Shown piece after piece: positions 1-64,000 of a DNA stretch of 64,000 nucleotides (within the stretch, counting starts at the first letter, position 1; every line of letters starts with the position of its first letter). Source of the stretch: Adineta vaga (Eukaryota > Animalia > Rotifera). The stretch is from contig CP075495.1 in assembly GCA_021613535.1 (NCBI GenBank), positions 1,240,001-1,304,000 of the forward strand, read 5' to 3'. The translations under genes and the position numbers were made by a program. The notes beneath the pieces were generated by a model. That model was given only the letters and a program-made list of their open reading frames with translations, made no database searches and was not told where the DNA came from.

Positions 1-38
1 CACAAATATTTTAAAAGAAAAACAAATTCATATAGAAA

Positions 39-3000
39 TTAGTTAGATTGTATTAATTGTAAGAAGGAATCAAGATGATATGCATGTCCCGATAGTAAAT
101 TTTCTAAAATCAATTCTTTTTCTCCGTATACAATATGGCAACTCTTTCGATTTGATAAAGAAATGATTTTTGCTCCTTGTAAGACACCATCTGTCCATCT
201 GATATCCACTTCATAATTTCCTCGTGCTAATAAACCATAAACAAAACCAGTTGGCCAACTTGTTCTCGGTAAAGCTGGTAAAAGTTCAATTCGATTCTTA
301 TGACTTTGAAGAAGCATTTCACAGATAGCTGATGTAGCACCGAAATTTGCATCGATTTGAAATGGTGGACCATCGATTAAATCAAATAGATTTGGAGCAG
401 TATGTGTAGGTGTTAATAACATACAAAGAAGTTGAAAAGCTGTAGAACTTTGATGTAATCGAGCCCAGATATTCGATTTCCATGCTAATGACCATCCAGT
501 TGATGGTATTAAAATACCTCGAAGATCCAATGAACGAAGAGCAGCATCATGATAAAGAGATGGTTCATCGGTAACTGAACTGCCAGGAAAAACACAATAC
601 AAATGAGACCTTTGAAAGATATGATAACGAAAAAAAAGCAGAATGTTGATTGAAATGAACAAATTTCTCTTACATATGTCTGTTATGAAGATCAGCAACT
701 TGATCCCAATCTTCAAACCATTCTTGTAATTGTCCCACTTGTCCAATTTGTATTGGTGGCAATTGTTCTAATGTTTGTTGAACTTCTTGTCGAAATATTG
801 CATCAATATCAAATAGAATAGATGTTTCAATCACTGCTGTAAATAAATCTTTAATTAAAAGAATATCTAATGTTGGTCCTGCACAAACAACGGCATTCAA
901 TTGAACATGATGTGCAACTTCAGGTGACATAGATGGATTGGTAAGTAAATAATTAGATGATTTAATTAAAGTTTCAATGAAAAATTGAGCAGCTGAACGA
1001 AGTATGGGATAATAACGAAGAAGATTGTCTTTATCATTAGTAAATAGATAATGATCGATAATACTTTTACATAACCATACACCACCCATTGGCCATGTAC
1101 CATAGACAGCATCATCAACAGGTGCTGTACCTCTCCAAATATCTGTATTATGATGACATACCCAACTTCCTTCACGTTTCTAAAATTCAATATATTTTTT
1201 GTTATTTATGAACGAAAGACAATAAAATCTTACTGTTCCATAATGTAATTTTGCTGTTGTTTGTCCTGTTTGAGAAATATCATGAATAAGATCAAATAAT
1301 GGTTGATAGCATTCAACTAGATTAGCTGGTCCAGCTAGCCAATAATTCATTTCAATATTGATATTAATCGTATATTTAGATTGCCATGGTGGTGACATAG
1401 AATCATTCCATATACCTTGTAATGTTGCTGCTTGACTACCTGGACGACTTGATGAAATTAATAAATAACGTCCAAATTGAAAATATAAAGTTGGTAGCTG
1501 CGGATCTAAATTAGGATTTTGTGAAAAGACTTGAATACGACGGTCTGTTGGTTGACGCATTGCCGAACTTTCTCCAAGATTTAATCGAACACGACTAAAT
1601 AATGATTGATAATCATTTAAATGACGTTGCATTAATAGATCATAATTTAATTGTAAACACTTTTCTAACATTTTTTCACTTAATAGAATTTCGTCGCCAT
1701 TTACATTGGAATAATTAATATAACTTGTAGCAATTACAATTCTCAGTATGAAGAAACTTGATGAAAATATAATCAAACGATCGTCTAATAGATCACATTG
1801 ACCATCCAATTCAACATTTATCAATAGACGAAAACGAATACTTCCAGGCATTGTTTCACAATCACCACCGATACCATCAACAATCAGCGTATTAGATTTA
1901 TCAACAGATATTTTAATTTTTTGTGGACTTGAAAATGATATGACACTATTGATGGCATTTGGTGTCTATAACAAGATTCATATTTAGTTCTCAATTCTGT
2001 AAGGATGAATTGAGAACACAGAAATTTGTTGTTTGTCCAATGATAGTCTGGGTGGGTTATAGTGGGGATATATATCTGGGGTATTGGGCGAGGGTGCGCG
2101 CAGTGTGTATATGCACCTATGAGCTCGAGGTTAGGAATATACGAAGATTTAGTAGAATGTATCATTGTCTCTTTTAGGATTGAGTTGCGTGAAGTCTAAA
2201 GGACTGACGCGTTAGTTGTACTTTATCTCTGCAAGAAATATATTACCGATGATTGAACATGATAAACCATGCAATTGTCTGGATATGATGCAAAACATGT
2301 ACGTTGATATGAACATCCATTACTATCCGAATAAGTTGGTTGAAGCAATAGCTTTTTCTAAATTCAATTCTCTTTGATATTGATTGATCGTTACCGATGA
2401 TGATTGATGAAAAAAATCAATCAATAAATTACCAACAGGTTGATAAGGTGCTTGACAAATAGGTTTTCCAAAAAAATTCTCCGTTAATATTGTCTGAGCA
2501 TCAATCCATTGTTCATTCTGAATTAGTTGTCGAATTCGAGAAAGATAATTAAAAGCATCTTTATTTGAATAATCATGTGGACAACCAGCCCATAATGTAT
2601 CACTATTCAATTGTATTATTTCATGTGGATATCCACCATAAATCATTCCTCCCATATAACCATTCCCTATTGGTAATGCTTCAAGCCATGTGGAAGCACT
2701 TTGTTCATACCAAAGTGATAATGAAGATGAAGGAGACGATTTTTTTGCACAAATTGAATCATATTTTCTAATTAAAATATTCAATAAATAATCCACTATT
2801 GTGAAATGTTTATAATGAGTAGCCATTCGTAATGGTCTTTATAAATGAATGAACGAACATATTCCTATTTAATTCAATAAGAATGAACTTACTGTAATAT
2901 ATAAATATTTGCTCCTTGTTCATAAAGATATTTAACAATCGATAGATGATTATTTTGTACTGCACAAATTAATGGTGTAAGTTCTTCACATTGAATTAAA

Positions 3001-3161
3001 GTCCAATGATCGTCTTCTGTTTCTTTGAATACGGTTATTATTTCATTGATATTATCGATGTTCACATATTCTTTTACTTGTTCAAGATCACCATTACAAC
3101 ATGACAGATGCAGTTTCGATGATATCATATTGTCTGTATCAATGAATTTGCAGTCTAACAT
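39..3161 (-). CDS. Ankyrin repeat - GH95 alpha-1,2-L-fucosidase fusion, 5 exons, one apparent frameshift near 2337
   Basis: GH95 motifs WLEALPIGNG, YFQFGRYLLISSSRPG, NINIEMNYW, HHNTDIW, GQLQEW, HMSHL and PFQIDANFG. GT-AG introns at 2837-2892, 1966-2246, 1180-1233 and 610-673. The first exon is ankyrin-like (TPLICAVQNNHLSIVKYLYEQGAN). Exact start codon uncertain. Confidence 0.85.
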
Positions 3162-3501
3162 ATGCACGTAGAGAATACAAAAGAATATGTTAAAGATGTT
3201 GAAATATTTTTATCAAAAAAGATAGGTAGAGCAAATCAAACAGAAGTAGCACCTCTTTTCTTTTCTATTTTTAAATTTTTTCATTTCGTTTATCATAAAA
3301 AGAACGATTAGATAAAAAAAAGTTCGTGTAACATCTATTTTCATTTCATAGGTGAATTGATTTCTCAAATAATATAGTTGAAAAAGAGGTCGCACGCAAA
3401 AATCATATCATTTTAAATTATGGTTATGACAAAATTTTCAATAGTCAATTTTATGCGTTTCTATTGTTGTTAAAATGTTGCCTTGTGTAAAGACAAACAA
3501 T

Positions 3502-3958
3502 TTATTTTGACAAGAAATAAAAGGAAAATATAAAAAATAAACTTGTGATGATGCAGTGGTGATGGCGAGTTCCTTCATTACAAAAATCCGAATCTGAACA
3601 ACAATAAACTGATGTAACTCCAATATCAGCTGCCGTTATGCACATTTCATTAGTAGCAGACCGTACGATTATACCAGTAACACCAACACTTTTCTACATC
3701 AGAGAATTTCAGGATTTATTGAAGAAAAATAAAATTCTACAAACTCGACAATATGTTTGATTAACAACAGATACAAAATTTCCACCTGCTGAATTAAATG
3801 GATCAGCACAAGCAGAATTATTGAAACTAGTACAATCGATACAAGTTATTGATCTTGTTTCACCAACAAACACTATGAGTAAATTTTAATTCTAATAATT
3901 ATCATTTGGCATCAAACTTACTCAATAAATAGACAAAAGGTAGAATCCAATACCTCAT
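3502..3958 (-). CDS. Ly6/uPAR three-finger (quiver/sleepless-like) small protein, likely GPI-anchored, 3 exons
   Basis: Not in the ORF track. Spliced translation gives signal peptide MRYWILPFVYLL, then ITCIDCTS..CADPF..YCRK..CITA..YCCSDSDFCN, then a hydrophobic tail. Confidence 0.75.
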
Positions 3959-4464
3959 TTTCTCACACGTCCTTTAAATGTTGGAAAAGAAACTTTTTTT
4001 TTCTGTTTTGCAAGTTATTTATTCGTTTCTTTTCCATTAACTTCAAGGACTTTTTCGAGTTTCAAAACATGGAGAATTCATGTGTAAACATTACTTTTTT
4101 TGCCTCTATGCATTGTATAATTCACGATCTACTCCGTACATTAGGACATAGTTTATATGAAAAGTTTGACAACACGATAAAATGAAAATAATTGTAAAAG
4201 TAATACTTCATTTGAGTATTAAAAATTGATATTATACAATCAAACGCATACTTTTCCATCGATGTTTCGATTCTTTTTTTACATTTCACGAGTTTAATCA
4301 CGTTAATGAATACCATAGACAAATCCATCGAACGTTTGCTCTACAGTTTTACATTCAGCATTCATTTGATAACGAATTTCTTTTGTATATAAAAGATTTT
4401 CCATTCCTAAAAATCGAACGCATCTTTTCTCGATAATTAAGAATAGGCATTATGCAGATCAAAC

Positions 4465-4760
4465 AATAATAATATGTAAAATCTGCGGACCCTAATTGTG
4501 TAGCAAACACGTTCGCTATCATACGCCATATTGTCCAAGTTGTTCATGCTTCTACTGATAATTGTTGTACCCATTTCTGAGTGTTTTTTTCAGTAAAGCA
4601 AAACATACCTCGGCTATTGGTGGAATGTAATCTTGTTCATAATCAATATTATGATAATCGAGAAATCTTCTTTGTCGAACAGTAATTTTATATTTATCTG
4701 AATGACTTATTGTTTTAGTATGTTCATCACTTCAGATAAGTATTGTTGCATCAACATCTA
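4465..4760 (-). pseudogene. Possible decayed gene fragment of unknown family
   Basis: Exon-like segment between ttag and gtatgt translating as DVDATILI*SDEHTKTISHSDKYKITVRQRRFLDYHNIDYEQDYIPPIAE, with a further stop-containing segment downstream. Confidence 0.25.
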
Positions 4761-6959
4761 AATGTAAGAAAAATCGAAGAATTTTTCTCATATCTTGATA
4801 AACATTTACATTTCAAAAATTTAGATTTGGTCAAGAATCTATAAATTGATGTAGACATTATTGATTTCTTTTCGATGTATATATCCGATTCTTTCGAAGT
4901 TCAGCAACAGTTGATTAAGGAAGAGAGAATAATCGCAGTTGATGTAAAATTTCCAAGAAATTTTATTATTATAATAAGAAGTTATTACACGGTTGTTAGA
5001 AATCGGAAATATTTGAACAAGTGTATCATATGAAATGCTTACACTTCATACTTGTCAAGTTAGTATAAAAAATTCATTTGGAATGTAAGAAAACGCTGCA
5101 TAACGTAATATGTAATATAACTGTCTTGTAGGAAGCATTTTACTTGATCATATAAAATGTGAACATAACTGTTGATACTATAGGATCAACTTATTTGTTT
5201 CTATTTGGTAAATATTTTGTTTAAGCAGTGACTGTCACAAATGTATTTGGAAATATGGTGTTAAAACTATACATTTCTCTGACTTAGATTACGATGGACA
5301 TCTAACTTTTTCAGAGATAAAGTTGAACAAGTGAGAATAAATCATATAGCACATCAAAAGGAAATGGTTTCTCAATGTTTCACATATGAATTTCTCCATA
5401 GTAATTATTGTTTCATTAAGATCGTCTGTGACTAGGAAAACCGTTCTTCTCAATTCAAGAATTACTCTCATTACTTAATTGACCATCAGCCATCCCATGT
5501 TTCGGTTTCGAAAACATACAATCATTTTGTTTGTCTCTTATGGAATCTCTAAAATTTCGTGTGAATACTAACAATTCAGAAAATATGATCAGTTTTCTTG
5601 GTAGGAACAGTACTTTTGAATCGACTTTGTATAGTAGATGTTTGCGATCCGTAGTACTATTATTTATAAATGATTTTTTGTGATATTTTAAAAGCAAAAA
5701 ATTGAAAAAGATGCGATTTTACATTCAGTGTATAGGACAGCCAAAATGTTTAACTTCGTTTTTACTGTAAAGTGTAAACCTACACAACAATCGACGACTA
5801 TTTTTTTTATAATTCTTTCTTTCTCGGCTATTTGTTTTTGTTATTTCCTGTTTGGTCGGAAAAATGAACCAATTATGTTACTGATAATAAACTAAGAAAG
5901 CTAAGTAAAAGTAAAAGGAGGAAAAATTTGAATAAAGTAAGTTGGAAAGAAAAGCTGACAGCGCTTCCTCATTTCCCAAGCAACGGAGATAGTTCGATGG
6001 ATATAATTTCACCCTAAATTTTTCAACATGTGTCCTTTCAAAACTTTTAAGCGGACTTCAGACGATAGCATCTTAACCTCTCGAATACCGTTGTCTTCAA
6101 TTGAAAACAAAATAGAGGCACAAGATATTTTTTTCGTTCTGTCAAATCATTCACCAATTATATTCGCTAGAGAGAGAGTGATTCGCCATCTTTTTTTTTT
6201 CTGTATCCAACACTACGAAAAAATTTCTTGGTATTCAGGAGGTTAAAGATTGGGAAAAAACTCCTCTGTCCCTTTTAAAAGAATTTAGAGAGATACAAAA
6301 TAAAATCTTAATGAAATGGCTATCAATTTCTTTTTGTGAAAAAACATCAAAAATGAAATTTGTTTTCGTCTCTTCTCCGTTATAGATTAGAGTCGCCGTG
6401 TAAGAATACGTTCTTTTATTCATTTTCTTTTTTTTCCATATAAACTTTTTTAATAATTTAACAAAAATAAATGCGGAAGTTTCGGATTTCATCCGAGAGT
6501 TGTGTGTACTGTAAAAAGTGTATGAGAGAGATGAACCATTCTCAAATGTCTGAAAGTCAAAATTATCATGAGAAATCTTTTCGATGTGCACGATTTATGA
6601 TCACTTGTTTTGAATGAATTTTTGTGCTTGTATCTAGCGGGATTATAGATGTAAGCAAGCTCATGAATCGATAAGAGATATATGATGGTAGATACATACA
6701 TACATCACCATTTGCATAATAGTTTATCAATATTAATGAAAATCGACATCAGATTTTTCCGATTTGATTGTGCTTTTTACTAGCTAGAAAACTGCATCTA
6801 GGAAATCTTAAAGCTACTATAGTCATCTGAGACATATCTACGAACATTAGTGTTGAAATACAGTTGATCTGCATTTGAGATCTTTTTAGACGAGTTTTAG
6901 TCAGAAAACTAGAATTTCATATTCAAAACTAACATCATATTTAGAATTAACTCTATAGA

Positions 6960-7247
6960 CTAAGTCGATTCATATATGTTTCAAAATAATTTTGAGAAAA
7001 AAATTTTGAAAAAATCCCTGTATTCCCCTCAGGGATGGTTTGCTCAATAATCATAATTTTTTCAATAACCTAACTATTTGACGGAACAATCACATTTTCG
7101 AACTCGCCTGAAATATTGATGAGATAGAACTGTGTTCAAAGTTTCACCATAATCTGACTCTTTTTTCTAAATTTATCGTGTAAAAAGCCGGCCGGACACA
7201 CTGACCGATTATATAGTAGTGTACTCACTTTTTGAATACACTAAAAA
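6960..7247 (+). mobile_element. Helentron/DINE-1-like non-autonomous element, 3' portion
   Basis: TTCGAACTCG..AAGTTTCA..TTATCGTG core, a GCCG/GGAC-type microsatellite remnant, then a terminal stem-loop tagtgtaCtca-ctttt-tgaAtacacta (7217-7243) followed by an A-run. Confidence 0.45.
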
Positions 7248-7760
7248 TAACGTTCTCAAGACAAAATAGGTGGCGTTCAGGAAATTGTACTGTTAACATT
7301 TTCCTTCTGATGTTTTTCCTACTGATTTGTTTCACTATAATCAAAAATAGAATATGACAGCTTCGTTGAGGTCGCTGTTAAATCCGATTCGAACGTCCTA
7401 GAAAAAAAGACGAAAACACAATATTAAATTAACAATATCGAAAGAATAGTGCATGAATTTATATTCCAGTATCATTCACATTTATTTTCATGTCTCTGGA
7501 AAAATCGCTGGGACATTGCGTTTTGACCCCTCAAGACAAATAGTTTTCATAAAACAGAATGCGCAAAAATCACAACAAAATATCTATTTAAATGTGCTGT
7601 TTTGTGTAGTCGTCGAATCTAGAATAGTGTAGTAAATATTTCAAGATAATTGTAGATTTAGATTATTTCTCATTTAATAAGTTTTCGTTTGGAAACTGCA
7701 TTGGTTCTTTTACACTACTTGAACTACAATCATAACAAAATTCTTCTTATTTTATTTATA

Positions 7761-8249
7761 ATGGCAAGACGCAGAATAGAAGTACAACCCATATCTTCTC
7801 TCGAAGATGCACTTGGATATAAATTCAAAAATCAAAATTTACTTCGACAAGCATTGACACATCCAACAGCAGTTACTGAAAGGCATCCAGACGCTTTTAA
7901 GCATGATCTAACCGTTTTAGCATTCATTGGAGATGCTGTACTAAAGTACAGTGTTGCTCGATACTTATTTCTGAATGGGCAGATGGATCTAACGGCAAAT
8001 CGCGCTCAAATGCATGAAGGCGTTCAAAACATCATTTCAAATAGAGTATTAGGCGAAATTGGAGAGGAAAAACTTCATTTAGAACAATATCTTATACGTG
8101 GAAATTCAATACAAAATGTTAACATGAATGTTTATGCGGATTGCGTGGAAGCCATATTGGGTGCTATTGCTCTCGATTGTGAAGTTGGTGGACAAGAAAT
8201 AATTTTCCGTGTAATAGAGAAAATATGTTTCGATCGAATCGAACACTGA
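7761..8249 (+). CDS. Single-domain ribonuclease III without dsRBD, intronless
   Basis: LEDALGYKFKNQNLLRQALTHP, signature variant LAFIGDAVL, and second catalytic motif ADCVEAILGAI. Confidence 0.85.
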   Translation: MARRRIEVQPISSLEDALGYKFKNQNLLRQALTHPTAVTERHPDAFKHDLTVLAFIGDAVLKYSVARYLFLNGQMDLTANRAQMHEGVQNIISNRVLGEIGEEKLHLEQYLIRGNSIQNVNMNVYADCVEAILGAIALDCEVGGQEIIFRVIEKICFDRIEH

Positions 8250-8525
8250 CTTAAATCAACTATGGGCACGCCGATCGTGAGATTATGTTCACGTTTTGGT
8301 AAAAATGTTATTGATTGGCCTAGAAATGAGATCATATTAGCAGCACCAAAGCACAGGTCGACTGTAATGCGGCAACAGAGAAATTGGTGTAGACTATTAT
8401 ATCGATCCTTCTTGTGGATTTTCGCAATTTTTGGATTCTTCATACTTTGTATAATATTCATCTTTATTGTCATACAAGAAGTTTCCTTGAATGGGAAACC
8501 AACACGTCGGTGGTATGAACTTTAA
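8250..8525 (+). CDS. In-frame continuation after the RNase III TGA, with a single transmembrane helix
   Basis: The same frame continues CTT AAA TCA ACT ATG... to TAA at 8525. Hydrophobic stretch FLWIFAIFGFFILCIIFIFIVI is preceded by basic residues. Confidence 0.5.
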   Translation, partial: LKSTMGTPIVRLCSRFGKNVIDWPRNEIILAAPKHRSTVMRQQRNWCRLLYRSFLWIFAIFGFFILCIIFIFIVIQEVSLNGKPTRRWYEL

Positions 8526-9509
8526 GACATAACGTTAGGTAATAAACAAGCGAACATAATCAGTTTCTAGTTTTTTCGTGTTAAATGAGACGAGGTTTCT
8601 AATACTTAATTTTATTTTTAAACTTATTACTAAAAATATTAGTTCACTTTAAAAGATATTTTAATATTTGCAGTATGCTGCATGAAAAATTCTGATTAAA
8701 ATTCTCCCGTGGCAAATGCAACGAACATTAGCTTTCAACTCTGAGAACAGTTGCTCTCATGTAATGAGCATAATCTGCTGTTCAATGGTTCATTTGTGTC
8801 TATTATCCGTCTACAATGGACATAATTCATAATTATTTTTTCAGTTCTATTCGATTTTCATTAGCTCAAGCGAATCATCGTAATAAACGAAGATTTTTGT
8901 TAAGTTAGAGAAATTCGTATAATCGTAGTAACCGCACTTATTATACTCAAAATTGATTTAAATGAATTCACATGTTCCGTGTAGTTGTATCCTTGTAAGG
9001 TTTTGTTTGTTATTATTCTTGATTATTTCCATGAGTAAAAAGCCTTCTAGATAGGATTTTATCTTTTATCAGCAACAGCTATTCTGATGACTTTCAAGTG
9101 TTTTTTTTAATCAATAACAATGCTGATATAATGACTAAGAGATGAATGACGTCCCATGCAACTCGGAAAAAACCTTTTCGTTCGTTGTTGGAAACTTCCA
9201 AAAAAAACAAGTTGACTCATACTTTACAGCGTAAGAAAAGCAATGGCAACCTTATTTCATACTTTATATCGACATCTGAGACCAGATGTAAAATATATTG
9301 AAGAGAAACAACCCACATTTATATACTATCCGGTCGGATTTTTCCAACTATGAATCATTATATAAATAGAGAATATACTGCATTTATAACACCAACAAGA
9401 CATATCGTTGCAACATTTTGTCTACAAGATTCGTCTTGTAACACTGCGTCCAGTCACCGTTATAGCACTCTATATTGATCTTCTTTTTCTTGTTGAATTT
9501 TTTTAGAAA

Positions 9510-9956
9510 ATGGCATGTTCTTTGTTGATTATATGGTTAGATCTCAATGCCAATGATAATGTCAGTAGTTTTCGTGACAAATTAGTCCATAATCAAAGTG
9601 AATATGTGAAAATCTTTACAGATAGTCAAACATGCATCGAGTTTATTCAAAGTCAAGTGAATAAAGTTATTTTCTTTATTCTATCTGGCTCGTTTGGTTC
9701 ACAAGTAGTACCGATTATCTATGATCTCGAACAAATATATCAAATTTATTTATTTTGTGGTTCTATATCGGCTCATGTTAGTTGGGCAGTAGATTACACA
9801 GACAAAATGTTTATGTTTGAACATGAAGATGATTTACTTGAAAGAGTTTGTAAAGAAATCGAAAGATACTTACGTCAAAAAGCAAAACAGTATATTGCGC
9901 AAGCTGATTTATTCAAAGGTCGAGCTCAAGTATTTAAACAAGAATCGTGCGGATGA
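9510..9956 (+). CDS. Stand-alone receiver-like (CheY-fold-like) domain protein
   Basis: LIIWLD..FTDSQTCIEFI..IFFILSGSFGSQVVP..QIYQIYLFC..WA matches the N-terminal domain of the 27228 gene (LIWLD..FDNSQDCEHYI..LILIVSGRLG..QIVSIYVFC..WA). Confidence 0.7.
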   Translation: MACSLLIIWLDLNANDNVSSFRDKLVHNQSEYVKIFTDSQTCIEFIQSQVNKVIFFILSGSFGSQVVPIIYDLEQIYQIYLFCGSISAHVSWAVDYTDKMFMFEHEDDLLERVCKEIERYLRQKAKQYIAQADLFKGRAQVFKQESCG

Positions 9957-10559
9957 AATGAACAAAATTTTCTTTTTGATGAATTTAATATAAAGGATTC
10001 ATTTGAGTTCCATTATATCGAATAAACTACTTCTAAGTGAATAATTTTGTGAAACACGATCTGAAAGAAAGTGTTGAAGTGTTTATGGGCTGAAATTACG
10101 GCCGCCACCCCCGTCCCTACAGACGTTACCGACTGATTCAATGACTCCATCTTGCGGGTTTGGACGTGGACGAGGATAGCCCACACTGATCCTCACTATC
10201 AATCAAAACAGATTTATCGTGTTTCACATATTCAATCCCAAAGGGATTGCGCTAAAAGCTTTCTAACCTAGATAAACACGATCAGACAGATATAATATCA
10301 AAATCAAATCTTGTATTTATGCAAATAGATCAATTGAAATGAATAATCGCAATTTGACATTTATAATATTACGTTCTTTAATCCTTGTTTTTCTCTTTCC
10401 AAAGTTTAGCTTTTTCTTTTAATCTAAATACACTCTAACATTGTCTTTTGAAAAGATTATAAATCTTTTCTTCTGTTTGACCTTCATCTATATATGAATC
10501 TTCGAAATTTTTTCTTTTTCTCATTTTAATCGATTTCTACTCCAGAAGAAAAGTCTACA

Positions 10560-11232
10560 ATGCCGAAAGACTTGAATAGAATTCTATTTCTTTTATCATT
10601 TATTATAACAATTGAATGTCGACGTAATCTTCGTGATTATATTGTATCACATCAATATTCATCTGGATTAACTCAAGAAGAATTTTCCGTTTATGATCCA
10701 GTAGAAAATAGTTTACTTTGTCGTTTTGAAACAATGGGTTATACATATAATCGATATTCAAATCTCGTTAGTTATCCATCACTTCAACCTATTGGATTAA
10801 TACGAGATATATGGTCACCATTTCGTAAGATTTTTATTTTAGGAAAAAAACATGATTTTCTTAGTAAGAAATTTTTCTTCTATAGTTTATCAAGGATATT
10901 TTAATGTATTAGATGACAGATTAAATCAATGGATGAATGGATATGTTTATCAACGTTATCGACCTCAAGGTTTTCGATTTGCTATTGAATATGGTGGACA
11001 TTCTTATATCATGGAAAATCGAATTGGTTCATCGATAACAGAAATTCGCGATGAGAAAAAACCGAATTATCTTCTTACACGTTTTCATCAAACTTATATC
11101 GATCCAATAACTGGTTCACTAAAATACAATGTGAAAGTTTTTACAGATGATCTACCAGATCCAATCTATATGATGGCACTCTACGCATATGATTCCATAA
11201 CATCGAAAAGAAAAAACAAATTAAGACCATAA
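10560..11232 (+). CDS. Secreted protein with possible LURP-one/Tubby-C-like fold, 2 exons
   Basis: Signal peptide. Intron 10825-10885 joins the two ORFs in frame. Beta-rich FSVYD..LLCRFE pattern. Confidence 0.55.
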
Positions 11233-11423
11233 TCAATGAACTCCTACTAAAGTATCTGTTTTTTCTTTTCTATCTTGTAAAATAAATAATCAAATCCTGC
11301 AAATCTATATTATTAGTTAAGAAGATTGTAAGATGATGAAGATAATTTTTATTTGATTACTATTCTAATTATTGCTTATTTAAATGAAATAGAATTCATG
11401 ACGGAAAAAAAAGATTAATAAAT

Positions 11424-13028
11424 CTAAAAATATGTTACTAATTCTAACGGTTGATGTTTTTCATTGACATCTATTGAAATTCTTGTAGGAGAAGTTTTCT
11501 TCTCTTGATCATTATTATTATCATCATCATCATCATCTAAATTTGGATTGCAAGCAAAAGATCCTTTAGGAACAAATGTTGATAAGAAAACAATAATTAA
11601 AATAATCGTTAATTGAATTGCAGCAGTATTAAATAAAGCTGGTCGAACACTTCCAGTTGAATTATAAACATGATCAATATATTTTCCAAGAATGGGATTT
11701 AAAATAGCATATAAAATAATATACGATGAATAAAGAAATGCCATTACAGCTCCTAATGCTGATACATTCTTTGTCTTTGTTTCTAAATGTGTTAATGATG
11801 ATTGAATATAAGCAACGAGCGAAACATCTCCAGCTGCCCAACCAAAAGAAATAGGAATGAATGTTACAGCGATAAACCATGCATATTTAACTTCACCAAC
11901 GGGCGGATAAAAGAAAGGAATATACCAAATAATTAATAACATCAAGGCATCAATACGTAACCATGGCATAGGTGTTCTAATTGTGTTTGTAAAAAGAAAA
12001 ACAAAAAGTGCACCGATTAATTCACCAAAATTTGAACCACCGACAATAATTTGTGACCATTCCGAATTTCCAAGATATCTTCGAGCAATTTGTGGTGCAA
12101 TACCATTTTCTAAATATCTATGTGCATAGAGAGCAACGGAATAACCTGTAAATAACCAAATAAATTTTCGATGAGTAAAAACAATTTTTCCGCCAACATA
12201 AACCGATTGTCCAAATGATAGAAAACCATTGATAACAGATTGAAAATAATTTTTTCCTTGATGTTTTTTTACATTATCTATTATTTCATCATCAATAATT
12301 CCTTCATGAAATTGTTTCGTACTTAAAAACCACCAAATAATTGCCGAAACAGTGAAGAATATCGGTGTAATAAGAAATGCATAATTATTTCCAAGACGAG
12401 GAATTAAACCAAGACCTGCAGCAAATGCACCACTTGTACCGGATATTTCATAGAAAATATGAACTAATGCATCCATTCGTTGTAATTTTTCTACATTACC
12501 ACCGACAATATCTCGTGGAATAACACGTCGAATTAATTCAACCATTCCATAGGTTATTCCAGTAACACAATAAATCGGAATAATTGCATCAGTAAAATAT
12601 TTTCCATAATAAGAAAAATCATTTTTATTCAATGGGATAAAATCTTTTGGTTTTATATAACCACCGGTTGCAGTATCGACAATCATTAAAATTGCGGTAA
12701 CAATTCCAAAGATAAATACAGATATTGATAGAACAGTTCGAGTTGGCCAACGTTTGATCAATGGTGCAATTAAAATTGAACCAATGCATTGAGATGCTTG
12801 ATTTAATCCAGATAATAATCCAACACGTTCAAATGTATTCGATGGTTTATTATTAAGAGATGCATCTTGATCATAACGATTTGTTGCTAATGTTAAAATT
12901 GAACCATTATACGCTTCAAGACCAAATTTATAGAACATGATACCAAGAATATATAAGGCAATATTTCGTCGTTCTTTCGCAGAAAATAATGTCCATAATC
13001 CAGAGATGTTGGGTTTTTTTATTAACAT
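11424..13028 (-). CDS. MFS-type multi-pass membrane transporter, fungal-like, intronless
   Basis: 534 aa with about 12 hydrophobic helices arranged 6+6 around a central hydrophilic loop. GSILIAPLIKRWPTR resembles MFS motif A. Confidence 0.75.
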   Translation of the reverse strand: MLIKKPNISGLWTLFSAKERRNIALYILGIMFYKFGLEAYNGSILTLATNRYDQDASLNNKPSNTFERVGLLSGLNQASQCIGSILIAPLIKRWPTRTVLSISVFIFGIVTAILMIVDTATGGYIKPKDFIPLNKNDFSYYGKYFTDAIIPIYCVTGITYGMVELIRRVIPRDIVGGNVEKLQRMDALVHIFYEISGTSGAFAAGLGLIPRLGNNYAFLITPIFFTVSAIIWWFLSTKQFHEGIIDDEIIDNVKKHQGKNYFQSVINGFLSFGQSVYVGGKIVFTHRKFIWLFTGYSVALYAHRYLENGIAPQIARRYLGNSEWSQIIVGGSNFGELIGALFVFLFTNTIRTPMPWLRIDALMLLIIWYIPFFYPPVGEVKYAWFIAVTFIPISFGWAAGDVSLVAYIQSSLTHLETKTKNVSALGAVMAFLYSSYIILYAILNPILGKYIDHVYNSTGSVRPALFNTAAIQLTIILIIVFLSTFVPKGSFACNPNLDDDDDDNNNDQEKKTSPTRISIDVNEKHQPLELVTYF

Positions 13029-13821
13029 GTTCTCTAAATGAAATATATGTTATAAATGTATATCTAGTTTTAAATAATGAAAAGAAAATATCGAATAGAA
13101 TCTTGGTCAAATAAACTTGATCGATTGAAATTTTACATACCTTTAGAAATCTCAGGAAATATGAGAAGATTGTCGAAACATTCTATCTCCTATTCCTAAT
13201 TCATAGGTCATATCTCGTCTTGTTCACGATTGAATGAATGATAATACTACGAAGTTTTACATTAGTCACACTGTATAAACGATGTCGCTAATGGTGAATG
13301 AACAAAAAAAACTCATACCTTCTATTTTATTTCTTTGATCGATACGTCGTTCAAATTATTCAACCATATCCATAAGTACATGTATAGATGTATATATATA
13401 TTCATAAGAGAGAGATTTAACTAGAAGAAGAGAAACAAGAACATTACAGACGAAAAGAGAATATTATAATCATGTATGAAAGTTAAAGAAAGAAGAAAAA
13501 GACGGACTTTATATTCATTTACAACTGTTTAGTAACATTTCTAATAGAAATATCAACAACAATTTGATTCTCGAATGTATTCTTTTTCGTTCTGATGTCT
13601 GTATTCTTTATTCGTATATGAGAATACAAACTATAAGAGACATTTCAGTCTACTATGATCGAATTTAATGTTATAGAAGAATAGAGAATCAACACAAAGG
13701 TCATCGAGAAAAACGACATTCAACTGATAGTTAATTTCTCTGCAATATATTAGATTTCATTTTCCTCTACAAGCGATGAATAGAAATTTTTATTGAATAA
13801 AAGAATGAAAAACAAACCCAC

Positions 13822-14481
13822 CTATTGATTAATTTGTTTTATATTCAGTATATTTAAATCTTCGATCTTTTGTAAATCTCTCCATATATGATATGCAGCT
13901 GTTAGTATTGTTTTTATTAAACGTTTACGTTCATTTTCAAAAATAAAATCTAAATGAATACAAACATTCTCTGTAATGTATTGATTTAATTGAAAATGAT
14001 TTCTATCATCAAATGTATTGAATAAGATGTTTTTAAGATGATTAAATTGAATAGGATAATGTCGATTAATAAAATATTGAAATCCTGAAGAAAATATTTG
14101 ACCAAATGGATGAAATAATGGATTTAATCGAATGGAATATTTTTCAATAATTTCATCAATTTGTCGATTGGATAATGAAAATGATTTTTGTTTTGAAATA
14201 TGCCAATGAATATCATTTGAATTATTATGAAATGGTATTAAATAAAAGATTTGTCCATCATCAATAAAATTTAAATTTTTGTACCAACATTGTAATTGAG
14301 AAAATAATTCAATATCATTTCTAAGTTCTGAACGACTAAACCATACATATTGTTTAACTAATTTTCTCAAACGAGAATTTAAATTAAAAAATGCATGAAA
14401 ATTTTCTGCAACTTTGAGATATTCAAATATAGAAATAATGATTTCATTTGGTAAATTATCAAAAGACAAAAGTCTCGACAT
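13822..14481 (-). CDS. F-box domain protein
   Basis: N-terminal FDNLPNEIIISIFEYL..F..LNSRL F-box motif. Confidence 0.75.
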   Translation of the reverse strand: MSRLLSFDNLPNEIIISIFEYLKVAENFHAFFNLNSRLRKLVKQYVWFSRSELRNDIELFSQLQCWYKNLNFIDDGQIFYLIPFHNNSNDIHWHISKQKSFSLSNRQIDEIIEKYSIRLNPLFHPFGQIFSSGFQYFINRHYPIQFNHLKNILFNTFDDRNHFQLNQYITENVCIHLDFIFENERKRLIKTILTAAYHIWRDLQKIEDLNILNIKQINQ

Positions 14482-14868
14482 ATTATAATCGTACAAAGTA
14501 AATGATAAGTTGATAACAATATTTCATTTCTCTTTCTTTTATAAGTAGAGTATAAGACATGACTCATCGACGATTTTCCTCCGCATTGTTTGTAATTACC
14601 TCTCATATTTATTCAAGAAAAACTTTCGAAATTTTAAAGAACTACTACCTACGAATAACTATGAATCAAACAAGAATGCGTGGTCGTGTTTAAAGCAAAT
14701 GAATCATCACACATCTGTGATGCTTACGTGTTCTATAGGAATATTATAAAATCTTCGGTCCATTACTGAGCGTAGAATATATTTTACAAAGACACACATA
14801 AATAAATACATTACGTTTTAAAATGCAATAGGATCAATATTAAATGTTTATTTCTTTATAACAAAATT

Positions 14869-16012
14869 TTAATGAACGACGTCGACTAAAATGAAAGAAA
14901 AACATGTTTATATTATATGGTTGAAACATATATTCCGGATGTCTATAAAAAAGAAAACAAAAGATTTATTCAATTAATAATTCAACGAAATTTTATTCGA
15001 TAGATTTACCCATTATGTAATTCATAAATTTTAGAAAATGAATTGAATTCCGAATCATAAGTTGTTGTATGATATCCATATTGACATCCTAATGTTGATG
15101 GATAATTTGGTGTATTACTACCACAACAATTGAATGATGAACAACTATGACCATATCCATCATATTTCTATAAGAGAATATTATTGGAAAATTGAATAAT
15201 ATACTTTTTCATATATGATAACTTACTCCTGGATGATATAGACATAATTGTTCTTTTTCATTTTCGATTTTATTAAAAAATAATCTACATTTTGTACATA
15301 ATGCCATGAATGGTAAATAATTTTCGATAGAAAAATGATCTCGACTCAAAAATGAAGTTTCAAAATGAATGAAGATTCTTTTTAAATTTCGTTGATGATC
15401 TTCTGTATTGAATAATTGTAGAAAATCTGCTTTTAATGATCGATGACATTGATAAAATTCCATATATTTTAAATTTTTACAACCTTTAGCAATATATTCG
15501 ATACCGATTTCAGTTAAGAGTTTTCCTTCAAAACGAATTTGTTCAATTAAAGGAAATAATAAAGCAGTTAAACGTAATGATTCATCTGTATGAAGATAAT
15601 TTTTGAAATCAACCTTAAAAATTCAATAAATCCTAGAAAATAACTTTTTATCATATAATTATACCTTCGTAACGAATGCAAATCGTTGTATACTTTCTTT
15701 TGATGATGTTATATTATTTAAAATAGATTCTAAAGCTTTAGGATCTTCAGGTGGAAGGATCATTAACCAGAGTTTTACTTTAATCGCACTTTCAAGATCA
15801 GAGTGTTTAGAATTACCACTTTCCATAGCACCAATAAATGGCAATTCAATAGTTTTTGACCATCGTTTCTTATCGTTATAAATCCGTTCTCGCCAAAAAT
15901 GACAAGTTCGAGATAATTGAATTAAACTTTTCAGATCTAAATAGTTTAATATGAAGGGAATGACATCAAGAAAAGGTCCCGTATCCATAATGAATTCATC
16001 TAAAATTTTCAT
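14869..16012 (-). CDS. F-box/LRR protein with C-terminal Cys/His zinc-binding module, 4 exons
   Basis: F-box ILNYLDLKSLIQLSRTCHFWR, LRR-like middle exon, and CTKC..CLYHPG..FNCCG..GCQYGYH after splicing. Confidence 0.7.
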
Positions 16013-16356
16013 AGAATATATTTATCAGAAAATCTTTTATTGAATAAACCAACTTACGAGCTTGATTTGTCATATTTTAGCTTACTCAATTTGTATTTGC
16101 GTTTTTTTTGTCGCGTAGAACACGTTTTTGTTTTGTGCTTTTACTTGTGATTGCACAATATTGTTGTCAGACACGGGGGCAATCTAAATATGAGAATGAT
16201 CAGTAATAATTAAATAAAGTTATAGTCATCTTTTATTATTTAAAAAAAAAGTACAATTACGATGAAAAACTCGATGATTCGATGTGCCTATTTGGTTTCT
16301 CTGTAAATGTTAGAAATATTTGAACATATCCTCTTCTTTAGATTGCAGTTGATAAT

Positions 16357-17783
16357 CTACTCATCAGGTGTTTCTTCGTTTTTAATCAGAATACCATAAG
16401 GACGAATTGCTTCAGGATCAACAAAACGCCAAGCGTGTCCTATTTTAACTGGACTACTATGCGTTGTATAAGAACCTGGTTTGACACGACATTGAAATAC
16501 TACTCGAAATGTTTCACTTTTATTTTTTGTTGCTTGAACAGTAAATGGTTGAGTATAGGCCGGATGAGAACCACCAGTACAATGTGTTGCAACGTAAAGA
16601 CCGGGTTTATCAAAATAAGTTCCACTCATCTGAACAGCGTCCTTTCTCATAGCATCATTGGTTGTTTTTCGAAGTCCTTCCTCTTTGATTCCTTTAACCG
16701 CTTCTCCATGAGTACCGTGAAAAGCTACTGCCCATTCTCCATCGACGTTACTACTACCTAACCAAAGTTGATCATTCGAATATTTATCAACAACTTTCAG
16801 AGCATGGCGATACCATCCAAGTGGTAAAAAATATGGTAAACTTCCACGTGTCTCCTTCTCTGACATGTCAGTTGTATAATCACGATTATGTTCTGGAGCA
16901 AAATCGAATGGACTCAATTGAAAAAAGTTAATCAAAGGCATCCATTTACAATCATATTCATCTGGTTTAACATATTTCAATATTCGATGTTTTGGAAAAC
17001 CTTTCTTTGCACGAATCTAGAATAGAAAAGAAAACATCAAACAAATCATACAATTTCAGTTCATACTTTGAGTTCTTCGGCAAGTTTTTCTGTTTCTGCT
17101 GGATTTGGTGTACTAATACCGAAATCGACTTTTGTCTGTCGACGAATTTTCGGATTATGAACAGAATTAACTCGAACATAATCAGATGGACAATTCAATA
17201 TATCCGCAATTGAATTAGAAAAATTTAAAACAAAATCTTGCATTGTTTCACTTGTTCGAGCGAGATCTCTTTCATAATCCAAATCCATTTTAAAAACAAA
17301 AATAGCTGTAGGAATATAATTTGTAGCTAATAAATGAGCACTACTAAAATTCGCTATACCACAAGCAGCACGATGAGTTGTTTCGTCAAATGTTACATTC
17401 TCTTTACTGAAACTAAGTTGTCCATGAAATTGTTGAACGAAATTATCAAGAGCGATTACAAGTAGTTCTGCATTATTTTCAGTGGGTTCTAATGAACTAG
17501 TTTGAAAATTATTGTTTGGTTTATTCGTAACAGCACGATATCGAGCTACTGTATTGAATGTATGTTGTTGATTTTTAGAAATACCTTTCGGATAGACGAT
17601 GTTTTTCAATGGTTTTTCTTGATTTTCAGGTTTAAACCATTTTGGTGCCATTTTTAATTTTGTCATATTTTTTCCAACATTTATCTGAACAACTTTTGGT
17701 CGTAACTCATTAAGTAATCGTACTGAAATCATAATCGTACGTTTTTTCGAAGGATCATAAAATTGAACGAGAGCAGTCGTCAT
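16357..17783 (-). CDS. PARP-like (NEURL4-C type) ADP-ribosyltransferase domain protein, 2 exons
   Basis: YFLPLGWYRHALKV, WAVAFHGT, GLYVAT, FQCRVKPGSY and IRPYGILIK motifs. Intron 17017-17066 keeps the frame. Confidence 0.75.
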
Positions 17784-18224
17784 TTTTAATCTGTACTTCT
17801 AAAATATTTATCTATAACATCATCTATATATCGTATCGAATTTATATTTATATGCTGGTAAGAACACAGACAAATAACGTATATTCTCCACTAAACTATA
17901 GATGAAAGGCAACATTGTTGACTTCAGATCGCTCTTATGCTAATAAAGAACATGTGAATTTTTTGCCTTCAAATTTCTATATTGTCATAGAAACCATTTA
18001 AAAACCTGTTTTTTCTCCGCTTGCTGAAGAATTGATTAGAATTCGGATGTATTACATTTGTTTACGATCGAAAAGTAAAACAAAAACAAATAATTCGTAA
18101 ACATATGAAATAAGATGTGTGATCAAAACACTCGAATTCTACTCAAACATCTTTCAACTTTAAATAATAAACAAAAGATCATGTTGATATGAAGATATTT
18201 AACGAGACAAAAAAAATGTGAATG

Positions 18225-19520
18225 TTAAGAATGTCGATGATTTGAAATTGGAATAAGAAAACATTTTTCTGATGTTACCGTTGGTAATAACTCAGAAATT
18301 TTTGATCGTTGAATTGCAGTTTTCGGTGCTAAACGATGATGGCGATGAAAATTACGAAGAGCTCGACTATGATCATCCATTGAAGTTTTATTTGAAAAAC
18401 TATCATTTGACGATATTAATCCTCGTTTTAAAGACATTCGTTGTTCTTCATTTACATGATGTGAATTCGAACGTGTAACTAAAAAGTAAAGAAGAGAAAT
18501 TCGTGAATTACTGTTCGATGTAAAAGGAAGTTTTTAACCTGGTTGAGGTAGTAATGTTTCTGTTGAACAATTAGGATGTTTAGAAGATGAAAAAGCAAGT
18601 GGTGTAACAGTTAAACCTAGAGTTGACATTCCGCGAAAAATAGTTGGAGAATGTCGATGATCAATAAATTTCGTATTTATCGATGATTCATCATTAATTG
18701 GACTAGTTAATACTTGTCGAAGTTTTGTATATCGTTCGATAATTGATGATGAATCTGCTGCTGAAATTGTTCGTGTTGTTTTATTTCGTTGTTTAAGTTC
18801 GAGTGATGGTGTTCGCATAACAGTTCCTTTACAATTAAGATCAATGGTTTCGTTTTGAAATAATCTATATAATTGTCTTTTTAATATTATTTTAAATTTA
18901 TCTTGATTTGATGATTGATAAAGTTGATTATCTAATTGTCTCGATCGAGAATAATTATTACTTTGAACATGATGCATTGGAGAACGATTATTAGTTGATT
19001 TTACCGGATTTGAAATGGCTGAAATACATATATCAATATTTATTTGAAAAAATAAAAGAGATCTAAAATTACATTGTTGCCCTGTAGGGACTACGGGCGG
19101 ATTTTCTTCTTCGGAGAAAGATGATGATGATATGTGTGATGGCGGGGATTGTTCATTTTCAGAGGGAGATTTATCATTGAGAAGATCTTTTTCTTTTTTG
19201 AATAATTGTCGTAGACGTTTTGGAAAAAGTTTGTTCGATGCACTTTTTGAAGAGACAAATTCATCTGTAACTGAAGTTCGTGCTGATTTTGTTTTCTCTC
19301 GTCGAGGTAAATAAAGGCCAAGTGATTGACAAAAATATAAATTCTGTCGAGAAGAATGAGTTTTTTTCAAATGTTCTGATGATAATGACCATTGATCAAG
19401 TCCATCAGTCCAGTCAGATGTATTTGCAAATTGATATGAAGATTTAAATGAAAAACTTGAAGTTTGAATTAAACATTTAGTTAACGATCGATCATTTGAT
19501 GAAGAACAATAAGAAACCAT
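18225..19520 (-). CDS. Ser-rich, probably disordered hypothetical protein, multi-exon
   Basis: Long ORFs with splice-like junctions near 19020-19080 and 18480-18538. No recognisable domain. Confidence 0.5.
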
Positions 19521-20002
19521 ATTGATAGATTTTTCGCTAACAACCAGAATATTTTGTCGTTTAATTTCTTTTCTCTTCTTATCAAAACAGAAACGTTTTC
19601 GTTTTTTTTCTCTTCTTCTTCTTTCGATTCATTTCTTGACAATTGGACAAAGACTTTTAACCAATTGAAGTCTACAAATAAGTACATTATGCAGACAAAT
19701 TTCAAATGAATTCATTCTGAAGTGAGACCATTTCATAAGTGCTATGGAAGATTAACAAGTTGATTCCTTTTCTTCCTTAGGATCTATTAGCGGATTATGA
19801 GTGATATTCTCTCTATTGAATATTATTATTTTAGTACAGAATGAATTCATCTTTTAATCATCATATTAGCTTGTTTATTTTGAAAAGTACACGAAATAAA
19901 ATTGTAGCTTGATTATTGTATAAAAAGAAACGTTTGAGAATGTCATTGAAATTGGATAGTTTTACACTGGATAATTAGGTAAAGAAATGTTCTTTACAAA
20001 GT

Positions 20003-20307
20003 TTATGATTTTGATTTACGTTCAGCTGCTCGATCAGCTGGACCTTCTTGTTGTGAACGTTCTTGTTCGGGATCAGATGTAGATCGATTTTTATCTTGCT
20101 TTTGTTGTTCTAAACAAAGAGATAAATATAAATTTTCGATTAAAAATGAAGAAAAAATTTACTTTGTTGTTGATTTTTTGAATTTGATGCTTTTTCTGTT
20201 GATTTTTTTGATCCATCAGATTTTTGAAATAATACATTTGAAGTACTAAGAGTTCGTAACGAGACGAATCTTGTCTTATTCAAATTACGAATCAATTGAG
20301 TTAACAT
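20003..20307 (-). CDS. 83-aa hydrophilic protein with mitochondrial-type presequence, 2 exons
   Basis: Not in the ORF track. Intron 20110-20162 gives MLTQLIRNLNKTRFVSLRTLSTSNVLFQKSDGSKK...PEQERSQQEGPADRAAERKSKS. Confidence 0.65.
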
Positions 20308-20811
20308 TATCGTTTGTATGTAGAAAGAATAGATTTCTGAACTGAATCTGAAAGAAACATAACGAATAGAAAGAGAATGAATGGTTTACTCGTTCGGTCA
20401 ATAACATTAGTTGTCACCAGTTATCGACTGACTTTCCATGAGCTATCTAATTCGAATGCACATTCACCTATTTGATATCATTTCGAAAATAAATCACGAA
20501 ACTTGAGGTAGAGCTTAGATTTTCTTTTATCTATATGTGATTACTTTGATTAAATCTCAGACAAATCGCCTACAGTTAATAAAAATACTTCGTACTTTAA
20601 AAAAAATGATTCTTCAAGCAATTCGAACTATTTCATAATCAGAAAACTCAATGTTGTACTTAGAAAATATTTCTATTTGTTACACAGAAAAAGAAGCACT
20701 TTTAATTATAGTCTTTTCATCTATATATCCTCAAGATCAACCTACCTGATCTTGTCGTTCGATACTATATATATATATTAATGATTTTACAAGTTAAAAC
20801 ATTAATTCAAA

Positions 20812-21950
20812 ATGGAAATGAATTACAGTGATATATTTTCTTCTGATGAGGATTCAATAACTGATCCAATAATATCACAAGTCGAACGAACGATTAAATT
20901 TTATGCTCTAATTATTCTTCTTATTCCATCAGTATTATTAACAGGCTTTATGTAAGTTTTATTTTACTTTTTTTCAGACGAATAATTTGTTTGTTTGTTT
21001 CTTCTTCTTGTAGTTTATATCATTTTCAATGGCGTCATTTACAAACTCAAATCTATGCATTTGTTCTGATTGTCAATGTTCTTATTTTAGCTGTTGAATT
21101 ACCTATTACATTATATTTCTTATATTATGGAACGATTTTTTTTGAAAATCGATGTGCAGGATGGATTACATTAAACTATTCACTTTTTCAGTTAAGTGTT
21201 TATTTAATGGCATGGACATCAATTGAACGATATTTATTTATTTATCATGAACATTTTATTATGCGTCATATTATTCTTCTTCATTATGGACCAATTGTAT
21301 TACTTTCTCTATATTGTCCATCACTTTATATTGGAATTGTGGCATTCTATACATGTAAACCAATTTATGATGTTAGATTATATATTTGTGGTGGTCCATG
21401 TTATTCATTAGAATTAACTGTTGGTTTACTTGATTGGATTGGTAATGGTATAAGTATGGAAATGACAACATTATTTATTAATATAATACTTATTATTCGT
21501 CATTTTATTCAACGTCATCGAATGAAAAAAGCAATACTTACCGCAGCTGGACGTCAACAATGGGTAAGAATAGAGATTTGTTTTTAAAAATTAATTACAT
21601 TTGTCTAAAAATAGGGTCGTTCAGTGAGACTTGCATTACAACTTCTGGCAATTGGTATGGCGTATATCATCGCCTGGATTCCATATTCTATTATTGTCTT
21701 AATACAAATGTTTCAAAATTCTGAACGACTTGCTTATATTCTTTCAACAGTTTTTGTTTATTTACCATATTTACAATCATTAATATTACCTTTTCTTTGT
21801 ATGTTATTTATTCCGGATGTTAAACAGAAATTTTTTGCTTTACCAATCTTTTCCTGTTTGAATAAAACAGGACGAAGACAAAATCGAGTTCAAGCTGCTG
21901 ATAGACGACAAACTCTTACAATTCAAACACGAATACATACTCTCTCTTAA
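20812..21950 (+). CDS. Orphan class A (rhodopsin-like) GPCR, 3 exons
   Basis: Seven hydrophobic segments, LMAWTSIERY (DRY equivalent), CGGPC in extracellular loop 2, AWIPY in TM6. Confidence 0.8.
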
Positions 21951-22190
21951 CTCTTATTGGAAATAAATAAACATATTCGCAAAATGAAGGAAACATTTTC
22001 TATTATGAAAAACAGAAATTGATTATAAGAGAAGAAAACCGACTGGTTACTCGGGTCTAAGAATAGATATATATTATATATTATATATTATATAAAGATA
22101 TCTGAAATGATATATTAGATAGACAAACGGACGACAAATATCTTAACGATTGATTATAAACTCGTTGTTTTGTATAGAACATAGTTTACC

Positions 22191-22694
22191 ATGAGAATAG
22201 TTGTAATAATTCTTCTTGGTTTAGCTTTAATCTTATCATTACTTGGTACAATAACGAATCGTTGGTATCAAAGTCTATCGAATGATTTCAATGAAGGTTT
22301 ATGGTTATTTTGTCAACGATTTTCAAGTGATTTATCATCATCACCACCAACAGTAATAAATCATTGTCGTCGACAACCATATTTCAAATCACAAGCATTA
22401 GCAATATCCGGTATTATTTTTCTTTCAATTGCATTTATTCTTTCAATTATTTATTTTTATCAACGAAAAATAACTCGTCTATTAGTTTATTTAATTATTT
22501 TACTTCTTATTGCAAGTACATTATTACTTATCTTTAGTTATTTACTCTATCCTCGAAATCCACATTCACGACAATTGGGCTTTTCAATTTATTTCATGTT
22601 AATTAGTAGCATTATTGTACTTATTTCAACTGCTTTAGTTACATTTTTAACTAAAACTGTTCAATCAACTCCAATACCAACTTATTTAACTTAA
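22191..22694 (+). CDS. Claudin/PMP22-like tetraspan membrane protein
   Basis: W..GLW..C..C signature in the first loop and four TM helices. Confidence 0.75.
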   Translation: MRIVVIILLGLALILSLLGTITNRWYQSLSNDFNEGLWLFCQRFSSDLSSSPPTVINHCRRQPYFKSQALAISGIIFLSIAFILSIIYFYQRKITRLLVYLIILLLIASTLLLIFSYLLYPRNPHSRQLGFSIYFMLISSIIVLISTALVTFLTKTVQSTPIPTYLT

Positions 22695-23132
22695 CTTTTC
22701 GTGTGTTGTGTTGTATTGTTTGTTTTTCTTCTCATCAAATAAAACTCCAACTAAATCTTCTTCTTCTTCTTCTTCTATATCGATATCGAAAAGATATTCT
22801 CAAGATAATATCTTCTAACTGTTAACATATACAATTATCTTTTATAATGTCTTTTCTATCTTTCAACAAAACCTCTCTGTCATAACAGATAGACAATAAC
22901 AAAGATAGTAAAACGATATAATATATCCTACTCGCTTTCATAAATACTCTTGAGAATTGTATTTACCGAGAAGTTTATAATTAGTTTACAGATCATTAAC
23001 AAACGATAATTCTCTTCGTACTAAAATATTCAAACAATGAAAGAATAAATTTATTTATTGAAAACAACAAAATGAGATAAAAATTATTTTTTGTGTTTAA
23101 GTAAATGCAGAATGTTTAAATAAAATAGATTT

Positions 23133-25371
23133 TCAACGGGATTTACGATGTACTCCAACTTCAGTTTATATATCTTTGATTTGAAGAAACCGACAATGTA
23201 CCTACAAATAATATTAGAATTCGATCAATAAAATATCATAGATGTCTACAAATCTATCTGACCTTCTTATTAATTACTATCATTAGTATTACGATGACGA
23301 TCAGACATTGTTGTTGACATTTCTGTATCGGTTGACAATGTATTCAAAGAATTTCCATTGCGTATTTCTACCGGCACTAAAAGGCAAGTAAAATGAAAAT
23401 ATTAGAATTTGATTTTTTTCATTCGAAATTTGTTCTGTATAGAGTAATTAACGTATATTCTTTGTACTTACTTTTAGTTAGAATATCTTCGACTTTCGGC
23501 AGAAGAGAAATCAGATGAGTTTGAAATTTACTATGCAAATTTTCGTTGGAAATGTCTTCGATCTTATCTGATTCCATTTCTCTTTCTTGAATATCAAGAT
23601 CCATATGAGATAGCTGATGTTTTTCACGATATTCTTGTATTTTATTAGTATGGAAATTCAGTTGATCATTGTTTGGATCAGAAATAATTGCAGATGGAAT
23701 TTTTATTGAAACTAAAATAGATCATGATTTGATGATAGATATATATTCTTCTTGAAATTATTACTACTCACCGGATTTATCTTCGAAGCATTCCGATGAT
23801 TCGCTAGATTTTTCACATGCTAGAAGAAAAAACAAAATTTTGTTAGATGAATTTCAAACTGATAAATATATCATACGTGATGAATTTTTATCAGTAACAA
23901 ATTTTTCTAATAATTTCTTCCATTGAGTGTCCACTGTAAAAGTCGTTATTACAATCGTATATATATCATTCGAAGAAACTAAACCAAGTGGTTCGTATTG
24001 TTGAGTATCTTCATAATAAATCAAGTATGCACATGAATGAGAATATGACAAACTATCACCGCATTGTAATGGCTGCGATTCAACTACACTATTACTCATC
24101 GAATAAACATAAAATTGAATTGAACAAATCTCGCCGAAAAACCCAAGAGCATCGTGCCAATTTCCTGGTTTAGTTATATCTTCGAAATATACTTCAGGCG
24201 ATTTTCCATTTATTATATTTTTATATTTTGTTTTAATAGTTTGTTGAAGTTCACTTTTCAATCGAATAACTTCTCCTTGATTATACGGACCATTATTGGC
24301 AATTATTTGAATTGATTCAAATAAACAGGATGTCGTTGAATTTGATATTGAAATATTATGAAATTTAAATCGTTTAAGTTGGTCAGAGATAATCGATTTC
24401 ATAGGTATGGGTAACGAAAGTTCGGATAATTTTAAAATTTCCACAAGAGTATACCTAACAAAAATAACATAAAAATATTCATATGATTTTATATTGAATT
24501 ATACATACTTGATCGCATTTTGGAAATTCTTTGTGAACTTTTTATATAATTCTGCACTAGTATCACCACCAATTTTCCACAAGAAAACTAGAAAGCTAAT
24601 AACAGTCTTCATTAGTATAAAAGAATGACCTTGACCAATAGAAAAATCTTGGATGAATTCATCATAACTAATAAGAAATGCACGATCTTCTTCTTCTGTT
24701 AATGGTGATGAAACAGATAAGTAAGCTATATCATAAAAGGGATGATTTTTTGCTGAATATTCCCAGTCAACAATTATAATTTCATCATCAATACAGTAGA
24801 TACTTGAAGGTAATAAATCATTATGTGATGATACCATCTTTTTCCCATCATGTTCAATAAACAAAATCATCTGCATAATCAAATCATAATAGTTTTTTAA
24901 TTTGTATTTTGGATTCTGAGGTAATGAGTCAAATGCTTTTGAAACCATATTTTGAATCGATAAGGAGTTTTGAAATAAAACAGTTTCTTGATAAAGTTTG
25001 ATAAATTGACCAATATCTTTTAAATATTTCATTCTTTTATTTTCATCAAGATTCTTTGAAAAACGTTGTTCTGGAGGTATGAAATCGCAAATTTGATTTT
25101 CAGTACCGTTATATAGAACATTTGTTTTGATTTCTACTTCTTTCAACTTCTCCAAATTTTTCGATTCATCTTCACGTGTGAATGGTGGCCATAAGTTTCC
25201 ATTTAATCGTACGATATAACTTTTCGCATTAACATCAACTTTAACATATTTATTTGTTACACTATCAGGCATATCATATACTACGAATTCTGTATTTTCA
25301 AAAAGAGTAATTCCATAGTTAGCAAAAGCCGATTTTATTTTATCAATTAATTCACTTGAAATCGTTGTCAT
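23133..25371 (-). CDS. Choline/ethanolamine kinase-like (APH superfamily) protein fused to an OTU-like domain, about 6 exons
   Basis: SHNDLLPSSI and IVDWEYS..HPFYDIA kinase motifs. Intron 24455-24508 joins in frame to SCLFES..YFEDITKPGNW..LIYY..QYEPL. Downstream exon boundaries are approximate. Confidence 0.65.
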
Positions 25372-25888
25372 ATTCTAAAATAGAAATGTAAATCATTTGA
25401 ATTTATTGAACAAAAAAGATGATGTATCATATAAGGCCCTCGATGAAGCAAAAAAATGCAATCATTGCATCATGATTCTTTAAAATGTGCACGATAGAAG
25501 CAGAGACGAAATTAAACATACACACGAAAAAGAAAGAAATGTCGATTTTTATTAAATTGAAAATGACTTATTTATCAAACTAGAGTGTTTCAAAGCGTAG
25601 ATTTCGAATAGGAAAGTTTTCTTTGTTCAAAATAAGACGTCTCGTATCATTTTGTTTCTTTTCATAACATCCATTATGAAAGGCTACTCTGTATAGGAGA
25701 TTGATGAAATAAAAGTTTCATCAATTTTCTTTTTTTTTTCTTATAAAATAAACAATGAGTAATTCAATTCCATACAGATGTCACTATTTGTATGAGTTTC
25801 TTTATTATTATGAAATAATTTCTTTTCTTGCTCACATGACGATAAATCACTTGTAAAAAGAGTAAATTTAGTTTTACAAACTATATAT

Positions 25889-26449
25889 TCAACGGAAACA
25901 CCATTGACAACAATAAATAGCTATCAAAACATAATTTACAATCAAAAAACTGAATGTAAATTTATATAGAACAGGATGGCAATAATTATACGTATAGAAA
26001 TGATTGATTTGATCATATTCATGTGTAAGTCGACTCCGTATTTGAAATGTCCAAACACTTCCAAGGATGAGCCATATGAATGAAAAGAACGAGCCAAAGA
26101 CACGTGTTGTTTGTGGAACAATCACAACAACAGTGTCAATTGATGAACGATGATCTTTTAAACAGGTTGATACGATGAGCCCAAATAAAATTGAAGCTAT
26201 AATCCATCCAGATCCAAAACTTGCATATACGATTAAAAAATTACTTATACGAGGTTCAATTGGACAATAACGGGGATCACGATAAAGAATACCAATGACA
26301 AGCATACTGATGAATAAACTAATAGAAATTATAAAACTAATCAGATTAACAATCATTGATGGTCCACTAGCATCCATTGTACGACGAATCCATGATTGTA
26401 GAACAGACGGATGATCTACAGTATTCTGTAAAGGCAAATCATCATCCAT
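25889..26449 (-). CDS. TMEM272-like four-TM protein
   Basis: CPIEPRISNFLIV, WLILGSVWTF and YCHPVLYKFTF motifs. Confidence 0.7.
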   Translation of the reverse strand: MDDDLPLQNTVDHPSVLQSWIRRTMDASGPSMIVNLISFIISISLFISMLVIGILYRDPRYCPIEPRISNFLIVYASFGSGWIIASILFGLIVSTCLKDHRSSIDTVVVIVPQTTRVFGSFFSFIWLILGSVWTFQIRSRLTHEYDQINHFYTYNYCHPVLYKFTFSFLIVNYVLIAIYCCQWCFR

Positions 26450-27227
26450 TTTCTTCTTGATTTTACTTCGAGTTGTCCTTTCAAAATATTATTTGGTTAA
26501 CGAATGACAAAAAAAATAATGATTTATTTATTCTTGAGCAACATTCGTACAAAATGCAAAAAAAAACAAACCTTTTTTCACAGTTAATAGAACACAAAAA
26601 TTACATAAGATATATTAAATGACAAAACTGAAACATGAAGCTTTCTTATAATACAGAAAGTATATGAAAATATTGTAAGAATATATTTGAGATGAAAATT
26701 ACATGAACATAGTTATCCTGTCATCCATGAGCAAACTGACGTGTCAAGAGTGGGAGAGAAGTGCGCAGGACGAATTTGATTGAAAACGTTAGGTTTACTC
26801 GTTTCCCATCTAGAATACAAAGACTTTTTGCTGATAAAAGTTTGCTGTAATCTGATTGACTTGGACAAACGAAGAAACTTTAAGGTAATTTATCGAGTCT
26901 ATAATCCTTTCTTTTACAAGTTAGTGAAACGTTCGTTTTCATACAGTCTCTAAAATTCGAAGCACTTCATGTGGAAAAATAAAGTTTTTCTTTTGAAGAG
27001 GCCAATAGTAAAATGACTTTGTGCATACTGCACAGCGGTATGCCTTTCAGAAAAAGTAAAGAACATATTTATGGTCCATAGAATGCAGAGAAAAAGAAAA
27101 ATCGTCGATTTATTGTTTGATGAGTGTAATTCTTTTGGTTTGATTGAAAGAAAAACGGAAGAAAACGAACGAAAAAAAAATTGTATTCTTTTCGAGTCAA
27201 AATCATGGAAGAACAAAGTTAAAATCG

Positions 27228-29084
27228 ATGGCTTCGGTTGAAAATCCGAATTTAGAATTACTAACATTGATATGGCTCGATAAATTGGCAAATGCTACGA
27301 CAGAAAATCGACATATTCAAGAAAAACTTCGAGGAAAAATAAATTATCTTCGAATATTTGATAATTCTCAAGATTGTGAACATTATATTCGAAATGTCAT
27401 CGATGATAAACAAGAAAAACTAATTTTAATTGTTAGCGGTCGATTAGGTCCAGAAATAACTGAACGTGTTCATGATTTAAAACAAATTGTATCTATATAT
27501 GTTTTTTGTTTTGATCAACAAAAAAATGAACTCTGGGCAAGTAAATATAAAAAGGTTTATCGTTTACATTTTTCGTTTCTTTTCCAAAGAAAAAACAATT
27601 GTTTTTAGATTCGTGGTGTTATTAAATATTTACCGGATTTATTAAATGCAATTGATCGTGATCAGAAAAGTGATGAACAAAAACTAAATGAATCAATTGA
27701 AATTTTAACAACTGAAGATCAAATTTTATCATTACTTTTACAAATAAAATTATCATTACGAGATAAACGAGATTTTTTGGATATTTGCTCGAAAGAATAT
27801 CTCAACAATACAATTGAAATGAATAATATCAATGATTTCGAACATTTATATATTCCATCCAATGCCTTAGATTATTTTTTCAATGAAACATTTCTTTATC
27901 GTTTATTAATGAAAAGTCTTCATACATTTAACATAAAATTATTATATCTTTTAAGATTTTTTCTTCAAGATATCGATCGACAATTACAGATACAATCGAA
28001 AATAAATGGAAAAATATATCGTGGACAATTAATGACTACTATTCAAGTAGAATTTCTAACTCAAATAATAGAAAAACAATTTATTCGATTTAATACATTA
28101 TTTATTGGAAATTTAAATCAAGAACAAGTTCGACAATCTTTACAAAAATCTTATGTTGAAAATAATTTACAAAAAGTTCTTTTTGAAATTGAGGATAAAT
28201 ATCAAATCGGAAGACAATATAAACAATATTGTATATTTCCTATTACTACAACTTTTCGAATCACTTCTGTGCAATTGGAACAACGAATTTGGATCGTTCA
28301 AATAACAGTTTGTAATAATTCGAATCAATTTCGATCGAAAAAAGAAAGAACACCTCTTGACTTAGCTCATTATCTTCGAGAAACGAATCAATTGAATCAT
28401 TCAGAAAAATTATACGAACTTTTCTTAACTCAATATCCATCCCTAAAAGCTGAATGTTACGATGGTCTTGGTCGCATTGCACAAGATAAAGGTCATTATG
28501 ATGTTAGTCTTAGTTTCTACTTAAAATCACTTCAAACAATTTCATTAAAAAAACGTTCAAATTGTTTAAATAATATTGCATGTGCCTATGATTATTTAGG
28601 TCAATATGAAGAAGCAATACAGTTCTATTCTGAAGCATTGAGTTTAATGAAAACTGATCTTGAACAATCCATGTGTTTAAATAATATGGGTATTACATAT
28701 GCGAATGATAATCAATTTGAACAAGCATTCAAATGTTTTCAACGTTCATTAACTCTTCGAAAACCAATTTTAGTTGAAAATCATCCCGATACCGGAATTT
28801 GTCATACAAATCTTGGCGTTGTTTATGCAACTCTTGCACAATTTGATTATGCACTTGAAAATTATAATTTAGCATTAAAAGCTTTTGCATCGAATAAATT
28901 TTATGATATATCACGAGCAATTGTTTATCAAAACATAGCTCAAATTCATCAGCAGAACAATCAAATTGATCAAGCATTAAAACTTTATCAGAATGCACAT
29001 ACAATTTTTCAAAAATTTCGACCTATTGATCATCCAAATCTTCTTTATATTCAACAACAAATCGATCAAATCAAGAAACATTAA
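27228..29084 (+). CDS. Receiver-like + degenerate ADP-ribosyltransferase + TPR protein, 2 exons
   Basis: N-terminal receiver-like domain, then FLYRLL..YRGQLM..VLFEIE ART-like region, then about 6 TPRs (NNIACAYDYLGQYEEAIQFYSEAL). Intron about 27555-27608. Confidence 0.8.
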
Positions 29085-29125
29085 TATAATATACTATGTT
29101 AGAAGATTCTTGAATAGATGTCTAA

Positions 29126-29350
29126 TTCGAATATAGATGTGGATATTTCCAAAAACAAATCGTAACATAAAATTAATTCTTGAGGAAAACATAGTTTTAG
29201 TTGTACGTATCTCTAATTCATATTCGGACATAGATATATTTGTATATGTGAGTTGAGTTAGAATAAATCTATTCCTATTGTCACAGAGAGGACATAGAAA
29301 TACGCTATTTTTTTTTACAATATATTTTCGAAGTTATAACAAACAGCTGA
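29126..29350 (+). repeat. Direct repeat copy A (~220 bp)
   Basis: Near-identical to 32844-33062, e.g. ttaattcttgaggaaaacatagttttagttgtacg...ttcgaagttataacaaacagctga. Confidence 0.9.
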
Positions 29351-29418
29351 ATTCTTATGTATATTCTAACTTACATTAGACAGCTCATGTGTAAGAATAA
29401 ATATATAAAGATTGCTTT

Positions 29419-30936
29419 CTAAATAGATAAAAGAAGTTTCGGATACCAATTATCAATTCGATATAGATTAAATTTGTTTAGATGAATAATTTCTTGTGAA
29501 AGTAAATCTTTCCATTTTCTACCTGTAATTTCCGAAGGTAAAGAAATATATTTTGATTTTTGAAATGATTGATTTGATACAATAATAATAAGTGGACCTT
29601 TCTTATAAATATAAGTATATTGATCAACAGCAATTGTTTGTTGATGAGATCGAAAAAAGATTTCACCATAAAGTTCTTTCAATAGAAATCGAATTTGATT
29701 TAATTTTCTTAAATAATTATAAATCCAATTTGAACGATCATAACCTGATCTCCACAAAGCTTCTCGATTCCATGGATCACCAGCACCATTTTCTACATTA
29801 AGATTTCCTGTAAAATTCTGTTCTGTTCCCATATAAACAATTGGAATTCCATCACTAAACATTAAATAAACAAGTGCATTTTGAATACGTATTTGATTTT
29901 GTGTAAAACTTAAAAATCGATCTTGATCATGATTATCAAGGAAAATACCACATAAAGTTGAATCTTTTAAATCTAATTCATTTTGTTTAACTTGATTTTC
30001 TAGAATTAACATTGATTGTCTTGTTTGATCATTATCTGTAAAGATTGTTTTTAAAATAAAATAAAGTGGATAATGAAAAACACCATCAGCAATTGTTTGA
30101 TATGAACCTACGTAAGATGTATTTGATGATGCAACTTCTCCGAGAGAATAAACATCAGCTGATTGAATAAAATCTTTCCAAAAAGGTTTTCGTACATGAC
30201 GAAATGTATCAATACGAATTGCATCGAATTGATATTTTCGAATGATTTTATTAATCCATGATAAAAATGTTGAAATAACAAAAGAATTTTCCGTATTCAA
30301 ATCAGGTAATGGAACTTGTTCATTACCAATTGAACAATATTCAACCTAACGGAAAAGAGAATGATTATTTTAGTATTTCATTCTCGTTCTTACTTGAGTT
30401 TGATTATTATAATCTTCAATAAAACATAATGGATGATGATAATGTTCAAATTTATTAAATGGAAAATAATTTGTAGTCAAATTTGGTCCAACATGATTAG
30501 CGACAACATCTAACATAATCCAAATATCACGTTTATGTGCTGCAGTAATAAAATCAATTAAATCTTGTTCATTTCCAAAATTTCTATTTAATTCATAGAG
30601 ATGATTTAACCAATAACCATGCCAACCAACTCCATATATTGTTTCTATATCGATATTTGAAGGCATTGGTGAAATCCATATAGCATTAAAACCCATTTCA
30701 GCAATATAATCCAATTGATCAATAGCACCACGATATGTTCCACCACAATAATTTCTTAATGCTTTTTCTGAAAGTGGAGATTCCATACATTGAGTATAAG
30801 TATAATTTGTTGGAGAAAATCGATCAGTAAGTATTTGATAAATTGATCTTGAACGCCATTCAATAGCATTTTTACAATAAACAAATGAAATTAAAAAATA
30901 AAATAAATATCTCTTCAACATATTATTTCTTTTCAT
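29419..30936 (-). CDS. Secreted alpha-amylase, fungal (Taka/GH13_1)-type, 2 exons
   Basis: WRSRSIYQILTDRF, YCGGTYRG, GFNAIWISP, DVVANH, catalytic DAIRIDT / GEV / FLDNHD, and DPWNREALW. Intron 30346-30393. Confidence 0.9.
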
Positions 30937-31173
30937 CGAACTTATTACAAAGAAAATCAAATGACGTGTATTCTACTATATAATATCGGAGGTTATTTAG
31001 TTTATAATACGTTTTTCGAACGAAAAGCAAAAAACAACGCATATATTTTCTTATGTAAACAATTAATGACATCTATCATAAGATGTTTTCGTATTGGATA
31101 ATGTTCAAATCAATGAGTAGATTATTCTGAATTTTTTTTTATTTATTATGTTATTTTTGTTTTTATTCCAACG

Positions 31174-32649
31174 ATGGCGAGTCCCGGTGTCACGGATGAA
31201 TTAAATGATTTATACGAATTATGTATTGATGGTGATTATGCTGGATTGAAATCAGTTTTAGAATCCTCGAATAAAATTGATATTAATCAATATAAATTAT
31301 TTGTATATCGTCCACATAGTTCAAAGCAAACAGATGGTGATGATGATTATCAATCCGATGATGAATCATCAGAATCTGGTACAATGTTTGATTATCGATC
31401 TCCACTTTTCTATGCGATTATTCATGATCGATTAGCATGTGTTAAATTATTAATTGAACATGGAGCAAATACGGACAAATTAAGGTAAATCGATAAAATC
31501 ATTTAATTTTCTTTTAAAACAATAAAGAAGCATTTTAATATTTTCATTTGTTAGACCATGGGGTTTAAATGCACTTTGTTTATCATGTTATTGTGGTCGT
31601 CTTCGTATTGTTGAATATTTTCTAAATTTAAATATTAATCCAAATATAACTGATAAACCCAATGCAACGGATCATTATTTTGGTTCATTATCAAATGAAC
31701 ATGAACATAAAATAAAAATGCGTGAAATGCATTCACGTGTTGCACAAGATATGGGAATGTTTTATTATCCACTTCATATTGCTGCTAAACAAGATTCAAT
31801 TGAATTACTCAAACTTTTACTTAATTATAAACAAAAATTAAATCTAGAAATTCAAGAACCTTATACAAAACGAACACCATTACATATTGCTGCTGAAAAA
31901 TGTTCTACAGAAGTTTGTTATAGATTTTCATGAAGTTCATTTATCGGTTTTTTTTTAATTAGATCATTCGTTTGTTACTTGAAGAAGGTCAATGTGAAGA
32001 AAATCCAATTGATTTAAATGGTCATACACCATTAGATATGGTTTGGAAATTACTTAATAATTTAGATTTTCAATTTGAATATCGAGAAGATACATTAAAA
32101 CTAATGTTAAGTCATAAATGTCGATTTTCTTCATTGAAATCGTTAACAGAATTTTATACGAATTCATTATCATCATTTCGTCGATTTGAATCAAATTTTT
32201 GGATTGTTATTGCTTATGATTTACATTCATTATTTCTCGAATCTTTTAAAAGTAATAAAGTATTACTTGTTCATATATGGGTTTGGTTTAATCGTAATTA
32301 TCAAGATACTGTTATGGAAGATGATGAATTTGATCGACATTATACAGGTAGTATTCTTCGAAATTTAATCCATGTTATGTATGAAAATGAACAATTAACA
32401 TTGACAAATCATGAATTAGTCGAATTATTTACAGAAGATTTAGGAAGTCATTTTGATAAAGCAACCGATGAGATTGATACAATAACAACAATATTATCAA
32501 CACCACTTAAATTAAAACAAATCTGTCGAAATCGTATACGTAAACGACTTTGTTCATCTCATATTGGTGGTCTTAATCAACAAACACTCGAACATTCATC
32601 ACTTTCACCACCATTAACAGAACCATTAAGAAATTTTATTTTACCATAA
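31174..32649 (+). CDS. Ankyrin repeat and SOCS box (ASB-like) protein, 3 exons
   Basis: Multiple ankyrin repeats (PLHIAAK, TPLHIAAE) and C-terminal SOCS box PLKLKQICRNRIRKRL..LRNFIL. Confidence 0.85.
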
Positions 32650-32843
32650 ACATATCTCTTTATTCAATAAGATAATAAACTCGGTCAAATATATATCTAA
32701 CAAACCTTTTTATTTTCGAATGTTATTTTTTTTTTTAAAAAAAAGTAACAATGTAATTATTGTATTTCACTATTTTTTATTCTCTAAATAAAACCAAAAC
32801 CTTTCTTTTCTATCTTACGACCACAAACTTTGTATCCCATCAT

Positions 32844-33062
32844 TTCGAATATAAATATAGATTTCAAAGACAAATCTTAACATAAAATTAATTCTTGAGG
32901 AAAACATAGTTTTAGTTGTACGCATCTCTAATTCATATTCGGTCATAGATATATTTGTATATGTGAGTTGAGTTAGAATAAATCTATTCCTATTTTCACA
33001 GAAAGACATAGAAATGTGCTTTTTTTTTACAATTTATTTTCGAAGTTATAACAAACAGCTGA
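32844..33062 (+). repeat. Direct repeat copy B (~220 bp)
   Basis: Near-identical to 29126-29350. Confidence 0.9.
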
Positions 33063-33263
33063 CGAGAAAGTCGTTTGTATATATTCATGATAATTTACCT
33101 TGATGAGTGTTTTAGAAAACAAACAAAAGAAAATATCATATATAATAGTTAACGTTTTTCATAGAGATAAATAAAAGAATAAATCATGCATAGAAAAATA
33201 TACATAAAAGAAAAAGGTAGAGGATAAAATTAGAAAATATTTTTATCGAAAACAAATTACACG

Positions 33264-34706
33264 ATGGTCGTATCATTGAAAGATTTAGTAGGAGAAAAAC
33301 TTCTTCAACATGATCAATCAAGTGAAATTTCAACAAATGAACTTAATGGCAAATCAATTGCGTTTTATTTCTCGTTAGTTTATTTGTAAAGAACGAAAAA
33401 AAGTTTATTCAATCCATTTGTTTTTGTTATTCTAGTGCATATTGGTGTCCACCATGTCTTGAATTTACACCGAAATTAGTTGAAGCTTATAAACAGATTG
33501 ATGATGAAATAAAAACTAAATTAGAAATTATTTTCCTTTCTTTTGATAAAGATCAAGAAGATTTTAATGAATATTTTAACAAAATGCCATGGAAAGCATT
33601 GCCTTTTGTTGGTACGAAAAAAAAACTAGTTTGTTTTACGCGAAATGATTCATTTGAATTTTAGATCGTGATCATCCAAAACTTCTTGGAGATCGATTTA
33701 ATCTCGACGATTTACCATCTTTAATTGTGCTTTCATCTTCTCTTGAATTAATCACAAAATTTGGTATACCAGAAGTATTAATTGCTCCTAAACAAGCTTT
33801 ACAAAAATGGTCCGAAGGAAAATCATTATTTTGGACTCGTGAACCACTTGAAAATGAATATGTTTGGATGGGTGTCACATGTACAAGTTGTTTTATGAAT
33901 CCATTAGTTGGATCTCGACATGGATCTCAAAATAAAAACTATCCAATGACTCTATGTAAAGAATGTTTAGCAAAGACGAAATATGAATATCCATTAATTG
34001 AATATTTTATTCCAACAGAACAATATTCATTAGAACAATTATTATCAACAATTCCATATTTACTTGAACCAAAGACTAATAAAGAAATTCCAACAAAAAT
34101 AATTGAAAAAACTGATTTAAAAAGTGTTGCATTTTATTTTTCAGCTCAATGGTGTCCATCATCTGAATTTTTTACACCTCTACTAGCAGAATTTTATAAA
34201 GAAATTCAAGAAAAATCTCATCATTTTGAGATTTTATTCTTTTCTTGTGATAAAGATGAAGAATCATTCAATACATATCGATCTAAAATGCCATGGTTTG
34301 CAGTACCATTCAATTGCAATAATATTCTAACAGAATATTTCAGAGTTTTCAGTAAGAAAATTGATTGAATTGTTAAAATTATTTTTTCTTTTATTTTACA
34401 GATATTCCATCAATGATTGTTGTATCATCAGATGGACAAATCTTATCTCGTCGAGGTTTCGAAGGTGTTCAACAACATGGTAGAAAAGCATTAGAAATAT
34501 GGTCACAAGGTAAAAAATTAACGCGTCCTTCACCAGAACAATATAAATGGTTACATGTTGCTTGTGATGTATGTGGTGTGAATCCAGTTGTTGGTGAACG
34601 TTATTCATGTTTAACTTGTGGAAATTATGATCTTTGTTCAACATGTCAAAATAAAGGACATGAACATGAACTTCAACTTCAACCGTTACCAAATGAAGAT
34701 GATTGA
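33264..34706 (+). CDS. Nucleoredoxin-like protein with two thioredoxin domains, each followed by a ZZ-type zinc finger, 4 exons
   Basis: FYFSAYWCPPC and FYFSAQWCPSS with MPW motifs. ZZ fingers CTSC..LCKEC and CDVC..RYSCLTCGNYDLCSTC. Confidence 0.85.
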
Positions 34707-34917
34707 TACGAACGAATTTTAGGAATATTTAAACATGTTGTTATGCCAAGGAAAAATGCTTCTATGTTTTTTACGCATTTCTGAGTTCAATAAGAAAAAA
34801 TGTGATTTTAGACATAGGAAAAATAAATTTTATTCTATTAATAAACGAAAAATTCTTGTATTGTATAACTAATATCATGCACAATTCGTAGGTATAGGAA
34901 AACAAAATAGAATAGAG

Positions 34918-35543
34918 TCAACGTTGATCTTTGAGTACATAATTTTGTGATGATATTGCTTCAGTAATAATCATTCGTAGAAATGGACGAATTGTTGTTT
35001 CTAAAAGAAAGATAAATCTTGTATGAAATTATTTCATAACGAAAAACTGAGTATTTACCTAATTCGACTTCGAATATAAATGATGATTTTCAAAAAGTGC
35101 TCCTATAGTCATTATTTTTCATGGATAAAGATTTAAACTTTGTTACTCATATATGTGAAGGATTTTGAATTATAATCAAAGGTAAACAGAAGAAAACTAT
35201 TCGTATTCTATGGGAAAAGTCTAGCTCAAGTTTCGTGATTTATTTTCGAAATGATATCAAATAGATGAATGTGCATTTATATTCGAATTCGAAAGCTCAT
35301 CTAACTTATATTCATACTTTGTGATTCTTTGATTTCTTCATCTCTAATAAAAATAAGAATTGTTGGAAATAGAATTGCAATAATAACCAAAGTAATTGTA
35401 ATACAAAAAATTGTCCACATACATTTTTTTCTTCTACTTATCACTGGTCTATAAAATATCCGTTGAAATATTAGACAATAATAACATTCAAAATCAACTT
35501 ACCGTTCTTCTACTATAGAGTCTATGGAATCAAGCCGAGCCAT
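34918..35543 (-). CDS. Small single-pass membrane protein, 3 exons
   Basis: Spliced translation MARLDSIDSIVEERPVISRRKKCMWTIFCITITLVIIAILFPTILIFIRDEE...KDQR. Not in the ORF track. Confidence 0.5.
35060..35151 (-). repeat. ~90 bp dispersed repeat, copy 1 (intronic)
   Basis: Reverse complement matches 44635-44723 (atgagtaacaaa..taaatctttatccatgaaaaata..ctttttgaaaatcatcatttatattcgaag.cgaatta). Confidence 0.85.
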
Positions 35544-37113
35544 AAACAATACTTTCACGTATACATTGAACAGTGAATGCTTTATATATATATATATATA
35601 TATCGTTAATAATTCCTAGGCATATCTATTTACCTTTATTAGAAATTTTCTTTTCTTTTTCTAATTTTTATCTAGCGTCTTGAACGAGCATATGTTAGTA
35701 ATTAAACATCTTATTGAAAATATTTGATTCATGACTTTACGAGAAAAGTCTGAATAAAGCTATTTACTTAGTAATAGTTAATAGAAAAAAGTCATGTCTG
35801 TACTTCTAATGGTGTTATTCTTAATCTAATTATGTTTCATTATTATAAATTAAATATTAACTTAATCTGTACCGATGTTACATTCAACATACTTTCTAAT
35901 AAAATTCTGTTTTCTGCTATGACCTGATCTTAATGAATTAGACAGATTTAAAAACAAAATATATTGCCTAGAAATTCTAGTGAACGACAATTATTCAATG
36001 TGCATATCATATACTATTCACTTGTTGTATGACGATGAATTACAATAAGATTGGTATTATGTATTTCTTGTATATTCAAAACGAATGATTTTTAGAACAA
36101 ATTCCAGATAAACTACTTCATGACAGAAAGACGCAGAAGTTCTCAATAAGATTTCATTATTTTATTCAGAAGATAATTTTATCGAACAACTAAGTTGATT
36201 AAAATTTTCCATTATAAAACGATGATTTAATTATAAGGCATAAGATAGGATTTTTCTGACAGCAAATTTCGTAAATTATCGCACTATGACCGTACTTGTT
36301 TTGAAAAATAAATTGCTTTTTTCTTTTCCTGAACACGTAATTAAAATTAATCTGGCTGTGAGGCATTATATACTGTCTTTTATAAGTATATATTTTTACT
36401 TCTTCTTGAGAATATCTCAGTCTATATCATCAATACTCATCGGTATGTAAAGTATCTCGTTCGTTGGTACAGAAAATTTCTTCATAGTTTATCTTTTATG
36501 TTCTTGAAAATGCATGAATTTTAGGCAAAATTGAATCATCTTTTCTTCTGTAAATAAATATCGCTCTATCCTATAATTTAAAACGATGTTTTATTCAAAA
36601 TCAAAACAGACACTAGAAGTATTCTAGCAGTATACTAAACTTTAAGATAGTGATGAAAGTCATTTGAACATAATTATTACTACATGAGATAAACCTAAAG
36701 AAAACATTCTAATTAGTTACAACTTTTGTGAAAATAACTTCTAACAATCGTTTTATAAATAAATCATCTCTTCCTTCCCAGTTGGGATAGTAACATCATG
36801 TTCATAACAAATATTGTTAACTTCTAAGACTATTATGAAATATTCCTAAACCATAGTACGATTTCCACTTTTCAAAAATCTCTCACATCTCTAACATAAA
36901 ACTCCGACATTAGACTCATGCTTTGACTAGAATCGTATAACAAGTTCTTTCATGATGCTATGAAGTGATAAAAAGAATCATTATTCAATTGACATCATTT
37001 AAGAGAACAGTCATTAAAAATGAACTTTTAGATCATCATTAATATTATTTACAGACTAAGTTGAGTCTAATCAAATTGTTATTCAGAATTTATCAACTTA
37101 TTTTCTTTAGATT

Positions 37114-38094
37114 ATGAATCTTAGTGACGAAAATCTAACTGAATTAATCAATGACATTGATAGTGAATTTTCACGTTTATTAAAATTATGCATTTTGGTT
37201 CCAATAAATCTTCTATCAATTCCATTAACTTTCTATACTACTATTTATCTATATAAACGAAGAGTTGAACAACGAACTTTATCAGATATAATATTAATTA
37301 TTTTATTATTAGTTAGTTTTATTGATATTCTAATTAATCAATCAGGAGTAATGATTTATTTTCGTTTATCATTTATTTGGCCACAAAATTCTATGTATTG
37401 TATTGTTTGGAATTATTTTAATTATTTAGATTATTATTTAAATTTATATTTAACAGTTTGGGCATCAATTGAAAGACATATTCTTATATTTCATCACACA
37501 TTCTTCGATCGAAATATAAAAAAATTCTATTTTCATAAACTTCCATTGATAATTATTATTTGTTATGGAATATTGATTTATTTAGTTTTAATTATTTTCA
37601 ATCCTTGTATAAATCATTTTCAAATGAATCAACCATGGTGTGGAAGTATATGTTTTACACAAAAAACCATTACATATCTTTATGATTGGTTTATTAATTC
37701 AGTTTTTCCAATTTGTTTAATTATAATATTAAATATAACATTAATTATTCGTGTTATTAAAAGAAAAAATCATATTCAAACAAATCAATTAATATGGAAA
37801 CGATGTCGAAAATTAACAATTCAAATGATAACTATTTCAAGTATTTATTTAATCTGTTTTTTACCATCGGGAATTATTACAATATTACGAAGTCTATTAG
37901 CAGATAGCAAATTTGGAGAACAAGCAATGCAAACATGTTTTAGATATACTTTTCTATTGGCTAATGCACTTTTACCATATGTAACTCTTAGTTCATTACC
38001 AGAACTTAGAAAAAAAATCAAACTATTTATACGACAATCGAAACAATTTAGAGTATTCAAAATTAGACCGATAGTCACGAATATTTGTGATTAA
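37114..38094 (+). CDS. Orphan class A GPCR, intronless
   Basis: Seven TM segments, LTVWASIERH, WCGSIC and CFLP motifs. Confidence 0.85.
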   Translation: MNLSDENLTELINDIDSEFSRLLKLCILVPINLLSIPLTFYTTIYLYKRRVEQRTLSDIILIILLLVSFIDILINQSGVMIYFRLSFIWPQNSMYCIVWNYFNYLDYYLNLYLTVWASIERHILIFHHTFFDRNIKKFYFHKLPLIIIICYGILIYLVLIIFNPCINHFQMNQPWCGSICFTQKTITYLYDWFINSVFPICLIIILNITLIIRVIKRKNHIQTNQLIWKRCRKLTIQMITISSIYLICFLPSGIITILRSLLADSKFGEQAMQTCFRYTFLLANALLPYVTLSSLPELRKKIKLFIRQSKQFRVFKIRPIVTNICD

Positions 38095-38441
38095 TAGAAG
38101 TGTGTATTTCAAATAAAAATACTAGAAAAGAGAAAAATAATAAGATATTGGGCTAGGAAGTAATCTGCATTTTATTAGGCTTCAATTAACATCAAATATT
38201 TAGTTTGAATGAAAGTAAACTGGTAGAACAATGATAATTGATCAAAGTTTTATTTATTATTCTTTTAAAATCTTCATTTTAGTTGTTAATTTTTATATCT
38301 TTTCTTTCTCTTAACAAACAAAAATCATTACCGCTAATTTACATCAATAAAAGCTCTGTTAAATATCATTTTAATTTCTAATTTAAAGACAAAATAATAA
38401 ACAAAATAATAAATAATTGAATACAATAAAACTCGTATCTA

Positions 38442-39588
38442 TTAAACATGCATTGAACATTTGATGTCAATATGAACTTGTAAATTTTGTCGATGAACAC
38501 TTTGATGACAAAACTTACATTCAACATAAGGTGTTGGTTTGATCAATTCAACATTTGAAATTCCCTTCCATTTTTTCGTAAATGGTTCATTTATTGAAGG
38601 ATTGATTGTTTTTAATATCTTTTCATTCGAAGGTTCTTTAACTTTAAGAAATTGTCCATTACAACAACGTTGATGTTCAACTAAATTTATAAATAAAAAT
38701 GTAGAAATAAGGAAAAAGAAAAAGAGATACGAACTAACCAAACCAATAATCTTTCTTTGATGGTATTCGATTCAAAGAACGTTTAACATAACCAAAGAAA
38801 GGTTTCCAATTTTGACAAATACCTGTACATCGCCACCAATGTTGTCGAATTGAATCAATTTTATCTAAAAATTGATGATAAATCTAAAGATAAGAAATAG
38901 ATCACTATTTAAAACTTAAACAATTGAAATTACTGTAATATTCATTCCACTGCTTTGATTAATTCGTATCATATGTGTTAGAAATTCTTCATCGTGAGCA
39001 TACCGATCCTAAAAACTGAAAATTGTTTCGATTTCTAATGATAATATAACCTATACAACTTTTCGTTGGTTTGTAATGAATAAATAAGCATGAATCATTT
39101 CATGCTAAAAGAATCAAATCAAAAAATGAAATGAAATAAAAATTTTAAAAAAAACAAAATAACAAACAAGTAAAATTTCAATTAGATCATTTCGTGATCT
39201 TGATATTAATAAAGGTTCACTAAGAACAATTCGACACATAGGTTCACTTGTTGCATAAAGACAAATACTAGGAGAACTATAAAAGAAATGATGAATCAAT
39301 TTTGAATATTGATTTTGCTATTTACTTAATCATTTGTTTATCCCATTGAATAACAGCAGATGAAAGATTTCCATAAAAATATTCTGAATTAAATTTATTA
39401 AATAAATCTTGAATATTCAATGTCGAATCAATTTGATTTTCAATAATAGATGAATTTTTATTGAATTCTTCATGTAATTTCAATGCAAAGTAATAACTTT
39501 CACTTTCATAATCAATGAATTTCTTTTCACGACATTTTTCATTTTCAACAACAAGTTCTTTATCACCAGCAATTGTTTCGAAATACAT
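38442..39588 (-). CDS. SPRTN: SprT-like DNA-protein crosslink protease (Spartan), multi-exon
   Basis: LFNKFNSEYF..WDKQM, IVLSEPLL..RSRNDLIEILLHEMIHAY (HExxH), HWWRCTG.C..PFFGYVKRS, and a C-terminal UBZ-like CKFC..H...C. Confidence 0.85.
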
Positions 39589-39678
39589 CTAAAACCAAAT
39601 GATGTTGTTTTTCTTTCTCGTTTAGATAATCATTATTCTATTTTATGATTTGTTTTTATTGTACTAGATGAAATTCTT

Positions 39679-40344
39679 TTACTGATGATAAAATTGTTCA
39701 CTGTATAAAACAAATGTTGATGCTCGATTATCTTCGGAATGAGATGTAATCGATGGAATATTAGATACGGAATTATCTTCAAGTAATTCATGTTTTACAT
39801 AACGATCAATATGAGAATTAATCAGTGTTAGAAGTTCTTCAAGACGAGATAATTCATCTGGATGAACATAATCACGATGTATATGTGGTGATGAAAGTAA
39901 CATATTGGATTTGAATTTCTCTAGAGTAGCTGTTTTAAAATGTTTCATTTCAGCAATTAATTCTACACAAGCACTATCAATTTCCATCATCTTATCCGAT
40001 GCTGCACGTTCAATTGATGCAATAGTTCGACCTAAAAAGATATTCTTTCAAAAGAAAAATTTCAATTTAAATAAATTAGATTTACGTTTCCATGCTTCGA
40101 CAAATTGTTGAGCACGTTGTTTTGTTCCTTCAGCAGACATCATTTCAAGTCGTGCACGAGTTTGATTAGCTCGATCAATAAGAATATCAAAATGTGGTTC
40201 AATTTCAATTCGATGGTGTTCACTTAAATGTTCTAAACAAACTTTCTGTTGACATGCTGGACATCGACCATAAGCAATACGATGACAATCTCTTAAATAT
40301 TCTTTCTCATCAACAACATGATGGTGACATCCATCTAAAGACAT
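39679..40344 (-). CDS. B-box-like zinc finger plus coiled-coil protein, 2 exons
   Basis: CHR...RCPACQQKVCLEHLSEH motif. Intron 40032-40085 keeps the frame. Confidence 0.65.
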
Positions 40345-40486
40345 TAATCTAAAAATGAAATTTCTTTCTTACTGTGTACTCATAAGATTATACATAGATG
40401 TATCATTTATATTACAAACCATGATCATGAATGTCTTAATGGTACTAATTCTTTTCATTTCACAGAACGAATCAGGTATGCTCATT

Positions 40487-40754
40487 CCCAGGTCGACCAA
40501 TCCGACACTCGGATTCCTGGTGACGGAATCATTTCGGATTCTGTCGGTTGCGGATCCTATCGAATCTAACACAGAATCCTATAGTTTTCAAAAAACGGAT
40601 TTCGACGGATCCAACAGGTAGCCATAAGACCGTAATAAAATATAGCTAAAAAGAACGCTCATAAAATATGCGGCTTTCGATGGAAATTTGACTGATGGAA
40701 TCCGATAAGATTTTGTAGGAACGTTGGATCCAATATCGGATTCGTCGATCTGGG
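40487..40754. mobile_element. MITE with CCCAG termini (CACTA/EnSpm-like) and 2-bp TT target-site duplication
   Basis: Left end cccaggtcgaccaatccga versus right-end reverse complement cccagatcgacgaatccga. TT flanks both sides. Many internal GGATTC/GAATCC subterminal repeats. Confidence 0.8.
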
Positions 40755-41238
40755 TTGCTCAAATGTAAATAAATTCTGTTCTTTTTTGTTTTCCGAATTA
40801 ATATATGTATATTATGCATTAGAAAAAGACTTTTTACAGACAAAACGTGACTGATATTAGGTTTTGATTAAACAACATGTAAAAGCAGGTAAATCGAATC
40901 TATAATTGACTAAAAAAAAGAAGCAATATGGCGCTTGTTTCTCGTGTAAACTACGAAAAATTTCTATCTCTGACTTTCTTAGGTCAATAAAATCCAATCA
41001 AAAAGAGAAGAAAAAAAACGAAAGAGAAAATTAACAGTAAAATTATATACAAATTCTATGTGCATTTTTAGTGAATAAAGCTTGAATTTATACATGAATG
41101 ACAAGAAAAAAGGTGTCACAGGGGAAAAATAACTACAAGATATTTTATCGCGACTAAATTAATACAAAAAAAAGAAGAACAAGAAGACGAAGAAGAAGTT
41201 GCATGTTACTGTTTGCAATTGCCGAAAAGTACTTGCTT

Positions 41239-42192
41239 TTATTGACTAACAACCTAAAGAAGAAAAAAAAATGTAGATATAAATATAAATAAATCAATTT
41301 TAACAAACCATATTTGATTGTTCATTGTATTCATGTAAATCTAATTGAACAAAATCATCCTGAAGAATATTACTCGGAATTATTTCAATATCATCATCAA
41401 TATCTTTATCTTCGATGGTTGTTGTTTGTGTAGCATTTGAATTATAATCTTTTTCTTTTGCAATATCTACTGGTATTGTTCGTTGTTTTGTATTTGTAGA
41501 AGGATTTGCTCGAGCTATCGAACAAAGTTTTTGAACAACATCAATCTAACAAAAGAAATCATAAAGGAAATTAGATGACGAGATAAAGAAACGAAATTAC
41601 TTGATGTGGAATTCGAATTTTTGCTAAAACATGATGAGAATGAATTAATTGTCGATCAGCACATGATTCACATAAATCATAGTCGAAACATTCAAGACAT
41701 TTATAACGAATACCAATAATTGGTGAACGATTACAACCTATGCATATTTTAAAATTTACAGAATCAAAAATAAACTGATCATCTACTCACCATCACAAAT
41801 AACACCAACATGTTTGGGTGGAAGATATTTTAATGGAGCACCACCTTCTTTTGTAAATTTAACAAAAACACGAAGAATTTGTTGACGTGATGCTTGATCA
41901 CGTGCAGCTTCATTTATACCACCAGATGTCGTAACTACTACAAGACCATGAACATCATCTAAATCGAAAATGTTTTATAATTGATTCAATTGATTATGAA
42001 CATTATCTTACCTTCATATTGAAATTCCACATCAGTACCATTGGAATCAGATGTTAATTCCGGAAATAATTGAGAAAGTTTAGCACGTAAAATAGATAAA
42101 ACATCGGTTGAACGTGTTAGAACAGGTATTGCTATTCGACGATATTCAGTTGTTCCATCTAATTTTCCGACACATAATTTAACTTCAACCAT
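41239..42192 (-). CDS. Sequestosome-1/p62-like protein (PB1 + ZZ + LIR, no UBA), 5 exons
   Basis: PB1 (VEVK..EYRRI..FQYEDD), ZZ (HVGVICDGC..IIGIRYKCLECFDYDLCESC), and acidic DDFVQL near the C-terminus. Confidence 0.75.
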
Positions 42193-42335
42193 TGTTTAGA
42201 TTTATTATCTAAAAAGAAAAAAAAATAAACACCGAGACTCAGACTCATTTTTTTCATTAATTAAAAAAAAAGAAAAGAAAAATGCTATTAGTTAATAACA
42301 AATAAATACAAGGAGGAGAGAAAAAAAAACGAATA

Positions 42336-44015
42336 TTAAGTAGATACAAAAAGAGACGATGGTGGTGATTGAAGAGACTGACAAGATGATGAGCCAACAC
42401 GTGCTGTACCATCTTCATCATACATTAAACATAAATAACCTAGAAGAGAAAAACAAAAAAGAATGAATACAAAAACAAATTATAAAAATCTTTTCGACAA
42501 ACAAACCATTTGAATTTGTCACTGTTTTAGCATTGCTTTCCATAACATTTTTGACAATTTCTGTTGCATCAATTCTTGTCGAATGTAATCGTCGTTGAAT
42601 ATCTCCAAATTGATCAATAAATGGAGTCTAAATAGAATGAATATTTTTATCTACAAAAAATTCATATTATCCATACTCGTCGTTTATGATTAACGCGCCG
42701 TTGTGATTGTTGACTACTCTCTTCATCACTACCTTGCCTAGAAAAGAACAAAGAATTTTATGATTCAATATAAAACGTTCTTCTTTTTTGAAATTCTTTT
42801 AGTAAAGCATTACGAAGACCAAGAAGAAAGCAAGGATTGAATTTGTTGTCTACCTGACTTTAGCAAACATATTCGGATCCGAATGGGAATTGTGGATAAG
42901 ATGCGACTTATACAAAGCAAGTCTAGTTAATATGATCGGTAAGTTTGTTTGTTCTTTTTTTTACTTTTTTTCCTTCAATAAAATACTTACTTCATATAAT
43001 TTTTATCTTGAGGAATTGAATTATTTGTACTATTGATACTATTGGTTGAATAATTGGAACACATACTACTTTTACTCGCTTGCCGAGAATGGCCACGAAT
43101 AGGATTTGCAATCATAGGAGGATAAAGTTCACCAACTGATGCACTAATAGTTGATGAACCATCATCTAAATAGAATTTTATTTCGATTGCAAAAGAAAAA
43201 ACAAATAAACACAATGAAAACAAACCGGAACACGGATCATAAATAATCTTTGTTGGTACAGCAGGTTCAACTTTAATATACGGATGATCATTATTTGGTC
43301 TAAAAATAAAGGATAATTATTTAATTTCGAATAAAATAACTAAATTAAATCAAACCTTCGAAAGATTTGATCTCCTTCGATAATTGTTAATTTCATCCGT
43401 ATTTGAAGATATGCATTAGCTGGACTACTATTCGTTTGTTGATAACCATTCAATAAACATGATTTTGATTCATCTCCGCTGCCAGCCACTGATGCTAAAT
43501 CTAGATCATAAAAGCCAATTTTTTCGTAGGCACGACCACCACGCCCTTCCTAAAGTAAAAATATGTAGAAATTTGTTTTTTATTTGTTTTTACATACTTT
43601 TCGAATAGAAATTCGACAGAGACAGTGATCCAAAGTAAAATTATCCACTCGAGATGTCATTTTAACGGAAAAACGATCACTTAAATTCATTTCCACTTTA
43701 TTTTCATGAACTTCGAAGCGTCTAGAGCAAGAAATTATTAATAAAAAAGTGAAAAAAAAAAGAATTTTCAAATGACGCTTACTCATGACATGTATAAACA
43801 TGATTTCCGCCATTGAGTAAACGAATTTTAAAGAAAAATTTTCCACATGCATACGGAAGTGAAAGAACACGTTCGACTTTTAAATCAACATCGAATGTAT
43901 GTCGACGTTTACGATTAAAAGTCGATAATATGCTACTCGTGCTTTTAGTAGTTACAGTTTCATGTGATTTGTTCATGTCAATCTGATCAATTTGATTTGT
44001 TTTTGGGCTCATCAT
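42336..44015 (-). CDS. FAM102/EEIG1 family NT-C2 domain protein, multi-exon
   Basis: [58 protein letters not shown] and STRIDATEIV motifs. Confidence 0.85.
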
Positions 44016-44634
44016 TACAAAAGAATCTTAAGAAGCAGAGAAAAGGAAAAAAATTTAAAGTTGTTTTTCTTTTTTCTATATCAAAATTCTTTTCTACGTT
44101 ATTTTTATCAAACGAAACACTTACCCGATTTCTTCACCTTTTTTCTCTTTTTTTCATTCATCAAATAGACACATACACGACCAAAGTGTTAAGTAATATG
44201 ACATCATTGCTTAGAAGCATATCAACAATAAATAAACATGTTTTCGATTACTAAATCAAATAAGAATAGACGAAAAAAAATAGCTATTATTATTGGCAAA
44301 GAATTCTATCAAGTATAAAAGCATTACATTAACGGTTTTTTTTAGAAAACGAATAGAATTCGATATTATTTCTTAATTATTCATTAAATGTGACAATAAC
44401 AAAATAAACAAGGTTTTACTTTACTCATAGATTCAGAATGATTAATTACACTAAAAATGACCAATCAGATTTCATCAAAAATAATTTTCATAAATAAATA
44501 CAAAGAAAACTCTTTGTTTTTGAGTTATAAATAGAAATAATTTTTTCAGTACATATTTTTTATTTTATTAGAATATTTATTTCAGATCGGTTATTAACGA
44601 CATCTATCGACATGAGCTGCCTAATTCTTCACTT

Positions 44635-44723
44635 ATGAGTAACAAAATCTAAATCTTTATCCATGAAAAATACTGACTAGAAGTACTTTTTGAAAATCAT
44701 CATTTATATTCGAAGGCGAATTA
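44635..44723 (+). repeat. ~90 bp dispersed repeat, copy 2
   Basis: Matches the reverse complement of 35060-35151. Confidence 0.85.
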
Positions 44724-44847
44724 AACAGCTACACCCTTCATTGTATGAAAATTTATTTTTACTAGAAACAAAAAAAAACTGATCTAAGCAAAATCTTTTC
44801 TACTAATACACACACACACACACACACAAAAGAAGAAAAGAAAATTG

Positions 44848-46781
44848 TTAACGAGAAAAAAATTCTAAATCACCGATAATTAAATCAATGATTTGATCGA
44901 AAGACATATTTGATTGATTATTATTATTATTGATAACAAAAAATTGCTTTTGATGAATTAATGAAGTTATATTAAACAAAACATATTGTTCAGGACGAAT
45001 TTTCGTTGACCAATATTCACTAATATCTAAATTACTTGCTCGTCGACTTAAATATAAATCACACATATGATCTGTTAAATTCTAAATTAAAAATCAAAAT
45101 TAACTAATCAAATAGAATTTAAATTTCATACTGAAATTGTTGGTGTAGAAATGTGAATAAACATCAATGGCCATTTCACTAGATTCATATCAGCAACAGT
45201 TACTTTTAATAGAACTTTACTTGATGTTGATCGTTCTGTTCGTAATGAATTTTCCAAACTCATACATGCACGACGATTCCATCCGCATTTATCATTTTGT
45301 GAAAATGGTAAAACCTTTTATTGAAAAAGCAAATTCCATAGAAAAAGATTGAAAGTTCTTTTTTTCCCTAAATAAACAAACAAACAAACTTGTGTAAGTG
45401 AACAGGCAAGTGCTTGAGCTGGTCGATCTGTAAATTGACTACTCAATGGTTGAATAAAATTCACATTTAATTCACCAATTTCACCACTATCAATAAATAT
45501 TAATTGAGCTTTTTCATTTCCAACAAGTCGAATAATTCTTCCACGATACCAATTCGTATCATTTGGTGATTTTGCAACACAAAAATCACCTGATTGAGGA
45601 AAATAACTTTTATTCATATCAATACTATTGTAATACAAACTAATCATGAAAAAAAACAATTATCCGCTAATTTTCATGAAGAGAAAAACAAAATTACTTG
45701 AGATTTTGATGCATTTCATCGTACGATTCCGTTTGATTAGAAATTCGAAGAAAGAAATAAGTTGGATTATAATATTTCGATAGTTCACCTTCGAAATCAA
45801 CGCCACTTTGAAAACGTTGATAAGTAATAGTGACAGGAACATTGTATTCAACTAGAAACGAAAGTTTTCTTCGTCGAAATTGATCAGAATCTTATATTTA
45901 CTTGGTCGAATTGGAATTTGAGTCGGAGGATAATAGTTATTCTCACGATTTGTTGTTGTTGGTTTTGTTCCATTAAATGTTCCTCGTCGATAATGTTGTT
46001 GTTGTTGTTGATGATGATGACTAGATGATGATGTTATTCCATTCGAAGGATTTTGTTCGATTTTCGGAATTGGTCGAATTAAATGAGTGTTATTTAGATT
46101 TGATGGATATGTTGGAGGAGATGGATTTTTATTTACATGTTGAGAAACTGTCGATGGTGATGAACAATTACTTATCGATGGAAATATTGGAGAAGGATTA
46201 TCCAAATGTAAATCATCAGTTAATTGATACTAAAATATAAAGGAAAATACAATTCATTATGCACGAAAAATTGACATTATCGAAAATATTACGTGAGCTT
46301 TGACAGCATTGATTGTTTCTTTAACTGTTTGAACTTCTTTACCAATTTCCACTTGAATATCTACAATTATAGATGAAATAAAAACGATTCATTTTTTCAT
46401 TAGAGATAAATAATCAAATGATTTTTTACGTTGAAGTAATTGTGCCCATTGTTGAAGAGAAGTATGAATAGATTCTAATGTAATTAAACCAACGACTTGT
46501 TGTTTCGATACTTTCGTTTGATATTGAAATGAATTCTCCATTTGTCGTGAAATCATTTGACCTTTGATAACATTATTATTTGTTGAAATGAATGAATCAG
46601 ATGATAAATCCAAATATTCATGAATTTGTTCATCAAATATTTGAATTAAATATTCACAATGATTTTTATCATCAATACCAAACGTTGATTTTATTTGATT
46701 TTCAAGTAAATCCACTTCAATTGGATGTCTTAAATCAAATTTTCGTCGTTGTCGACCAAATTCAATAACTAACGTTAACAT
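44848..46781 (-). CDS. Tudor domain-containing protein, multi-exon
   Basis: PQSGDFCVAKSPNDTNWYRGRI..FIDSGE..PAQALACSL extended Tudor motif. Joining of the upstream exons is inferred from splice sites. Confidence 0.7.
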
Positions 46782-47369
46782 TATCTATTCTTCTAATTTC
46801 TTTTCTAACTGATTTGAAATCGTTAGAAAGAACGACAAAAAGATTTGAATTTATGCTTATCTACGTTTAATCCAAACTGACCAACACGATATCATTTATT
46901 ACTTCTACTAATGACATCTATCAATTAAACAACATAATGTATCTCGGATCAAAAAGAAAAAGATACTATCAATGATCCGATCATAGAGAAGAAAGAAATA
47001 TCATTCGGTATACAATTGATTCACTTTTATGATAACACTTCTAACTTTCCGAGTCCCATCATCATCATCCCGTATCTTTTCGAGATTTTTTCAAAATCAT
47101 TGATTTTCTTGTTGAACAACATCCATTACATCGAAAACATATGAGATAGAAACCATATGGTCACTAAAGAACAATCAGAGAGTCAAAAAACATGAAAACG
47201 AAGATCTGGTTCTAAGAGAGAAGGATAATTTCAATGAACTAATGACTCTGTCTATCTCTCTCTCTCTCTGTGTTTGTTTCGACGTCCGACGTCATCGGTC
47301 AATCAATTTCTTTTCTCATTGAATATTCTTGTTAACACAAAGAGAGAGTGATCGGGCAAACGGTCATTT

Positions 47370-47512
47370 ATGAGTCATGACCAATGAATAACAATGACCT
47401 TGAACTTTGCCAATGAGAATAGTGTCTCTTCTTTCACCTTATATAAATTGATGTGTCTTCCAACATTAAATTACACAATTCAACAAACGGAGAAGAAAAT
47501 AAAAACAGTAAG
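47370..47512 (+). promoter_or_regulatory. Putative Pol II promoter and short first non-coding exon
   Basis: TGAGTCA (~47371), TGACCTTGAACT nuclear-receptor half-sites (~47395), TATATAAA (~47440) and a GTAAGT donor (~47507). No + strand CDS follows. Confidence 0.4.
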
Positions 47513-47523
47513 TTGAAATCTAT

Positions 47524-47606
47524 TCTTATTATGAAGACACTGTTCGTCTTGCCTCGCTAGTGAATCAAATTAAGCGAAGCCTGTCGGCCAGTTCCTTCTA
47601 ATAAGA
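47524..47606 (+). ncRNA. Candidate pri-miRNA hairpin 1
   Basis: Basal stem tcttatta/taataaga plus gaag/cttc. Arm ACTGTTCGTCTTGCCTCGCT pairs with AGCGAAGCCTGTCGGCCAGT. Confidence 0.55.
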
Positions 47607-47656
47607 TCTTTTGAATGTTTTCATCGATCAATTTCATTATTTCAATTGGGAAAATT

Positions 47657-47757
47657 GCGATTACACTGTTCACACACCTCGCGCAGTGATAAACTCTTTG
47701 TCTTATTTTAGACAAAGAGGCGACAAGTCCGCCAGATTGTGCGAACAGTCTAATTGC
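47657..47757 (+). ncRNA. Candidate pri-miRNA hairpin 2
   Basis: Basal stem gcgatta/taattgc, arm ACTGTTCACACA pairing with TGTGCGAACAGT, and a 10-bp apical stem ctctttgtct/agacaaagag. Confidence 0.5.
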
Positions 47758-47794
47758 TCATTCCAAATACCATCAGATAAAAAGTAACAAAATC

Positions 47795-47885
47795 AGACAC
47801 AAAGAAAAACTGTTCATCTAGCCTCGCCTGTGTATTTCTAATCTATTAAGGCGGGAGCAGGTTGTGACAGTCATTATATGTGTCT
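47795..47885 (+). ncRNA. Candidate pri-miRNA hairpin 3
   Basis: Basal stem agacaca/tgtgtct. Arm ACTGTTCATCTAGCCTCGCCT pairs with AGGCGGGAGCAGGTTGTGACAGT using several G-U pairs on the + strand. Confidence 0.55.
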
Positions 47886-47945
47886 ATGAACGTCGAAAAC
47901 AATGTCTTTATTTGTTTAAAAAACGAATGTAGCAAATTTTTAGAT

Positions 47946-48905
47946 TTAAACTTGTGCCATACGGATATAACCTTTGCCACTTGGAAGATCGTTTTTAACT
48001 TGAACACCTTGTGGAAAATATTTTTTTACGTCTTCATCTTTCACACTCGGTGGTACCATTACTTTGTCACCAACCTGAGAGAAGAAAAATTGTTTTCAAA
48101 GGAAACCCAACGGCTATATGTTTACCTTCCAGTCAACTGGTGTTGCAATGGGTAATCGAGCAGAAAGTTGTAATGAATCAAGTAAACGAAGGATTTCACT
48201 AGAAAAGAAATGCACTGTTTTTGTACTTTATTTGGAAATAAATTTACTCAAAATTTCTTCCAGTTGTTGCTGGATAAAGTAAACTTGCTTTTACTTTCTT
48301 ATCTTGTCCAATGAAGAAAACCTAATTAAATGAAAGATATATATATATTTATTGAATTAAATCAAAGAGAAACTAACTGCACGTGCTGTTAATGGTAAAC
48401 CTTTGTTATCGAATTCAGATGGATCGATCATTCCAAGTTGTACAGCTAATTTTCTATCACTATCATCAATAATTGGGAATGCAAAGTCACCATGTGGTAT
48501 TATTTTACATTTATCGCCTGAGCATTGAACATTTGGTCCTCCATATGCTTGTAAATCCTAGTTAGTTTCATACATTTGTAGAGAAAGTTTAGTTGAAATA
48601 AATAAATTACTTTGATCCATCCATGATGATTGTCAATAGAATCACATGATAAACCAATTAATTTTGTATTTCGTTTGGCAAATTCAGGAGCTAATTTAGC
48701 AGCACGTGAGAGTTCAGTTGTACATACTGGTGTATAGTCAGCTGGATGTGAAAATAAAATTCCCCAACTGAAAGATGAAAGTTTCGAATAGGATTAGAAA
48801 AGAAATTGAAACGAACCTGTCTCCAAGCCATTCATGTAATTGAATATCACCAACAGTGGTTTTCAATTGAAAATTTGGAAATTCATCACCTAATTTCAAT
48901 GACAT
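47946..48905 (-). CDS. PRDX6: 1-Cys peroxiredoxin (peroxiredoxin-6), 6 exons
   Basis: [48 protein letters not shown] and LPSGKGYIR after splicing. Confidence 0.95.
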
Positions 48906-49496
48906 TTTGTTCGTGGAGAAGAATTTAAAGTTCAAATGTCTAGAAGAGATATCGTCGAATGAAAAAACGTATAAATGGTTATGTCATATAAAGGATGAGA
49001 AAGAAAAACGCTTCGTCATACTTCAGTATGTCGAAAGCAAGGACACCTCTCGTATGCGGACGGCACAATGACATCTATTTATCAGAAAAGAAAAGCGTAT
49101 CGTTGTTCTTAATGGATTGTGAAGAAATAAAAAAAAGTGATAGGAGTGTGAGATAGTGAGTGATTCTTTTTTTTTCGAGTAACCTTTGATCAGACAGTGA
49201 CATATGATTATTATACATTCGTAAGATGTCGAAAACGAAAATGACTTCTTATTTTGAAATTTTGCCTTGCTATTATATAATTGAGTCAGATGATCTAAAC
49301 GTACTTTTGTTTTTTGGCCTTAACATACTTGAAATAATATCAGTAAAAAGATAAGAAAAATGTTATACATGCATTTCATTTTTATGATTCGAAAAGAAAA
49401 ATGATTTATGAGAAGAATACATCAATAAATGATGACCTGGAAGATTTCTTTAAAATACAAAATAAGATTAAATAAAATGAAAATTATTGGATGAAT

Positions 49497-50598
49497 TTAT
49501 CGTCGTTGATTTCCAGTTCCACCTGATCGTCGATGTGAATTCGTATCATTCTAATGAATGATGATCATATTTTCATATAGAAGAAAAAGAAAATCTTACA
49601 TTCATTTCTTGATTGGTGACTTGTAAATTATTAACACGTTTTTCCATAGTTGACATCCATTCAGTATACATTTGTTCCCAAGTTGCAATCTAAAACTAGA
49701 GAATATAGAAATAACAAATGAAATAAATCTTTACTTGTTTCTTTGCTTCTTCTTCTTGACGACATAATTCAGCCATTTTATCTGCATATTCTTTCTTCAT
49801 TTTCTCACAAGCATTCTAAGTGAGTATTGGTTTCTCGTGAAGATGAATTTATTCTTGTATGAATGAACTTACTTGATAATCTTGATTTTCTTTTTGTAAT
49901 TTATCACAGCGATTTTTAACATCGACTAATTGTGATTGTGCCAATGATAAATATCGTTCGACTGACTACATAAAAGAAATTTTCGAAGAAAATAACAATT
50001 GAAATAAATACAAGAGAAACCTCTTTAGCAGTTCGTTGTTCTTGTGTTTTCTTTTCTTGCGTCATCAGTTGATCCATTGTTTCTATATTATCTTCTTTTT
50101 GACGATCTAATAATTCTTGAGAAGTTGGACATTTCGGACAAGAAGCAGAAGTAGTTGTGGGCGGTGGTGCGGATTGTTTTTTTGCTACGTCTTTTAGTTC
50201 AATTTGTTTTTTTAATTGTAAATTCGACTTTTTTTCTGAATCTAGTATGCCTTCTAATTCGTCGCATCGATCACATTTCATTTTTTCAGTACGATTTGTT
50301 CTATGAATAACAAAAATCTTGCATAAAAGTTTATTCATAAGAAATAAAAACGAACCCGGCACCAGTTGCATTCACATATTCTTTTTCAGTTTTAACAACT
50401 GTTGTTGCCGCTTTTGCACGACGTAATTCTTCTACTTTGATTTTAAATTCATTAGATTGGCGTTCAAGCTGAAAATATACGAAAAGATAATAAATTATAA
50501 AGAATTCTTAAATTCACTTCAGCAATTCGATTTTTTAAACCAGGAATATCTTCTTTTGTTTTTCCTGTTTGTTGCATTGAACTTGTTGATGAACTCAT
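49497..50598 (-). CDS. Coiled-coil protein with CxxC motifs, multi-exon
   Basis: Heptad-rich exons (LKNRIAELERQSNEFKIKVEELRR), CDRC and CPKC motifs, canonical short introns. Confidence 0.6.
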
Positions 50599-50865
50599 GA
50601 TTTGATCGTAACTATTTTTCAGAAAACAAAAGTAAAGATTTTTTTTTATTTACTTTAAATTCTTTTTCAATCAATAGAAACCAACAAAATCAATTCGATA
50701 GAGGTCGAGCATATCTATTCTTTTTGAATCAGCATCGTAGAATCAAAAAATTCTTTGAAAACCAATGAAATTTGATTGTACTATTATTTATTTATACACT
50801 ATAAGACTCTCTTGATAATCAACGATGCAGAGTACAAGCACATCTCATGTGTCCGAATGCGACCT

Positions 50866-50982
50866 TGAATTCCGTCGGTAAAATGTCAATTGCTGCAAAC
50901 ATTACGAGCGTTCTTTTTAGGAGTATTCGATTATATGGTCTTCGGCACCTATTGGATCCGATTGAGGATTGATTGACCTAGG
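50866..50982. mobile_element. Partial, diverged copy of the 40487 MITE family
   Basis: gagcgttctttttag is the reverse complement of ctaaaaagaacgctc (40646-40660). cacctattggatcc resembles the reverse complement of ggatccaacaggt. Ends in TIR-like ggattgattgacctagg. Confidence 0.6.
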
Positions 50983-51102
50983 ATTTGAATTCATGCGAGT
51001 GTCTTGATAAAAACAGAAGGAGAAATAGAGTTTTTGTAGATTTTCAATCTTAAATTATGATTATGTCCATATTATAAACGAGTTTTCAAAGATATTTTCA
51101 TG

Positions 51103-51174
51103 TCCGCGGTAGTATAGTGGTGAGTATCCCCGCCTGTCACGCGGGAAACCGGGGTTCGATTCCCCGCCGCGGAG
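51103..51174 (+). tRNA. tRNA-Asp(GTC)
   Basis: Cloverleaf with acceptor stem TCCGCGG/CCGCGGA, anticodon loop CTGTCAC, T-loop GTTCGATTC and a downstream T-rich terminator. Confidence 0.97.
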
Positions 51175-51541
51175 TATTTCTTTTTTCTTCTTCTAATCTC
51201 ATCATTACCTTCGAAATTCTTTTCTTTCTTTTGTTTATTTGCTAAGAAAAGTCAAAATATATATATATATAGATTTTTATAATCGCACACAATCTTGTAT
51301 ATCAATCATATATTGATTTGGTACCACAGACAGTGGAATTATTCCACATATTTATGACGATTTTCAATCATATGCAGTTTCTTTAGTTCATCATATAAAA
51401 ATGTATTCAATTGAACGACGTCCTTTTTGATTGGAGAAATTGTCAAGAGAAGATTATTGCTACACATGTGCATCTATGAATACTTCTGTTGTATAGCATC
51501 ACAGAATTGAAGAACGAGAAGGAACAAAACAAAAAAGAATA

Positions 51542-51613
51542 CTCCGCGGCGGGGAATCGAACCCCGGTTTCCCGCGTGACAGGCGGGGATACTCACCACT
51601 ATACTACCGCGGA
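51542..51613 (-). tRNA. tRNA-Asp(GTC), identical inverted copy
   Basis: Exact reverse complement of 51103-51174. Confidence 0.97.
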
Positions 51614-51879
51614 CATAAATCATACTTACAGATCGGTATATCTATATAAATCTATCAAACTATTTCTTCTAATTAATTCAATAGTATGTTTCCAAAACAT
51701 GATTACGAGATTTCAATTTCATTAAATATTACAATTGATAGAGATCGATATATATATACTTTATTTATTAATAAGAATCAAATAATGAAAAAATAGAAGC
51801 GATGCACTGTCACTAAAAAAAACTATATTCTTAACTATTGTCAAATAATCACTGGAAAAAGTTATGAAAACTTGTCTAA

Positions 51880-54800
51880 TTAAGATTGATTGGAATAGCT
51901 CATTCCATCATCGTCCTCCTCATTATCTTCATTTTCATTCCATGGTACTGTATATTCCATTGCTTCTTGACGAAGATATAAATTATCACTTTGTCTTAAT
52001 TGTCGAAGAAGCTTTTGACATTGTTCTCGATCAACACCTTTTTGATTAAATACTGAATCTTTCAAAAATGTGAACATAACTAATGAACGATGTTTTTCTT
52101 CGATAAACCATCGAGCCAATTGAAGTTTTCCATCAAGATCTAAATGTTGAATAAAATCACAACTATTTTTATCATTGATCACATTTGCTAAATGAGTTAA
52201 AACTTGTTCAAAATATTTTTCCGGTAAATTATCTTGTAAAATTTTGAAAACATCTTCAAGTTCTTCTTTATTTTCTGTTATTTTTACCAATAATGTTCCT
52301 AAAATTGGCGCTAATGTTTTATCAAATTGAAAAACAATTGAAGTTATCGATCGAAGTGAAGCTTTCTTTTGTTTATCAATTTTGTCCATATAAGAATTTA
52401 GAAGTGTTAAAAGACGTTGAATACGATGATAAACAGGTAAATCATGTTGATTATCAATGGCATTTTCTTTCGAATCAATTTCATCTCGACATAACATTAT
52501 TTTCTTTATAATTTCCATAATTCGATTTAATGAACTATTAGTTTGATATTTATAACATGAAAGAACGGCTTGAAAAGCATTTTGCCAAAGATTATTTCCA
52601 TCTTTATCAAATCGAATACATAATAATTCAGCTTTTTCAGTTAATTTTTCTACATCACAATATTCATAATCAATACTAGACCAAGCCCATGATCGTGCTT
52701 CTAATGAAGTTGGATGATCTAAAACTTGAAATTGAATTTGATTGATAAATGCTTTGTAAATATCTTTTGAAGAATTTTTGAATTTCGTCAATGGCCAACG
52801 AGATTCACCTCGACTTGCAGAAAATAAAGTTTGAATCACTGGTAAATATTCATCTTTTGTTGCTTGTTCAAGAATTTGCCAAATTATTGTTTGATCATCT
52901 GTTTTACCAATAAAATGAAGTAATGTTGATATAAGACATGTACGAACATCTTGATGAGGTTGTTTATCCCAAAATGGTTTAATAATAAGATGAACTAAAT
53001 CTGAATTTGATACAAATTCAATTAATAAACGAAGAATTTCTTTATTTGCTGTTATACCTAAATATAAAGATATGAAATGACCAGTAACTTTTTTTTCTTC
53101 ATTCTTACCAAGTTTTTGAAATTGTTCATCTTGAATGAATAGAAGATATTGTTTTAAGAAAATTTCATCGGGAACTTTACGAGATATGAATAACATTGCA
53201 TCACTTATATATTTTGCATTGGCTGCATTGATTTTTGTTTTTAAAATTTCAAATCGTTCAAGAAGTTTTTCAGGTGGTAAATCCATTGTAGCTGGTAAAC
53301 AAATAATTATATGATTAAGTGATTCTGCAGTAGCACCACGACCAGGTCGACTATTATTATTATTATTACTAGGAATTACTAATTGTGAATCTTCTTCTTT
53401 TGTTTGAATCCATTGAAGAGTTTTATTATATGTACGTGGTATACGACGAAGAACACGTAATGCTTTTAATTTATGGACATTACTTATTTCTTTATCCTAT
53501 AAAAAAAACCCATCAATGAAATATAATATTTGTACGAAAAAAAAGTTCATACTTGTAAATATTCATTTAGAATTATATTCGTAATTCGTTCTTGTTGTTT
53601 ATCAGTTAATAGATGAGAACAACTGGCTAATAGATCAATATTAAAACCAGGTATCTTTTTTATAGCCCTGCTATTATCCGTATCCAATGAAAATTGACTT
53701 TCTTCATTTGTTAATTTATCTTCTGTTATAATTTGTTCATCTTCAAGTAATTGATCAATCCATAATCGATGTTGTTGATATCGTAAAATACTTTGTTGAA
53801 CTTCTTTTTCATAGAAAAATAATTTACTAAGTTTTAGTAAATGATTGATACGTTCTGATCGTGTCGAACGATTTTCAAGGAAAACTTTTACAATCGAATT
53901 ATCCATATTAATACAAAGTGCTGATTGAAGTTTTTTCGATGATGGTAATGATTCAGTAAAAAATTTGTTCAAGAATGTATCGATTTGTGGCATAAGCCAG
54001 GCCTTTTCTATTGGATATATTAAACCACGATATAATTCATTTATAGAACGTGCTAAAACAAATCTTGGAAATAAATCGTTAACAAGAATCTCGGCATATA
54101 TTTGACGTGCTTCTGGATATGCTTGAGATAATGGTGGAGATGAATATTGATATGAATCAGGTGTACCTGCATCCGTTGAATAACATCTAAATTTAAAAAA
54201 AAGAGTCAATCCTTTTGGATATATTCTTCAAATAGGTTATTTTTCACTTACTGTGTAAGAATTTGCGTGGCGAATTTTTGAATTTTTTCTTTTTGTTCTT
54301 TATTTAAATAATATTCAGCACGTCGAAGTAAAAAAGTTCCATAATCAATAAGAATATGCAATGTATTATTTGATCTTTGTAAATGATTGAATGCAAGATT
54401 AATAATCGTTTGAATTGATTGAAAATTATTTGGTAAAATTTCTAAATGAAATTGATTATCTAATGTTTGAAGTTGTGTTAAGAAATTTTCAATAACTATA
54501 AGTTGTTCATTTGTAAATCGTTTTTCAATCCATTGAAGAACATTTTTAACTGATTGTTCATTAGTTGATAGAGCACATTTTAAAAACAATGGATAATTAT
54601 TTGTACGTTGAAGAACATCGGAACCAGTTTTTTTAAATAATTTTAAAAATTCATCGAATATTTCTTGTGTCATTGTTTGATAACATAGGAGAGATAATCG
54701 TTGTTTGGCATCAACAATTCCTTTTCGTTCATCTTGTGCTAATAAATGAAGAGAAAGTGGAGTAGTTAATTCTGAATATTTTTCCAAAAGAACAAGTGTA

Positions 54801-56055
54801 TCTCTATTTCCATCTTTTAATAATTTTTTCATGAAAACTTCTTTTCCAATACGTTCATTAATAACGGTTTCAATTAACCATTTACGTTGTTTTTTTAATG
54901 CACTAAGACTTGTTTGTGAGGTTTTATCTCGAAGCATATATTGTAGAAGATTAATCGTATGATTTGTTGACCATTTACATGTATCATAGAGAGCGAAGAA
55001 CAAACGAATGTAGTTTTCGATGGAAAATGAACTAGGAAATCGAAATGAATCAAGATCATGTCCATCATTACTCCATGTTGATTCATATTTGATTGAACCT
55101 AGATGAAAAAGAAATTTGTATGAAAAACAAAAAAGAAAGAAATCAATTAACCTGGTTCATTAGCAGCAATAATTGTAATTAATTCAATAATTTCATTAGG
55201 TACAACTTTAAATAGATATTCTAAATATGATTCTATAATTAATGGAAGAAATCTTCGATATTTCTCCAAATGATTTACATATTCGATTGCCAAACGAACA
55301 ATTTCTTTTGGTTGTTTCTTTATTAATCCTTCGAAGATTTTAGTATTTTCTCGAAAATACTTGATATATTTTTCTTTATTATTTTTCTTGTTATTTATAT
55401 CATTTTTGATTAATTCAATTATAACTGTTGGTTGATAAAATACTAATTTGAAATATAATGGAGAATTTTGATCCATTTGTTCAATACGTGTAATTGACCA
55501 ATGAGATAAAATTTCGATAATTTTATCTTTTGAACAAAATGGTAAAAGATATGCATCGATATTGTATTGATCATGATGATTAGTTTCATTTAGACGACAG
55601 AGTAAATCATAGAAAAATGAAGGAGATTTTTTCAAAGAATCAATTCGATTTAGATTTCGTAGAATTTGATTTTTCATACTAAAAATGAGAAGAAAAACTA
55701 AAAAAGATTAAATGTTAAATAAGATGAAAATCGCTTACAATCGTGGAATTGTTTTATCATTTACTGTTTGAACAAGAAAATCATGAATTACTTGTTGATC
55801 TTTTTGTAATCGAAGCCAATTTTTTCCAGCATGTACTCGTTGTTCAACTGGATATGATTGATTAGTAAATATATCCAATAAATTCTTTTCATTTTTCATT
55901 AATAATGATAAAAATATTAATAATCGAAGATCATCATAAGATGAAATAGATGATTGTTTTAAACGTTGTTCAATTTCGGTTTTATCAGTCAATGATAAAA
56001 TATATTTGATTCGATCAACCCATGATAATCCTTCCATTTCAGTGATTGAAGACAT
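51880..56055 (-). CDS. Large (~1300 aa) alpha-helical HEAT/ARM-like hypothetical protein, 5 exons
   Basis: Five consecutive minus-strand ORFs separated by 50-65 bp GT-AG introns. Leu-rich helical pattern with GITANKEILRLL..WDKQPHQDVR. Confidence 0.75.
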
Positions 56056-57079
56056 TTTTTTAGAAGATTAAATATCTAGAAGGAAAATACATTCGTTTAT
56101 ATATGAAAATATTTCTCGCCAATGGCGAAATTTGTTTTCGAAAGAAAGTTGAAAGATAACCATTAAGGATTTGTCTTATTTATGAAGTAATATGTACTCA
56201 ATTCTTATAAAGAACCAATCATAATAGTATTTCGTTTTGTGGTGAAATTTTCTAATGATAGAATGATTATTCATCGCATGTAAACGAAGATTTACATCGA
56301 TAAGTATTATCTGTTTCTATAATTAACCATTAAATGTATGGGAATTTGAAAATGACAATTTTTTTTTGAATGACAACACGTCGTAGTAGTGAAAAATGCA
56401 CAAAACAGAGAAGGAACAAAATGAAGAAAAAAGAGGGCGCAGTTATATTAGACCGTTAAATTCATATTATGCGAAAACAATGTATTAAGCATATACATTT
56501 ATTCCGCATAATATTATTGAAGAATTGAATGTCTTTCTACAGAATATATATAAGTTAAGAAAATATATTGGGATGATTCCACCGTATGTCTGACACGTTT
56601 ACAGTGAATTTCTTCAAACTGATTTTCTCTTTAGTATAACAGTAAAAGACCATTAATAAAGTCTCATTCAATGATTATAGTACACTTTGAATAACTAACA
56701 ATCTGAAAGTGAATTGAAGACGAATCATTTAAGTTCTTCTCATCTCAGATATTTGCCATCAATTGAATCAATGAAAACAAAGCCTAAATGTTACTTGAAA
56801 TTGAATCTAAGTTGTAGAGAAAAACTAGTATGATTACAATAAAATCCAAAGTAAAATAATTACTTATTGATATTCCGAGATAAGACAACATTGATTTCTC
56901 AATTTCAAGTAGTGTCATCTATAGAAAAACATCTACAAAGATCTTTTCAATCATCCAATGAGAACTATTTGTTTTTCCTCTTTCTATTCTTCAACACTTT
57001 TTATCTTATCAAAAAACACATTTACATTACTGTTGAGCTTCGTCATCGTTCGATTTTCATTATCAAAAACTAATTCAAG

Positions 57080-57873
57080 ATGGGTTTAAGTGAAGCAGAT
57101 GTTACTAAACAGGTTTGTTTCTTCTCATTTGTTCATTTATTAAAATTCATCAGTTTCGATTTCAATAGATTCAACAAATGATTTCATTTATTCAACAAGA
57201 AGCAGCTGAAAAAGTCGAAGAAATCGAAGCAAAAGCTGAAGAAGAATTTAATATTGAAAAGAGTCGTTTAGTTTCTCAACAACGAATTAAAATCATCGAA
57301 TATTATGATAAAAAAGAGAAACAAATTGAACTTCAACGAAAGATTCAACATTCAAATTTGGCTAATGCAAGTCGTCTATCGATTTTGAAAGCTCGTGATG
57401 ATTATGTTCAAACATTGAAAGAAGAAGCAAGAAAACAACTATCAATGTTAACACAAGAACAATCGAAATATACAACTATTTTGGCAAATCTTATTGCCCA
57501 AGGTTTATTTCTATTAATGGAAAAAGATGTAACCATTCGATGTCGACGTAATGATGTTGAGTTGGTTCAACGATTAGTTCCTGATGTAATTAATCGTTAT
57601 AAACAAGAATTGAAACAAAAAGATATTCAAATTAAAATTGATGATAAGAATTTCTTACCTGATGATTCGTACGTAATTTAAATTTCATAATCGAAAATAA
57701 AATTTCGTTTTTTTTTTGTCAGAGCTGGTGGTATTGAAATCTATGCAATGGGAGGAAAAATCAAGGTATCAAATACGATTGAAGCTCGTCTTGGCATGAT
57801 ATTCAATCAAATTCTTCCTGAAATTCGCGAGAAATTATTCGGTGTCAATCAAAATAGAAAATATCATGATTAA
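57080..57873 (+). CDS. ATP6V1E: V-type proton ATPase subunit E, copy 1, 3 exons
   Basis: [67 protein letters not shown]. Confidence 0.95.
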
Positions 57874-58445
57874 TTTATTTATCTTCTTCTTCTTCTTTTT
57901 ATTTTTATTTTATTTTTCCATAAACATTCCGGGATAGACAAAACAAGTGCAATTTTTCAAACCTTTATCAAACTATACGTTCTTTTTCTTTCTTTCATTC
58001 TTCACTTCTCTAACCGATTCCGAATAAATATGTTGTATGTCAATGTGTATGTGAAAGACTTTTAGTTCAAGAATATAAATATATATATACACCTTCGTCC
58101 CTTTTTTTCCAAAAAATATTCTTTTATTTGTACAATTAAACGGCAACCATTCACATTAAAAACAACCCATCTACACATGAAATTTCTGTTTAAGGCATTA
58201 TATTTGCCCCGGAGGTTATTGTTAAATAATTAGATATATGCGAAATGGTTATGATGCTATTAATTTTGATAAAGAATCTATGTGCGATATTTTTTCGCAG
58301 GTAAAACTAACTTGAAAATAGATTTGGTTGCGTGGCATTTTCGTGACTGACCTTTTCTTCAACATTTGTCTTTTCCTAATCTATACAAAAATAAGTAATT
58401 CGTTGACAAATAAAACATTTTCTTAGTAGATAATACGATGTCATT

Positions 58446-59239
58446 TTAATCATAATATTTTCGATTGTTATTCATACCGAATAATTTTTCGCGAATTTCT
58501 GGCAACATCTGATAAAAAATCATATCTAATCGATCTTCAATTGTATTTGATACTTTGATCTTTCCATTTACTGTATAGAGTTCAATTCCACCAGCTCTGT
58601 GCAAAATAACAACAAAGATTCTGCTTAAATAGAATTGTTAATTACTTACAAATTATCGGAGAGAAAGTTCTTCTGATCTATTGTAACTTCGATATCATTT
58701 TGTTTTAATACTTGTTTATATTGTCGAATTGCATCAGGAATAAGTCGTTGAACGAGACCATAATCATCATATCGACATCGGATAATAATTATTGGTTCCA
58801 TGAGAATAAAAAGTCCTTGTGTAATAAGTTTCGAAAGAATCATTATGTATTTTGATCGATCTTCAATTGAAAATGCTAATTTTTTCTTTGCTTCTTCTTT
58901 CAATGTCTGAACATAATCATCACGAGCTTTCAAAATCGATAGACGACTTGCATTAGCCAAATTTGAATGTTGAATCTTTTGTTGAAGTTCAATTTGTTTC
59001 TCTTTTTTATCATAATATTCGATGATTTTAACTCGTTGTTGAGAAACTAAACGACTCTTTTCAATATTAAATTCTTCTTCAGTTTTTGCTTCGATTTCTT
59101 CGACTTTTTCAGCTGCTTCTTGTTGAATAAATGAAATCATTTGTTGAATCTATTGAAATTCAAAATTGATGAATTTGAATAAATGAACAAATGAGAAGAA
59201 ACAAACCTGTTTAGTAACATCAACGTCACTTAAACTCAT
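58446..59239 (-). CDS. ATP6V1E: V-type proton ATPase subunit E, copy 2 (inverted, divergent 3' half), 3 exons
   Basis: Same exon structure and motifs as copy 1. Confidence 0.93.
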
Positions 59240-59540
59240 CTTACGTGCTTTCTCTGATATTTGAGTGAGATACGAACATCATTGAAAATTAGCAAATCAA
59301 TGAGAAATGGTCACAGCTTGAAATAGTCAATGATATGTTAATTAAAACTATCATTTTACAATAAAGAAATCTTTCATGGTCTTCGAAATAACTCAGAAAC
59401 TTATTATCAATAGTTAAAATTGAATTCAATTTTTTTCGAAAATAAACTATGTATATATGATTTTATTTGCAATTCAATAACAATGAACAAAATTACAATG
59501 TATATGTAAAATATTCGAATAAAAAGTTCGTTTTAATTAA

Positions 59541-60455
59541 TTATTGTAATAAATTCTTTACTAATATTGGATTGTCTTTGAGTTGATGTAATAAATGAAA
59601 ACAAGATTGAATCCAAGTATCATTCGGATCATCTAGATCTTCAATAATACTTATCGTCAATTTCAATCGAACAAATAAATCAAGTGAATCAATTTCTTCG
59701 CTTGTTAATGTTACTAATTGTTGATATCCACGAAGAAATACTTTTGCGCGATGTTTTCCATTTTGTTTATCGATTAATAAATGAAAAAGTGATGTTGCTA
59801 GATCAGCAATAAAGATCGATTGACAAGCATCTACAAAATCGATGATAAAAATCTTTTGATCATCAGTTAAAAGTGAATTATTCGTATGAAAATCATTATG
59901 AATCAAACCCCGTTCAAATTTATCATGTAAAGAGATTAATGCTTGTTTACATTCCATAAAATTCCATAAAAGAAATGAATTAATATTATTCATTTCTTGT
60001 TTTTCCCACCATTCATTGGTAAATTCTTCATATTCTTGTTGAATATCAATTTGCAATGAATATTGTCGAGAAGCACATCTCCATTGTGCTAAAAGTTGAC
60101 CCATTCGTTGTAAATAATCATCATCTTTATCAAGAATTTCTCGTGTTGGTTCAATACCTTCAATAAACCTTTGAACAAAAAGAAATCGAGTATCATCTCG
60201 TATTATTACTTCATTTTCTTTTGAAAGAATGATTTGAGCACATGGATATTGATATATATTACATAAAATATTTTGAAAATTTAAAATTGATTGAAGATAT
60301 TTCAAACTATGTGAATATTCAATATATTTTACAACATATTTCATTTGATCCGATGTTACAAGTAAATAAGTTTCATCTGGACAATAACCACCTTGAAGTA
60401 AAGTAAGTTTTTCTACAATTAAATTGTATTGTTCAAATAGAATTCATTCTTTCAT
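59541..60455 (-). CDS. APH / type II homoserine kinase-like phosphotransferase, intronless; in-frame TGA at codon 4, alternative start at 60344
   Basis: RGLIHNDFHTNN, IIDFVD and IADLATSL motifs. The upstream in-frame segment LQGGYCPDETYLL resembles the nucleotide-binding loop. Confidence 0.75.
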
Positions 60456-60478
60456 TATTTATCTAGAAAATCAATCGT

Positions 60479-62604
60479 TTATTTATTATCTGACTGATGT
60501 GGAATAGATTTTAAAGCTAAATTTGTTTCAAATATACTTCGAAATTTATTATCCCGAACTGCTCGAAGAAATTCACCTTGAAAAATCTATTGAAAAAGCA
60601 AAACTCCGCATAGATGATTTAATATATTAATAAAATCCAATATGAATACAAACCGGTAAGATTGTATATTGATATTTTTCAATCAATCGATATCTCATCG
60701 TTGTATGTGCACTAAAAGCACGTGTTGAATTTCCATCTGCTCGTTGTTGTTTTATTAACATTGAATTTAAGATTGGCAGAACAGCAATTCTAAAAAAATC
60801 AATTCATATTCATTTGATTTTAAACAAATAAAATATTCTAACCGTTGTTTAGTATTAATACCAATGATTTTCAAATCATCTGTATCAGGTAAATTGACTT
60901 CTAAAACTAGAATTCTATTTAGAATAATTATAAAAGAAAAAATTCAATAATTTACAATCAAAAAGTATAATAGGATACTGTTTAAATGTATCAATAATTT
61001 GACATGTATCATTGCCATATAAACGATCAATTTCTTGTTTTAATTCGAATAGAAATCGTTGATAAGTTCTTTGATCAGTTCGTATTGATGAACGATATTG
61101 ATTTGAGATCTAATTCAACTTTCTTCGAATTCAAATTAGATAAATATAAAATCAAATTTTACTTGAGTTGTATACGAAAGCATTTGATCGTTGAGTAAAG
61201 ATTTTTGAAGTGCTGGTCGATCAATAGATAAAGCATGATGAATATCGAATAATTGTCGTTGAACAGATTTGGTATAAACACCCATATCACCTAAAGCAAG
61301 CAAATCAAAATAATAAATATAAAAATAAAACTTACGAAATAGAAGTGGAAAAAATTTATGTTGAATTGTTGAAAAAAGAAGTTGATAATTATAAATATTC
61401 ACAAGCATCATCCCATGTTGTGCTTGAACAATCCATTGAGGAAAAATGATTTCATTGTCAATATTTTCATTTAATTTATGACTTAATTCAACGATTGTTG
61501 TTCGTGTATCAAAACGATTTGTTGGATCAGTTAAACATAAATAATAAATCAAACGAGAACATAATTTAATATCGATTAAAACATTTTCTTTAGATTTTTT
61601 TAATGAATTTCGAAGTTTTTCCGTTACTTCTCGTTGAAATAATTCATGAGAATAATTACATGAAGATATGAGAATAAGTAATTGACATATAACATTGAAA
61701 TTTGTTTGATGAATACCAATTTCAATTAAATAATCATTTAAAAGTGAAAACATTTCCATTGATACTTGTTGAAATTCACAATGTTGAATAAATATTAAAT
61801 ATTCAAGAATTATTAATGAACAAGATCGTTGATCATAGAGATATTTCAAAAGTGCATAAGACCATTGATCAATTGATGATATTGATGGAAGTTTAAGAAT
61901 TGAATGAAGTGTTAAACATAGTTGATTGATTAATAACAATGGAGCATTTTGAGATAAACTTGAAAATAGATAAGTTAACAATGAATTAACAATTGATGTT
62001 GATGATAATAAAGATTTAACATGTGATAAAGATTGATGTGATGAAAGATAATGAACAAAAAATGTTAATTCACAAATTAATGGTAATGAACTAAAAGAAA
62101 ATTTCAATATTCATTTTGTTTTTCAATGTTTACTAACTTGTTATTGAAATTTTCTTGATTTTTTGTTAGATCTAATATAGAATTAGATGTTTCTTTCAAA
62201 GTAATATTAACATCGAATGTGATAAATCGATAAATAAATGCTATGTGTACATAACGAAGATATCGAAGAAGAATAAATAATTGTTTTGTATTATTTCCTT
62301 GAAAATCACCGATATGATTCTTTCGATCATTTTCTAATTGAATAAATTTCGGATTAAATTTTGATGAAGTTTTTTGATAAATATTTTTTGTTATTGCAAG
62401 ATTAGTTGATGGATATTCTGAATGAATATTTGTTAATGAAGAATAAAGCCATTTCGAAAATAATGATTCATCTTCAATTGTTTTTAATAATTCTTGAATA
62501 TTTCGACTAGATTCAACTAAATCAGATTTATTTATTGATATATAACGATAATGAAACAAGGAAGTTTTCTTTACGAATTGAATATAACGAGTTATATTTA
62601 ACAT
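60479..62604 (-). CDS. FAST kinase domain (FASTKD)-like mitochondrial RNA-binding protein with C-terminal RAP-like domain, multi-exon
   Basis: Presequence-like N-terminus, Leu-rich helical body, RQLFDIHHALSIDRP, and C-terminal RIAVLP..TMRYRLIEKYQYTILPIFQGEF. Confidence 0.6.
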
Positions 62605-63452
62605 CTAAAATAAAATAGAATATCAATATAGATATTTATTAATGTACGATTTAAATTGTGTATAGAACTATTTATCGAATAGAAATAATATTCGTTTTCT
62701 ATTAGAGGTTTAATTCATCCAATCTGTGTTTTCTTAAAGATTGTCATTAGTTATTGTAGCAAGGTTTACTTTTTTTGAGAATTCATTCATTGAAACAAAT
62801 GTGAAGAAGTTCGAATTGATCTGAATTAGTGACAATGATTGTTTTTTTTTTCGTTGAAAAGAGGAGATGAAGACGTATCGAAGTGTTTATTCTAGAGTTT
62901 TGTATTGAAAATTTTCAATCTAGTTTCTAATACAATCTTCTAGTAAAAACTGTGAAAAAAAAATCATATTTATGCTTTCTCCTTTTTTCATTAATTAAAA
63001 AAACACATTTTTCGAATACTTACTCAGTTCTCTGTCAACATTTTCCTATTATAATATTAGTTGAAGTACGATCAAAGAAAATTTATTCAAGTCTGATCTA
63101 GAGTAAAAATGTGTCATCACTACCACTACTTTTGGTCTAACCTAAATATATCTTCTGTGGAATTGTTCAGATTGAAATCAGAAATACTTTTGTTTTATTT
63201 TCTACAAGATATTGAACAATAATATTCTTTTAATATAATAGAAAAACGATAGATATTCACTTACTGCTGATAATATTCATGTATTATTACAACAAGTCTC
63301 AAATTATCGAAAGAATGAATCGTTTGAGATGAAATACCAAGAGTCAGATTCATTTAAAAACAATTTAATTTCACACGAGATGTTTTGATTTATTTTAAAA
63401 AGATTTAAAATAAGAAACTAAAAGAATATCTTATTTAAATATACAAATCAGT

Positions 63453-64000
63453 TCAAATAGGTAAATCAGTTTCATCGATTGTTTTTCTCCATATACCTTT
63501 CAAAGGATTATAGAATAGATAGAAATATTCTTCTTCAGGAATAGTTTTTACATTGATATAATTAAGATCAAATGGAATTTCATTATAATGACCAAAGAAA
63601 TGAAGTTGAATAGAGATTGGTTGAATATTTTTATCTGATATTTCGAAAGTAAATGGTTCTTCCGTTAATGTTTGCTTTGTTTTCTTGCCAATATGTATTT
63701 TAATCGATTGAAAAAGTGAAAATGGTATCAGTGCACTATCTGGATCACGACCTTCGATTAGAATATTCGATTTCTGTAATTCACTATCATTTTGACGTGT
63801 AATACGAACGCGTCGTCGTAGAATCCATGGTGGAATGGATATGTCCAATCGCTTCATCAAACCATTCATAATTACATCACTAAATGCATGTATATTTAAT
63901 GTTGCACGGGCATGTAATGGTGTACGTTGAAGATTACCAATAATTAATTTTTGTTTTCGTTTTGCTACACGACGAGGTATATCAGAAGCCGGTGTTACCG
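63453..64000 (-). CDS. Class IV sirtuin (SIRT6/7-like), 3' part; the gene starts beyond the window
   Basis: VTPASDIP..KLIIGNLQRTPLHARATLNIHAFSDVIMNGLMKRLDISIP. Confidence 0.85.
   Translation of the reverse strand, partial: VTPASDIPRRVAKRKQKLIIGNLQRTPLHARATLNIHAFSDVIMNGLMKRLDISIPPWILRRRVRITRQNDSELQKSNILIEGRDPDSALIPFSLFQSIKIHIGKKTKQTLTEEPFTFEISDKNIQPISIQLHFFGHYNEIPFDLNYINVKTIPEEEYFYLFYNPLKGIWRKTIDETDLPI

Follow-up and report, generated by a model that had tools for sequence, protein, structure and literature searches.

A conserved three-hairpin cluster in Adineta vaga as a probable polycistronic microRNA gene of a bdelloid-wide family

Three tandem hairpins in the genome of the rotifer Adineta vaga, lying beside a convergent peroxiredoxin gene, very probably constitute a polycistronic microRNA gene that would be transcribed on the + strand from its own TATA-containing Pol II promoter and that belongs to a bdelloid-wide family. 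The argument is built on sequence comparison, starting from a 64,000-nt stretch of contig CP075495.1 (assembly GCA_021613535.1, positions 1,240,001 to 1,304,000; hereafter the window, to which coordinates refer unless stated otherwise). The original prediction had read these hairpins as a microRNA family, and the folds, copy number, synteny, conservation pattern and covariation described here all support that reading. The elements of the locus are as follows:

47524-47606, + strand: hairpin 1, a pri-miRNA-like stem-loop, with the invariant 5' arm at 47538-47558 and the 3' arm at about 47573-47594
47657-47757, + strand: hairpin 2, with the invariant 5' arm at 47664-47684 and the 3' arm at about 47728-47751
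47795-47885, + strand: hairpin 3, with the invariant 5' arm at 47808-47829 and the 3' arm at about 47849-47873
47946-48905, minus strand: a 1-Cys peroxiredoxin (Prdx6-like) gene, a convergent neighbor that is context rather than part of the cluster

The motif ACTGTTC-N5/6-CCTCGC, on which the paralogy of the hairpins had been proposed, is present in the sequence with starts at 47539, 47665 and 47809, and each hairpin has its own basal stem (tcttatta/taataaga, gcgatta/taattgc and agacaca/tgtgtct, respectively), as had been described. The fold-backs are likewise real: on the + strand their energies are -28.9, -41.9 and -31.5 kcal/mol for hairpins 1 to 3, far beyond those of dinucleotide shuffles (z-scores of -5.1, -5.2 and -4.0), with only 0-1 of 200 shuffles folding as well as each hairpin. 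Their 21-27 consensus pairs per hairpin and internal loops of only 1-3 nt compare with the at least 16 bp between the arms and the lack of large internal loops expected of canonical microRNAs (Ambros 2003; Fromm 2015; both as summarized in the methods of PMC12256650). A perfect 10-bp apical stem-loop (47693-47721) sits inside the loop of hairpin 2; it occurs only in lineages with the window type of the cluster, is deleted in six contigs (L002, L018, L022, L030, L031 and L033) and is absent from those with the type found on contig 5, described below. A transcript lookup for a 58-aa open reading frame running across the cluster gave no record.

When metagenomes were scanned with a degenerate 19-nt pattern of the arm, 25 contigs matched. 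Of these, 18 carry the cluster with the hairpin order unchanged and thereby extend it to about ten further bdelloid-like lineages; the other seven (L011, L016, L017, L019, L021, L025 and L034) are chance matches, GC-rich and non-hairpin. Among the 11 distinct three-hairpin lineages, mean pairwise identity is distributed over the regions of the cluster as follows:

5' arms: 100% (hairpin 1), 98.4% (hairpin 2) and 100% (hairpin 3), all but one of the 64 columns being invariant
3' arms: 91-96%
lower stems: 72-91%, the differences including compensatory ones
loops: 50-58%, indels also occurring
spacers and leader: 33-40%

By hairpin, the invariant columns of the 5' arms number 21 of 21, 20 of 21 and 22 of 22 in these lineages, and it had been suggested that conservation of the arms next to Prdx6 in other rotifers should be sought: about 11 lineages indeed show arms far above loops and spacers, which is the phylogenetic pattern, arms above loop and flanks, asked of microRNA genes. 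The pairing is maintained across the same alignments, with 96.7% of cells paired over the 26 consensus pairs of hairpin 1 and 97.4% over the 27 of hairpin 3, the latter including three G-U wobbles conserved on the + strand, as against 25-49% when the partners are slid by 1-3 columns. Pairs changed on both sides are restricted to the lower stems, with four in hairpin 1 and one in hairpin 3; there is one further case at the base of the hairpin-2 duplex. This combination of invariant arms, covarying lower stems and freely varying loops is the signature of a microRNA precursor, and the alignments indicate that the arms are under strong purifying selection. One lineage (L013:10552-10811; also L014, L028 and L029) has only hairpins 1 and 3, hairpin 2 having been lost; its hairpin-1 5' arm carries a single C-to-T change, and the 3' arm of its hairpin 3 has been rewritten at about eight positions with the 5' arm identical.

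The same conservation profile bears on whether these could be unprocessed structured elements of another class, such as snoRNA-like RNAs, an array of regulatory stem-loops or cruciform DNA, which we regard as quite unlikely. Searching Rfam 15 over 46500-49000 at E-values up to 10 returned nothing over the hairpins, all matches having E > 2 and lying elsewhere; this speaks as little for a known microRNA as for a snoRNA, which lends such an explanation some room, and it also answers the suggestion that a match to an H/ACA snoRNA or other known RNA class be looked for, since none lies on the hairpins. However, the invariance is limited to 21-22-nt blocks on one arm while the loop varies freely, to the point of a whole apical stem being gained or lost within it, and a 7-nt motif at the 5' end shared across seven otherwise different paralogues (see below) resembles a seed family. 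H/ACA snoRNAs in particular have two hairpins with pseudouridylation pockets, an H box (ANANNA) and, 3 nt before their 3' end, an ACA. Here no ACA box follows hairpin 2 or 3, large internal pockets like those of H/ACA RNAs are lacking, and the AUAAGA after hairpin 1 lies in the paired basal stem rather than being single-stranded; together with the lack of an Rfam match, this led us to reject that identity.

The cluster in the window lies on contig 2. Searching the whole genome at the DNA level (100.8 Mb, six contigs) turned up a single further copy, 70% identical, on contig 5 (within G000:C5:15756500-15756950), where the ohnologous locus left by duplication is found. Over 24-28 nt the two copies agree completely in all three 5' arms; their 3' arms show a few differences, their loops have drifted apart, and the contig-5 copy lacks the apical stem of hairpin 2. 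The exact motif ACTGTTC-N5/6-CCTCGC has seven matches in the genome against none for the reversed control and a chance expectation, by our own composition estimate, of about 0.7; six of the seven fall within the two ohnologous clusters, and the remaining one (L006) does not form a hairpin. The presence, in intergenic DNA rich in A and T, of three inverted repeats that resemble one another might also bring to mind a decayed foldback transposon (MITE) or palindromes arrayed by chance. Yet the ohnologous copy stands alone in 100.8 Mb, the synteny is fixed across lineages, terminal repeats and target-site duplications are lacking, and strong purifying selection acts on the arms. Thus, the hundreds of dispersed copies named in the original prediction as a contrary outcome did not appear, the copies of the cluster being two and syntenic, and we hold that copy number and synteny have already refuted this explanation to the point that it merits virtually no credence.

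Looking beyond the locus, we searched with a covariance model built from hairpin 1 alone, since aligning the three paralogues jointly with MAFFT had misplaced the 3' arms. The model gave two weak matches, on contigs 3 and 6, both of which fold as good hairpins, and a relaxed motif search with local folding extended them to a second cluster of five hairpins spaced by 113-125 nt, with its own TATA box, present on the same two contigs:

contig 3 (L041), G000:C3 about 12548150-12548700, minus strand: second cluster
contig 6 (L045), G000:C6 about 2491080-2491680, plus strand: second cluster

The 5' arms of the second cluster are identical between its two ohnologous copies. In three of the five hairpins they open with ACUGUUC and in another with ACUGUAU, this one also having CCUCGC; the first hairpin of the cluster is unrelated, its 5' arm beginning UCACCGGU. 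Hence ACUGUUC is common to six of seven family hairpins, their 3' arms being without a common 5' end. By these comparisons, the family comprises at least seven paralogues in two copies each, that is, 14 predicted genes in two clusters, bdelloid-wide, and its 14 hairpins at four loci are not a dispersed repeat. The idea of a family of ACUGUUC hairpins thus stands as far as the shared seed goes, but the family is wider than the locus on which it was proposed, with four more members in the second cluster. Three genomic sites, L040, L043 and the above-mentioned L006, were rejected as members, being non-hairpin matches. A lone ACTGTTC...CCCCGC on the minus strand of contig 5 (L044; G000:C5:13358623-13358642) forms a weak foldback of -21 kcal/mol and is doubtful, being perhaps the relic of a former family member, perhaps a match by chance.

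The association with the peroxiredoxin gene is conserved. Its exons, searched separately, match AhpC-TSA (E = 6.8e-14) and 1-cysPrx_C, and such exons lie convergent just past hairpin 3 in nearly all orthologous contigs. The exception is L031 (L031:1-4466), where Prdx6 is absent downstream and its place is taken by another convergent gene, whose end lies some 80 nt away from hairpin 3; the gene after that resembles the window's open reading frame at 49916-50371. In a tree built from the DNA of the clusters, the window and the contig-5 copy fall into separate groups (support 82/86), which is consistent with the duplication having preceded the species splits and agrees with a bdelloid tetraploidy that predates the divergence of the families (Hur et al. 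2009, as cited in PMC8789304).

Upstream of the hairpins lies a predicted promoter of Pol II type; its parts, followed by two short motifs farther downstream, are:

47280-47480, + strand: the predicted promoter as a whole, its blocks being kept by the ohnologue and by each of the 11 other aligned lineages
47280-47301, + strand: a conserved block with a CRE-like GACGTC palindrome
47317-47331, + strand: a conserved TCATTGAATAT block
47381-47385 and 47410-47414, + strand: conserved CCAAT boxes
47440-47447, + strand: a conserved TATATAAA box
47471-47480, + strand: a conserved initiator-like TTACACAATT
47508-47513, + strand: a 5' splice-site-like GTAAGT in the short leader, about 35 nt past the predicted start
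47891-47894, + strand: a CNNC-type motif (CGTC), 18 nt past the predicted 3' end of the hairpin-3 duplex, taken up with processing below

The TATA element, CTTATATAAAT, is conserved, with the initiator-like sequence about 30 nt downstream, and together they predict a transcription start near 47473 on the + strand. Over about 200-250 bp, the promoter is conserved, block by block and in all lineages, nearly as strongly as the mature arms; it stays with the hairpins in the L013 lineage, where the upstream neighbor gene differs, and promoter and cluster alike are intact in L031 despite the replacement of Prdx6. Runs of T in the stretches separating the hairpins speak against Pol III, and with the TATA and initiator blocks kept alongside the hairpins, we read the whole as a Pol II unit. 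The distance from the predicted start to the base of hairpin 1 is only about 10-15 nt in some lineages, which we count against the microRNA-gene explanation. The leader's GTAAGT is conserved as GTARGT/GTAYGT in most lineages but is deleted in L024/L027, L022 and L013 and is therefore not essential; it could be a U1 binding site or the start of a real intron, and no splice acceptor to go with this donor-like motif was identified. Within the promoter there is also an unrecognized conserved 27-nt block, AGAGAGAGTGA-CGGGCAAA-GGTCA (47340-47366, + strand). A short (CT)n/(GT)n microsatellite lies directly upstream of the promoter at 47251-47271, and most lineages have a CT-rich tract at the matching place.

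That promoter is one of two grounds on which we assign the cluster to the + strand, the other being the asymmetry of G-U pairs, which had been said to favor this strand. Across the orthologues they do so: the + strand has 14 pair positions with 73 G-U cells in all, the minus strand four positions with seven. For the window alone the statement is only partly right, hairpins 1 and 2 being more stable on the minus strand. The consensus energies (+/minus) of -25.1/-25.0, -20.9/-25.4 and -27.3/-21.3 for hairpins 1 to 3 show that folding energy is by itself not decisive. It is here that an unlikely alternative has to be weighed, namely that the hairpins are transcribed on the minus strand, for example by read-through past the poly(A) site of Prdx6, and act either as microRNAs of the 3' arm with the seed GCGAGG or as Microprocessor-dependent terminators of Prdx6. 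The cluster begins only about 60 nt past the Prdx6 stop codon in a conserved convergent arrangement, the conserved arm when read in reverse also has a common 5' hexamer, and one pair of hairpin 2 runs through CG, CA and UA across lineages, a path that passes through a wobble on the minus strand only; we count this path and the greater minus-strand stability of hairpins 1 and 2 against a + strand microRNA gene. However, the 14 G-U positions of the + strand become C-A mismatches on the minus strand, with only four cases of the opposite, the conserved TATA/initiator promoter faces into the cluster on the + strand, a minus-strand AATAAA stands between Prdx6 and hairpin 3 in most lineages, and the lineage without Prdx6 (L031) keeps both cluster and promoter.

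The Microprocessor measures a stem of about 35 bp and cuts 13 bp from its basal junction, aided by UG, UGU/GUG and CNNC motifs. Counted in alignment columns, hairpins 1 and 3 have their basal junction at 3 and the start of the invariant block at 17 and 16, respectively, so that these 21-22-nt blocks start 13-14 nt above the stem base, and the arms are about 35 nt each; both figures match this ruler. We accordingly place the predicted mature 5' ends at 47538, 47664 and 47808. The earlier expectation had been of 5' ends near 47537-47540, 47663-47666 and 47807-47810, and the starts of the invariant blocks fall within 1-2 nt of it. The accessory motifs give a mixed picture. The CNNC, as CGTC or CGAC, is conserved in all lineages aligned, follows hairpin 3 only and may act as an SRSF3-type Microprocessor enhancer. 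A GUG at the apical junction is conserved in hairpin 2 only, UGU/GUG being absent or not conserved in hairpins 1 and 3, and no basal UG was seen or conserved in the hairpins; the want of a basal UG and of an apical UGU/GUG in hairpins 1 and 3 counts against the microRNA-gene explanation. We take the 5' arm to be the guide, with the seed ACUGUUC at positions 2-8, because the motif at its 5' end is shared and the 3' arms share no start; as both arms are highly conserved, this choice is not certain.

We therefore favor a scheme in which the transcription, cleavage sites, guide arm and target repression are inferred as follows. A TATA-containing Pol II promoter would start a + strand transcript near 47473 that carries the three stem-loops; in each of these, cleavage by the Microprocessor (Drosha/Pasha) would fall about 13 bp up from the basal junction, and the variable loop would be cut off by Dicer. 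Argonaute would then load the 5' arms at 47538-47558, 47664-47684 and 47808-47829 as guides sharing the seed ACUGUUC. Both clusters would each have been kept in the two copies left by the ancient bdelloid genome duplication.

The original prediction did not recognize the hairpins as a known family, and that holds in so far as Rfam offers no match; that they are new is doubtful, since the family is bdelloid-wide and is probably in MirGeneDB. MirGeneDB 3.0 curates 129 microRNA genes of A. vaga from small-RNA data (PMC11701709; PMC12256650), and we think it rather likely that the present cluster is already among them. One candidate is Mir-12598, a rotifer family with members P1-P7, mostly in a/b pairs, amounting to 13 genes in A. 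vaga (PMC12256650, supplementary file 1), whose read counts top those of all families in this species (PMC12256650, supplement). Its seven paralogues and 13 genes resemble in number, and in number only, the seven paralogues in two ohnologous copies, or 14 hairpins, found here; on this comparison by gene number, not sequence, we lean slightly toward the two families being one and the same. A literature search found neither the arm sequences nor the name Mir-12598, and the supplementary material to PMC12256650 and bioRxiv 2024.08.22.609214 lists names with counts but no sequences.

If the locus is what we take it to be, it changes nothing in microRNA biology, being an ordinary kind of gene that probably already figures in the curated set of the species. 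It does, nevertheless, offer a clearly bounded microRNA family whose mature ends are predicted precisely and a compact, very conserved promoter, along with natural replicates in the form of two ohnologues in about ten lineages, and might be used to study how microRNAs were retained once the bdelloid genome had duplicated and how promoters evolve in an animal that is asexual. A more far-reaching version, which we put forward tentatively and think on the whole improbable, is that the ACUGUUC family is bdelloid-specific and in no database, with 14 genes, one cluster of which has a 250-bp promoter conserved like mature microRNAs, and that the convergent overlap with Prdx6 predates the bdelloid radiation. 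Were the family indeed in no database and that overlap so old, it would hint at a role in the response to oxidative or desiccation stress.

Among individual microRNAs, the closest resemblance that we considered is to MIR-375 (UUUGUUCGUUCGGCUCGCG...), a microRNA of the 3' arm with the seed UUGUUCG. The 5' arm of hairpin 1 shares UGUUCGU and GC(C)UCGC with it; however, the conserved arm here is the 5' one, the seed differs at position 2 and the alignment needs an indel. With a conserved 5' arm, the seed ACUGUUC and no Rfam microRNA match, we regard the likeness as a chance resemblance and reject the identity. The single genomic site found with the MIR-375 pattern (L035) does not fold as a hairpin (z = +0.4), nor does any Rfam family match it.

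Canonical polycistronic microRNA clusters of animals include, for example, the mir-2 clusters of protostomes and the mir-279/mir-36 clusters. Like these, the Adineta cluster has tandem hairpins 110-145 nt apart with a common seed, conserved arms and variable loops; arms of about 35 nt, a lower stem of 13 nt and a Pol II promoter, here a predicted one; and a history of retention after whole-genome duplication. Unlike them, it has a seed, ACUGUUC, without an Rfam family, and a promoter that is unusually compact and conserved as strongly as the mature arms.
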